Of a stretch of 64,000 bases of DNA, positions 1 to 64,000 are shown piece by piece. Source of the stretch: Mobula hypostoma (Eukaryota); assembly GCF_963921235.1 (NCBI RefSeq), contig NC_086108.1, forward strand, positions 31,498,001-31,562,000, in the 5' to 3' direction. Position 1 is the first letter of the stretch. Every line of letters starts with the position of its first letter. Under the pieces are notes generated by a model. That model made no database searches. It saw nothing but the letters and a program-made list of their open reading frames with translations, and had not been told where the DNA came from. A program made the translations under genes and the position numbers.

Positions 1-452
1 ATATGAAGAAAGACTGGATGAACTGGGCTTGTACTCGTTGGAATTTAGAAGATTGAGGGGGGATCTGATTGAAACGTATAAGATCCTAAAGGGATTGGAC
101 AGGCTAGATGCAGGAAGATTGTTCCCGATGTTGGGGAGGTCTAGAACGAGGGGTCACAGTTTGAGGATAGAGGGGAAGCCTTTTAGGACCGAGGTTAGGA
201 AAAACTTCTTCACACAGAGAGTGGTGAATCTGTGGAATTCTCTGCCACAGCAAACTGTTGAGGCCAGTTCATTAGCTATGTTTAAAAGGAAGTTAGATAT
301 GGCCCTTGTGGCTACAGGGGTCAGGGGGTATGGAGGGAAGGCTGGGTTCTGAGTTGGATGATCAGCCATGATCATAATAAATGGCGGTGCAGGCTCGAAG
401 GGCCGAATGGCCTACTCCTGCACCTATTTTCTATGTTTCTATGTTTCTATAT
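1..452 (+). mobile_element. CR1 LINE 3' end (young subfamily)
   Basis: ORF2 C-terminus LYSLEFRRLRGDLIETYK...FFTQRVV; (TTTCTATG)n tail. Confidence 0.9.
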
Positions 453-1190
453 CCCGTCAGCCCTTGGGGCTTACCTATCCTAATGTTTTTCAAAAGTCCG
501 AGCACATCCTCTTCCATAAAATCACCATGTTCTAGCAAATCAGCCTGTTTTACATGGTCCTCACAAAGGTCAAGGACCTCACAGTGGTGAATACTGAAAC
601 AAAAGCATTCATTAAGGACCTTCACTACCTCCTTCCTCCAACTCCAGGTACATACTTCCTCTTCTATTGCTGACTGATCCAACCCTCATTCTAGTCATCC
701 TCCTGTTCTTCACATATCTATAGAATGCCTTGGAGTTTTCCTTAATCCTACTCACCAAGGCCTTCTATGTCCCCTTCTAATTCTCCTAAGTCCATACTTC
801 AGCTCCTTGGTTGCTACCTTGTAACTCCCAGGAGCCCCATCTGGTCCTTGCTTAGTAAACCTTAAGCAAGCATCTTTCTTTCTCTTGACTAGGTGTTCCA
901 CATCTCTTGTCAACCATGGTTCTTTCACCCTACCATCCTTTAGCTGCCTCAGTGGGGCAAACCTATCCAGAACCCCATGCAAGCATTCACAAACCAACGT
1001 ACACATTTACATTTTGCATTTCCCTAAATACATCCGTTCCCAAATTTTGCTCCAAAGTTTTTGCATAGTAGCATTATAATTCATCTCCTCACAATTAAGT
1101 ACGTTCCCATACCATCAGCTCCTATTTCTATCCAAAGCCATGATAAAGGTCAGGGAGATGTGGTCACTGTTTCAGAATGCTCATCCATAC
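453..1190 (-). mobile_element. CR1 LINE ORF2 fragment, decayed
   Basis: EPWLTRDV...KRKK, VLNECF, GKPQG (K-SPGPD-like) motifs in ORFs 752..1006 and 431..682. Confidence 0.75.
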
Positions 1191-1334
1191 TATACAATCC
1201 ATTCTTTATAGCAAGCAGAGGAAAGCAGTGACCAACCTTGCCAGCATTTATTTATGGTTGTTTCTGGTTGATGTCCAGCTTGTCACATTCCCCAGAAAAA
1301 AGTTTTGGTGCTTTAGCTGTAGACTGAGCACTTT

Positions 1335-1335
<1 letters not shown>

Positions 1336-1379
<44 letters not shown>

Positions 1380-1412
1380 TGTATGAGAGTGTGTAGAGAG
1401 AGAGTGTGTATG

Positions 1413-1486
<74 letters not shown>

Positions 1487-1496
1487 CGTGTGTGTG

Positions 1497-1570
<74 letters not shown>
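1336..1570. repeat. Compound (GA)n/(GT)n microsatellite with GAGC interruptions
   Basis: Seen directly. Confidence 0.98.
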
Positions 1571-1571
<1 letters not shown>

Positions 1572-2224
1572 ATCCACATAGTATCCAATGAGTTTAAGAA
1601 CGCATGGTGAAATGTGCAGTTGATAGCAGAGTTACCCTTTAATTGGTAGCTAAATAGCACGCTCCTTTTTTTTAGTTTTGTGATTGTTCATGAGTCTATT
1701 TTTGGATTTTGAAACTCCAGTTTATTTCACATGGTCTTGAAATGTGTTGTGCAGGAGTTATGTGATGGGGTGCACATCCGGTGTTGTAAACTATTAGACG
1801 TGCATCATTACTGCAAATATTTGATACAATTTTGTTACCTGCAAAACTCTGTTCACTTGAATGATTGCTCACATGTATATGTGTAGGATCACAGAGCAAA
1901 CCTGTGTGGATAAAATTTGCTCTTTTTTTTTTGCATGTTGGCTGTTTGATGTTTTCTATGAATAGCACCATGGTGATTCTTTGTTTCATGCCTGCCTGTG
2001 AGAGGACAAACCTCAGAGTTGTAATCTGTATGCATACTTTGATAATAAATATTTGAATTTTGATTCTTGGCTGAGCAGGGCCTTGGAGAAGCTTGATACC
2101 AGCTGTGAGTTTACAAATCTAATGCCGGTAATCATTCAACCACCTCAACTCCCTTTCCAGTCCCCCAGCCATTTTTCCACCAACCTCAACTCAAGACCCC
2201 ACCTACTTTGCAATTTTGGTCACC

Positions 2225-2735
2225 TACCTGTAGGAAAGATGTAAACAAGGTTGAAAGAGTACAGAGAAAATTTACAAGGATGTTGCCAGGTCTGGAGGAC
2301 CTGAGTTATAAGGAAATATTGATTGTTAAGACTGTATTCTTTAGGATAGAGGATTGAGAGAAGATTTGATAGAGATTTTCAAAATGATGAGAGGTATAGA
2401 TAGGGTAAATGCAAGCAGGCTTTTCACACTGAGGTTGAGTGGAACTACAACTCGAGATCATGGGTTAAGGGTGAAAGGAGAGAAGCTGAAGAGGAACATG
2501 AGAGGAAACTTCTTCACTCAGAGAGTTGTGAGAGTGTGGAATGGGCTACCAGCACAAGTGGTGTATGTGACCTCGGTTTCAATATTCAAGAGGAAGTTTG
2601 GATGGGTACATGGATTGTTGGTGTATGGAGGGCTATGGTCCCGGTGCAGGTTGATAAGAGTAGGCAGTTTAAATGCTTTCAGCATGGACTAGATGGGCCA
2701 AAGGGCCTGTTTCTGTGCTGTGCTTCTCTATGACT
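2225..2735 (+). mobile_element. CR1 LINE 3' fragment
   Basis: REDLIEIFKMMRGIDRV...FFTQRVV. Confidence 0.85.
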
Positions 2736-3152
2736 TCTCCAAATTAATTTACTAATGGCCATTTAGCTGAAAAGCATTTCAGATAACACTTCAAAATTGC
2801 AAGTTTAAAGTTCAGTGTAAATTTATTATCAAAGTACGTATATGTCACCACATGCTACTCTGAGATTCATTTCCTTGCAGGCATTTAATGTAGAAAAAGA
2901 AATACACAAAGACTGACAAGTGACCAAGATGCAAAAGAAGACAAACTGTGCAAGTACAAAAATGCGGTAAGGGTATGAAAAGATAACAAGATCAAATGAT
3001 AATACAATCTGTAATTCTAAACTCACTCTCTAATTTACTGAATCGAATGAAAATAGTGTATCAAATCTGAGACAACCAAATAAATTATACCTTGACACAC
3101 CTTCTATACATGGACAATTTGAAATTATACACTCCTTCATCAGAAAAGTTAA

Positions 3153-4005
3153 GTGGGCAAATTCATGGCAGATGCGATTTAATGTGGATAAATGTGAGAT
3201 CATCCACTTTGGTGGCAAAAACAGGAAAACAGATTATTATCTGAATGGTGGCTGATTAGAAAAAGGGGAGGTGCAACGAGACCTGGGTGTCATTATACAC
3301 CAGTCATTGAAAGTGGACATGCAGGTACAGCAGGCGGTGAAAAAGGCGAATGGTATGCTGGCATTCATAGCAAGAGGATTCAAGTACAGGAGCAGGGAGG
3401 TACTACTGCAGTTTACGAGGCCTTGGGGAGACCACACCTGGAGTACTGTGTGCAGTTTTGGTCCCCTAATCTGAGGAAAGACATCCTTGCCATAGAGGGA
3501 GTACAAAGAAGGTTCACCAGATTGATTCCTGGGATGGCAGGACTTTCATATGATGAAAGACTGGATGAACTGGGCTCATACTCGTTGGAATTTGGAAGAT
3601 TGGGGGGGGATCTTATTGAAAAGTATAAAATCCTAAAAGGATTGGACAGGCTAGATGCAGGAAGATTGTTCCCGATGTTGGGGAAGTCCAGAACGAGGGG
3701 TCACAGTTTGAGGATAAAGGGGAAGCCTTTTAGGACCGAGATTAGGAAAAACTTCTTCACACAGAGAGTGGTGAATCTGTGGAATTCTCTGCCACAGGAA
3801 ACAGTTGAGGCCAGTTCATTGGCTATATTTAAGAGGGAGTTAGATATAGGCCTTTTGGCTAAAGGGATCAGGGGGTATAGAGGGAAGGCTGGTACAGTAT
3901 TCTGAGTTGGATGATCAGCCATGATCATACTGAATGGCGGTGCAGGCTCGAAGGGCTGAATGGCCTATTCCTGCACCTATTTTCTATGTTTCTATGTTTC
4001 TATGT
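3153..4005 (+). mobile_element. CR1 LINE 3' end (same young subfamily as 1-452 and 61121-64000)
   Basis: RPHLEYCVQFWSP...VQRRFTRLIPG; (TTTCTATG)n tail. Confidence 0.92.
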
Positions 4006-5870
4006 TGAACCAAGCCCAGTAGAAAAGCAGAATTCTTTCATGTTGTTAATATTGACCAGCAAAAAGCATTCGATTCTGTCCCACACTCATGGTTATTAGA
4101 AGTTCTTAATCTATAAAAACTACACCCAATACTTGTGAAGTTCCGACAACATTTGATGAAGCATTGGTGTAATCACCATATCTATTAATGACCAAAATGG
4201 AACAACCACTGTTATCAAAATAAACCAAAGTATTTTCCGGGGTGACTCTCTCAGCCGACTTTTGTTTTGTCTAGCTTTAAACCCACTCTCTAATTTACTG
4301 AATCGAATGAAAATAGTGTATCAAATCAGAGACAACCAAATAAATTATACCTTGACACACCTTCTATACATAGACAATTTGAAATTATACACTCCTTCAT
4401 CAGAAAAGTTAAAGCAATTAATTCAAATAAAGATATAATCATGAACTTTGGACTAGATAAGTGCAGAACATTAAATATAAGGAAAGGTGCAATAGGGCTA
4501 GTAGAATATAAAGCAGAGCAGCATGATACAATACAACCGAGGGATGAATATGAAAAATATAAGTATCTGGGATATCAACAAGCAAAGAAAATCAATCAAA
4601 GGGAAAATTTTCAATGGAATTTACTTCAAGGTTCAAGAGAATCTACCAAACAGAGATCAGCAGTAAAAATATAACAAAGGCAATAAACACTTTTGCTGTA
4701 CCCCATATTAATACATTCTTTTGGCATAATAACTGGAAAATCTACAAAGAAAAATAAGGACTGGTAGGACAAATTTAAAAACACTATGCACACTCAAACA
4801 CACTTAGACTAACACTACCTAGGACAAAGAAGAATGAAGAATAGCAGACATAAAAAAATTACACAAACAGTTAGATAAAACCTCCAAGGATGTATTGTAC
4901 TTTCATCAACAAAAATAGAATTCTGCACTCCACACGAGCATATACAATCACGATAAGAAGTATACACCACTAAACTTAGGTGAATGCACAACTCAGAAAC
5001 AGGAGAAAATTATCACCACAGAAGAAAAAGTTAACCAATGGAAGAGCATGACACTACATGGAAGGCATCCCCATGATCTGAGCAGACTAGATGTTGACAA
5101 GGAAACATAGAACGCCTGGCTCAGAGCTGGAAACCTCTTCCCAAGAGCAGAGAGGTTCCTTGAGCAAAACAGGGCCAGGTGGTGAACACAAAAATTATCA
5201 ACAATGCATAATAAAAGACCAAAAAAATTCAAGATGATAAATGCAGAAAATGCAAAGAGAAACCAGAAACAATCCAACTCATTTCAGGATCCTGCAGCAG
5301 TTTAACTTCAATCTGATTACTTACACAGGCACAATTAGGTGGCAAGCACCTTTCACCAAAATCTTGCTTTAAACTCATAAGAGACACCACACCTTACTAT
5401 AAATACAAGCTTGACCCAGTTTTAGAGTCAGAGTCCTGCAAATTATCCATTGTTACAGATAGGACGATCTATAACAACCGTCCAGATATAATATTACAGG
5501 ATAAACAAGCAAGAACAACTTACTTAGTAGATATAACCAGTCCAAGCACACATAACATTCAGAACTCAATAAATTAAATGACACCAGAAGTATGTTGAAT
5601 TTATAGGGGAAATTGAAAGAATATGTAATATGAACAGGATATACATTGTCCCTATAGTAATATCTACAACGGTATCATCCCAAAGCCCCCACACAATAGA
5701 ATTGAACGATTATGCCTACACAGCAATACTTAGGTAAGTCTCCAGAAAGCCACAATACTAAACATCATTAGGGTAGTCTCAAAGGTCCTAGCATTTGAGA
5801 AAGGAGTGAGCTTGCCCATGCTTGTATCTCAGGTTTTACTAGCTTGAGTTGAGCGAAAAAAACAATAATA
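4006..5870 (+). mobile_element. R4/Dong(Rex6)-clade non-LTR retrotransposon with RLE endonuclease, decayed
   Basis: KAFDSVPHSWLLEVL, IFRGDSLS-LLFCLALNPLS, THLLY-D-LKLY, MNFGLDKC RT motifs; DKCRKC-ETIQ zinc knuckle; NRPDIILQDK RLE motif; A/TAA-rich 3' end; many stops and frameshifts. Confidence 0.75.
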
Positions 5871-7263
5871 GGTAGTAGGGATAGTCCGGGTAATTATAGA
5901 CCAGTGAGCCTTACGTCTGTGGTGGGAAAGCTGTTGGGAAAGATTCTTAGAGATAGGATCTCTGGGCATTTAGAGAATCGTGGTCTGATCAGGGACAGTC
6001 AGCATGGCTTTGTGAAGGGCAGATCGTGTCTAACAAGCCTGATAGAGTTCTTTGAGGAGGTGACCAGGCATATAGATGAGGGTAGTGCAGTGGATGTGAT
6101 CTATATGGATTTTATTAAGGCATTTGACAAGGTTCCACATGGTAGGCTTATTCAGAAAGTCAGAAGGCATGGGATCCAGGAAAGTTTGGCCAGGTGGATT
6201 CAGAATTGGCTTGCCTGCAGAAGGCAGAGGGTGGTGGTGGAGGGAGTACATTCAGATTGGAGGGTTGTGACTAGTGGTGTCCCACAAGGATCTGTTTTGG
6301 GACCTCTACTTTTCATGATTTTTATTAACGACCTGAATATGGGGGTAGAAGGGTGGGTTGGCAAGTTTGCAGATGACACAAAGGTTGGTGGTGTTGTAGA
6401 TAGTGTAGAGGATTGTTGAAGATTGCAGAGAGACATTGATAGGATGCAGAAGTGGGCTGAGAAGTGGCAGATGGAGTTCAACCCGGAGAAGTGTGAGGTG
6501 GTACACATTGGAAGGACAAACTCCAAGGCAGAGTACAAAGTTAATGGCAGGATACTTGGTAGTGTGGAGGAGCAGAGGGATCTGGGGGTGCATGTCCAGA
6601 GATCCCTGAAAATTGCCTCACAGGTGGATAGGGTAGTTAAGAAAGCTTATGGGGTGTTAGCTTTCATAAGTCGAGGGACAGAGTTTAAGAGTCGCGATGT
6701 AATGATGCAGCTCTATAAAACTTTGGTTAGGCCACACTTGGAGTACTGTGTCCAGTTCTGGTCACCTCACTATAGGAAGGATGTGGAAGCATTGGAAAGG
6801 GTACAGAGGAGATTTACCAGGATGCTGCCTGGTTTAGAGAGTATGCAATATGATCAGAGATTAAGGGAGCTAGGGCTTTACTCTTTGGAGAGAAGGAGGA
6901 TGAGAGGAGACATGATAGATGTGTACAAGATAATAAGAGGAATAGGTAGAGTGGATAGCCAGCGCCTCTTCCCCAGGGCACCACTGCTCAATACAAGAGG
7001 ACATGGCTTTAAGGTAAGGGGTGGGAAGTTCAGGGGGGATATTAGAGGAAGGTTTTTTACTCAGAGAGTGGTTGGTGCGTGAAATGCACTGCCTGAGTCA
7101 GTGGTGGAGACAGATACACTAGTGAAATTTAAGAGACTACTAGACAGGTATATGGAGGAATTTAAGGTGGGGGCTTATATGGGAGGCAGGGTTTGAGGGT
7201 CGGTACAACATTGTGGGCCGAAGGGCCTGTACTGTGTTGTACTGTTCTATGTTCTATGTTCTA
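5871..7263 (+). mobile_element. CR1 LINE, 5'-truncated RT region to 3' tail
   Basis: [41 protein letters not shown]; (GTTCTAT)n tail. Confidence 0.95.
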
Positions 7264-7696
7264 TAAATAGTGATTAAATAATACAGAGAAAATGAGTTGT
7301 AAGGATCTTGTAAGTGAGTCTACAGCTTGTGGAATCAGTTCATTGTTGAGGTGAGAGAAGTTGTCCATATCAATTCAGGAGCCTGATGGTTGAAGAGTAA
7401 TAACTGTTCCTGAAATTGATGTGGGACTTAGGGCTCCTGTACCTCCTTCCCTATGGCACCAGCAAGAGGAGAGCATGGCCTAGATGGTGAAGGTCTTAAT
7501 GATGGATGCTACTATCTGGTGACAGTGCAATTTGTACATGTACTCAATGGTGGGAAAGGCTCTGATCAACTAGGCCATATCCACCACTTCTTGTAGCTTT
7601 TTTCGTTTCTGAACGTTGGTGTTTCCATACCAGGCCATGATACAAGCAGTCAGGATACTCTTTACTGTCCATCTACAGAAGCTTTAGATGATGTCC

Positions 7697-7944
7697 TGTA
7701 TGCATTTAATATTTCATATATTCGAGTAATATGGTAAATATATTGTTTGATTAAGCATTTTTTGTCTCTTTAAATAACTCATTACTGGTTTTATATATAA
7801 TACCGTGGGAATAGCATACATTATCATAACACCACATCATATGAGTATGCCTCACTTAAAGTAAAAGAAAACTAAGACCCGTTCTCCTGGGCTCTCATCT
7901 TAAAAATTACATTTTTTTACGTTTTGGAGTTACAAGACATAACA
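7697..7944. mobile_element. Probable short solo LTR
   Basis: TG...CA termini; cleanly interrupts Rex1-type sequence; TSD only approximate. Confidence 0.45.
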
Positions 7945-8767
7945 GTGCCAAATCTGTGCAAACTTCTAAGAAAGTACAGGTGCTGCCGTGCCTTCTTTGT
8001 CATGGCACTTACACCCGGATGAGAAGTCATATGATCACAAGTAACCTTGGTGCTTTTTCAAACCAGGGCAGTGCTCTGCTCACATTTCTGTCCCTCAGCA
8101 AAATGCTACAGAATAGATAACACGATCATATCACAGATTCCTAGCATTGTATAGGCCCTTCAGTCCAGTGACTTTGGCAGGCCATCAAACCCCCATTAAA
8201 GTTAGTTCTTGTGGGATCATGCTGTGCACAGCTTAGCTGCCTCTTTCCCCACATAAGCCAGGTTGCCCATTCTTCTGAAGTACTTGATTCATTGCAAAAC
8301 AATTGTTAAATATGCTTGTTACAGACCTCAGACCAGACAGCAAAGTCAAATCCCATTGCTAATTCTGCTAAGATCTGCCAAGGTCTTCAAAGGAGCGCAA
8401 TTGACCAAAATTTGTTGCCAAGCAACATGCAATATTAAGGCAGATTCTGAGAAGCTTGGATGGAAAGTGAAGGAGAGATGAAGAAGTTTGGGGATAAAAT
8501 TTGAGAACTTAAACACAAGGCAGCAGATGGCATGACCAACTTTAATAGAGCAAAGATGCTCAAGAGCTCAAACTTAGAAGTCATTTGATACCGTGAGGTT
8601 TAATAGGGCTGCAGGAAATGGCAGAGATTGGCAGTGGTCAGGCTGTGATTCTAGAAAATGCTCAAGAATTGTGAGGCTATCTCTAGTATGTAGTGACTAT
8701 TACTCAGACCATCCGATCAAGCATATCAGATGCAGAGCATAAAACCAAAATATTTAGGGTGAGGATA

Positions 8768-9393
8768 TTTAGATTATGAGGACACGCAGTCCTCTTTTAT
8801 TGTCATTTAGTAATGCATGCATTAAGAAATGATACAATATTTCCTCCGGTGTGATATCACAAAACACAGGACAGACCAAGACTGAAAAAAACTGAAAAAA
8901 ACGACATAATTATAACATATAGTTACAACAGAGCAACAATACCATAATTTGATGAAGAAGTCCATGAGCACAGTAAAAGTTCAAAGTCTCTCAAATGTCC
9001 CACATCTCACGCAGATGGGAGAAAGAAGAAAAACTCTCCCTCCCATACCCGACCACGGTCCGACTCTGAGTCATCCGAAAACTTCGAGCTCTGATCAGCT
9101 GTCCGACACCGAGTACTGAGCGCCATCTCTATCCGAGCGATTCGACCTCCATCTCGGTCGCCAACAGCAGGCAGAGCTGGGGATTTTGAGGCCTTCCCTC
9201 CAAAAGATTCTCGACCATGCAGTAATGACAGCAGCGAATGAGCATTTCAGAAATTTTTCCAGATGTTCCTCTGTGCTTTCACATCCGTCTCCAGCAAATC
9301 AGAATTGCCCACGGCCCCTATTTAATGGATACGATATCATTTTTCACTGGAGGGCTGCGCATGCACAACCCGTTGCTTTCTCTCCTCCCGCCG
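8768..9393 (-). mobile_element. Non-autonomous LINE-derived retroelement (copy 1)
   Basis: Homologous to 26537-27222; minus strand ends ACAATAAAAGAGGACTGCGTGTCCTCATAATCT. Confidence 0.7.
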
Positions 9394-10689
9394 TATTTTA
9401 AATCAGTTTTCCCTTGACTTGAGTAATATGAACATACAGAAACAACAGACAAGAGCCATTGGTTCGTCCCATAGACCCAATAAATTGCAATGCCATTGTG
9501 CAATACAATGCTTACACTACCCAGTGTCACCATTGTCCGCTCTTTTCAATCTTCTGGCAGACAAAAATCAACAGACTTAGAAAGCACAGGACAAGATTCA
9601 AAAAGAAAGAAGAAAACTAGAAAGCTGCTCTCTGGTGCATTTCAATATCGGACACTATTCCAGGGAATCATGTTCATCCTAATTGGCCATGGATACTATT
9701 TTATTGCCCTACAGGTTCCGTCTGGGAACACACATTAAATCAGACTTGCATGGGAGCATTCTTTTACATACTCTAAGGACAAGACACTATCCTCATACAC
9801 CTTTGTACTAAATATCCCTTCCTCCATGTGATACATTGTGGAAGATGGGTCTGATTCATTGCTTGTGGGGCAGGAGATTGTGGTCACAATGGGGAGGGCC
9901 CATGGCAAGGGTGATTCATGGAGCATCAGCTGGAGGTGGGAGGGGGCTGGGGACCTCAAGTACTGAGTCACTGCATTTAGGCGGAGGGGGTGGTGGTTGG
10001 TGTTGGTGAAGTGACAGTCAGTTGGCTGCTTCTGGTCCCAGTTGGTGGGGCTCTTTGGGTTTGGGATGAGTTTTCCATGCTTCCTGTGGGACTTGCACAC
10101 ACAGAACAGAACAGCAAGTATGAGGTGAGTTTATTTATTTATAGCTCCAGAAGGAAAATCACAGACTTCACAATCTGCAAGGTTTAATTAAAGGAAAAAT
10201 GCATACAACCCACACTGTGCACTTAAATGTCACTGTGCACAATACAATCTCCAGACATTGTTTCCTGCAGCCAAGACAGAAGCAGGCTAGGCTCGCAGTT
10301 CAATTCCAACATCTTGGAATCAGACTCCAGGCATGCATTGAACTGTGTCTCCTCAAGAACATTGTCCTGGCTGGGAAGAAATACAGCTGGCAACGTAACT
10401 TTGTTAGGACTAAAAACTATGTTATGCCAGCAGGAAAAGAGAATATTTTGAGATTCCCATTAGCATCTAATATAACTACACTTCACAAGGACAGATGGTT
10501 ATTTATGTACCTTTTTATACATGACAACATGTTATCCTGAAGCATTTACTCCCTAGTGAAGCACTTTTGAAGCAGATCACTATAGTAATGAAGGAAATTC
10601 TGCAGCACTGAAAATTTGTGTCCGCTGTTGACTCAACCTCTAGCCAAGATGTTCTAGTGCGAGTAGTACACTGATATGTTAGCCATCTA

Positions 10690-11160
10690 CCAACAATGTG
10701 GAAAGTTATCCAGGCCTGTTTTTGTAATAAAATGCAAGACAGTTCTAATCCAGCTAACTCTTGCCCATTCTATTCTCAATCATCTGCAAAGTAATAGAAG
10801 ATGTCAGCAGTGTTATCAACCAGCAATGCCAGGTTTGGATTTTACCTGAACTACTCTGCACCAGGAGTTTATCATCATCTCAGTGCACACAAACTAAAAA
10901 GCTGAATTCCAGAGGCAAGGCAAGGTGCCTGCTCTTGGTATCAAAACAAACATGGCATCGTGGAGCCCTGGTAAAGCTGAAATCAATGAATATCCAGCGG
11001 AAACACTGTAAAGATTAGAGCCATACCTCAGTCAAAAGAAGTTTGCTGGCTTCTCCGAGGTAAATAGTCCTGTCCTCAGGGCACCACTGAAGGGAGCTGC
11101 CTTGGGCAGAGTCCTGGGTCCATCTGTCTCCAGCTACTTCATCACTAGTCTGCAACAAAC
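10690..11160 (+). mobile_element. Old L2/CR1-group RT remnant
   Basis: Degenerate P-ANS-PIL-SIICKVIE (NYRPISLL-like) and GRVLGP motifs. Confidence 0.5.
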
Positions 11161-11869
11161 ACAAAATCACAAATGAGTTACAGATGAGATGAGATTATTT
11201 ATACTGAAAAATGCAGGAATACTTTACAAAAGATAATACCAACAGACTGTTACTGTCCCAGAGATATGTTTCATTGAGATGTTCATTTTATATGTTTTTG
11301 TCGTAAATTCATGATTATTTTATCATCTTAAAATAATGTTTGATTAAAAATTTTGTGCTCTTTATGTAAGGTTTTATTTAATGTAGAGTGTAACAGGCCA
11401 CATGACCAGAGTTTAATAAAAGCATGACTGTGGTATTATGGATCAGAACCAACATGGAAGCAGAGAGAGTTATATAGCCCTAAAATAACCTTATTCTGCA
11501 TATGGTCCAAGAGGTGCACACAGTAATTATTTGTTTTATATTGTGTATAATGTTGTTGATGTGCCTTTACATGGACAGTGTGATACGTTTTTAGTGATTT
11601 TATTTAGATTTCAGCACACCTTTGTTGTGCTAATGTGTTTGGGCATGTTTATTGGCGGACACTAGCTTGAGAGATTTTAAAAGACTGAGAGATGTATGCT
11701 TCAATCCTCCTATGTCCTTTATTTTCTTGTAGCTTTCACGGTGTCTACTGAAGAAAGAGAGAGAGAGAGAAATAAAAATAAATCTTCAGGGACATCTGTA
11801 TGATGGGTGGCCATTATTTCATTGGACCAGTGTAGTTACAAGAACACTTATAAAACAGTGCAAATATGA

Positions 11870-12690
11870 GGAATGGAGGTCATGCTTAACAAATCTACTG
11901 GATTTTTGTGGAGGAAGTATCTGGTGGAATAGGCAGGGGATAACCAAATGATATAGGACATTTAGGCTTCCAGAAAGCTTTTGATAAGGTCCCTACAAGC
12001 AAGTTTTTCCTTGAAATCAGTGTGCAATATTATAGCATTAGGATATGTGTCAAGAACAGAGGATTGGTTGATAGATAGAAAATAGGGAATAGGCATTAAC
12101 ATTTTTTTTCTGATTGTTTGCATTTAGAACTGGGGTTCTGGGGGCCGGCTGGTAGCACAATGACAACAGCGCCAGACTCTGGAACGGAGGTTCCCGGGTT
12201 CAAACCCAGTCGGGTCCGCTCCCGAGTACGCCTACCATCCGCAACTCAACCTCGTAAAATAAGGGGGAAAATGCTGCGAAATGTCTGTGTGGGGAGTGGT
12301 GCGCCACACAGTCTCTCTCCTTCTCTCTCTCTTTCTCGCTCCGTGTCTTGTAAAGGCATGGAAAAGACATCATTCCGCCAACATCACAGATGCACACGCA
12401 TGCACACACATACCAAAAAAAAAAGAACTGGGGTTCTGCAGGGATTGGTGCTTGGCCCAACCATTCTCTATATTAATAACTTCGATAAAGGAACTAAAAG
12501 TAACATCCGCGAATCTGCAGAGGAAAAAGGGGCATACTGTATAAGTTGTGTGTTTTCCATGGAGTGATTACAAAGAAGGTTCATTAAGCCGATTCCTGAA
12601 AAAAAGCAAGATTGATATATGAGGAGAGGTGTTCACAGGAGTTTAGGACATAGCAGAAGATCTCACAGATACTTATAACATTTTAGGTTC
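11870..12690 (+). mobile_element. Old CR1 remnant interrupted by a SINE
   Basis: FQKAFDKVP and GVLQGLVLGP motifs. Confidence 0.6.
12141..12423 (+). mobile_element. tRNA-derived SINE with poly(A) tail and 15-bp TSD
   Basis: A box TAGCACAATG, B box GGTTCAAACCC; TSD AGAACTGGGGTTCTG at 12126-12140 and 12424-12438. Confidence 0.85.
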
Positions 12691-13439
12691 TTGTGTGTGA
12701 TTCTCTTTCACATTTCTGACATTTTTCTAGCATCAGATATGCATCCACAGACATCACCTGCAGTGCTGCAGACTTTTGCACACTTACTGGCAGGAATCGG
12801 CTGGTAAAGGAGCTAACTAAAACTTGCATTTTTCGATAACAGAACGCAGAGCAAGTTACCAAGGTGACTCAAGTTAAAGGGACCCCACTGGGGTGTCAAT
12901 ATTTTGTGCATAGCCTCTGGGAAGTCACATTTCTGTGCACAGTTTTTGTGCACAAGTTTCATTATCGATCATCTCAGCATCTCAGTATTATGCAGTTTTA
13001 TTTTAGTTTTTATGATTTTACTGCTTTTTTGCATTAAAGTCTTATTTGATACGTCTTTTTTCACTGTCTTGTATAATTTAGGTGTAAGTTAGGTTTTGTG
13101 TGTTATATGAATGAAGATGCAGGCAGGTTTGTCGTTAACCCTGTATCTCACTGTTCTTGCTGACATGACAATGAACTCGACTTGACTTGGCTTCCACCTC
13201 AGTACCTGATACTGCAGTCACAGGGCCTGTAATGTGCCGTTAACCCCCAGTGGCCTCTCATGGGATGGTGATCCATCAGATTAGCCAATTGTGTGAGGAG
13301 ACATGCCATCTCCCCTTCCTCCCCTTCCTCTGTTTTCTCTCACCTCTATGGTACCCTCTCTGCAGATCTACTGCAGAAGTATTCCATAAGGCCTGAGCTG
13401 ATTCCAAGCCACCAGTGCAGCAAGGACACGGCAACTACA

Positions 13440-14720
13440 AGCAGGAAAGACACTTGACAGGTTGCCATGTATGAAGCTGTGGCATAAAGTAAGAGCACAT
13501 GGTGTTGGAGGAAGCATTAGAATTGATTGAAAATTAGCTCCCAAATAGGAAGCAGAGAGTTGGATTAAGCAGGTTCTTTCCATATCTGATGGAAGTAACT
13601 ACGGGAGTACTACAGGGATCAGTTTTTGGTCCCCAGATGTTCCCTCTTTACATTAATGAGCTGGAGAAATGAACAATATGTGAAGTTTCCAAATTTGTTA
13701 ATGGTACGAAAATTGGTGGAAGGGCATATTGTGATAAAGATGCTGTGATCCTGCAATTGGATATAAATTGAGTGAGTGGGAAAATGGAACAATTGGGGAA
13801 GTCTGTGATTGTGCCCTTCGGTAAGAGAAATCAAAAGGGCAGATTATTAACTAAATAGATAGAGACTGCAAGTGAGTGAAATACAGGTGAATCTACTTCT
13901 TCGAGTGCATGATTCATAAGAAGCCAGTAATCAGGTCCAACAAGTAGTTAATGAGGCAAATAGCATTCTGGGTTTCATTGCAAGAAGATGGAGTTGAAAA
14001 ATAAGCAGGTTTTGTTGCAATTGTACAGGGTGTTGGTAAAACCTCGCCTGAAATACTAGGTACAGTTTTAGTCCCTTTGTCTGAAAGTAAATATAGTAAC
14101 ATAGGAGATCCACCAGGTTAATTCCTTCTCATCTTTCTTTCCAGTCCTGATGAAGGGTGGTGGCCTGAAGTGTCAACTGTTTACTCTTTTCCATAGATGC
14201 CTCCTGGCCTGCTGAGTTCCTCCAGCATTTTGTTGCTTGGATTTCCAGCATATGCAGACTTTCTCATGTTTGAAGTTAATTCCCGATATGAGAAGGTTGT
14301 CCTACCAAGAGAAACTAAATAATTTGTATCCCTTAGAATTTAGCAGAATGAGGAATGATCTTATTCAAAGATATAAGATCCTAAGAGGGCTTGACAGAGT
14401 AGACGGTGGGATGCTTTCACTAGTGGGAGAGTCTTGAACAGGATATAACTACAAATCATTGAAATGTCAATGAGGCTATTCATTGAAATGCGTTGAATGT
14501 CAGAATTTCTTCTCACAATTTTTGAAACCCTCTGCCCAGACAGATGGTGGAACCTGGACCATTTCAAATATTTAAAGTGGAGGTCGATATTAATTGACAG
14601 ATGAAAGAATAGAGGAATATGGAAAACTGGCACAGAAGAGGAGTTGAGGCCAGAGTAGATTGGAAATGTTAAATGGTGGGGCCTGTGTGTCCACTTTCTT
14701 ATCTTCTTGTGGCCGGTACG
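13440..14720 (+). mobile_element. Old CR1 remnant with a Penelope terminal-repeat fragment inserted (~14125-14272)
   Basis: Degenerate RT and C-terminal motifs (LEFSRMRNDLIQ-YKILRGLDRVD). Confidence 0.7.
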
Positions 14721-14998
14721 GATTCTATGCTTCACTTATGGTGAAAACCACCCTAACATCTTTTAGTAAATCCCATGTCCTGAAAAAAGACTTAGTATTT
14801 TAAATGCAGCATGCCAATCCCAACAAAGAGAAGAATAAAGACATGCATTAAACTTCCTGAAGGAGCTTAATTGGCTGTAGATCTCTCTGAGACATCCAGG
14901 CTTTTGGCAGCACTCCTCCTGGGCACTGGCTACACACAACATCAGTTCAGAGCCCTCACCCACAAATGGTGATCTCTAATTTCTAAACAGGCTCAGTC

Positions 14999-15009
14999 CG
15001 TGCGCGTGC

Positions 15010-15054
<45 letters not shown>
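14999..15054. repeat. (GT)n microsatellite
   Basis: Seen directly. Confidence 0.95.
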
Positions 15055-15056
<2 letters not shown>

Positions 15057-15594
15057 TTGTTTAGTGATGCTGACTGAGAGGTCAGAACACCAAGGAAAAA
15101 CTTGTCTGCTGTTTTTCAGAAAGGAATACATCCTCGCAAGGGAGCAGAAGGGCAATCATTATAACAGGTTATCCAAAGCATCGTGCTTCTGCCTGCACGG
15201 CTCAAGCTCCGTATGCCACTCAAGTGAAGGTGATCCTGGGCTTGTGCTCAGATTGCCAGAGAGAGACCTGAACCTACACCTTTCCTATTCAGAGGCACTT
15301 TGATATTGAATAAGTATACCTGTGCATACCATTCATCAAAATCTTTTTTATTAAATTGTGCATTTTTATCTTTATTTCCAGTGGAAATTAATCAGTTTGG
15401 CAGCTCTAAGGGTCGAGCAAAATTTGCATCTGGACAGATTATTTGAATAACCACTCCAGACGGACAACTATCATAGCAGATAATTTCTCACTGACACCCA
15501 CATTACGTTCCCCTCTGAGATGGAGGAGGTTGATAATAAGGAGGACTAAGTCAGTCTTTCATGTCTTAATTTCCTGAGACTTAATATAAGTCTG

Positions 15595-15830
15595 GGTTAT
15601 ACGGTGGTACAGTTTGCAAAGCTACAGCCCTAATATTCCAACACTTCCAGTACAGCCCCGACCTTGGGCACTCTCTGCCTGAAGTTTACACATTGTCCCT
15701 GTGACTAAGAACTAACAATGTTCTTCGACTGCTGTAGTTTTCTCACACATTTCAAAGATGTGTGGGCTGGTAAGTTGTGTGTAGGGGCGAGCAGTAACAC
15801 CTGGGGGAGTTGAGGGGAACCTGTCATGGA
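15595..15830 (+). mobile_element. V-SINE-like remnant
   Basis: Degenerate V-domain-like sequence (GAAGTTTACACATTGTCCCTGTGACT...TTCTCACACATTTCAAAGA). Confidence 0.5.
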
Positions 15831-15963
15831 ATCAAAGGAGGTTAAAGCACGAAAATGGCCTCCTTTGTCCACTGAGTCCACAATGAATGCTGTATTAATT
15901 CTATATTTAAATTATTTCTTAGTCTATTTGCGCTAAATCAAATAGAATAAGCATACATAAATG

Positions 15964-16226
15964 GATCTGGCTGGTGGCGTAGTGGCATCAGCGTCAGACT
16001 TCGGGACGAAAGGTCCTGAGTTCAAATCCAGCCAGCTCCCCTGCACGCTTTCCATCCATGCAGGGTTATGAGCTGGTGATCTCTTTGGAAACTCACCCGG
16101 CAGAAGGCAATGGCAAACTACTGCAGTAACTTGCCTTGTACACGGTTCCCCACTACGTCAGAGAGGCGTGGAGGGAAATCACCCGCTAACCAGAGAAACT
16201 CCGGATGCGACATACCTTTCCTTTTC
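15964..16226 (+). mobile_element. tRNA-headed SINE with RTE-like body
   Basis: A box TGGCGTAGTGG, B box GTTCAAATCC; AGAAGGCAATGGCAAAC motif; TSD CATACATAA at 15952-15960 and 16227-16235. Confidence 0.8.
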
Positions 16227-17179
16227 CATACATAAGTGATTGATAGTCAGTGCAGGCATGGTAGATCCAGACATGTACGTATGATGCTAGGAATCTATAA
16301 AAGTCACAGTTATATTCCCCCTACTCCAGCGTATAAAGTGAAGCACAATGCAACTTTCCAGCTAAAGAATCCAAAGGTAGCAGAAGATAGAGAGTTGTCA
16401 GACAAGAACATACGTGTCTCTGCTCAGTTATGGCTTAAAGCTAGTGCTTCACTCGTATTCCAGTATCCAACCTTCCTCGCTACATCTCTGGAAGATGTGA
16501 TTAAAATATTTTTTTAATGTTAAAAAATGATATCAGAAGTAGAAACTGGACCCTTTGAATAAGAGGTGAGGTGGAATCTCTTCAGCCAGAAGATGATGAA
16601 TCTGTGGAATTCATTGCCACAGAGGGCTGTAGAGGTCAAGTTCTTCTGTCTTGTGCGTCTTGATTCCTCTCATATGTTCTCCAGAGTAAAGGCCAAAGGC
16701 CCATGCTGCTACTGGTGACTCTTCACCACTTGAATCTGTCCCAGTGAAAGTTGGAGTAAGGGGAATTGATATGGAATTCTGAAGGGAAAATATTTCACAC
16801 AGAAGTAGTTAATATCTAAATGAGCTACCAGAAGAAGTAATGGATGCAGGAATATTTAAGGCAGAGATAAATATGTTTTTATTATTGATAAAGACAAATT
16901 AATTGGAGGAGACTTAATGGGCCAGTTGGCTTAGTTCTGGTTTTATATCATATGATATAAATCCAAGTGTAGTAAGATCAGGTGAGAATAATTGAATTCA
17001 TGTGATTTATTTAGTTTATCCAAAAGATGTAAAAGGCCTAGATTTTGCAGTTAAATTAATTGGTTTTTATGTTTTAAATTGTACAAAGTATTTAAGTATA
17101 TTTGACTGGTTTAATTATTTCAATATTTTTATTAATTCATATTTTTTTAAACTCTGAATTTTAACCGTGTCTGAGCATA

Positions 17180-18720
17180 AGGTCATAGAGTTCTACAGAA
17201 CAGAAACAGGCCCTTCAGCCCATCTGGTCCATGCAGAACTACTATTCTGCCTAGTCCCATTCACTTGTGCCCTCCATAGCCCTCCATACTCCTCCTGACC
17301 AAGTACTTATCCAAAATTTTCTTAAATGTTGGAATCAAACCCACATCCACCACTTATGTTAGCGGCTTGTTCCACACTCTCATTAACCTCTGAGTGAAGC
17401 AGATCCCCCTCCTGTTCTCCTTAAATGTTTCACCTTTCAACCTTAACCTATGACCTCTAGTTCTAGTTTCAGCTGACCTCAGCAGGAAAAGCCAGCTTAT
17501 ATTTATTCCATCTGTAACTCTCATAATTTTGCATTCCTCTATCAAATCTCCTTTCATTTCTCTTAACCTCCAAAGAATGAAGTCCTAAACTTTTCAGCCT
17601 TGCCTATAACTAAAGACCCAGTGACATCCTTGTAAATTTTCTATGTACTATTGCAATGTTATTGATATCTTTCCTATAGGTAGGTGACCAGAACTGCACA
17701 TAGTACTCCAAATTAGACCTTTCTAATATCTCCTGTACTCAGTACTCAGATTTATGAAGGCCAATGTGCAAAAAGCTATCTTTAAGTCTCTGTCTACCTG
17801 TGATGCCACTTTCAAGGAATTATAGATCTGTATTCCCAAATCCCTCTGTTCTACCGCTCTCCTCAGTGACTTACTGTTCACTGTGTGGAAGTCCTACCCT
17901 GGTTGGTCCTCCCAAAGCACAACACTTCACACTCATCTGCATTAAATTCCATTTGCCATTTTTAAGCCCATTTTTTCCAGCTGGTCCAGATCCTGCTGCA
18001 AGCTTTGTTAGCCTTCCTCGCTGTCTACTACGTCGCCAGTCTTGGTGTTGACTGTAAATTTTCCGATCCAGTTTATTACATTATCATCCAGATCATTGAC
18101 ATAGTCATAGTCATACTTTATTGATCCCGGGGGAAATTGGTTTTCGTTACAGTTGCATCATAAATAATAAATAGTAGTAAAATCATAAATAGTTAAATAG
18201 TAATATGTAAATTATGCCAGGAAACGAGTCCAGGACCAGCCTATTGGCTCAGGGTGTCTCACCCTCCAAGGGAGGAGTTGTAAAGTTTGATGGCCACAGG
18301 CAGGAATGACTTCCTATGACGCTCTGTGCTGCATCTCGGTGGAATGAGTCTCTTGCTGAATGTACTCCTGTGCCCACCCAGTACATTATGTAGTGGATGG
18401 GAGACATTGTCCAAGATGGCATGCAACTTAGACAGCATCCTCTTTTCAGACACCACCGTCAGAGAGTCCAGTTCCAACCCCACAACATCACTGGCCTTAC
18501 GAATGAGTTTGTTGATTCTGTTGGTGTCTGCTACCCTCAGCCTGCTGCCCCAGCCCACAACAGCAAACATGATAGCATAGATGATAAACAACAACTGACT
18601 GAACATCGACAGCTGTGGCACACCACTAGTTACAGGCTTCCTGTCAGAGAGGCCATCATCTACCACCACTCCCTGGCTTCTCCTGCAAAGTCAATGTTGA
18701 ATCCAATGTACTTCTGATCC
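17180..18720 (-). mobile_element. CR1 LINE, interrupted at ~18105-18576
   Basis: KPVTSGVPQ and KGDLIE...FTQRL motifs. Confidence 0.8.
18100..18576 (-). mobile_element. Rex1/Babar-type LINE 3' end nested in CR1
   Basis: WGSRLRVADTNRINKLIRKA...HPLH...RHRKSFLPVAIKLYN; (CATAGT)n tail; CATAG at both junctions. Confidence 0.8.
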
Positions 18721-19533
18721 TGATGGTCAAAAAAAATTCAGAAACCTCTGTCAACTGGCAGAGCAGGTAAGAGGGATAATGAGGAGGTAATGGCATTCCA
18801 ATCGCCCATCTATGCTATTTGAGATCAGACATTGCCCGGCCTCTTCACTGGAGGTTCTTATGTTCAGCGAGATTGGCCCTCCACATCTGGATAAAGAGGT
18901 TTACAGGGGTGGCAGTTGTGGTTGGTAGGAACCAGTAAAAAAAGATCTGGTCAATCAGCTGCCACAGGATTGAATATTTAGCAAGTTTAGATATAGAATG
19001 GAATAGAAGAATTGCTAGCTATCTGGTTTAAATAATGAAACAGCAGCTACTTTTTTTAAAAAAAAGTTTAATATGGACCGCAGTAGGATTAGGATTGGGA
19101 CCATTTTGGTTCTGAATTTAATCATTTCGATTTCAGAATTTAAAAACAATGTTTATATTTGTTAATGACACAAAATTGCAAAGGAAAGTCAATGTTGCAA
19201 AAAAAATCAAGATGATGTTGAAAGAAATCAACACTTGCTAATCTCCTTAAAGCTGTGGGGAACTTTCAGTCATTGAAATCAACTTCTCTCCATTTACTGT
19301 AGCTGAACTTTGGTGATCTTAAATGTCTCTATCAAAACTCATCTTCTTTCTGTGAGGGGAACAAACCTGGCTTCTCCTGTCTATTAATATCAATTTCAGC
19401 AACCTCCTGGTAGATTTCTTTTCCCGAGTGTTTACTTTTCCTGGACAGGAAAAACAAACACAGTTACAAAGCTTCTTGACAAGTATTTGAATGAGCAGGA
19501 CATAGAAAGACAAGGAATTAATGCAAATAGATA

Positions 19534-19640
19534 TGGTCCTGATAAAGGGTCTCAGCCTGAGATGTCGACTATACTCTCTTCCATAGATGTTGCCTGGCCT
19601 GCTGAGTTCCTCCAGCATTTTACGTGTGTTGCTTGGTAAA
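19534..19640 (+). mobile_element. Penelope terminal-repeat fragment with mutated hammerhead motif
   Basis: Matches the repeat at 49322-49458. Confidence 0.75.
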
Positions 19641-21029
19641 GGTAGGCACGATGATTGGTACCTTTAAACTTGGATGATATCATCTCCAGTTTGACGCAGA
19701 AATAAAACATTATGAAATATTTACAGGAAATGCTGGTCAGAGAAGTCATCTTAACAATACAGACAATAGTTACCTGACGTCTTCAATTATCAGCCAGTTC
19801 TAAGAATTGTTTCACATGTTTTATTACTTACAATGGTGTGAACGGATGTACATACTGTTGGCAACCACTGACTTCTGTCTTTCTGTAATGATTGCAAAAG
19901 ATACCGAATGACACCTCAGTTAAATGACCCTCAAGGATAAGTGATGGGGTAGCAATGGGAGGATTAGTTCTTGTCCACTGTTTCCATTGCTGAGAATATC
20001 AAGTCCGTTCAGCATGCTAAGTATAATGATTGAAGTTTACAGCTAGCTGTTGTTACTACACACACAGTGGGGACCAGTATAATATGGGACCAGTACCACT
20101 TAAAGGTAACCCGTTCTACAAAAAGACATTACGCACATCTTAAAGGGGAACTGCCTAGTAGTGTCCATCTCCAGTGAGTTTAACCATTTACCTTTGATAG
20201 TTAACAGTTTCACCATAACCTACTCCCCAATCATTAAAATGCTCACATCACCATTGACCAGAAACTCAATGGATCGTAAATGCCACGTCAGATTAGAATC
20301 TGTCTCTCATTGGCAAGTGACGCACCTCCTGATACCCCAAATACTTTCGACCACCTACAAGTCTAGAGTGCTATGGGAAACTTCCCATTTACAATCCTCA
20401 ATGTCTGACATCATCCAGCCAAATCAACCTTAATAACTGGGTCCCTGTCCAGTGCATTGAACCTTGTTTCAGCCAATGGTGTACAGTAACTGCAGCATGC
20501 AACCTCTGCATTCACTCATCTTGCCACAGCCTCAGACTCCGCCACGCTGTCTGCGCGCCCTGACAGATGGGCTATCTGTGTGGGCACGCAGACAATCACA
20601 CTCACGAGTATGCATGTTCCAGCCAATTAATGTTTCATTGTGGTGGCGTTCAACTCCCCTCCTCTCATTCCAGTCTTAATGAGACTTGAGCAAGAGCACA
20701 GCAACATCTGCAGTATGCGCCCTGCTTACCTTCATCCTTGGTCTGGGAAGGAAGACTACTGTTTCAATCGACGCTGTAAAGAAGCACCATTCATTTAGTA
20801 ATATGATACTGCTTCCTAGCCACAGTGTTGGCATTTGCTTTCAGTTTGAGAGTTTTAGTCAGCCCTTTTGGCCTAGTGTTTATTATTTTTCCTTGATGCT
20901 GCACACTTATTAAAAGTCAGTGAACTGTTCATCCGTTCTCGCTCTGCACTTGCACTATCACCACATACTTGTGTTGCATCTAGGCTACTTAATTACAATG
21001 ACAAGCATAGCAGTGCCACTACTTCCTTG

Positions 21030-21695
21030 AGAGATTGCAAAGATTTGGCATGACATCCAAAACTTTGACAAACTTCTATAGATGTGCAGTGGAGAGTATA
21101 TTGACAGGCTGCATCGCAGCCCGGTACAGAAACAGAAATGTCTTTGAACGGCAAGCCCTACAAAAAGTAATGGGTTCAGTCCTGTCCATCACTGGTAAAG
21201 CCCTCTCAACTATTGAGCACATCTACACAAAACGCTGTTGCAGGAAAACAGCACCCATCTTCCTTGATCCCCACCACTCAGGTCATGTTCTATTCTGGCT
21301 GCTTCCATCAGGAAGAAGGTACCAGAGCTTCAGGACTTAAACCACAAGGTTAAGGAACAGTTCTTACCCATCAACCATCAAACTCTCAATCCAGAAGGGA
21401 TAACTTCACTCAACTTCATTTGCCCCAGCATTGAAGTTCCCACAACCAATAGACTCACTTTCAACGACTCTTCATCCCATGGCCTCGATACTTATTGCTT
21501 ACTTATTTTTTTATTATTATTTAGTTTGTTTATTTGCACAGTTTGTTATCTTTTGCACATTGGTTGAACACCCAAGTTGGTGCAGTTATATTATTCTATT
21601 GTGGATTTATTGAGTATGCCTGCAAGAAAATGAATCTCAGGGTTGTATATAGTGACGTGTATGTACATTGATAAAATATTTACTTTGAACTTTGT
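21030..21695 (+). mobile_element. Rex1/Babar-type LINE 3' end
   Basis: RFGMTSKTLTNFYRCAVESILTGCI...LLPSGRRY; TTTGAACTTT tail. Confidence 0.85.
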
Positions 21696-21944
21696 CAGTA
21701 CCCCTCAAAACTACCACCTCCACCACGAAGACCGATAAGGGCAGCAGGTGCATGCATGAGAGCACCAACACCCTCCAGTTTATATACCAGTTGCATCACT
21801 GGGAAATGTATCATTGATTCTGCATTGTTGATGAGTCTGAAGTCAGGAACTTCCCCTACGATACTGTGGCAATACCTTCACTAGAAGGACAGCAGAGTTC
21901 AAGAACCTTAATCCTACTTTATATTCCCCACACGTTCTCTTCAA

Positions 21945-22185
21945 GACACAGTTAGTGTAATGCTATTACTGTGCCAATGACCTGGGTTCAATCCCACCAC
22001 TGTTCTTAAGGTGCTTCCACGTTCTTTTTGTGACCATGTAGGCTTCCTCTGGATGCTCTGGTTTCCTCCCACATTCCAAAGGCATAGGGTCTGATGGGTT
22101 AGTTAGTCACATGGGTGTAATTGGACCACACAGGCTCATTGGACCAGAAAGGCCTGTAATCCTGGTGCATCCTTAATTAAAAAAA
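21945..22185 (+). mobile_element. V-SINE-like element
   Basis: B box GGTTCAATCCC then V-domain-like TTCCTCTGGATGCTCTGGTTTCCTCCCACATTCCAAAG. Confidence 0.7.
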
Positions 22186-22199
22186 GTCCTCTCAAGTAC

Positions 22200-22395
22200 T
22201 TGCACACTAGGGGTAATCTGCAGTGGCCTATGAACCTAACAACAATCAATGTGGGAGAAAACTGGAGGAAATCCCACACCATCACAGCAAGAGCATGCAA
22301 GCTCCTTTCAGACAGTACCCGAGGTCAGAACTGAATCAAGGTCTCTGGGACTGTGACTTAGCTGACCTACAAGCTGCACCCCTATGCTGCCCTCT
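22200..22395 (-). mobile_element. V-SINE-like remnant
   Basis: Reverse-complement V domain (GTGGGAGAAAACTGGAG...AGAGCATGCAAGCTCC). Confidence 0.55.
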
Positions 22396-22765
22396 GAGGA
22401 AATATATATTGGCAGGGCCAAGGTTTCCAAAGTTGTTATTCGGCAGGAAAACCTGTGGAGACTGCTGTCTCCAGGGAAGCTGGCATTGGGCTGATTCTTT
22501 TCTACCTCTCCACAAAACCATTCCAAGTGGCCACAACAGATATCTGCCATTCCTCCAAACAGGCTGTCGCTGTGGCATCTGAGAGGACAGCAGGCATCTG
22601 CACTGAAAAACGAATTCATCTGCTTCAGCTTTTGTGAAACATACAGTAAATGACATCTCTGTCACTGGGATGTGCCAATTTTGCTGGCTTCCACAAGTAC
22701 AGGCAGCCTATGAATACACCCATGTGTCCACAAGATTCCCCCTTGACAGCCCATTCATTGTCATA

Positions 22766-23897
22766 GCAGAATCAGAATTAGGTTTATTAGCACCGGCGTG
22801 TGTCCTGAAATTTGTTAATTTGGCAGCAGAAATTCAATGCAATACATCGTATAGAAGAAAAAAAACAAAATAAAGTAATAATAAATAAATTACAGTATAC
22901 ATATGTTGAATAAATTAAAAATTGTGCAAAAACCAGAAATTAAATATATTACAGAAGTGAGGTAACGTCCAAATGTTCAGTGTCCATTTAGGAATCGGAT
23001 GGCAGAGGGGAAGAAGCTGTTCCTGAATCGCTGAATGTGTGCCTTCAGGCGTCTGTACCTCCTACCTGATGGTAACAGTGGGCATGCCCTGGGTGCTGGA
23101 GGTCTTTAATCATGGACACTGCCTTTCTGAGACACCGCTCCTTGAAGATGTCTGTAGATGTTTGTAGGCTAGTACCCAAGATGGAACCAACTAAATTTAC
23201 AACCGTCTGCAGCTTCTTTCGGTCCTGTGCAGTAGCCCCCCCCCCCCCATACCAGACAGTGATGCAGCCTGTCAGAATGCTCTCCATGGTACATCTATAG
23301 AAGTTTTTGAGTGTATTTGTTGACATACCAAATCTCTTCAAATTCCTAATGAAGTATAGCCGCTGTCTTGCCTTCTTTATAACTACATCAATATGTTGGG
23401 ACCAGGTTAGATCCTCAGAGATCTTGACACCCAGGAACTTGAAACTGCTCACTCTCTCCACTTGTGATTCCTTTATGAAGATTGGTATGTGTTCCTTCGT
23501 CTTACCCTTCCTGAAGTCCACAATCAGCTCTTTGTCTTACTGACATTGAGAGCCAGGTTGTTGCTGTGGCACCATTCCACTAGTTGGCATATCTCACTCC
23601 TGTACGCCCTCTCGTCACCACCTGAGATTCTACCATCAATCTACCAATAATGATCATATCATCAGCAATTTCATAGATGGTATTTGATATGGCTAGCCAC
23701 ACAGTCATTGGTATATAGAGAGCAGAGCACACACCCCTGACGTGCGCCAGTGTTGATCGTCAGCGAGGAGAATATGTTATCACCAATCTGCATAGGTTGT
23801 GGTCTTCTGTTTAGGAAGTCAAGGATCCAATTGCAGAGGGAGGTACAGAGGCCCAGGTTCTGCAGCTTCTCAATCAGGATTGTGGGAATGATGGTAT
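22766..23897 (-). mobile_element. Rex1/Babar-type LINE RT C-terminus and 3' UTR
   Basis: ORF 23045..23521 VERVSSFKFLGVKISEDLTWSQH...KKARQRLYF...ESILTGCITVWYG. Confidence 0.9.
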
Positions 23898-23899
23898 TC

Positions 23900-24400
23900 C
23901 TACTGCTCCAGAAAACACAGCTGCTCCTTCAAAGTGCAGCTGGTTATTGATTATGAGAAGAATTTTCTCATTGTGAATGCCACAACTCTGAAAAGAGTGT
24001 ATGACATCTTCATCCAGACGAAGTCTGCACTGTATGCATTATCAGTGGCCAGAAGAAAAGAGTGTCCTGTCTAATGACACGAGCCAAAGACAGACACCAC
24101 ACCACCAAGACAACATCATGATCAGTGTGGAGAGCATGAAGAGGAAATCACATTAGCCGAGGTGCACCTGCAGTAGGTGCCAAGCAGATTTGAATACTGC
24201 ACCATCCACTGTTTTGCACTGCACAACATAGTGGACCAACCACAGCAGATGGGCAGCAAAAGGGGCTCAGAAAACGGGGGCCAGGATGAGGAGTCTGGAG
24301 AGTGGCAGGAAAAAGAGGAGCATGCAGAAAATGGCGGCAACTTGGGGGTTGTCTCTGCTCAGCTTGGACAGCCTCATCTTCCTGCTGAGTGGAAGAAATA
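23900..24400 (+). mobile_element. Probable PIF/Harbinger transposase C-terminal remnant
   Basis: Frameshifted GA-LQ*VPSR...HCFALHNI plus acidic tail, resembling the GGxLQYxP...CCxLHN motif. Confidence 0.4.
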
Positions 24401-25796
24401 AGCGGTAGCCAGAAGGTAGACCAGCAGGGACAATTTTCCATAAGAAGACTTTACATCACAGACCAAAACTCTCAATCCCACCAAAGCAGCAATAAAAATC
24501 TTATGATATAAAAAAAATCTTCTCGTGGCCTGCTGTACAGGCCCACCTGCACTGAACTGGTACCCAAATGAATGAAAACCCGGTCTGATTGCTGAATTGT
24601 CCTGTACATCCCTGTGCCTCCTGATTAATACCACCTCATTTAAAGAACTCTGGTGTCAGTGTAAATCTTGGTGAGATTCCATCATATCTGTTTTCAGCAC
24701 TAGATCCCCACTCCCCAGCCCCCTTATCCCTGTCATACCACACCACTCAAATTCACAACAGATTTTGTCCAATGTTGTGTGTTTTAGCCCAGAAACTAAT
24801 AATGCACAAAGTACTAAACGCAACTATGTTATAGTGCACAAAGGCAATGGAAATTCTAGACAGAAGATTGGATACTGATTTGTGCTCTCTTTCAAATCAA
24901 ATTAACACCAAAACAAGCCATTAAGTTTATTTAGAACTAACAATCTTGATTGTACCTGTCCTTACTGTTAATCCTTCAACTTCCATAATCCTGAAAGAGG
25001 AGACCAAAATAGGAGTCAAGAATTCAGTGTGCATGGTCAAAATGAAACTATTCTCTTGTGCAGCCTAATGAAATGCTTTCTCCATTGCTCATTGCTTTGC
25101 ACTTTTCAAACTTTCCATCTTGCTTTCAGATATAAAGCATTTTCATTTTTCTTTAGATCTTCAAAGAGTGATGAGATCACAGGAAGTGGTGCAAATGCTA
25201 GCTTGCTACAGTGTGGGACCAATAACCATGGCCCAGACTTGAGTCCTGAGACCCCAACACTGCATTGCAACGGAGTGCAGAGAGAATATCTGCTTGCGGC
25301 AGATGCTAATGTCAGAATGTGTAATAAAAACACTTCTGTTCTGACAATTACCAAACCCCCAAAGCCAGGAAATATGAAGAAACCAGAATTAGAATTCTTA
25401 GTGGAATATTATGGCTCATTTATAGATTTAAACTGTGGGAAAAGAATCAAATCTTTCAGGTATTTTTCTTTCTATATTACTTACACTATAAAAAGCAGTA
25501 CTTTAACTGATGACCATTGGGGAAGTTCCAAATTCGAACTCGGGGTAAAGTAACCCTACAGAAGATCACCCCTCCACTCCTCCCCCACACAGATATATGA
25601 CCATGTTCAGGCTTGCAATCAAAATTCATTCACAAGTGTGGAAAGATTTTGTCACATTATGACCTTTATAGGTTTTTTTTCAGACACGTATCTGACACAC
25701 AAAAATCCATCATCTTAATTAACAGCCTTGAAGACTACTTAATGAGCAAATTGCTTTCTCACTTTTCTAATGAATAGTAAGCATTCTCATGTTACT

Positions 25797-26041
25797 TTTT
25801 TTTAAGCATGTCGTACCAGACATTCAGCCATTCTTGTCTGGCATGTGGTGTCAGGATTAACCAGGTCACGTTATGAACGTTCCTGACTCGACCCTTGTAT
25901 TTTTTACGAGGCCAAGTGGCTAGCTCAACACTCAACCCGGCACGGATGGAAAGCGTGCTCGGGGGTGGCCCAACCTGGATTCGAACTCGGGAACCTTCGC
26001 TCCGGAGTCCGGCACTGATCTCACTGTGCCACCAGCCGGCC
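25797..26041 (-). mobile_element. tRNA-derived SINE with A tail
   Basis: Minus-strand A box TGGCACAGTG, B box GTTCGAATCC; TSD GTTACT at 25791-25796 and 26042-26047. Confidence 0.8.
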
Positions 26042-26099
26042 GTTACTAAAATATAGAGAGTATAGTTTCAGCCCATAATGTAGATTATTCCCCCAAAGA

Positions 26100-27840
26100 A
26101 AAGACAAAAGAGACTGCAGATGCTGAAATCTGGAACAACAAACAGAACACTTGAAGAATTCAGTGTGTCAAATATCATTTGTGCAGAAGAAAACACAAAG
26201 TCAATGTTTTGGATTGAAACACTGCTAGAGGACTGCGAGGGAAGAGGGAAGATTGCCGGTATATAGCAGTACAAGGGAGGAATCAGAGGCAGGAAGGTGG
26301 AACCAAGTGGGGAGGGGATGATGGACAGATGGATCCTGGTGGGGGGGGGGCATGGGACAGAGACTGGTTGGTGAAAAGTAGGATGATAGGCTGATGGAAC
26401 CAAATGGGAGGAGAAATTTGGAAAGGTGAACAAAGGGAGAAGAAACCTAGGTGGACAAATGTGTGTGTGTGTGTGTGGGAGACAAGAGCTCTGAGGGTCC
26501 GGATTACTTGAAGTTAGAAAAGTCAATGGAAATTTATTAGATTAGATTAGATTATGAGGACACTCAGTCCTCGTTTATTGTCATTTAGAAATGCATGCAT
26601 TAAAAAATGATGCAACAATCCTCCAGAATGATATCACAAGAAAACACAGGACAAACCAAGACTAAAACTGACAAAACCACATAATTATAACATATAGTTA
26701 CAACAGTGCAAAGCAATACCATAATTCGATAAAGAGCAGACCATGGGCACGGTAAAAAAAGTCTCAAAGTCCCGATAGACTCATCATCTCACGCAGGCGG
26801 CAGAACGGAGGAACTCTCCCTGCCATGAACCTTCAAGTGCCACCAACTTGCGATGCAGCACCATTGGAAGCACCCGACCACAGCCAACTCTGAGTCCGTC
26901 CGAAAACTTTGAGCCGCCAACCAGCCCTTCCGACACAGCCTCTCCAAGCACCATCCTCTGCCGAGTGCTTCGATCCTGCCCCAGCCACCGAGCAACAAGC
27001 AAAGCCAAGGACTCAGGGCCTTCTCCTCCAGAGATTCTGGACCACACGGTAGCAGCAGCAGCGAAGCAGGCATTTCAGAAGTTTCACCAGATGTTCCTCC
27101 GTGCTCTCACGTCCATCTCCATCAAATCAGGATTGTTCACGGCACCCTACTTGACAAATAACAGACACCACTACCGGAGTGGCTGCTGCGTGCTGCGTCA
27201 CGCCGCCATCTTCTCCTCCCACCTCCGACCCAAATTACCATTGGGTTGGAAGCTACACCAGCATCAAATGAGATGTTGCCCTTTTAGTTTCCACTTGGCC
27301 ATTCTGCAGCAATGGAGAAGGCTGAGAACATGCAGGTTAATGTGGGGTTGGGAAGAAGAGTTAAAATGAGGTGGAACCAAAAGATTGAGTTGCAATTTGC
27401 TGACAGAGTGCAGGCACTCTGTAAAACTGCTGTCTCGTTCAAGCTTGGTTTCACCAATACAGAGGAAGCCACATTGTAAGCACTAAATGAGGTGGATCAG
27501 GTAGGAAGAGGTGCAGGTGAACCGTGCCCCGCTTGGAAGGGTTGTTTAGGTCCCTGGATGGTGCTGAGGGAGGAGGTGAAGGAAAGGGCTGAGAAGACCA
27601 AGGAGTTGTGAAGACAGTGGTCACTATGGAAAGCTGAAAGATTTTGCAGAAGGAAAGATTTGACTAGTGGTAGGATTGTATTGAAGCAGGCAAAAGCAGT
27701 GAGATATGATGTACTGGATGCAAAGGCTGATGTGATGAAAGGTGAGGACCCAGGGAAGTGTAATCTCTGAGGAGAATGAGAATTGGAAATGAAGACTCCA
27801 TCAACTGTGGCAGTGGGAAAGATGTTTAGGAGCTTCCTCC
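26100..27840 (-). mobile_element. Old Penelope-like element, split by the insertion at 26537-27222
   Basis: Terminal repeat, purine-rich tract and degenerate GIY-YIG region. Confidence 0.65.
26537..27222 (-). mobile_element. Non-autonomous LINE-derived retroelement (copy 2)
   Basis: 5' GGAGAAGATGGCGGCG, CpG-rich body, AATAAA and (TAATC)n tail on the minus strand. Confidence 0.75.
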
Positions 27841-27981
27841 TCTCCCATATCTTTATTAAACTCTATCAACTATGCCATCTGCATCCTTCCTTTTCCTCTT
27901 GAGCTTTACTAGTTGCCTTAGAATGCATCCACCATGCTCACCTCTGCCACTCATCTGAAAGCAAACTTCAGTTTTTCATAA

Positions 27982-28560
27982 ACACACGAGATTCTTCAGA
28001 CATTGGAAATCTAAAGCAACGCACACGAAATGCTGGAGGAGATCAGCAGGTCAAGTAGCAACTATGGGGATGAATAAATCATTGACAATTCAGGCCAAGA
28101 CCCTTCACCAGGGCTGGGAAAGAAGGGGAAAGAGGCCAGAATAAGAAGGAGGGCTGAGGAAGAGGTACAAGCTAGAAAGTGATTGGTGAAGCCAGGTGGG
28201 TTGAGGAGGGGGAGTAAGTAAGAAACTGGGAGGTGAAAAGGGAAAAATGTAAAGAGCTGGAGAAGAAGGAATCTGATTGGAGAGGAGAGTGGTCCATTGA
28301 AGAAAGGGAAGGGGGAAGGAAAGGGCACCAGGGGGAGGTCATAGGCAGGTGAGGAAAAGAGGTAAGGAGGGGCCAGAGTGGTGAATTGAGGAAGAAGGAA
28401 GGGGAAGGGAAGAAATTACTAGAAGTTGGAGAAATCAATGTTCATGCCATTATATTGGACACTATGAGGTGTTGCTCCTCCAACTTGAGAGTGGCCTCAT
28501 TGTGGCAGAAGAGGAAACCATGGACTTGCATGTCAGAATGGGAATGAGGATTGGAATTAA
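27982..28560 (-). mobile_element. Penelope-like element 3' fragment
   Basis: NSNPHSHSDM...EATLKLEEQHLI; terminal repeat. Confidence 0.8.
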
Positions 28561-29522
28561 TCCAGGGTTGGAGTGAAGGCATGGAGGAAGGGGAGCTCTG
28601 TTTCCCCATCATTTTTTTTGTTAGCACTTTCTCCTGATGTCTAATGAAGATATCAGGAACAATTTTGTTTATAACACTTGGTTCTGGTCTCACCCACTAG
28701 GGAAAAAAAAAGAGATGAAAGATAATCAAAAGCTTTGGTAATTATAAGTCTTGAAATGCTCTCTCAGTTTGGTCAGCGGCTGGGTGAGGACCCAGGGAAG
28801 TGTTATCTCTGAGGAGAATGAGAATTGACATATAGGAAATGAAGGCTCCATCAACCATAGCAATGGGAAAGATGTTTAGGAGCTTCCTCCAGACTTACTG
28901 CAGGTGGAAGAATATCTTCCATTTTTTGCAGGATCTGAGTCTCAGTGACAATGGTATTTAGATTAGTGATCATGTGCTACTCAATGGGAGTAGTATGGAT
29001 AAGAACCTGAAGGACAGCATTGGGCCTGCTTCTCTGCTTTATGACTCTATGATTCTACAACCAAGGCTATCATTCATTTCCCTTGAGAAGATATCAGGGA
29101 GCCACTATTTAAAGCTTTACACTTCATGCTCCATCAATGCTGCTGATTAGCTTATTGCGGGATATGGATGAGTGACAATGCAGGAAGAATAATATATCTT
29201 GAAATCAGAATGGGAGATTGGATTATGCAGAGGGGATGTTCCTTGTGCTGTCAAGCAATTCCTTAATGCAATGCATTTTACAGATGGCACACGCTGCAGA
29301 TGTATGCTGAAGAAACTGAAATTTCAGGTTGCCAACCAAAGAATGGTGCTGGATCTGAGATGATGCCAAGCTTCTTGAGAGTTCTTTGAACGCTCTTCAT
29401 CAGGCAAATATCAACACGATATAATACAATATGCTCCTGATTTGGATCCTTTAAATGGTGGAAAAGTCTGAGGATTCAGGAAGTAAGTCATTCACTGCAG
29501 GGTGCCCTGGCTTTCTTTACCG

Positions 29523-31705
29523 TAAGACCATAAGGCCATAAGATATAGATGTAGGCCATTCAGCCCATCGAGTCTGCTCCACCATTCAATCATGGGCTAA
29601 TCCAGTTCTTCCAGTCATCCTCACTCCCCTATCTTCACCCCATACCCTTTGATGCCCTGGCTGATCAAGAACCTATCTATCTCTGCCTTAAATGCGCCCA
29701 GTGACTTGGCCTCTACAACTGTTCGTGGCACCAAATTTCACAGATTTACCACCCTCTAACGAAAGTAATTTCTCTGCATCTCTGTTCTAAATGGATGTCC
29801 TTCAATCCTGAAGTCATGCCCTTTTGTCCCAGACTCCCCTACACTGGGAAATAACTTTGCCATATCTAATCTGTTCAGGCTTTTTAACATTCAGAATGTT
29901 TCTATGAGATCCCCCCTCATTCTCCTGAACTCCAAGGAATACAGCCCAAGAGTTGCCAGCCAATGCTCTACCAATGCTTGTAACTTCCTTGTAATTCCAT
30001 GGGCTCTTATCTCGCTAAGCAGCCTCATGGGCAGCACCTTGTCAAAGGCCTTCTGAAAATCGAAGTACGCAACATCTACTGCATCTCCTTTGTCTACCCC
30101 GCTTGTAATTTCCTCAAAAAATTGCAGTAGGTTAGTCAGACAGCATTTTCCTTTCAGGAAACCATGCTGGTTTTGGACTATCTTGTCATGTGCCTGCAGG
30201 TACTCCATAATTTCATCCCTAACAATCGATTCCAATAACTTCCCAACCACTGATGTCAGACTAACAGGTCTATAGTTTCCTTTCTGCTGCCTCCCACCCT
30301 TTTTAAATAGCAGAGTAACATTTGCAACTGTCCAGTCATCTGGTACAATGCCAGAATCTGTTGATTCTTGAAAGATCATTGTTAATGCCTCTGCAATTTC
30401 TTCAGCTACTTCCTTCAGAACCCGAGGGTGCATTCCATCAGGTCCAGGAGATTTATCCACCCACAGACCAGAAGTTTCCTGAGCACCTTCTCAGTCATAA
30501 TTTTCACTGCACATACTTCACTTCCCTGACACATTTTGAATGTCCAGTATACTGCAGATGTCTTCCACTGTGAAGACTGATGCAAAATACTCATTCAGTT
30601 CCTCTGCCATCTATGCGTCTCTCATTACAATATCTCCAGCATCATTTTCTCTTGGCCCTATATCTACCCTGAACTCTCTTTTACCCTTTATATACTTAAA
30701 AAAGCTTTTAGTATCTTCTTTGATATTAGTTGCCAGCTTCCTTTCATAATTCATCTTTTCCTTCCTAATGATCTTCTTAGTTCCCTTCTGAAAGTTTTTA
30801 AAAGCTTCTCAATCCTTTATCTTCCCACCAGCTTTGGCTTCCTTGTATGCCCTCTATTTTGCTTTTACTTTGGCTCTGACTTCACTTGTCAGCCACAATA
30901 GTGTCCTTCTTCCATTCAAAAATTTCTTCTTATTTGGAATATAACTGTCTTGCTCTTCCCTCATTTTTTGCAGAAACTCCAGCCATTGCTGGTCTGCTGT
31001 CCTTCCTGCCAGTGTCCCTTTCCAGTCAACTTTGGCCAGTTCCCCTCTCATGCCATTGTAATTTCCTTTATTCCACTGAAATACTGACAAATTGGAGTTT
31101 AGTTTCTCCTTCTCAAAGTGAACTCGATCATATTGTGATCACTGTTCCCTAGGGGTTCCTTGACCTTTCTAGTTCCTAGTGGGCTCAACAACAAGCTGTT
31201 CTAAAAAGCCATCCCTTAGGCATTCTACAAATTCTCTCTGTTGAGGTCCAGTACTAGCCTGGTTTTCCCAATCCATTTTCATGTTAAAATCCCCAATGAT
31301 ATCATGACATTGCCCTTCTGACACATCCTTTCTATTTCCTGGTGTCATTTGTAATCGACATCCCGGCTGCTGTTTGGAGACCTGTATACAACTGCTATTA
31401 GGGTCCTTTTACCTTTGCCATTTCTTAACTCAACCCATAGAGACTCTACACCTTATGTCATCCCTTTCTAATGATTTAATATCATTTCCTAAACACAGGG
31501 CCACACCACCCACTCTGCCTACTAACCTATCTTTCTGATACACCGTATATCCTTGGACATTCAGCTCCCAATGGCAGCCATCCTTTAGCCAAGTTTCAGA
31601 GATGGCCACAATGTCATACTTGCCAATCTGTAGCTGAATTTTAATAGTGTCCATTTTATTTCTTATGCTGTGTGCATTCAAATATAACACTTTCAGTCTG
31701 ATATT
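29523..31705 (-). mobile_element. CR1 LINE ORF2 (APE endonuclease to tail) with internal deletions
   Basis: [43 protein letters not shown]; (CCATAAG)-type tail. Confidence 0.9.
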
Positions 31706-32559
31706 TACCTCTTGTTGCCATTGTCTGCATGTAGTCGGTCCTGTGAGTCTTTTGGTTAACAGTAGCCAGCCAACCAGTACCCTCATCCAGGCTGTTGAAA
31801 TTATGTAATTTGACAATAGCATTGCCCTATAATGTTAAAGACAGATAGCTGACCCTTCCCCTGTTGGAGATATCATTGCCTAACACTTTAGAGGCAGAAA
31901 GGTTACGTGCCACTTCTCAGCCTATGCTTGAATAATGTGTAGCACTTGCCGCATTCAGACACAGACTGCTTCATTTTCCGAAGAGTACTTGTGTAAATGA
32001 ATGCTGTGCAAGCATCAGTGAATATCCTCACTGCTGACTTTCCGATGGAAGGAAGGTGAAGGAGCAACCAAAGATGTCTGGGCCAAGGACAATTTGCTGA
32101 AGAACTCCAGCAGTATCCTGTAACCAAGATGACTGGCCTCCAAAAACACAACCACTTTCCTTTGTGCAAGTTGTGACTCCAGCTGGTGGACAGACTGGCC
32201 CTAATTTCCATTGAATTCTATTTTGGCAGGGTGACTGAATGACACATATCATTATTGCCTTGTCTCTGGGATTCAGTTGTTTGATCAATGATGGGACCAA
32301 AACAGGAATGAGCTTTGGAGACAAGTTATTCTGACAAAGCCCAAACTAAGCACCAATGATCAAGCTCTATGGAATAAGTGCTGCTTGATACCATCATCAA
32401 GATCTTCCACCATCTGAGAGTAAATTATTGACAAAGTATCAATTGATGGATTGATTAAGTTGTAATATTTTGAAAATAGATTATAACTGGGCAATCCTCC
32501 ATTTCGCCAGTGGAGCAGCTTTTCTAGAAGCAAGACTAGAACATAACAAACTAATAGCA

Positions 32560-33140
32560 GAAGATAAAACATGGAACAGTATAGCACAAGAATGGGCTTC
32601 TCGACCCACAAAGTTGTGCCGGCCTAATTAAACTAGGTTATTAAATGCCTAATTAAACTGATCCCTTTTGCCTATACAAGGGTCTATAACCCTCCATTCA
32701 CTGCACTTTCATTTGCCTATCTAAGACCCTCTTAAATGTCTCTATTATATATACCACCACTACCACTCCTGGCATTGCATTCCAGACACCCATCACTCTC
32801 TGTATATAAAAAAAATGCTTCTTCACACATCTCCCTTGAACTCATCCTGTCTCACATTAACTGCATGCCCTCTGGTATTAGACATTTTGACCCAAGGTGA
32901 AAGACACTGTTTAATTATCTATGAAATCTCATAATTGTATAAACTTCTCATAGTTCTCTACTCGGCCTCTGTCTCTCCAGAGAAAAACAACCCAACCTCT
33001 CCTAATAGCACATGCCCTCTAGCGTCTGGGTAAACTTCTGCTCCCTCGCCATAACATCTAATCCTAAGGGTGAACCAGAATTGAATATAATGCTCCAGAC
33101 GCTGACCTAACCAGAGTTCTAAACTTCCTAGAGTAGGCCA
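32560..33140 (-). mobile_element. CR1 LINE 3' fragment, decayed
   Basis: LEHYIQFW...LFF motifs and 3' UTR similarity to other CR1 copies. Confidence 0.7.
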
Positions 33141-33599
33141 CCTCACCCCTAATGAGTGCACCACCAGTTGATATTTTCCCCAGGCCTAAACTCCTCCTTT
33201 GTGCCAGATCCCCATTGCCTTCAATATCCCAGTCTTTCAAAAATGTATCAACTTCTGCATTAAATGCTTCGAATGAATTAGCCCCTACACCTTTCTGGGA
33301 TAAAGAGCTCCAGAGATTCTCTACCCTCTGTGAAAAGAAATCTCTATGTGCTTCACCTTTAAATGATCAGCACCTTGGTTGGTTCCCAATCATGAGTGTT
33401 AAGGACTACAATAGAGTATTGCCCTTTCCGTATTTAGGGCACTCTGCCAGATTTTGATATCATTCAGGGTGCATCAAATTTCTACTCTGCTCTTATATTT
33501 ACTTGGCCCATATCTGACACCTTTCTGCCCTTTCTTCATCTTACTGCCTCATCTCCTGACAGCCTGTCTACTGATAACTTTACAAACACACTGATGAAA

Positions 33600-34585
33600 C
33601 CTCTTCTCACCCTGTCACATGCAAAAATGTTATTCCCCTCTCAGTTATTCCAATTCTGTGTGCATCTGTTCTCAGGATGAAACTTTCCATTCCAGGACAT
33701 CCAAGATATCCTTTTCTTTCAGAAAATAGGGCTCACCTTCCACCAATATTGATGCTGTCTTCACCAGTACCTTCTCCATTTCCCACACATTTGCCTGCAC
33801 CCCACCTCCTCCCCATTCTCACATAACGGGGGAAGAAAGATCTCCATCCCGGCACTTTCCCTGCAACCGTGACATGCATTTGGTGTTCCTCCTCTACATT
33901 GGTGAGATGTGACACAGATAGGGGAATTGTTTCATCGAGGGTCATCCACAACAGGGGTGTCTTCTACAATAGCCGGAATCTCCCAGTGACCACTCATTTT
34001 AATTCCACGTCCCATTCCCGCACTATCCATGGCCGTCTCTATTGTCATGATTAGGCCGAGCACAAACTGGAGGAGCAACACCTCATATTCATCTGGGTAG
34101 TCTCCAACCTGATGGCATGAATATTGGTTTTTCTAGATTCTGCTAACATCTTACTCCTATTCCCTTCGCCCTTTGTTTTTCCTCATTATGCTAGTCCATA
34201 TTCCCTTCTTTTCCCCTGCCCTGCAATCATGACCTGCCCATCACCTCCCTCTAGCTACTCACCTGCTTCCCTTTAGTCCATGGTCTAGCCCTCTCCTATC
34301 TGATCCGATTACTTCTTCTTCAGCCCTTTCCCTCTTCCACCAATCCTCTATCAGTTTCTTACATCATTCTCTTTCATCCCCTTCCCTCAACAATCTAGCT
34401 TCCCTCTCACCTGTATTCATCTGCAGGCTCTCCCTTCTCCCTCTTTTTATTCTGGCATCTGCCCCCCTTCCTTTCCAGTCCTGACAAAGGGTCCTTGCCC
34501 AAAACATTGACCATTCATCCTACCCTCCCTCAGATGGTGCCTGGCCTGCTGAATTCCTCCAGCATTATGTGTGTGCTGCTGAAGA
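33600..34585 (+). mobile_element. Penelope-like element fragment
   Basis: LPVTTHFNSTSH...LYCHD GIY-YIG tail, pyrimidine tract, terminal repeat. Confidence 0.8.
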
Positions 34586-34784
34586 TGTGTCTACATTGTC
34601 ACCGGCATAGAACAGACAAATAAACGAATGTGTCAACTTTAAGAAAGAGTTTGTGCTGGAACTTCTGAAAAGCAATAGAGTAGATAGGCAAACATGAGGA
34701 AATCTGCAAATGCTGGAATTTCAAGCAACACATAAAAATTGCTGGTGAACGCAGCAGGCCAGGCAGCATCTCTAGGAAGAGGTA

Positions 34785-34822
34785 CAGTCGACGTTTCGGG
34801 CTGAGACCCTTCGTCAGGACTA
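34785..34822 (-). ncRNA. Minimal type-I hammerhead ribozyme motif, intact core
   Basis: Minus strand TAGTC-CTGACGA-A-GGG tctcag CCC-GAAAC-GTC-GACTG. Confidence 0.7.
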
Positions 34823-35598
34823 AATGAAAGGATAGTAAGAGAATTGGAAGTGAGAGGGGGAGGGGGAGGGGAAGGGGGAGATCCAAAATGATAGAAGACA
34901 GGAGGGAGAGGGATGGAATTAAGAGCTGGACAGGTGATTGGCAAAAGGGATATGAGAGGATCATGGGACGGGAGGCCTAGGGAGAAAGAAAGGGGGAGGG
35001 GGGAAGCCCATAGGATGGGCAAGGAGTATAATGAGACGGACAGAGGGAGAAAAAGGAGAGAGGGGAAAATATATATATATAATAATGATAAATAAATAAA
35101 TAACGGATGGGGTACAAAGGGGAGGTGGGGCATTAATGGAAGTTAGAGAAGTCAATGTTCATGCCATCAGGTTGGAGGCTATCCAGACAGAATATAAGGT
35201 GTTGTTCCTCCAACCTGAGTGTGGCTTCGTCTTTACAGTAGAGGAGGCTGTGGATAGACATATCAGAATGGGAATGGGACGTGGAATTAAAATGCGTGGC
35301 CACTGGGAGATCCTGCTGTCTCTGGCGGACAGAGCGTAGGTGTTCAGTGAAACGGTCTCCCAGCCTGCGTCGGGTCTCGCCAATATATAGAAGGCTGCAT
35401 CGGAAGCCCATCCTCTGGGCTTCCCCCCTCCCCTTTTCTTTCTCCCTAGGCCTCCCGTCCCATGATCCTCTCATATCCCTTTTGCCAATCAACTGTCCAG
35501 CTCTTAGCTCCATCCTTCCCCCTCCTGTCTTCTCCTATCATTTCGGATCTCCCCCTCCCCCTCCCACTTTCAAATCTCTTACTATCTCTTCTTTCAGT

Positions 35599-35636
35599 TA
35601 GTCCTGACGAAGGGTCTTGGCCCGAAACGTCGACTG
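35599..35636 (+). ncRNA. Minimal type-I hammerhead ribozyme motif, intact core
   Basis: TAGTC-CTGACGA-A-GGG tcttgg CCC-GAAAC-GTC-GACTG. Confidence 0.7.
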
Positions 35637-35662
35637 TACCTCTTCCTAGAGAATAGATAGGC

Positions 35663-36905
35663 TCCTGGGGCCAAATGGGATATACTCCCAGCTACTACCG
35701 GAAACAAGGGAAGTGATTGCTGCAACTTTAACAGTAACCTTTGCATCATCACTGACCATGGAGTGGTCCAGAAGACTGGAAGGTGGCAAACGTTATTCCT
35801 TTGTTCAAAAAAGGTAATAGGGATAATCCTGGGAATTATAGACCAGTAAGTCTGACGTCAGTGGTGGGTAAACTACTGGATCCAGGGAAAATTGGCTGTG
35901 AGTCAGAATTGGCTTGCCCACAGAAAGTAGAGAGTGGCAGTACTCTGCTAGGAGATCTGTGACTAACGGTGTTCTGCAGGAATTTATTCTGGGCTCCCTG
36001 TTCTTTGTGACTATTATAAATGACTTGGTTGAGCAAGTGGATTAGTAAGTTTAAAGATGACATGAAGGCTGGTTGTGCTGTGGATAGTGTAGAAGGTTAT
36101 TGTAGGTTACAATGGGACATTCATAGAACATAGAGCTTGGCCAAGAAATGGCAGATGGAGTTCATTCAAGATTGAACATTAAGGCAAAAGTAAGGTTTAC
36201 TAGCAGTGTGGAGAAACAGAGGGGTCTTGGAGACCACATCGATTGATCCCTCTGCAGTTGCCTCACAATTTGATAAGGTAAGTAAGAATCGATATGGTGT
36301 GTTGACCTTCATCAGTTGATGAATTGAGTTAAAGACTGCAAAGTAATGCAGCAGCTCTTTAAAACTCTGGTCAGACCACATTTGGAGTATTGTGTTGCCT
36401 CAGTATAGGAAGGAAGTGGAATCTTTAGAGAAGGTGGAGAGGAGATTTCCTAGGATGCTGCCTGGATTACAGAGCATATTTTCTGAGGAAAGATTGAGCT
36501 AGCTAGGGTTTTCTCGCATTCGAATGAAGGAGGATGAGAGGCAACTTAATATAGAGACATGGATAAAGGAATAGCCAGCTCTTTTTTTTCCCAGGGTGGC
36601 ACTGGCTGATATGAGAGGGCATACTTTTAAGGTGATTGGAGAAAATTATGGTGGGCGGGGGAAGAGGAGGAATCAGAGGTAGGTTTTGTTTACACAGAGA
36701 GTGTTAGGTGCATGGAATGTACTGCCAGGAGTGGTGGTAGAAGCTGATATGTTAAGGAGATTTAAGAAACATTTAGATAGGCACATGGATGAAAGAAAAA
36801 TATGGTTGTGTGGGAGGGATTGCTCTTAGAGTAAGTTAGAAGGTCAACACAACGTTGTGAGCCAACGGGCCTGTACTGTCTGGACTGTTCCGTGTTCTAT
36901 GTTCT
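35663..36905 (+). mobile_element. CR1 LINE, decayed with internal deletion
   Basis: [26 protein letters not shown] and FTQRV motifs; GTTCTAT tail. Confidence 0.85.
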
Positions 36906-37447
36906 GCACTCAGGTGCAGGGCTGTGTCCTTGTTGGGGAAATGGAAGCATATGGAAACTCCTCTTCCCATCATTTTGTTTGAATGCTGGACACTATTCAT
37001 GCATGGCTGCTTGTGACAGCAATACAGAGCTTTGACTTTAACCATTGCTTACGGAACTAAATGGTTCTTTCTGCCGTGGGTGGCTTCTATGGTTTTAGTC
37101 ATTTTCACTGCACTTTCACTAGGCTGCCATACTATTTTTAAATATTACTGTAGCTGCTCCAAACATGTCCTTCTATCTTCTCCACTGAACCATGTTCAGT
37201 CGTGTTTTGAAGGCAATGATATCCAATGATATGTGTCTATCAAAGGAGGTGTAAGGCACTCCTTCCCTCCACTACCCTGCAGGTCACCCTTGGGCAAGGT
37301 GTAGCACCTGCTTAGCCCTCCAGTCAGAGTCATGTGAAGCCATGGGAGCAGGTGGTGGATATCAAAGGTCCTGGTTATGCGACCACTGACGTCAGGCAGA
37401 CAATCACTGAAGAGAGTTGATAATGGCTGGGGTCACCCGTCTTGTAG

Positions 37448-39052
37448 CAGTGGTCCCAAACCACTGGGCCACAAAGCATGTGCTACCGGGCCACAAGGAA
37501 ACGATACGATTTGGTGACATGAAACGATATGAGTCAGCTTCACCTTTCCTCATTCCCTGTCATGCCCACTGTTGAACTTTAACGCACGCGAGGTCATCAG
37601 TGACCCAAGACGCAAATGACCCAAGGCGTGCAAAGGAATGGGTCCGTGACCCATTTGTGAGTGTCCCCAGTGAATCATCCATGTCAGCACGGGAAAAAGA
37701 TCAACTCCTCCAGCTTGCAAATGACAGTGGGCTGAAAAGTATGTTTGACGTAACATCTCAGCCGGCATTCTGGATCAAAGTCAAGGCTGAATATCCTGAA
37801 ATAGCCACGAAAGCACTGAAAACGTTACTTCCATTTCCAACATCATATTGCTGCAAAGCGGAGTTTTCTGCAATGATTGCAACGAAAACTAAATTGCGGT
37901 ATAGGCTAGACATAAGGAACCCCCTTCGAGTATCGCTGTCTCCCGTCACCCCTCGATGGGACCATCTTGTTGCAGGGAAACAAGCCCAGGACTCCCACTG
38001 ATTGAGTGATATTGATGTGTTGCAAAGATTTTATATGTTCATACGAGGAAAATATGCGCTGTGTGTTTAATATCCAAATGTAAGGGTTTCTTCTTTTATG
38101 TTACTGCTAAGGAGAATAAAATGGCTTCTCTGTACTGTTAACTGCTGAGACAGTGGTTCTCTATAGCAGTATGTTTGGATTATAATTAGTGATAACGAGA
38201 CTTGTGTTCATTTGTTAACCAATTGGGATAGATGTTACTCTTTCTGTCCGTGAGAAAGCTGTTAGCTGCGTGGGCTTTGGAGAGAAGGCGCAAAGAGGAT
38301 GAAGAGAGAAGAGGTGGCTTGAGGAGATGGTTGCCGGACCGGCTGGGCCTGGGCTCGGGGCGGGAGCCCAGGGGTCGATGACGAGTGAAGGAGGATCAAC
38401 GACAGGGAATCCGACAGCTCCAACGTTTGTGCACTGGACATGTTTATGAGATTATTGGCGCCTTTTATTTGTTTTCCCTTTCTTTTGGTCTCTACTAACC
38501 CCATACTTAAATATAAAACCTTAATCGTTTAACCGCACATTGTGGACTGAATGTTATTTCGAGGTACTGATGTTACACAGGGGACACAACACACAGCATC
38601 CACCCAAACTTGATTACCCAGTTTGGCGGGGCTGAAGGCTGCTCTCCCCAGCTGGAAGCGAGCTGAGCGAGCCTGAGGCTTACCAGGGGGCTACACAAAC
38701 GTTACTTAAAATGTTATGATGCTATTGACTTATAAGTGACTTAAAATTCAGTGGTCGCCACCCTCCGGGCTGCGGACCGATACATTGCCGTAAAGAATGC
38801 AGCGGTACAGCAGTAACCGGAACACACCCATACACCTTTAAGAAAAAAGCCGAAATAAACAATCTAATTAATTAGCTGCCACCCGACACGTAAATGTCGG
38901 CCCAGATCAGAGGCGATTGCCGACTTATAGTTGACTTATCACCTATATTCCGGTCGTGATTAACAACCCCACCCCCACCCTGGTCGGCCGGTCCGCAAGA
39001 ATATTGTCAATATTAAACCGGTCTGCGGTGCAAAAAAGATTGGGGACTCTTG
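37448..39052 (+). mobile_element. hAT (Charlie-type) DNA transposon, internally deleted
   Basis: TIR-like ends CAGTGGTCCC / GGGGACTCTTG; dimerisation domain FWIKVKAEYPEIATKALKTLLPFPTSY-C-A-FSAM-ATKTKLR...KQAQDSH (37600..38001). Confidence 0.88.
38079..38695. mobile_element. Solo LTR nested in the hAT
   Basis: TGTAAG...CTACA termini; 4-bp TSD CAAA at 38075-38078 and 38696-38699. Confidence 0.8.
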
Positions 39053-40206
39053 TTGTAATGACACCGCCCAGAAGAAGACAATGGCAAAGCCGCTTCTGTA
39101 GAAAAAATTGCCGAGAACAATCATGGTCAAGACCATGATCATCCATGTCATACAACATGACACATAATGACTGAATGATATCCAAGGGATTTACTGAGTA
39201 AGGAGGTTATAGATCATGATAGTGTACAGTTCCTTTGTTGTATCACTTCAGCTGATGAATCTGATCTGAATCTTTCCCATTTAGCACAATGTCAGTGCCG
39301 CATAAACACGATGAAGCATGTTAAATTGGAACAGTTTCTACAAGGGTGGTGCTGTGGACATTTCTGGTGTTACTGGTATGTGTAGAACCACCTGTAACAA
39401 AGTTACTAGTGTGAAAAAGGTACAGATAAATTTGTTTTATGGTACAGTACTGCTTTTCTTAGCACCTACAATGAGTACATTTCATCAATTGTGCCTTCAG
39501 AACAGTTCATTCAGTAGTGCCGTTACTGAGCCATTCTTAGTTGCCGGGCATTTGTTATCCTCTTCCCCCAAAGGTCCTTCAACATGCTGGAACACTCAGT
39601 CTTCAGGTGAGGGAGGACCGGAGTTCTTAATCACTTGGTTTCAGTCCCTGTGTTTGACCTCAAGCCCTTTGAACTGCAACGCAGTTTGTTGCTTGGATTT
39701 GAGCCTTGATTGCTTGAATCAACTTTCACAGCATGGTGGTGAAACCAAAGCACAAAGAAAGCCAATCAGACATCTTTCCACTTTCCATTTTTATGTTATA
39801 TTTTCAATTCATACTCACTTAATACACAGTTAATATTTCACAATGCCTTGCTAACATTGTTGTGGCCAATAAAATTAAACTTGCAGTGTTTCTTCTTATC
39901 TCTGTATAAGATTCCAATTCCAAATATGCAAATACATTCATATCGAAGCAAATGCTTGACAAGATGAAATTTTCAAAATGCAATAAGTACTATACATCAA
40001 TATCACATAACTGTAAATGTTATTTTCAAATATAATGTTTATCCTCACCCTTATCAATATACATTCTATCAGATTGCACTACATGCTTGACCAAGGCATA
40101 ACATTTCATTGACAATATCATATGAAGAAAATAACTTAAAAGCTTACTCAGGTGAACAGACCTATGATCCATAGGCACAGGAGGAATTAAAAGTAATCAG
40201 CAGAAA

Positions 40207-40610
40207 CTAAAGCTTATGTAATCCGAAAAAAGTGTGAAACTGATCAAAATTAACTAATTCTGGATTTGACACATTCACTAATATACGATCGCCTTTGGAT
40301 AATTTAAATACTCCTGTTTGAAAACTATTTCTTGACCACAAATTTTCCTTCTCAGCACAGTGCAAGTTGCTACTGACAGTCATTAGACGAAGAGCTACTG
40401 GATAGCGATCAGTTCGCTTGAGCACATTCTGTTGCAGCACTGTGTCTGGTTTGCATTCTGTGCCTCGGAAGTAGATTTTGGAGTAAATTAAGAAGTAGCC
40501 AGCTTCGCTAATGATCAACGAACCTTCTTTGTAATGTAAGCCACTTGTGAAGGCATTGTCCTTATTGGCATCCCATAGGAGTGTGCTTGAACTCTTGGCG
40601 GAGTACATTC
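40207..40610 (-). CDS. TNFSF ligand exon 4 (TNF homology domain)
   Basis: Acceptor ctcttatttgaag|GA; ORF 40207..40608 ends TFFGLHKL-stop. Confidence 0.95.
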
Positions 40611-43600
40611 CTTCAAATAAGAGATTGCAAATAAAGTATTACGGGCAGAAAGCAAATAGGACATATTGTCATGAGAAATTGAAAATGCATTTCATTTCCC
40701 AAACAAGAGAAAATCTGCAAATGTTGGAAATCCAAGCAACACACACACACAAAATGCTGGAGGAATGGGTCAAAACGGGCCGAAATGTTGACTGCAATTT
40801 TTTCCATAGATGCTGCCTGGTCTACTGAGTTCCTTTTTCCTAACAAAACTAATATGAAAATTGTCCTTTTCTTAGCATGATTCTTATGGTAAAATAACAG
40901 GAATTGAAATACGATGTTGGAAAGTGTATGATTATGCACTTTGGCAGAAGAAATAAACGGGCAGTCTACTATTTAAATGGGGAGAGAATTCAAAGCTCTG
41001 AGATGCAACGGGACTTGGGAGTCCTCATGCAGGATACACTTAAGGTTAACCTCCAGGTTGAGTCGGTGGTGAAGAAGGTGAATGCAATGTTGGCATTCAT
41101 TTCTAGAGGAATAGAGTATAGGAGCAGGGATGTGATGTTGAGGCTCTATAAGGCGCTGGCGAGACCTCACTTGGAGTACTGTGTGCAGTTTTGGTCTCCT
41201 TATTTAAGAAAGGATGTGCTGACGTTGGAGAGGGTACAGAGAAGATTCAGTAGAATGATTCCAGAATTAGAGGATTAACATATGAGGAACGTTTGTCCAC
41301 TCTTGGACTGTATTCCTTGGAGTTTAGAAGAATGAGGGGGGATCTCATAGAAACATTTTGAATGTTGAAAGGCATGGACAGAGTGGATGTGGCAAAGTTG
41401 TTTCCCATGATGGGGGAGTCTAGTACGAGAGGGCATGACTTAAGGATTGAAGGGCGCCCATTCAGAACAGGGATGTGAAATTTTTTAGCCAGAAGGTGGT
41501 GAATCTATGGAATTTGTTGCCACGGGCAGCAGCGGAGGCCAAGTCATTGGGTGTATTTAAGGCAGAGATTGATAGGTATCTGAGTAGCCAGGGCATCAAA
41601 GGTTATGGTGAGAAGGCAGGGGAGTGGGACTAAATGGGAGAGTGGATCAGCTTATGATAAAATGGCGGCGCATACTCGATGGGCTGAATGGCCAACTTCT
41701 GCTCCTTTGTCTTATGGTCTTATGGTCTTATTGTGTTGTGTTCCTTCAATTTTACTGTTACAAGTTTATTAAATGTCCTTTTCCCCCTCTGTCTCATTTT
41801 AATAATGTTAAACGTGCTCTCCTATATATAATTCTTTAGATTTGGTTTCTCACCTAAAACACTCAAAAACTTCTACAGATGTACCATGGAGACCATTGTG
41901 ACTGGCTGCATCATCATCTGCTATGGGGGTGGGAGTGTTGCTACTGCACAGGATTGAAGTAAGCTGCAGAAAGTTGTAACATTAGTCTCCCTCATCATGG
42001 GGACTAGCCTCTACAGTATCCAAGACATCTTTAAGGAACAGTGTCTCAAGAAGGCAGCGTCCATCATTAAGGACCCCCACCATGCAGGATATACCCTCTT
42101 CTCATTGTTACCATCAGATAGGAGGTACAGAAGCTTGAAGGCACACACTCAGTGATCAAGAACAGCTTCTTCCCCTCTGCCATCCAACTTCTAAATGAAC
42201 ACTGAACCCATGAATATTTTTTATTTTATTTAACCTCACTACATTTTTTATTTATTTCTGGTTTTGCAATGCTTATTTTAACTTAAATATTTAATAAACA
42301 TATGAATAATTACTATAATTCAATTTTTTCTATATTTATCATGTATTGCATTGTACTGTTGTTGCAAAGTGGACAAGTTTCACGACATATACCGGTGATA
42401 TTAAACTCGATTTTTGATGTGACAAGGCCTCTACCAATCTTAACAAGAAAATTGTTCTTTTTCTCCCTGAGAGGATGGGCACAATGTTAAGCAGGCAAAC
42501 AGAGCAGCCATTTTACAACACTGTGTCGGCTGCCAAACCGGGGATTAATGAATAATCAGCTTTTTTCTGGTTTGATCCTCCTTTGGTAGCCACCTCTATT
42601 GCATTTGAATCACCAGAGTAGGTGACCAGAGACTTTGTTTGTCTCATCTGAAAACAGACGCCTCAGTATTACTTACCGAGGACACAGCTTCTCAGTGTTA
42701 TATAATATCCACTGTCAGAATGATAAGCTGAATCCCTTCACACCACTCCCATAATTTTACAATCAAAAGGCACCTCCACTAATGATACAACTTTATTTCT
42801 GCCCCTTTGCAGCTGGGATGTCATGTTGCAACTGAACAAGACCAGACATCAAATATTGATCTCCCAGCTATAAGACTGAATATAAGCTGGGCAGGGTGCA
42901 AAGATTTATGAGGACATTATCAGAACTAGAGGACTTGAGTTATAAGGAGAGATTGGATAGACTGGGACATATTTGCCTGAAGTATCGGAGGCAGAAAGGT
43001 GACTTTATCAAAACACATAAAATCACAAGAGGTCTAGATAAAATGGATGGTCAGAGTCTTTTTCTAAAACTAGAGGACGTGGATTTGAGGTGAGGGGGGA
43101 AAGATTTAAAAGAAACTTGAGGAGAAACTTTTCAACGTAAAGGCAATGGGTATGTGGAACAAGTTGCAAGAGGAAGTTAACAAGCATTGGTAAAGACATT
43201 TAGACAGGTATGTGAATAGAAAAGAGTTTAGAGGGATTTTTGCCAAATACAGGAAAATGTGATTATCTTGGATAGACAACGGGGGCAGTAAGGACAATGT
43301 GGGCCTGTTTCCGTGCAGTATAATTATGGTTCTTTTTTTAAAAATCTTCTTTGATTTGAACTTCCATGCGATATTTTATCCCAATTTCTTTCCACCAACC
43401 CCAAACATGTACCCAGGCAAATCACTAACCTGTGAGGTGTGCAGCAACCGTGGTCTGTTTCTTAACAATTGGAGCTCCTATAAAGAAATATCAGAGTTAG
43501 AGGCAGAAGAATACAAGCACATGTCTACAGAATCTCTATATTCTCAGTAAAAGAAAATCTCTTCTGGTGAGACAAGAAAAATTGCTACAGATGAGGAGCA

Positions 43601-44357
43601 TTTCAAATTGAAATTGAAAGTTACTTTCAATGTGAGTTCCATTCTCACATTGATTAAAATAAAAGGTGAACTAAATGCTCAGGCTGTTCCTGCTTCATTC
43701 AGTTCATTTTGAAACTTGTGTATAGTATTCATATGTATAGTAACTTTACCTGTAGAATCATGTTATATTTCTACACATCTTTCAATATCACTTTGCATCC
43801 AAATCAGTTCACATTAGCTTTCTCCTTGTTGTATCTTGAAATGTGTGTGCATTATCAGGTTTTAGAAGTAATAACATTATGGGTAACAGGTTCTCATAGA
43901 TCAACTTATTTGCTGCCAGACTTTGAAATAACGATACTTAGGTATGAAGTTCTGTTTATACATGAAATTTAAAGCATTTTTCTACTCACCAACCATCTTT
44001 GCTTGTGAGCTTTGCTCTTCTTGATCCTGATAATAAAGAAGAAAAAGATTGCTTTCAAATTCTGGTTTTAAGTCAATTAAATTTGTCTTTCAGTTTTACA
44101 ATAAAAGAAGAATGAACCTTTTGGATTTTCTTGAATTCCATTCTGAGCTCTATGATGTAGATTGTTCCAAGTAGCAGACATGCCAATATTACTAACGTCA
44201 GGATCAGAATGACAACAGTACACACTTTCTGCCAGTCCCTCGTTGGCTTCTTTTGCCTTGGTGCAATTGCCGGGCGCATTGTGCCCATGGGATTACGAGA
44301 AAGATTCAGGTTTGTCCCCACAGTGTAAACCTGTGGTCGTCGGTAATCAGCCTCCAT
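40207..44357 (-). CDS. FASLG: TNF superfamily type II membrane ligand, Fas ligand-like (alternative: TNFSF14/LIGHT-like); join(44357..44118,44026..43990,43477..43430,40610..40207), 242 aa
   Basis: Exons of 240+37+48+404 nt = 729 nt splice in frame with GT-AG introns (phases 0,1,1). Cytoplasmic N-terminus, TM helix VCTVVILILTLVILACLLLGTIYII, stalk, then TNF homology domain AAHLTG...LLW...YSKIYFRGTEC...RYP...WSRNSF...VFKL...VNVSNPELVNFDQFHTFFGLHKL. The C-terminus resembles FasL most; orthology needs a phylogeny. Confidence 0.85.
40701..40833. mobile_element. Short inverted Penelope terminal-repeat remnant in intron 3
   Basis: Minus-oriented piece followed by a plus-oriented piece of the same repeat. 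Confidence 0.7.
40903..41730 (+). mobile_element. CR1 LINE 3' end in intron 3
   Basis: ARPHLEYCVQFWSP; (TCTTATGG)n tail. Confidence 0.92.
41853..42420 (+). mobile_element. Rex1/Babar-type LINE 3' end in intron 3
   Basis: Similar to the reverse complement of 22766-23320. Confidence 0.85.
42810..43330 (+). mobile_element. Old CR1 3' fragment in intron 3
   Basis: LEDLSYKERLDRLG...GDFI-THKITRGLDK. Confidence 0.75.
43430..43477 (-). CDS. TNFSF ligand exon 3 (GAPIVKKQTTVAAHLT)
   Basis: Acceptor tttctttatag|GAG, donor CAG|gttagt; encodes the AAHLT strand-A motif; 48 nt. Confidence 0.9.
43990..44026 (-). CDS. TNFSF ligand exon 2 (stalk, DQEEQSSQAKMV)
   Basis: Acceptor ttctttattatcag|GAT, donor TTG|gtgagt; 37 nt keeps frame; 91-bp intron 1. 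Confidence 0.85.
44118..44357 (-). CDS. TNFSF ligand exon 1 (cytoplasmic tail + transmembrane helix, 80 aa)
   Basis: ATG at 44357 in CCAATGG context; MEADYRRPQVYTV...TM...EFKKIQK; donor AAG|gttcat. Confidence 0.9.
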
Positions 44358-44498
44358 TGGCAGTTTCGTATCTAAAGTGCAGTTAGCAGCCTTCTATATG
44401 TGGTCCTTCTAATTTGGTACAGTATTCATGCATTAGACCAATGTCGAAACAATTCACTGGGTCTCCGTCTCTCGTGCAACTGCTGTGTCACTCTGTGT

Positions 44499-44595
44499 GG
44501 GATTTCCTTTTATACAAAGCCCAATCAGTTAGCTGGTCCACACTTGGTCGTCTTCCTCCTGAAGCAAATGGAAAGCTGCCAGGTAAATTTCCATC
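44499..44595 (-). promoter_or_regulatory. Candidate core promoter of the TNFSF gene: TATA box with adjacent kB-like, CCAAT and NFAT-like motifs
   Basis: Minus-strand TATAAAAG at 44514-44507, about 150 nt upstream of the ATG; GGGATTTCC 44499-44507; CCAAT 44521-44525; GGAAA/TTTCC cores near 44570 and 44588. Confidence 0.5.
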
Positions 44596-45534
44596 CAGTA
44601 AAGATGACACAGAAAGTCTAAATATTCCACCTGTTGCCTATAATTTTCGTTTTCAATAACCGAATCAAACCTACAATAGCAGAATTTCCAGACTGACTCT
44701 TAGGACCCCCCCCCCCAAACCACATATGAAACGTTTAACTCTGCCTGAAGTGAGAATGCACTGCAAAGACTATTTTTGTTGCTTCCTGTTACCTCCTGCA
44801 CTGTTTAATTAAGTGGGTGATTTGCAACATTTCCTCTCCCAGCCAACATAAAACGTCCAGTGGATGTGAAGATCATCTCATGAAATAGAAAACCTCCAAA
44901 TATGAATGCAGTGATACGACACAAATTTGTGTTAGATGTGTGTTAATTTTGAAGTTAAGGCAGACAACATACTTTACATTTTAGTTCTCCTCCCATTATA
45001 CCTGGATATTTCAAAAATTAATTAAAGGGATGGTTTATGTCAACAACTTCTTCACCATTGGAACATTCACCTGGCATAGGGGGCCATGCCTTCTTCTGTC
45101 GAGACAAAAACTTCCACTGCCAGGATCTCCTCCGATGTTAATGTATGAATGCGCAGGTTCATTTCTTACTCTCACTCAGCTAAACTGAAAGAAATGAGCT
45201 GTGACTCGTGGGTTGCAAGAATAGATTGATTACATAATCTGGTCTGACAGTTCAGAAGTATGCTATCCTGTAGCCTGTCCTCAGGATCAGACATTATACT
45301 GGTGTACCAACTGCTTTCAATTGATGTTGAAGAGGTGAAGTAGGTTTATCTCTGGCGTCATGACCAATACCTTTCCCTCAACCTACATTATAAAACAAAT
45401 TATCCAGTTGACACTGGAAGTTTGCTGTGTGCAGATTCTGAAAGTAGCAGAAAAGCATTGCATAAGTGCAATTCCTTTTTATTTACACCTAGCCAGGGAA
45501 ATTTTTAAACAAGACTGCTCTATTTCATTGCTGA

Positions 45535-46000
45535 GCAACACACACGCATGCTGGAGAAACTATGGAGGGAAGTGGACCACCAATGTTTTGGGTCAAAATT
45601 CTTCATCTGGAAAGGAGGAGATAGCCAGTATAAAGATCAGGAGGTGATAGGTGGTGGTAGGCAGATGAGGGAGGGAGGGAGGGAGAGAGGGATAAGAGTG
45701 GGAATGATGTAAGAAGCTGGATGGTGACAGGTGTAAGTGACAAAGGGCTGAAGAAGATGGAATCTGACAGGAGAAGATCGTGGCACATGGATAAAGGGAG
45801 AAATGTGGAAGTGATGGACAGATGGAGAGGAGGGGAGGAGAAAGATAGAAGGTGATGGGGCCAGTTGGATCATGAGGAAAAAGGGGGAAAGGGACAGGGC
45901 TTCCATGCTGTGTAGCTCTTTGACCCTATACAGAGAGTGGTTACCAGAAGTTAGAGAAGTCAATGTTCACGCATCAGGTGGAATATGAGGCTTTCCTTCT
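45535..46000 (-). mobile_element. Penelope-like 3' fragment
   Basis: Terminal repeat, purine tract and GAAGTTAGAGAAGTCAATGTTC ORF end. Confidence 0.75.
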
Positions 46001-46779
46001 AATATGTGTTTAGTTTTCACCTGACAGTGGAGGAGGTGATGTAGGAATCCTTTTCATTTTGGCACAGGTTGAAAATGTTGCTAATACATCTATGTTGCTC
46101 TTTAGTCCAGGTATCCTCAGCACACTGATTCTAGGGCAGAAGAGCAGTAAGTCTTGGTATGAATCAAGGACAAGGAATTGTGAAATAGGACAATAATGTT
46201 TCACTTTCCCTGAGTCACAGTATCCTGACCATTGTGCAGTATAAAATGGGATAACCCTACTGTACAAAAAGATGCAATGAGATGTGGCTGACGTGCATCT
46301 GGTTGGCTAACATAAGCTGCTTCTGACAGTAGATAAAATACAAGAGAATAAGAAGGGAACGTTGGCATATAGGTGAGAGAAAATGGATTGAAAGTCTTTA
46401 GGGAATAAGAGGGGAACAAGGACTGCTGGGAACCAACATTACACAGTGGACAAAATGGACTTCTGTGTTATAATCAGTATCTCAGCAGGTAGTGTAAGTA
46501 CACAATGGTCAGCATAGACCCAGTGGACTGAAAGGCCTGCTTCCAGTGGGCCATGCTTTATGACTTTAACATCATTGACACCATTTCAGGAAAAAGGACC
46601 TTCAATTTTGTGGAGATTGATGAAGCCTGGATTGGAAATATTTGACAGTTATTCAAGAAAGGGGACTTTGAAATATTAAATAAATTAAATTCTTTCCAGT
46701 GGCTGGCCAGACAGTACCTAGAGATTTAAGGTGATTGTCAAAAAAGGAGGATTTTGTTTAATTATTGAGTTACTTGAAT

Positions 46780-47330
46780 TTGCCCTTTGGAATAGTACAG
46801 GCCCCTCGGCTCACAATGTTGGCCCACCATTTCACCTACTACAAGATCAATCTAACTCTTCCCTCCCACATAGTCCTCCATTTTCTTTCAACCATGTACC
46901 TATCTAAAAGCTTCCTAAATGCCCTTAATGTATTTGCCTCTACCACCATCTCTGCTAAGATATTCCATGCATTCACCACTTTTTGTTAAAAAAAAGCTTA
47001 CCCCTGATATCCCCCAAATACTTCCCTCCAAAATTATAAAATTATACCCCCTCATATTAGGCCATTGTGTCCCCAGTGAAAAGGTGCTGACTGTCCACTC
47101 CATCTATGTCTCTTAACATCTCATACAACCAAGTCACCTCTCATCCATCCTTGCTCCAAAGAAAAGAGCCCTAGCTCATTTAACCTTTCCTCATAAACCA
47201 TTCTCTAATCCAGATAGCATCCTGGTAAATTTCCTAAAGCTTCAACATCTTTCTTATAATGAGACGACCAGAACTGAACACAATATTCCAAGTAAGGACT
47301 AACCAAAGTTTTATAAAACTGAAATATTAG
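46780..47330 (-). mobile_element. CR1 3' fragment
   Basis: Reverse-complement similarity to other CR1 tails in the window. Confidence 0.75.
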
Positions 47331-48255
47331 GTTCTCTAACAAATGACTCTGCTCTCTTCAACTGATCAATATGTTTTCTCCAGGTGACATCAAACATCAT
47401 CTCCACTATGCTGGAGAGTGGTCCAGTTCTGTCCTTAGATCTTTCGAAGGACTCACTTTTGATCATCTCTGTCATCCCTCACCAGCACTGCTTGTTTAGG
47501 AGTGAAACATTGAATCTTTTTGTTTGAGGAGCTTCCATTTCAGGGCCCCAAACAGTCCTTCCAAGTGAGACAACACTTCACCTGTGAATCTTGTTTGTTG
47601 TGTCTGATGCTCTCAATGTGGCCTCATCTGCATCAGTGAGATCCGTCATAAATTGAGGAAACTGATTCACTGAGCACCTCAGCTCCATTAACCCTAAGTG
47701 GAACTTCCTAGTAGCCAAACAGTTTAATTCTGATTCCCAATCCTGTTCCAACATGTCAGTCCACAGCCCCCTCTTGTGCCAAGTCGAGGCCAGCCTCAGG
47801 GTTGAGGAGCAACACCTTATATTTCATCAGGGTGGCCATCAAATTGATAACATGAATATTGACTTCTCCTTCCAGTAAAATGCTTTTCCCTCCCCCTCCC
47901 CTCTTCTTCTATTCCCCACTCTGGCCTTTTACCTCTTCTCACCTACTTATCACTTTCTCCGGGTCCCCTCCTCCTTCCCTTTCTGCTATGGTCCACTCTC
48001 CTCTCCTATCAGATTCCTTTTCTCGAACCCTTTACCTTTCCCACCCACTTAGCTTCACCTGTCACCTTCTACCTATCCCCCTTCCCCTCCCCACTTTTTT
48101 TTATTCTGGAGTCTTCCACCTTCCTTTTCGGTCCTGAAGAAGGGTCTCAGTCTGGAATTTATATATTTCCACAGATGCTGCCTGACCTGTTGTGTTCTTC
48201 CGGCATTTTGTGTGTTTTGTTTTGGATTTGCAGCATCTGCAGAATTTCTCTTGTT
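47330..48255 (+). mobile_element. Penelope-like element fragment
   Basis: FQGPKQSFQVRQHFTCES...FTEHL...EEQHLIF; terminal repeat. Confidence 0.8.
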
Positions 48256-49140
48256 TTCATTTTGTTTCAGCTGTTTGTCCTGCCTACTCTTGAAACTGGG
48301 CTTAGTAGATCCAAGTGTGAGCACAAGGGATGACCCAGGAAAGCAATGCTGGTAGGTTGTTGGTTGTGGAGTGTGCTGCACTGTGATATCAAGGAGGAAA
48401 TTGTTGGGCTTCTGATTCAGTGTTAGTGTAATAAGTTCCACTGACAGCGTGTTCTTTAGACTCTGGACAAACCTTTCCACCAAGCCACTTGTAGCTGGTT
48501 GGTACGGTGCAGATGTAATATGTCTTATTCCATTCATTTTCTGGAATGACTGAAACTGTTCTACAATAGATTGTGGTCTATTGTCATCGACTAAGTTTTC
48601 TGGAACACCAGTCCTTGTGAAGGGGCTTCTAACATATCAAAGATATGTAAAACTGTAGTAGAGGCGAATGGGAACACATCTGCCCACTTTGTAGCTGAAT
48701 CCACTGCTACCAAGAAATTTGTGCCAATGAGTGATCTGGCAAAATCCACATGAATCATTTGCAGGCCATTCCCAGAGATGGAGAAGCATCTTCCAGACTG
48801 TTGCCACCCCAATCAGTGCACAGCAAGCTGCTCGATCTGCTGATCTATCCCAGTCGACTAGAGCCAACACTTTCATTTTGACGACGCCTAGATGACCGGC
48901 ATGTAGCTCCTCCAACACTTCAGCTCTCAGCTTGCATGGTGCAACAACGCTCCATCCCACGTACAGCAAGCCCCATCAAGGACAATTGCATTCTGACAGT
49001 AGTAAAAATGAAGGAAACAGGAATTTCCACTGCACATTCCAGCTATGCTGGGTGGCCATGCAGACCTGAGACAGTGTGGAGCCTTTTTCTGGTTTCCCTT
49101 TGGATCATCCCTGCCATATGCATGAGGGAGAATATGTCAA
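48256..49140 (-). mobile_element. Gypsy-type integrase remnant
   Basis: LRAEVLEELHAGHLGVVKMK, IHVDFA...FLVAVDS-TKW, NGIRHITSAPYQPATSGLVERFVQSLK. Confidence 0.85.
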
Positions 49141-49321
49141 GAACATACTTGAATCACAGAGGGCACTTGAACATTCCAATACATAAAAGCATACTCACAT
49201 CTCAACATTTAACCTCCTCGATTATAGATCCCTCAATACCCTCACCCAACAGATGACCATCAGTCTCAGTCTGGAATGCTGCACGTCTGCTAGCATCAAC
49301 AACAACTTGCATCCATATATG

Positions 49322-49359
49322 CAGTCCTGATGAAGGATCTCAGCCTGAAACGTCGACTG
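49322..49359 (+). ncRNA. Minimal type-I hammerhead ribozyme motif heading a stand-alone Penelope repeat (49322-49458)
   Basis: CAGTC-CTGATGA-AGG atctcag CCT-GAAAC-GTC-GACTG; predicted cleavage after C49354. Confidence 0.7.
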
Positions 49360-49875
49360 TTTACTCTTTTCCCTACCTGCTGCCTGGACTGCTGAGTTCC
49401 TCCGTCACTTTGAGTGTGTTGCTTTGGACTTCCAGCATCTGCAGATTTTCTCTTGTTTGCATTTATATAGCATCACAGGTGTGATGAAGCACTCTAAGAT
49501 GCTTCATAGGAGTGTTATCAAACAAAACCTACTAACCCACATGGAGAGAAATTAAGACAGATGAAAATTTCCTTAGAATTATTTTTGGGTTTCTACTATA
49601 GTGTTTCCCATAAAATAGTAAGTTGTTTCTTGATTTCCTCCTGACTGGAAGGTGTTAAATTAAATAGTGTAGAAACTGAATACCCTATAGCATTAGCCCT
49701 CTACCCTAACGAGGTGACGCATCCAGCCGCCTGTCCCACCTTACCCTCCCAGCCACTCCCAGATCTTGCCCCTTCCCTCTTGGCTGTATATTGGGCCTCT
49801 AACCTCCCTCCAGGCTCCTGATAGCCTCTAGTTTCTTGCCTGCCTGCACCAGAGGACTTCAGCTTCTCATCCGAC

Positions 49876-50172
49876 CAAACAAGAGAGAATCTGCAGAAGC
49901 TGGAAATCCAAGCAACACACACAAAATGCTGGAGGAACTCAGCAGGCCAGGCAGCATCTTCGGCAGGACTGGAGAAAAAATGCTGAGGAATAGATTTGAA
50001 AGGTGGGGGTAGGGGAGAGAGAAACACCAGGTGATAGGTGAAACTTGAAGAGGGAGGGATGAAGCAAAGAGCTAGGAAATTGATTGGTGAAAGAGACAGA
50101 AGGCTATGGAAGAAAGAAAAAAGGGGGGGAAATGGAATCCTCCCCCCTCCCCATTTTCTTTCTTCCATGGCC
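49876..50172 (-). mobile_element. Penelope terminal-repeat fragment (hammerhead segment deleted) with short inverted end
   Basis: Matches 34690-35000 with a deletion; GCTATGGAAGAAAGAAAA versus TTTTCTTTCTTCCATGGC. Confidence 0.75.
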
Positions 50173-50569
50173 TCATCAGGAAACTACAGTCAGTGTGGGT
50201 CATAAATAACATATCTCCCTCACCAGCACAGCTCAAGGCTACTAGGCTCACTCTACAGCAGCAACTGTATGGCTAGACACAGCGCAAACACCATCTATAA
50301 ACTCGCCTGTGCCACAACTGATTTCAGCAGAATCTCAGATGGTGTGAGGCGGATCATCTAGTTGAGTGGTATCGCAACAACAACCTTGCACTCAACGGGG
50401 AAGTCAAGGGAACACACGCCAGTCCTCACCAAGGGAAGGATGAGTAGTTTCAAGTTCCCGTGCGTCAACATCTCTAAAGGTCTATCCTGGGCCTAACATA
50501 TTAATGCAATTACAAAGAAGGCATGACAGTGGCTATATTTCATTAGGAATATGAGGAGACTTGGTATGT

Positions 50570-52140
50570 CACACTTAACCCATAACCACTGGTTGTAGTC
50601 CAACCCAACTTCAGTGGAAAAAAGCCTGCTTGCAATTACCCTACGTATACCCCTCATAATTCTGCATATCTCTATCAAATCTCCCCTCAGTCTTCTACGT
50701 TCCGAGGAATAAAGTCCTAACATTCATTTTCCTTATAACTCAGGTCCTCCAGACCTGGCAACAGCCTTGTAAATCTCCTCTGCACTCTTTCACCCTTGTT
50801 TACATCTTTCCTAAAAGGTAGGTGACTAAAACTGCATACAATACTCCAAATTAGGCCTCATCAATGTCTTATACAACTTCAGCGTAACATCCCAACTCCT
50901 ATAATCAATACTTTGATTTAAGAAGGCCAATGTGCCAAAGGTTTTCTTTACAACCCTATCTACCTGTGACACCATTTTCAATGAATTATGAACCTGCATT
51001 CCCAGATCCCTTTGTTCTACTGCACTCCTCAGTGCCCTACTGTTCACTATGTACCCTGGTTGGTCCTACTGAACTGTAAAATCTCGCAGTTGTCTGCAGT
51101 AAATTCCATCTGCCAGCTTTCTACCCATTTTTCCAGCTGGTCCAGATCCCGCTGCAAGCTCTGATAGTCTTCCTCTCTGTCCACTACCTCCCCAGTCTTG
51201 GTGTTATCCTCAAATATGCTAATCCAATTAGCCATATTATCTTCCTGATCATTGATATAAATGACAAACAACAACAGACCCAGCACCGATTCAATAGACA
51301 ACAGACAATAGGTGCAGGAGTAGGCCGTTCGGCCCTTCGAGCCAGCACCGCCATTCACTGTGATCATGGCTGATCAACCACAATCAGTATCCAGTTCCTG
51401 CCTTATCCCCATAACCTTTGATTCTGCTATCTTTAAGAGCTCTATCCATCTCTTTCTTGAAAGCATCCAGAGACTTGGCCTCCACAGCCTTCTGGGGCAG
51501 AGCATTCCATATATCCACCACTCTCTGGGTGAAAAAGTTTTTCCTCAACTCCGTTCTAAATGGCCTACCCCTTATTCTTAAACTGTGGCCTCTGGTTCTG
51601 CACTCACCCATCAGCAGGAACATGTTTCCAGCCTGCAGCGTGTCCAATCCCTTAATAATCTTATATGTTTCAATAAGATCCCCTCTCAGCCTTCTAAATT
51701 CCAGAGTATACAAGCCCAGTCGCTCTAATCTTTCAACATATGACAGTCCCACCATCCCAGGAATTAACCTTGTGAACCTACGCTGCACTCCCTCAATAGC
51801 AAGAATGTCCTTCCTCAAATTTGGAGACCAAAACTGCACACAGTACTCCAGGTGTGGTCTCACCAGGGTCCTGTACAGCTGCAGAAGGACCTCCTTGCTC
51901 TTATACTCAATTCCCCTTGTTATGAAGGCCAGCATGCCATTAACTTTCTTCACTGCCTGCTGTACTTGCATGCTTGCTTTCAGTGACTGATTCCTGCAGC
52001 ACTCCACTTGTCACAGGCCTCCAGTCAGAGAGGCAACCGTTTGCTAGCACACCTGGCTTCTCCCACAAGGCCAATGTCTAATCCAATTTAACACGTCATT
52101 CTGAATGCCGAGCAACTGAACCTTCTTGACCAATATTCTA
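50570..52140 (-). mobile_element. Older CR1 LINE containing a younger CR1 (~51292-51990)
   Basis: ORFs 50493..50723, 50826..51047, 51047..51367; nested ORF 51384..52007 with a (CAATAGA)n tail. Confidence 0.88.
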
Positions 52141-53540
52141 TCAACTCCTTCACCTGCCAGCATACAGTCCCTCGATGCATCGATTTTCCTGATTCTTTTT
52201 TAAAATTCATTTATACAATTTGGATAGCCCTGGAAGGATCATATTTACTGCCGAAGGAGGCGATCCATCCCTTTTTGCTGTTTTAATAAAACAGAATGCC
52301 TCATTAGGCTATTTCAGAAGGCAGTTGCTTTAGCTTGGAGTCGCCTACGGGCCAGACAGGGTAAAGAGAGTAGATTTTTTTCTCTTGTGAACATCTTTGA
52401 AGCAGATGGAGCAGGAAGCCAATCCTCCATTGCTGAGACTCTATTTCCAAATGTAATTCCAGATTACCTAACTGAGTTAATTTCACCAAGTGTCATCAGG
52501 GGATTGAACCAACTGATTGACAGGAAGCTCCTTAACCTCATTTACTGAATTCCACCAAAACCTGTCCAACTGGGAGAAAATTAGTTAAGACTCACAAACT
52601 AGATTAATGTCCTTTAATAGTTTTATGCTTTTATAAATACTATACAAATACCATCCTTTATATCTTCCAGATGTTTCCACTTAACTTTAAGTATCACTTA
52701 CTTTAACTTAAGATGATTTGAGACACTAGTAGTCAATTGGAATAGTCTATTCCCACATCAAGTCTATCCACAGTTCCTTGCTAAAGTTTGCCTTGAATTT
52801 TTTTTTAACAAATATTACACTCCATGGTAATTTGATTGACACGATCCCTGGTTATCTGTGATACCTTAATGTTACCACCTTTTTCTTAATCTTACCTGCT
52901 TGCTGTGAGTCTGACATGATTCCCTCTCAATCCCACATCAGTGAATTAGCCCAGTATCCTCTCAAGGGAAGGCCCTTCTATTCATCAGTAAAGGAAAGCA
53001 ACACACAAAAGATAGACTACAGGTAAACTACAACTCAAAACTGAAAATATTCAGCCAGTCAGACAGCGTAGGTGGAAAGAGACACAGTTAATGTTTCAGA
53101 TCAAAGATCCTTCAGAAGACCTGGAAAGGAGAGAGAAATCTTCTCTGCACCATCTCTAGTGTAATCACATCATTGTTGTAGTGTAGTGGTCAGAGCTGTG
53201 GTCTAACTAGTATTGTACTGTTGTAGACTAATCACCTTGCTCTTGAATTCTACAGCCCAGCTAATGAAATGGATAGTTTTTTGATTTGTCTTGCTACCTT
53301 CTAGTAGCTGTGCACATACATTATAAGGTATCACTATTCTTCCACGCCTGCTCTATATTTTCCTGCTTTTTGACCATTTCTCTCCTCTTTGCACCACCTC
53401 GAATGCATTACCTCACATTCTTCTGGATTAAATTCCATTTTCCACTTTGTCTGTCCAATTGAAGAAACAAACTATTTGCACCTCCAGTCCAATCATTTCC
53501 TCCTCGTGTTGCCAATTTTTGTCACCTGTATTACTCAGCT

Positions 53541-53920
53541 TACTGTATGTAGTGGGTGGCAGGGTGGAGATACGTCTCTACCAAAGGAGGTATAAGGCAC
53601 TCCTTCCCACTGCAAGCCTGTAGGTCACCCTTGGGCAAAGTGTAGCACCTGCTTAGCTCCCTGATCAGGATCACGTGAAGCCATGGGAGCAGGTGGTGGA
53701 CGGTCATATGAGCAGCTGGCGTATATCATAAGTCCTGGTTATGTGACAACTGGCACTAGGCAGATAATCTTTGAAGAGTATTGATAGTGGCCCCATGGGG
53801 TCAACTGTCTTGTGATGACATCGCCCAGAAGAAGGCAATGACAACGTACTTCTTTAGAAAAATATGCCAAAGACCATGATCGCCCACATCATATGACACG
53901 GCACATAATGAAGAAGATGA
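53541..53920 (+). mobile_element. RTE-related non-autonomous retroelement (intact copy)
   Basis: Homologous to 37230-37447 + 39053-39178; AGAAGGCAATG motif; short trinucleotide tail. Confidence 0.75.
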
Positions 53921-54029
53921 CTGTATATAGGTCTAAATTGCACAGAACATAAAAAGCAAGAGACTGCACACTAATCCCTAGGAAACTTTGCTGGTAACAC
54001 AATTCTAATCAGAATATCACCCATTAAAC

Positions 54030-54700
54030 TTTAAATTCCTGGGTGTCACTATCTGAGAGGACCTGCCCTGCACCCATCATATAAATATAATTACAAAGAA
54101 AGCACGACAGTGCCTCTATGTGATCAGGAGTCCACGGAGATTAGACATGTCATCAGAAATTTTGGCAAACTTTTACAGATGTGTGCTGACTGGCTGCATC
54201 ACAGCCTGGTACGGAAACACCAAAGCCTTTGAGTGGAAAATCCTGTAAAAGGCAGTGGATTCGGCCCAGTAATCATGGGTAAAACCCTCCCACCCATTGA
54301 ACACATCTACATGAAACATTGCCGTAGAAAAGCAGCATCCATCATCAAAGATCCTCACCACCCAGGCCATGCTCTTTTCTCGCTGTTGCCATCCGGTAGA
54401 AGGTACAAGTGCCCCAGGACTCTCACCATCAGGTTCGAGAACAGTTACTGCCCTTCAACCATCAGGCTCTTGGATAGCTACACCCATTTAAGTACTCTTT
54501 TATCTTGCTATTTCATGCTCGCAATTTATTGGTTTTTTTTCTGTATTTGTGCAGTTTGTTTACAGTTTACAGTTAGTTCCTGATGTTTACTGTTTACAGA
54601 TCTTGTTTACAGTTGCCAAGTATGCCTGCAGAAAGAGGATTTCAGGGCTGGATGTGGTGACATGTATGTACTTTGATTATAAATTTTACTTTGAACTTTA
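54030..54700 (+). mobile_element. Rex1/Babar-type LINE 3' end
   Basis: KAASIIKDPHHPGHALFSLLPSGRRYK; TTTGAACTTT tail. Confidence 0.88.
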
Positions 54701-57089
54701 ACCACAACCCTCTGCTCCTTGCCACCTGCTAGATTCATTCCGCTAGTCTCGCTTCTCTGGCCATTTACATATATCCTTTTACATTCTCATACTCTTTTTC
54801 TTACTCCATCACCATGTGTCCATCATAATCATTGCATATAATATCTAACTAACTCCACATCTTGATTTCTTCCTCCCCAGAAAAGTTAACAGTCACATCT
54901 TCCACAGCGTAAATGCCAGACTTCATACTCCGTAGCGCTCACCTTTGTAGTTTCCATAAACTAACAACACAAGCAGAGAAGTGAATAAAACTGAAATTAG
55001 TGCTAATATTTTTGAATGCCATTTTATTTGATTTCCAACCTGATTTGCATAAACCCAAGCTAATGTGAAAGAATGAGAATCACAGTAGCTTGTCCACTGT
55101 TTAAAAAAGAAACAAATACCTATCATTGAATGATTATAGTTATTAGTCAATTCTGGGAACTGGTCATTGTTTGAAACATTTTTAGTGTTGCAAGAGGATG
55201 TTGTGTGGTCACTGCAGCCAAAAAAGTGAATATTTTTAACACCTGCACTGGTAACTGAGCACAAGCAATAGCGTTTAAATGTCAGATAAAGTCAGATTGT
55301 AAGAGCAAGCGATCTGATAACCATTCTCACGCAAATACACCACAACCCTGACACTGGATTTCATCCTCTTTGGCATGTTAAACATGCCATCTTTCACCTT
55401 CTTCTTCCTCTTGGAATTAAGGCACCCGGTTCTGTGGCCTCTGAGTTGGTCGATAAGACTATGTTTGGATGCACATGGAACAGAAGTTGATTGATTTGGA
55501 GAGCAGTTTGGGAGGAAATGCCAGGTTTCCCAACAAATGGGTCAGATGTTCTCACTTCTGCTTGGATACTCCTTGCCCATCTAAGTATTCATGAGTGAGG
55601 GATTCCCATGAACTGATGGACATGTCATGTTCTTTCAAAGAAGCTTCAGTCCTGGCAAAAGGTCTCTGGCTATCCACTCAATCTATGCCTCTTATCAGCT
55701 TCAGTCCAAATCTTAGGTGCTGTCTGTGTGGAGTTTGCATGCTTTCCTTGTTGGCTTCATGAGTTTCTTTCAGGAGTGGGGCAATGGGATGAGACAAGTA
55801 TGGGCAACTAGGAGAGGCAGAGTTGGATGGGGGGGCAGAGTGGAGGAATAGGAAGGCTGCAGGGTAACAGAGAACAGCAAAATAGAGAAATGAATGGAGT
55901 GAAATTAAAAGTAATTCAATTCATTGTATGAAGTGTGCAATTAAGTTTTCATTCATCTTTGCATCTGAGCACAAATGTTGCCCCTGCTTCAGCACTCAGT
56001 TTCTCAGAAGTCATTGACCAACCAGAAATCTCTCTGAAGTCAGGAAGATCAGCTGCTCTTTGTTTCCACAGATGGCAGCCAGTCACTAGAGTGGAAACCA
56101 CAGTGCTCTGAAATATACCTAAACCTCAGGCAAATTGTGCTGTGGAACCACCTCTTCAGAAGCATTGAAAGTGCAACAGAAGAACCTGCAGATGCTTCAA
56201 CTAACCAAGCACGTCACAGCAGCATTAGTGGGGTGAGAAGGGCAATGAATGTTTCAGGTTAATAAGCTCTCATCAGAACTGTGTGATCTATCAGGTGGGA
56301 TGATCAAGGAGTTTGTACCCAGAGAATTATTATAGTAGTTTGAGAGATTAAAGGTAGAGAGTTGGACATTGGAAGTGATTTCATAGAGTTTTAAGACTAC
56401 AGAGTTGTCATAGCACAAATAAAAACACCATTTAGATCACTGAGTCTATGTTCCCCATAGAGCTATGCCATCAGTCCCACAACCTGCAAATTATTGGTCC
56501 TTATCCATCATGGGTACTCTAATGGCCAGTCTGCATCCCGTTGCCGTCGCCCTGCAGTATAGTGTTCCATGGATCCTTCCTCATCCCAGCACAGGTATGG
56601 GTTTATGAGTGATTCCACTTGCAAAGATATAAGTGCAGAAAACTGGGAAAGCACTCAGCAGGTCAGGCAGCATCCCTAGAGTAAAAACCAGAGTTAATGT
56701 TTCAGATCACTGACCAAATAGGTTAAGTCCTTTCTCCAACCTTCCCCTATATCTCACCATGTCTTCACCCTGTCCTTGTGAATGACTTCCTTCTCTCTCA
56801 ACTCTGTACTTCCCAACTTCCTTTTCTCATTGCTACATTCCTCCTCACCTACAGATCAAATTTTGTCCCTTCTGTCCTTCCAAACTATTGTCCTATCTCT
56901 ATTATCTCTCCAATATTCACATTGCCATAGAGTCATTGAGACATACGGCACAGAAACAGACCATTCAGCCCATCTTTTCCATGCCAGCTATCAAGCACCC
57001 ATCTATGCTAATCTCATTGATTAACAGTTGATAAGTTGCCTTCTGTGCCTTGAGTTTCAACTACTCATCTAGACAGTTCATAAGTACCG

Positions 57090-60000
57090 TGTTACAAGAC
57101 ACACCCAACCACTTCAGCTTCCGGAATTTAGATGCTCTAACTCTCTGGAGTATGGCTAGCTGGCGTGACCCTTTTAAAAGTTCAGAATGGTCCCACTAAT
57201 TGGCAATCGTGTTTTGGGCACCAAGAATGGTGTATTTAAAGAGCACCTGAATGGAGATTTGGTACTCAATCATAAGCCTAACTAGTAATATGATCTAGTG
57301 TTTGTTTTGTGTTCATTTCTCCATTCTGTCTGATACCGTGTCTCGATCCTTGCTTCGGATTCTCCAGCATTTGGGTCCAAACCATCCATGCTAAGGACTC
57401 TTATCACAGGAAGGTTGAGCCGTTATAGACCTAGCAGGGTATCAGAGTCTATCATCCGCTGTGAGCAGCTACAGCAAGAGAATTTTCAGACGGAGCCTGG
57501 AGATTCACGACCTCTTGTCAACTTTCACAAGAAGGAAGTCAGAGATGATCAGAAGAGCCAGTGAGTCGGTTTGCAGACTCAGTACCTCTTTCAACCCCAG
57601 AGAGATTCGACAGTGGCCTGGGTTCTTGCCGCAGCTTCCTCATCAAATGCGCGTTGATGTTTGAACTCCAGCAGGTCCGGTTCCCTTTGGAACGCGGAAA
57701 GGAGGCCTTCTGACTGTAAGAGTCCTAGCCTAGGCCGCCGAGCATTGGGAACGTAGGTCAGAGATTTGCTCGGATTTGGAGGAATTCATGGCCATCTTGT
57801 GGAAGATGTTCCACTGCACCACCAGAGCCAGCCAAGCCTAGGACCGCCTGATGAAGACTCAACGTGGCAGAAGGTCAGCGACCAACTACGTGACCGAATA
57901 TCGGACCTTGGCCCAACAGGGTGGCTGGTACGGGCAGGCCTTGGCGACTCCATACCGTCATGGACTCTGAGATGGACTGAAGGATGCCCTCGACTTGGGA
58001 GAGCCAACAGAGAACAGAGGTTCTGGTGCGCCAGTCCCTTCATCTCAATAATCACCTGGTAGAGTGAAACTGGGACTACTTCAAGGCGGATCCGAGCCCG
58101 GTCCCAACACATTATTGTTCCACTCCCCAACCTCGGACCGTGACCAGCCCATCTCCTGCTCAACATCCTGTCAAGCTCATGCAGGTCGGTTCTCCGCCAA
58201 TAAGAGGTCCCGACATTGGAGTCAACGCTGCTGTTATTACTGCGGGGAAGCAGGTCACCTGCGGGCCGAATGTCCCAGGCTGAAGCCATCAGGAAAACTG
58301 CTAAGACCATCCAGTGTCAGAAGGACTGTGACAGTACAGCCACTACTCCCAATCCCACGGATTTTAATTTCGTGCCAAAGGCAGCGTTCACCAGAGGCAG
58401 ATAAAGGGTGTTGTGGACTCTGAGGCAGCAGGTAAGCTTCTGGACTTAGGAACTACCCATCGGCTCACCATACCGCTGCGAGAGTTGAGCGAGTCCATTC
58501 CCACAACTGTCTCAGACAGCTGCTCACTTGGTTCTGGGCAATTTCAGCAACAGACTGGTTTTGCAGATGAGGATAGGGGATCATGTGGAAGACATTAGTT
58601 TCTACTTTATTGACTCTCCACTCATACCCCTGATCCTCACGTACCATTCTCTGTCCTAACATAATCCATCCGTGGACTGGAGGGAGGGGAGAATCATTGC
58701 TTGGTCCAGTCATTGTAAGAGGGTTTGTTTGTGGCGTTGTGCTCTGACCCCCAGACTCTTCCAAAACCAACGACCAACAAGAGGGTGGCCTTCAGTCCGA
58801 GGTAACCTAACCTGAGGCCTCCTAGAGACTAGTCCTGTCCTCAAGGACAGCCAAGCTGGACCTGGCCAAAAGGACTGGGCATGTCCCAACTGTCTAGTCA
58901 GGAACTAGAGAGAGGGAATCTGGAAGACCTGCAGCTAAGCCGAAGGGATCCAGCCGCCAGGTCTCGGGGAAAGGAAAAACTCCTATCACAGATCTTTGAA
59001 GCTTATCCCGGGGGGGGGCAGGGGGGGCGTGGGGTGGGGTGTATTAACAAGGGCCATCTGTAATGCCTTGCTGCTGTTGCCTAAGGATACAGATGGGGAT
59101 TTGGACTCGGATTTGGCCATTGTTTCTGCAAATGATTTCAGTGAACCTAGGGAGGGGTCTAAGGTCCATCAAATCATTCCTGCCACCTGAGATGCCTCAG
59201 GAGATGTCCTTGAAGGAATGTCCGGAGGAGATAGCAACACCCAAACCCATTAAGATCCTTTCCGTCTACAGGGACTTGGTGGAGATCTTCAGCAAGGGAA
59301 AGGCCTCGACCCCTCCACCGCACTGACCCTATGACTGTGCTATAGACCTGCAGCCTGGTACTTGTCGATTGTATGCCCTCTCAGGCCCAGAGAGAAGCAC
59401 AATGAAAGTATATAAAGGAGGTTTCTTGCCATGGGCTTTATTCAGCCCTCCACCTCACCAGCTGACGCAGGCTTCATCTTCGTACGAAAGAAAGATAAGA
59501 GCCTGCAGTCATGTGTTGATTATGGGGAATTAAGCTGCATAACAGCCATGAATCGTTACCCCCTTCAACACATGAATATGGCCTCCAAGATGCTCCAACG
59601 AGAGAGAGTATTCACAAAGCTAGACCTGCAGAGTGCATACAATCGGGTCCGTATAAAGGACGGTGATGAGTGGAAAACCACATTCAATACACCGACAGGG
59701 CATTATGAGTACCTGGTTATGCCCTTTGGTCTTGTGAAAACTCCAGCAATCTTTCAGGCCTTTACCAATGACATGTTCTGGGATACACTCCATAAGTATG
59801 CCTTCACCTACTTTGATGATATCTTCTCAAGGTCCATGAAGGAGCACATCTTTCATTTCAGGCATATCTTACGGACACTTCTAGACCATGGACTTTACAA
59901 TAAGCTGGAGAGGTCCGAATTTCACGCAACAGCCATTCCATTTTTGGGTTTCATCATCTCCAATGGCAAACTCAAGATGGACCTTACCAAGACCCAGACA

Positions 60001-61120
60001 GTCAGAGACTGGCCACAACTATCCAGTGTCAAACAAGTCCAATGATTCCTGGCATTTGCAAACTTCTATTGAGGCTTCAGCATGATGGCGCTAATGAAGA
60101 AATCCACGGGCCCTTATGTCTGGACTACTGAAGCAGAGGCTGCTTTTGAAGCGCTTGAACAGCGGTTCACATCAGCTCCCATCTTGGCTTCTCCTAACCC
60201 AGACCTTCCCTTCATCGTGAAGGTGGAAACCTCCCACATCAGAGTGAGTGCAGTGATGTCTCAACTATCACCTTCGGACAGTAAACTGCACCCGTGTGCC
60301 TTCTTCTCCAGGCAGCTATCCCCAGCTGAGAGAAACTATGGCATCAGCAGTTGGGAGCTTCTTGTGGTTACGTTAGCTTTGGAAGAATAGTGTTACTGGC
60401 TAGAGAAGAGCAAGAGCCCTTTTATCGTTTGGACTGACCAAAGAACCTGGCTTATATTCAGGCGTCCAAGAGGCGGAATTCCAGGTTGGCCAGGTGGGCT
60501 TCATTCTTTAACTGCTTTACTTTCATCCTGACCTATCGACAGGGGTCAAAGAACCAGAAGCCGTTTGCCTTGTCCCATCAAGTTTGACCAAGCCAAAGTG
60601 GTAGCGTCAATTCATTGGGGAATCGAAGCTCTTGTTCACAAGGCCAAGTGCAAGGGCACATTCCTGAGAATAGTTCTCCGGGTCAGCTGTTTGTCCCAAG
60701 TTCTGTCCAGTCCCAAGTGTTCCAACAGGGACATTCACCAAGAATGACCACTCACCCAGGGAATGCCAGGACCCTCCAGTTTATCAAAAGGCGGTAGTGG
60801 TGGCCTGAAATGACAAAAGAGGTTCAGCAGTACGTCCAGGCATGCAAGGTGTGTGCCCGAAACAAGGAGCCCCGAACCTGACCTCAAGGGCTCCTCCACC
60901 CCCTACCTGTTCCGGAAAGATCATGGGCGCATGTCTCCATGAACTTTGTCATGGGTCTACCGTCATCCAAGGGAAAGATAGTATGGTAGTTGTCAATTGG
61001 TTTTCAAAAGCTTGCCTTGCAGAAGCTACCATCTGCAGTGAAAATGGCCAAAATTGTCCTGGATCAGGTCTCCAGGATCCACAGATTCCCGGAGAATATT
61101 TTCTCGGGGATTGTGGTCCA
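57090..61120 (+). mobile_element. Ty3/Gypsy (Sushi-like) LTR retrotransposon, decayed, cut in the integrase by a CR1
   Basis: Putative 5' LTR 57090-57408 (TG...CA); Gag CYYCGEAGHLRAECP; protease VDSEAAG; RT 59431..60045 (LDLQSAYN...GHYEYLVMPFGL...YFDDI); RNase H PCAFFSRQLSPAERNY; integrase HPG...WWP...CKVC. Confidence 0.9.
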
Positions 61121-64000
61121 CAAGATGAATTTAGGGAGTTAGGAGGTAAACTAAAATGTAGGACCACAAAGGTAATAATCTCTGGACTACTACCAGTGCC
61201 ACGTGCGAGTCAGAGTAGAAATAGGAGGATATATCAGATGAATGCGTGGCTTGAAAAATGGTGCAAGGGGGAGGGATTCAAATTTCTGGGGCATTGGAAC
61301 CAGATCTGGAGGAGGTGGGACCGGTACAAACAGGACGGTCTGCACTTGGGCTGGACTGGAAGCAATGTAATAGGGGGACCATTTGCTACTGTTGTTCAGG
61401 AGGATTTAAACTAATGTGGCAGGGGGATGGGAACAAGTGCGGAGAGACGGAGGGGTGTAAAATGAGGGTAGAAGCAAAAAGTGGTAAGGTGAAAAGTAAA
61501 AGTGGCAGGCCGGCAAATCCAGGGCAAAAATCAAAAACGGCCACTTTTCAACATAATTGTATAAGGGCTAAGAGTGTTGTAAAAGCAAGCCTGAAGGTTT
61601 TGTGTGTCAATGCAAGGAGCATTCGTAACAAGGTGGATGAATTGAAAGTGCAGATTGTTATTAATGAATATGATATAGTTGGGATCACAGAGACATGGCT
61701 CCAGAGTGACCAAGGATAGGAGCTCAACATTCAGGGATATTCAATATTCAGGAGGGATAGACATGAAAGAAAAGTAGGTAGGGTAGCATTACTGGTTAGA
61801 GAGGAGATTAACGCAATAGAAAGGAAGGACATTAGCAGGGAGGATGTGGAATCGATATGGGTAGAGCTGCATAACACTAAGGGGCATAAAACGCTGGTGG
61901 GAGTTGTGTACAGGCCACCTAACAGTAGTAGTGAGGTTGGGGATGGTATTAAACAGGAAATTAGAAATGCGTGAAATAAAGGAACAGCAGTTATAATGGG
62001 TGACTTCAATCTACATATAGATTGGGTGAACCAAGTTGGTAAGGGTGCTGAGGAAGAGGATTTCTTGGAATGTATGCGGGATGGTTTCCTGAACCAACAT
62101 GTCGAGGAACCAACTAGAGAGCAGGCCATTCTAGACTGGATATTGAGCAATGAGGAAGGGTTCATTAGCAATCTAGTCGTGAGAGGCCCCTTGGGTAAGA
62201 GTGACCATAATATGGTGGAATTCATCATTAAGATGGAGAGTGACATAGTTAATTCCGAAACAAAGGTTCTGAACTTAAATAAGGGTAACTTTGAAGGTAT
62301 GAGATGTGAATTAGCTAAGACAGATTGGCAAATGATACTTAAAGGGTTGATGGTGGATATGCAATGGCAAGCATTTAAAGATCGCATGGATGAACTGTAA
62401 CAATTGTTCATCCCAGTCTGGCAAAAGAATAAACCAGGGAGGGTAGTGCACCCGTGTCTGACAAGGGAAATTAGGGATAGTATCAATTTCAAAGAAGAAA
62501 CATACAATTTAGCCAGAAAAAGCGGCTCACCTGAGGACTGGGAGAAATTCAGAGGAGGACAAAGGGCTTAATTAGGAAAGGCAAAACGATTATGAGAGAA
62601 AACTGGCAGGGAACATAAAAACTGACTGTAAAAGCTTTTATAGATATGTGAAAAGAAAAAGATTGGTTAAGTCAAATGTAGGTCCCTTACAGTCAGAAAC
62701 AGGTGAATTGATCATGGGGAACAAGGACATGGCAGACCAATTGAATAACTACTTTGGTTCTGTCTTCACTAAGGAGGACATAATTAATCTTCTGGAAATA
62801 GTAGGGGACCGAGGGTCTAGTGAGATGGAGGAAATGAGGGAAATACATGTTAGTAGGGAAGTGGTGTTAGGTAAATTGAAGGGATTAAAGGCAGATAAAT
62901 CCCCAAGGCCAGATGGTCTGCATCTCAGAGTGCTTAAGGAAGTAGCCCAAGAAATAGTGGATGCATAAGTGATAATTTTTCAGAACTCTTTAGATTCTGG
63001 ACTAGTTCCTGAGGATTGGGGGGTGGCTAATGTAACCCCGCTTTTTAAAAAGGGAAGGAGAGAGAAACCAGGGGATTATAGACCAGTTAGCCTGACATCG
63101 GTGGTGGGGAAAATGCTGGAGTCAGTTATCAAAGATGTGATAATAGCACATTTGGAAAGCGATGAAATCATCGGACAAAGTCAGCATGGATTTGTGAAAG
63201 GAAGATCATGTCTGACGAATCTCATAGAATTTTTTGAGGATGTAACTCGTAGAGTGGATAGGGGAGAACCAGTGGATGTGGTATATTTGGATTTTCAAAA
63301 GGCTTTTGACAAGGTCCCACACAGGAGATTAGTGTGCAAACTTAAAGCACACGGTATTGGGGGTATGGTATTGATGTGGATAGAGAATTGTTCGGCAGAC
63401 AGGAAGCAAAGAGTGGGAATAAACGGGACCTTTTCAGAATGGCAGGCAGTGACTAGTGGGGTACTGCAAGGCTCAGTGCTGGGACCCCAGTTGTTTACAA
63501 TATATATTAATGACTTAGATGAGGGAGTTAAATGTAGCATCTCCAAGTTTGCGGATGACACAAAGCTGAGTGGCAGTGTTAGCTGTGAAGAGGATGCTAA
63601 GAGGATGCCGGGTTACTTGGATAGGTTAGGTGAGTGGGCAAATTCATGGCAGATGCAATTTAATGTGGATAAATGTGAAGTTATCCACTTTGGTGGCAAA
63701 AACAGGAAAACAGATTATTATCTGAATGGTGGCCGATTAGGAAAAGGGGAGGTGCAACGAGACCTGGGTGTCATTATACACCAGTCATTGAAAGTGGGCT
63801 TGCAGGTACAGCAGGCGGTGAAAAAGGCGAATGGTATGCTGGCATTCATAGCAAGAGGATTCGAGTACAGGAGCAGGGAGGTACTACTGCAGTTGTACAA
63901 GGCCTTGGTGAGACCACACCTGGAGTATTGTGTGCAGTTTTGGTCCCCTAATCTGAGGAAAGACATTCTTGCCATAGAGGGAGTACAAAGAAGGTTCACC
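61121..64000 (+). mobile_element. Long CR1 LINE: ORF1 SGNH-esterase C-terminus plus ORF2 (APE endonuclease + RT) with stops; runs off the window
   Basis: VIISGLLPVP...DGLHL; NARSIRNK, ITETWL, MGDFN, LGKSDHN, QHGF, QGSVLGP, FADDTK. Confidence 0.95.

Follow-up and report, generated by a model that had tools for sequence, protein, structure and literature searches.

A truncated, probably Neptune-type Penelope-like insertion in Mobula hypostoma with two inverted minimal hammerhead motifs, most likely silent at this locus

EN+ Penelope-like elements (PLEs) insert with an adjacent inverted 5'-truncated copy and carry a tail of 30-40 bp (PMC8557442). Their 9-bp target-site duplications (TSDs) and the palindromes at the inverted junctions were read as self-priming (PMC3846280). 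Minimal hammerhead ribozymes (min-HHRs) are known from metazoan PLEs, where dual copies may lie on opposite strands 100-700 bp apart, and they showed no cleavage as monomers and low cleavage as dimers (PMC4209133). In PAc, a Poseidon element of Anolis, cleavage by the hammerhead depended on the PLE protein, and insertion did not require the ribozyme (PMC11167929). Non-LTR retrozymes were reported from one chondrichthyan genome (bioRxiv 10.64898/2026.07.22.740005). These accounts, and the comparisons made with them below, refer to the accessible parts of each source.

One insertion in a window of Mobula hypostoma DNA (the whole stretch analysed, 64 kb) was compared with these systems, and the coordinates of its features and surroundings are listed in Table 1. 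With a probability of about 0.88, the locus goes back to a very high-copy Penelope-like retrotransposon of the Neptune type, of which it holds a 5'-truncated, non-autonomous copy; its inverted end would have originated by fold-back, and its ribozymes would be a by-product, most likely silent here. A C-terminal GIY-YIG domain, a hammerhead in the pLTR, an inverted 5'-truncated neighbour copy and an optional tail are common to this locus and to the Neptune-clade EN+ PLEs (PMC8557442), whereas the copy studied here is without RT and without an upstream direct pLTR. Like the non-LTR retrozymes, the family is PLE-derived and hammerhead-bearing (bioRxiv 10.64898/2026.07.22.740005), but retrozymes are head-to-tail tandem units, and the two copies here are inverted and could not form a dimer in cis. 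Identity with a non-LTR retrozyme was ruled out since the copies are inverted and not tandem.

Table 1. Positions of the insertion, its parts and the neighbouring features in the 64-kb window
Feature	Position	Strand	Remarks
Whole insertion, 964 bp	34690..35653	-	5'-truncated Penelope-like body on minus strand plus inverted end copy
Left target-site duplication TAGATAGGC	34681..34689	+	Final base possibly doubles as the element's terminal G (family copies end TGTTTG)
Right target-site duplication TAGATAGGC	35654..35662	+	9 bp
Host target, decayed CR1-like LINE split by the insertion	34600..36900	+	Approximate limits
GIY-YIG endonuclease, C-terminal fragment	35133..35402	-	89 codons 35402-35136, then stop
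Left arm: pyrimidine-rich 3' region and pLTR part of body	34769..35020	-	
Right arm: inverted copy of 3' region	35406..35652	+	Non-standard end, 79 nt short of the body's end
Body 3' end, 79 nt	34690..34768	-	Missing from inverted arm; optional tail of the family in the last ~33 nt
Palindrome at inversion junction	35402..35424	.	9-bp stem, 5-nt loop; inner 5 bp of stem native to pLTR
Minimal type I hammerhead, minus copy	34785..34822	-	C3 at 34817; predicted cut between 34790 and 34789; 40.5 bits
Minimal type I hammerhead, plus copy	35599..35636	+	C3 at 35604; predicted cut between 35631 and 35632; 38.7 bits
Last coding exon of TNF-family ligand	40207..40638	-	PF00229 E 3e-29; nearest solved structure FasL/TNFSF6 (E 5e-26; LIGHT 6e-18)
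First AATAAA past TNF-family stop	38464..38469	-	2.8 kb before element
Second AATAAA	35983..35988	-	

A preliminary description of the window had reported an element of about 960 bp bounded by a TSD, and indeed 964 bp lie between two 9-bp copies of TAGATAGGC. The left limit given there (34690) was correct, while the right one (35652) falls one base short of the true end at 35653. Translated separately, the two flanks belong to a single CR1-like frame in which the TSD codons are common (..LLKSNRV-DR / DR-LLGPNGIY), and this frame was compared with DKSPGPDGMHP in another copy within the window. Since the frame of the flanking LINE is continuous across one TSD copy, the 964 bp represent a clean insertion into an older, CR1-like LINE. 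The target described for EN+ PLEs is a (TA)n repeat, in contrast to the LINE found here. An empty-site joint was absent among the 15 of 1,321 joints listed, which proves nothing.

On the minus strand, the body runs from 89 C-terminal GIY-YIG codons through a stop and a pyrimidine-rich tract to the hammerhead and the tail. Two inverted terminal repeats of about 250 bp had been proposed; inverted arms of 250 bp were found (227 of 240 aligned letters identical, with 19 gap letters in addition), but the left one begins 79 nt inside the element, so the repeats are not terminal on both sides. The tail is present on the body only, and both 3' ends of the element face outward to a TSD. Relative to the body, the inverted arm lacks 79 nt, compared with 30-40 in EN+ PLEs. 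Among eight other copies in the window, five end at or beside TGTTT(G) and two about 30-40 nt earlier, and these two family end positions about 30-40 nt apart correspond to the known PLE tail. PAc likewise has a pLTR hammerhead ahead of a tail set by two RT start sites (PMC11167929). Inverted repeats were present in six of the seven examined related loci that bear an antisense motif, and three loci (L002, L035 and L045) have the same layout with two intact inverted motifs, indicating that the inverted motif pair is a routine product of transposition, with which the accessible text of PMC8557442 agrees.

The endonuclease fragment holds only the domain from the YIG half onward, and its match to Pfam PF01541 (E 0.013, 16.2 bits) was below the cut-off of 22.6. 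It is 90% identical over 99% of its 89 aa to P0001, a Mobula hypostoma protein (E 3e-43), and 77-84% identical to four Hypanus sabinus proteins (28 matches among 92 candidates); one homolog, P0021, scored above the Pfam GIY-YIG cut-off. The GIY-YIG fragment that had been noticed between the repeats is thus confirmed by its identity to P0001 despite the low Pfam score. The homologs are composed of RT motifs, a C-x3/4-C-x2-C linker and a C-terminal endonuclease. RT is missing in the truncated copy, and the RT motif YIDD was identified in P0001, P0004, P0014 and P0021. The CX2-5CxxC linker, whose region lies outside the insertion, was found in P0001, P0002, P0003, P0007 and in distant homologs, and it is shared with the Neptune clade by the homologs that are 78-90% identical to the fragment (PMC8557442). 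As far as that paper is accessible, Neptune and Nematis are with the linker and Penelope and Poseidon without it, so Neptune-type is the best label. Judged from the linker in the homologs, the clade is more likely Neptune than Penelope or Poseidon. Assignment to Poseidon was dropped, as the homologs have the linker and Poseidon is without the linker Zn finger; in this the Poseidon element PAc differs from the family here. Of the initial naming as a Penelope element, the Penelope-like identity and the inverted 5' repeat stand, as in print, and the clade is likelier to be Neptune than Penelope/Poseidon.

Both motifs read TAGTC-CTGACGA-A-GGGT[4]GCCC-GAAA-CGTC-GACTG and, in the usual hammerhead numbering, both have an intact CUGANGA / GAAA / NUH core, G10.1-C11.1, the extra nucleotide and the palindromic 15.2-16.2. 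C3 of the minus motif lies about 315 nt beyond the endonuclease stop, on the sense strand and in the pLTR. Stem I (TAGTC/GACTG), the CTGACGA...GAAA core, the extra A, ACGT and the GTC triplet had all been noticed before and are present in both motifs. Stem II had been given as GGG/CCC with 3 bp; actually it comprises 4 bp (GGGT/GCCC), one of them U-G, closed by a loop of 4 nt. A helix I of 4-5 bp, the extra nucleotide between 9 and 10.1, G10.1-C11.1 and a palindromic 15.2-16.2 without loop 3 are all found in metazoan PLE min-HHRs as well, whereas helix II, with 4 bp here, has 7-8 bp in the Schistosoma min-HHRs (PMC4209133). For six terms, no cartilaginous-fish name was found in two supplementary files of PMC4209133. 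No description of a batoid PLE hammerhead was found either in the accessible literature.

A strict descriptor gave exactly two matches in the window and none in 200 dinucleotide shuffles. Model search for a type I hammerhead had been proposed as a check, and the covariance model CM R1, which was built from 17 non-window motifs of distant relatives, found both motifs and ranked the two arms first, with the scores given in Table 1 (E about 1e-8, as rough E-values); the next matches were decayed copies at 49320 (19.4 bits) and 19532 (15.4 bits). With Rfam, no hammerhead was obtained in the window at E<=10 and only two chance matches appeared; we infer that the Rfam hammerhead models require stem III and hence give no match. 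An exact scan with a degenerate motif gave 0 matches in viral contigs and 0 in metagenome contigs, and none of the 17 candidates from a protein scan of viral contigs was confirmed.

For the family as a whole, at least 484 relatives were obtained among the 600 pattern matches listed, and the best 80 loci were kept (35-50% protein identity). A core-only search with no demand on stems gave 46 matches in these best 80 loci, compared with 2.24 in 50 shuffles. Stem I of at least 3 bp was possible in 34 of the 46, against one when slid by one and none when slid by two. By the strict descriptor, a sense motif lay 109-160 nt past the endonuclease in nine of the 55 loci with enough downstream DNA, with no antisense motif there. 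Covariation was counted in 20 rows (17 hand-picked equal-length motifs of the 46 and three window rows, one of them mis-registered): 22 cells had a two-sided change versus 6.1+-2.1, a count that is inflated because the rows are related and that none of 500 shuffles reached, and the three inner pairs of stem I carried the signal. Within the 13 window copies alone, covariation was not above shuffles (67/500). The covariation in stems I and II that had been named as a check is therefore seen across families, at the inner stem I pairs, but not among the 13 window copies.

These comparisons argue that the motif is a real hammerhead at the family level. It may well be functional there, in that it would be selected in active elements, and tandem same-strand copies could dimerise, probably with the help of the element protein. 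There is almost no chance that the locus is a fold-back DNA transposon (MITE) or that the motif is fortuitous: long inverted repeats and a TSD would suit a MITE, but the repeats are non-terminal at the left (79-nt overhang) and the interior is a PLE endonuclease, and a chance motif is at odds with the 0 descriptor matches in 200 shuffles and with the cross-family covariation. A related element (L003:120-166) has a longer stem II and, at its 5' end, the palindrome in reversed form (AGCT), with a long RT frame following after about 90 nt.

The 9-bp TSD and the palindrome at the inverted junction are like those of the EN+ PLEs (PMC3846280), and the inverted end may have been formed by fold-back of the new strand. 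The GIY-YIG endonuclease of the element would have nicked both strands 9 nt apart, and the element RT would have copied the RNA inward from the tail, stalling in the endonuclease region. At the small pLTR palindrome a template switch would have taken place, with the RT copying its own new strand back into a second arm, and the end of this arm would then have been linked to the target DNA. Both ribozyme motifs would be a by-product of the arm duplication. The right arm ends beside target-like letters, TAGAG being found within 2 nt before both duplications, which is one event and a lead only.

The arms could also come from two separate target-primed reverse transcriptions, one per nicked strand, that were joined mid-element by microhomology, which would give the same element and the same inertness. 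The purified PAc protein cuts both strands and extends them, and a dimer was modelled for it (PMC11167929); the outward direction of both 3' ends to the TSD would fit such an origin. The right arm, however, falls 79 nt short of the long family end and about 46 nt short of the other, so that it does not stop at a usual RT start, and the palindrome sits exactly at the junction. In addition, the arms share CpG states at 34970/35456 that are absent from most family contigs, as expected for one template, although also for one subfamily. Two priming events are thus rather doubtful, and fold-back of the new strand is favoured over them by about two to one. The inverted architecture of such copies is already published; what the family adds is a batoid Neptune-type minimal hammerhead, apparently undescribed, and the single locus matters little. 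The huge copy number would allow a genome-wide look at fold-back at pLTR palindromes as a source of inverted arms.

The fate of the ribozymes at the locus was predicted with nearest-neighbour energies, in which Mg2+, proteins and kinetics are ignored. In the predicted folds, the antisense arm takes up the sense motif by pairing (p 0.999 on the plus and 0.947 on the minus strand), also in nascent RNA ending just past the motif, and whichever the direction, the antisense arm precedes the sense motif in the transcript. The predicted hairpin has 242-249 long-range pairs with a longest perfect stack of 57-76 bp, and forcing the hammerhead scaffold would cost 67 (+) and 63 (-) kcal/mol. By these energies the hairpin should outcompete the ribozyme, and the motif is most likely silent at the locus, since RNA across the element would fold as a hairpin of about 245 bp that buries the sense ribozyme. 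A transcript in either direction had been expected to carry a ribozyme and to form a long dsRNA; each of these is true separately but not together, because the long stem swallows the motif and the ribozyme and the hairpin are mutually exclusive. The only two intact motifs of the 64 kb sit on opposite strands and are mutually antisense, so no active dimer could form between them, and the near same-strand copy at 34476 (+) has a decayed core.

The isolated motif favours a rod, with the core GACG pairing with the cut-site CGUC (-12.9 kcal/mol), and the computed energy of a double hammerhead is -16.7 kcal/mol versus -25.8 for two rods. RNA initiated within the element would avoid the hairpin, yet it would fold mostly into the inactive rod (p about 0.8). 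In relatives, at least four core bases were paired in the rod in five of eight motifs; such recurrence gives no evidence of selection, since the rod is partly built into any CUGAYGA...ACGUC motif. The rod pairing is a possible reason why minimal hammerheads need protein help, and the huge copy number of the family would also allow a genome-wide look at whether the rod between core and cleavage site is an off state to be opened by the PLE protein. The rod option (core GAYG with cut-site CGUC) is open to most of the minimal hammerheads among L001, L013, L016 and the window arms.

The preliminary description had placed the minus motif about 5.4 kb downstream of the stop of a TNFSF gene, in its sense orientation, and 5,390 nt were counted from the stop to C3. 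Variant poly(A)-signal hexamers also occur between the TNF-family stop and the element, nearer the stop. Considering these and the AATAAA at 38469, the FasL-like mRNA probably stops short of the element by at least 2.8 kb. The link between the element and the TNFSF gene is weak and is one of proximity alone. In a Pfam search of 120 non-repeat frames (1-45,200), no other host gene was found, though short exons would be missed. A stretch at 44076-44393 (-) that encodes a type II membrane anchor is probably the first exon of the TNF-family gene. It is without an obvious long proline-rich tail, which we take to be a feature of mammalian FasL. A 135-bp miniature fold-back copy of the family lies at 40701-40835, within the gene's last intron and some 60 nt away from the exon frame, with the tail at its left and a broken motif plus 3' part at its right.

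The hairpin itself might have a role if FasL-like read-through or another promoter supplied it, in that the RNA would be edited or diced and would help to silence the family, with the ribozymes idle. The 242-249 predicted pairs would provide the substrate, and Penelope siRNAs match inverted regions in transformed Drosophila (PMC3681739), so that such a dsRNA role would be of a known kind. It is nonetheless unlikely here: the AATAAA at 38469 and the variant hexamers intervene between stop and element, the 120 frames contain no other Pfam-detectable gene, and one locus adds little among many family copies. Run X15 (guessed RNA) contained 13,558 family contigs; its eight listed pieces cover no junction and one unique flank bin is depthless, so it has no bearing on expression.

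It was also considered whether the minus ribozyme has been co-opted to cut FasL-like read-through as a back-up terminator, with both cores kept by selection. Its sense orientation 5.39 kb past the stop would be suitable, and all eight core and stem CpGs are intact in the two motifs, whereas decay has affected the loop CpG of either arm and five CpGs of the endonuclease part (Fisher p 0.04-0.09). This CpG test is post hoc at a locus picked for intactness among very many copies, and its ancestral states come from 40 of 163 differences, one of which lies in a motif (35618, loop II), too small a share for a measure of core conservation. At the two junctions, contigs of a second organism (X5) extend into the element by 19 and 29 letters, below the 31-letter rule and so only a hint of a shared insertion. 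Against co-option, the mismatch rate between the arms is no lower inside the motif (2/38) than outside (11/202; p=1), the motif is sequestered by the antisense arm, a same-strand intact partner is absent nearby, and min-HHR monomers showed no cleavage and dimers low cleavage only (PMC4209133). Co-option is therefore very improbable. Equally remote is its fuller form, in which the cores are selected and the minus ribozyme, refolded by protein from the rod or hairpin, would be a conditional FasL-like read-through terminator with an antisense off-switch, common to at least two batoid species.

The family is very high-copy, and the probably silent insertion described here is one of very many copies. 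The ribozyme-tail module had 14 nhmmer matches in the 64-kb window, most of them decayed. In three runs from three organisms, 192,074 (run X1), 118,548 and 90,855 contigs matched a 1.8-kb stretch, to which the CR1 and the older neighbour contribute. The summed depth of run X1 was in the millions over the element versus 36-45 in two unique flank bins, which is not a copy number.

Some further remains were observed around the insertion. An older family copy at 33978-34580 (+), immediately left of the insertion and opposite to the body, is about 70-76% alike with a decayed core, and it gives further inverted pairing with the endonuclease fragment. Short family copies at 14133, 19536 and 49319 (+) match from a few bases upstream of the hammerhead to the tail. 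A frame starting from the core ACG (34814-34690, minus strand) is open for 41 codons to the element end, where older copies have ATG; this may be the start of a family ORF. The frame at 37576-38001 (+) resembles the C-terminal part of a hAT-type transposase and had no Pfam match at E<=1. Stop-broken Gypsy-like gag/pol remnants, with a zinc knuckle, RT, RNase H and an integrase-like part, were recognized by eye at 57750-61400 and 48073-48975.
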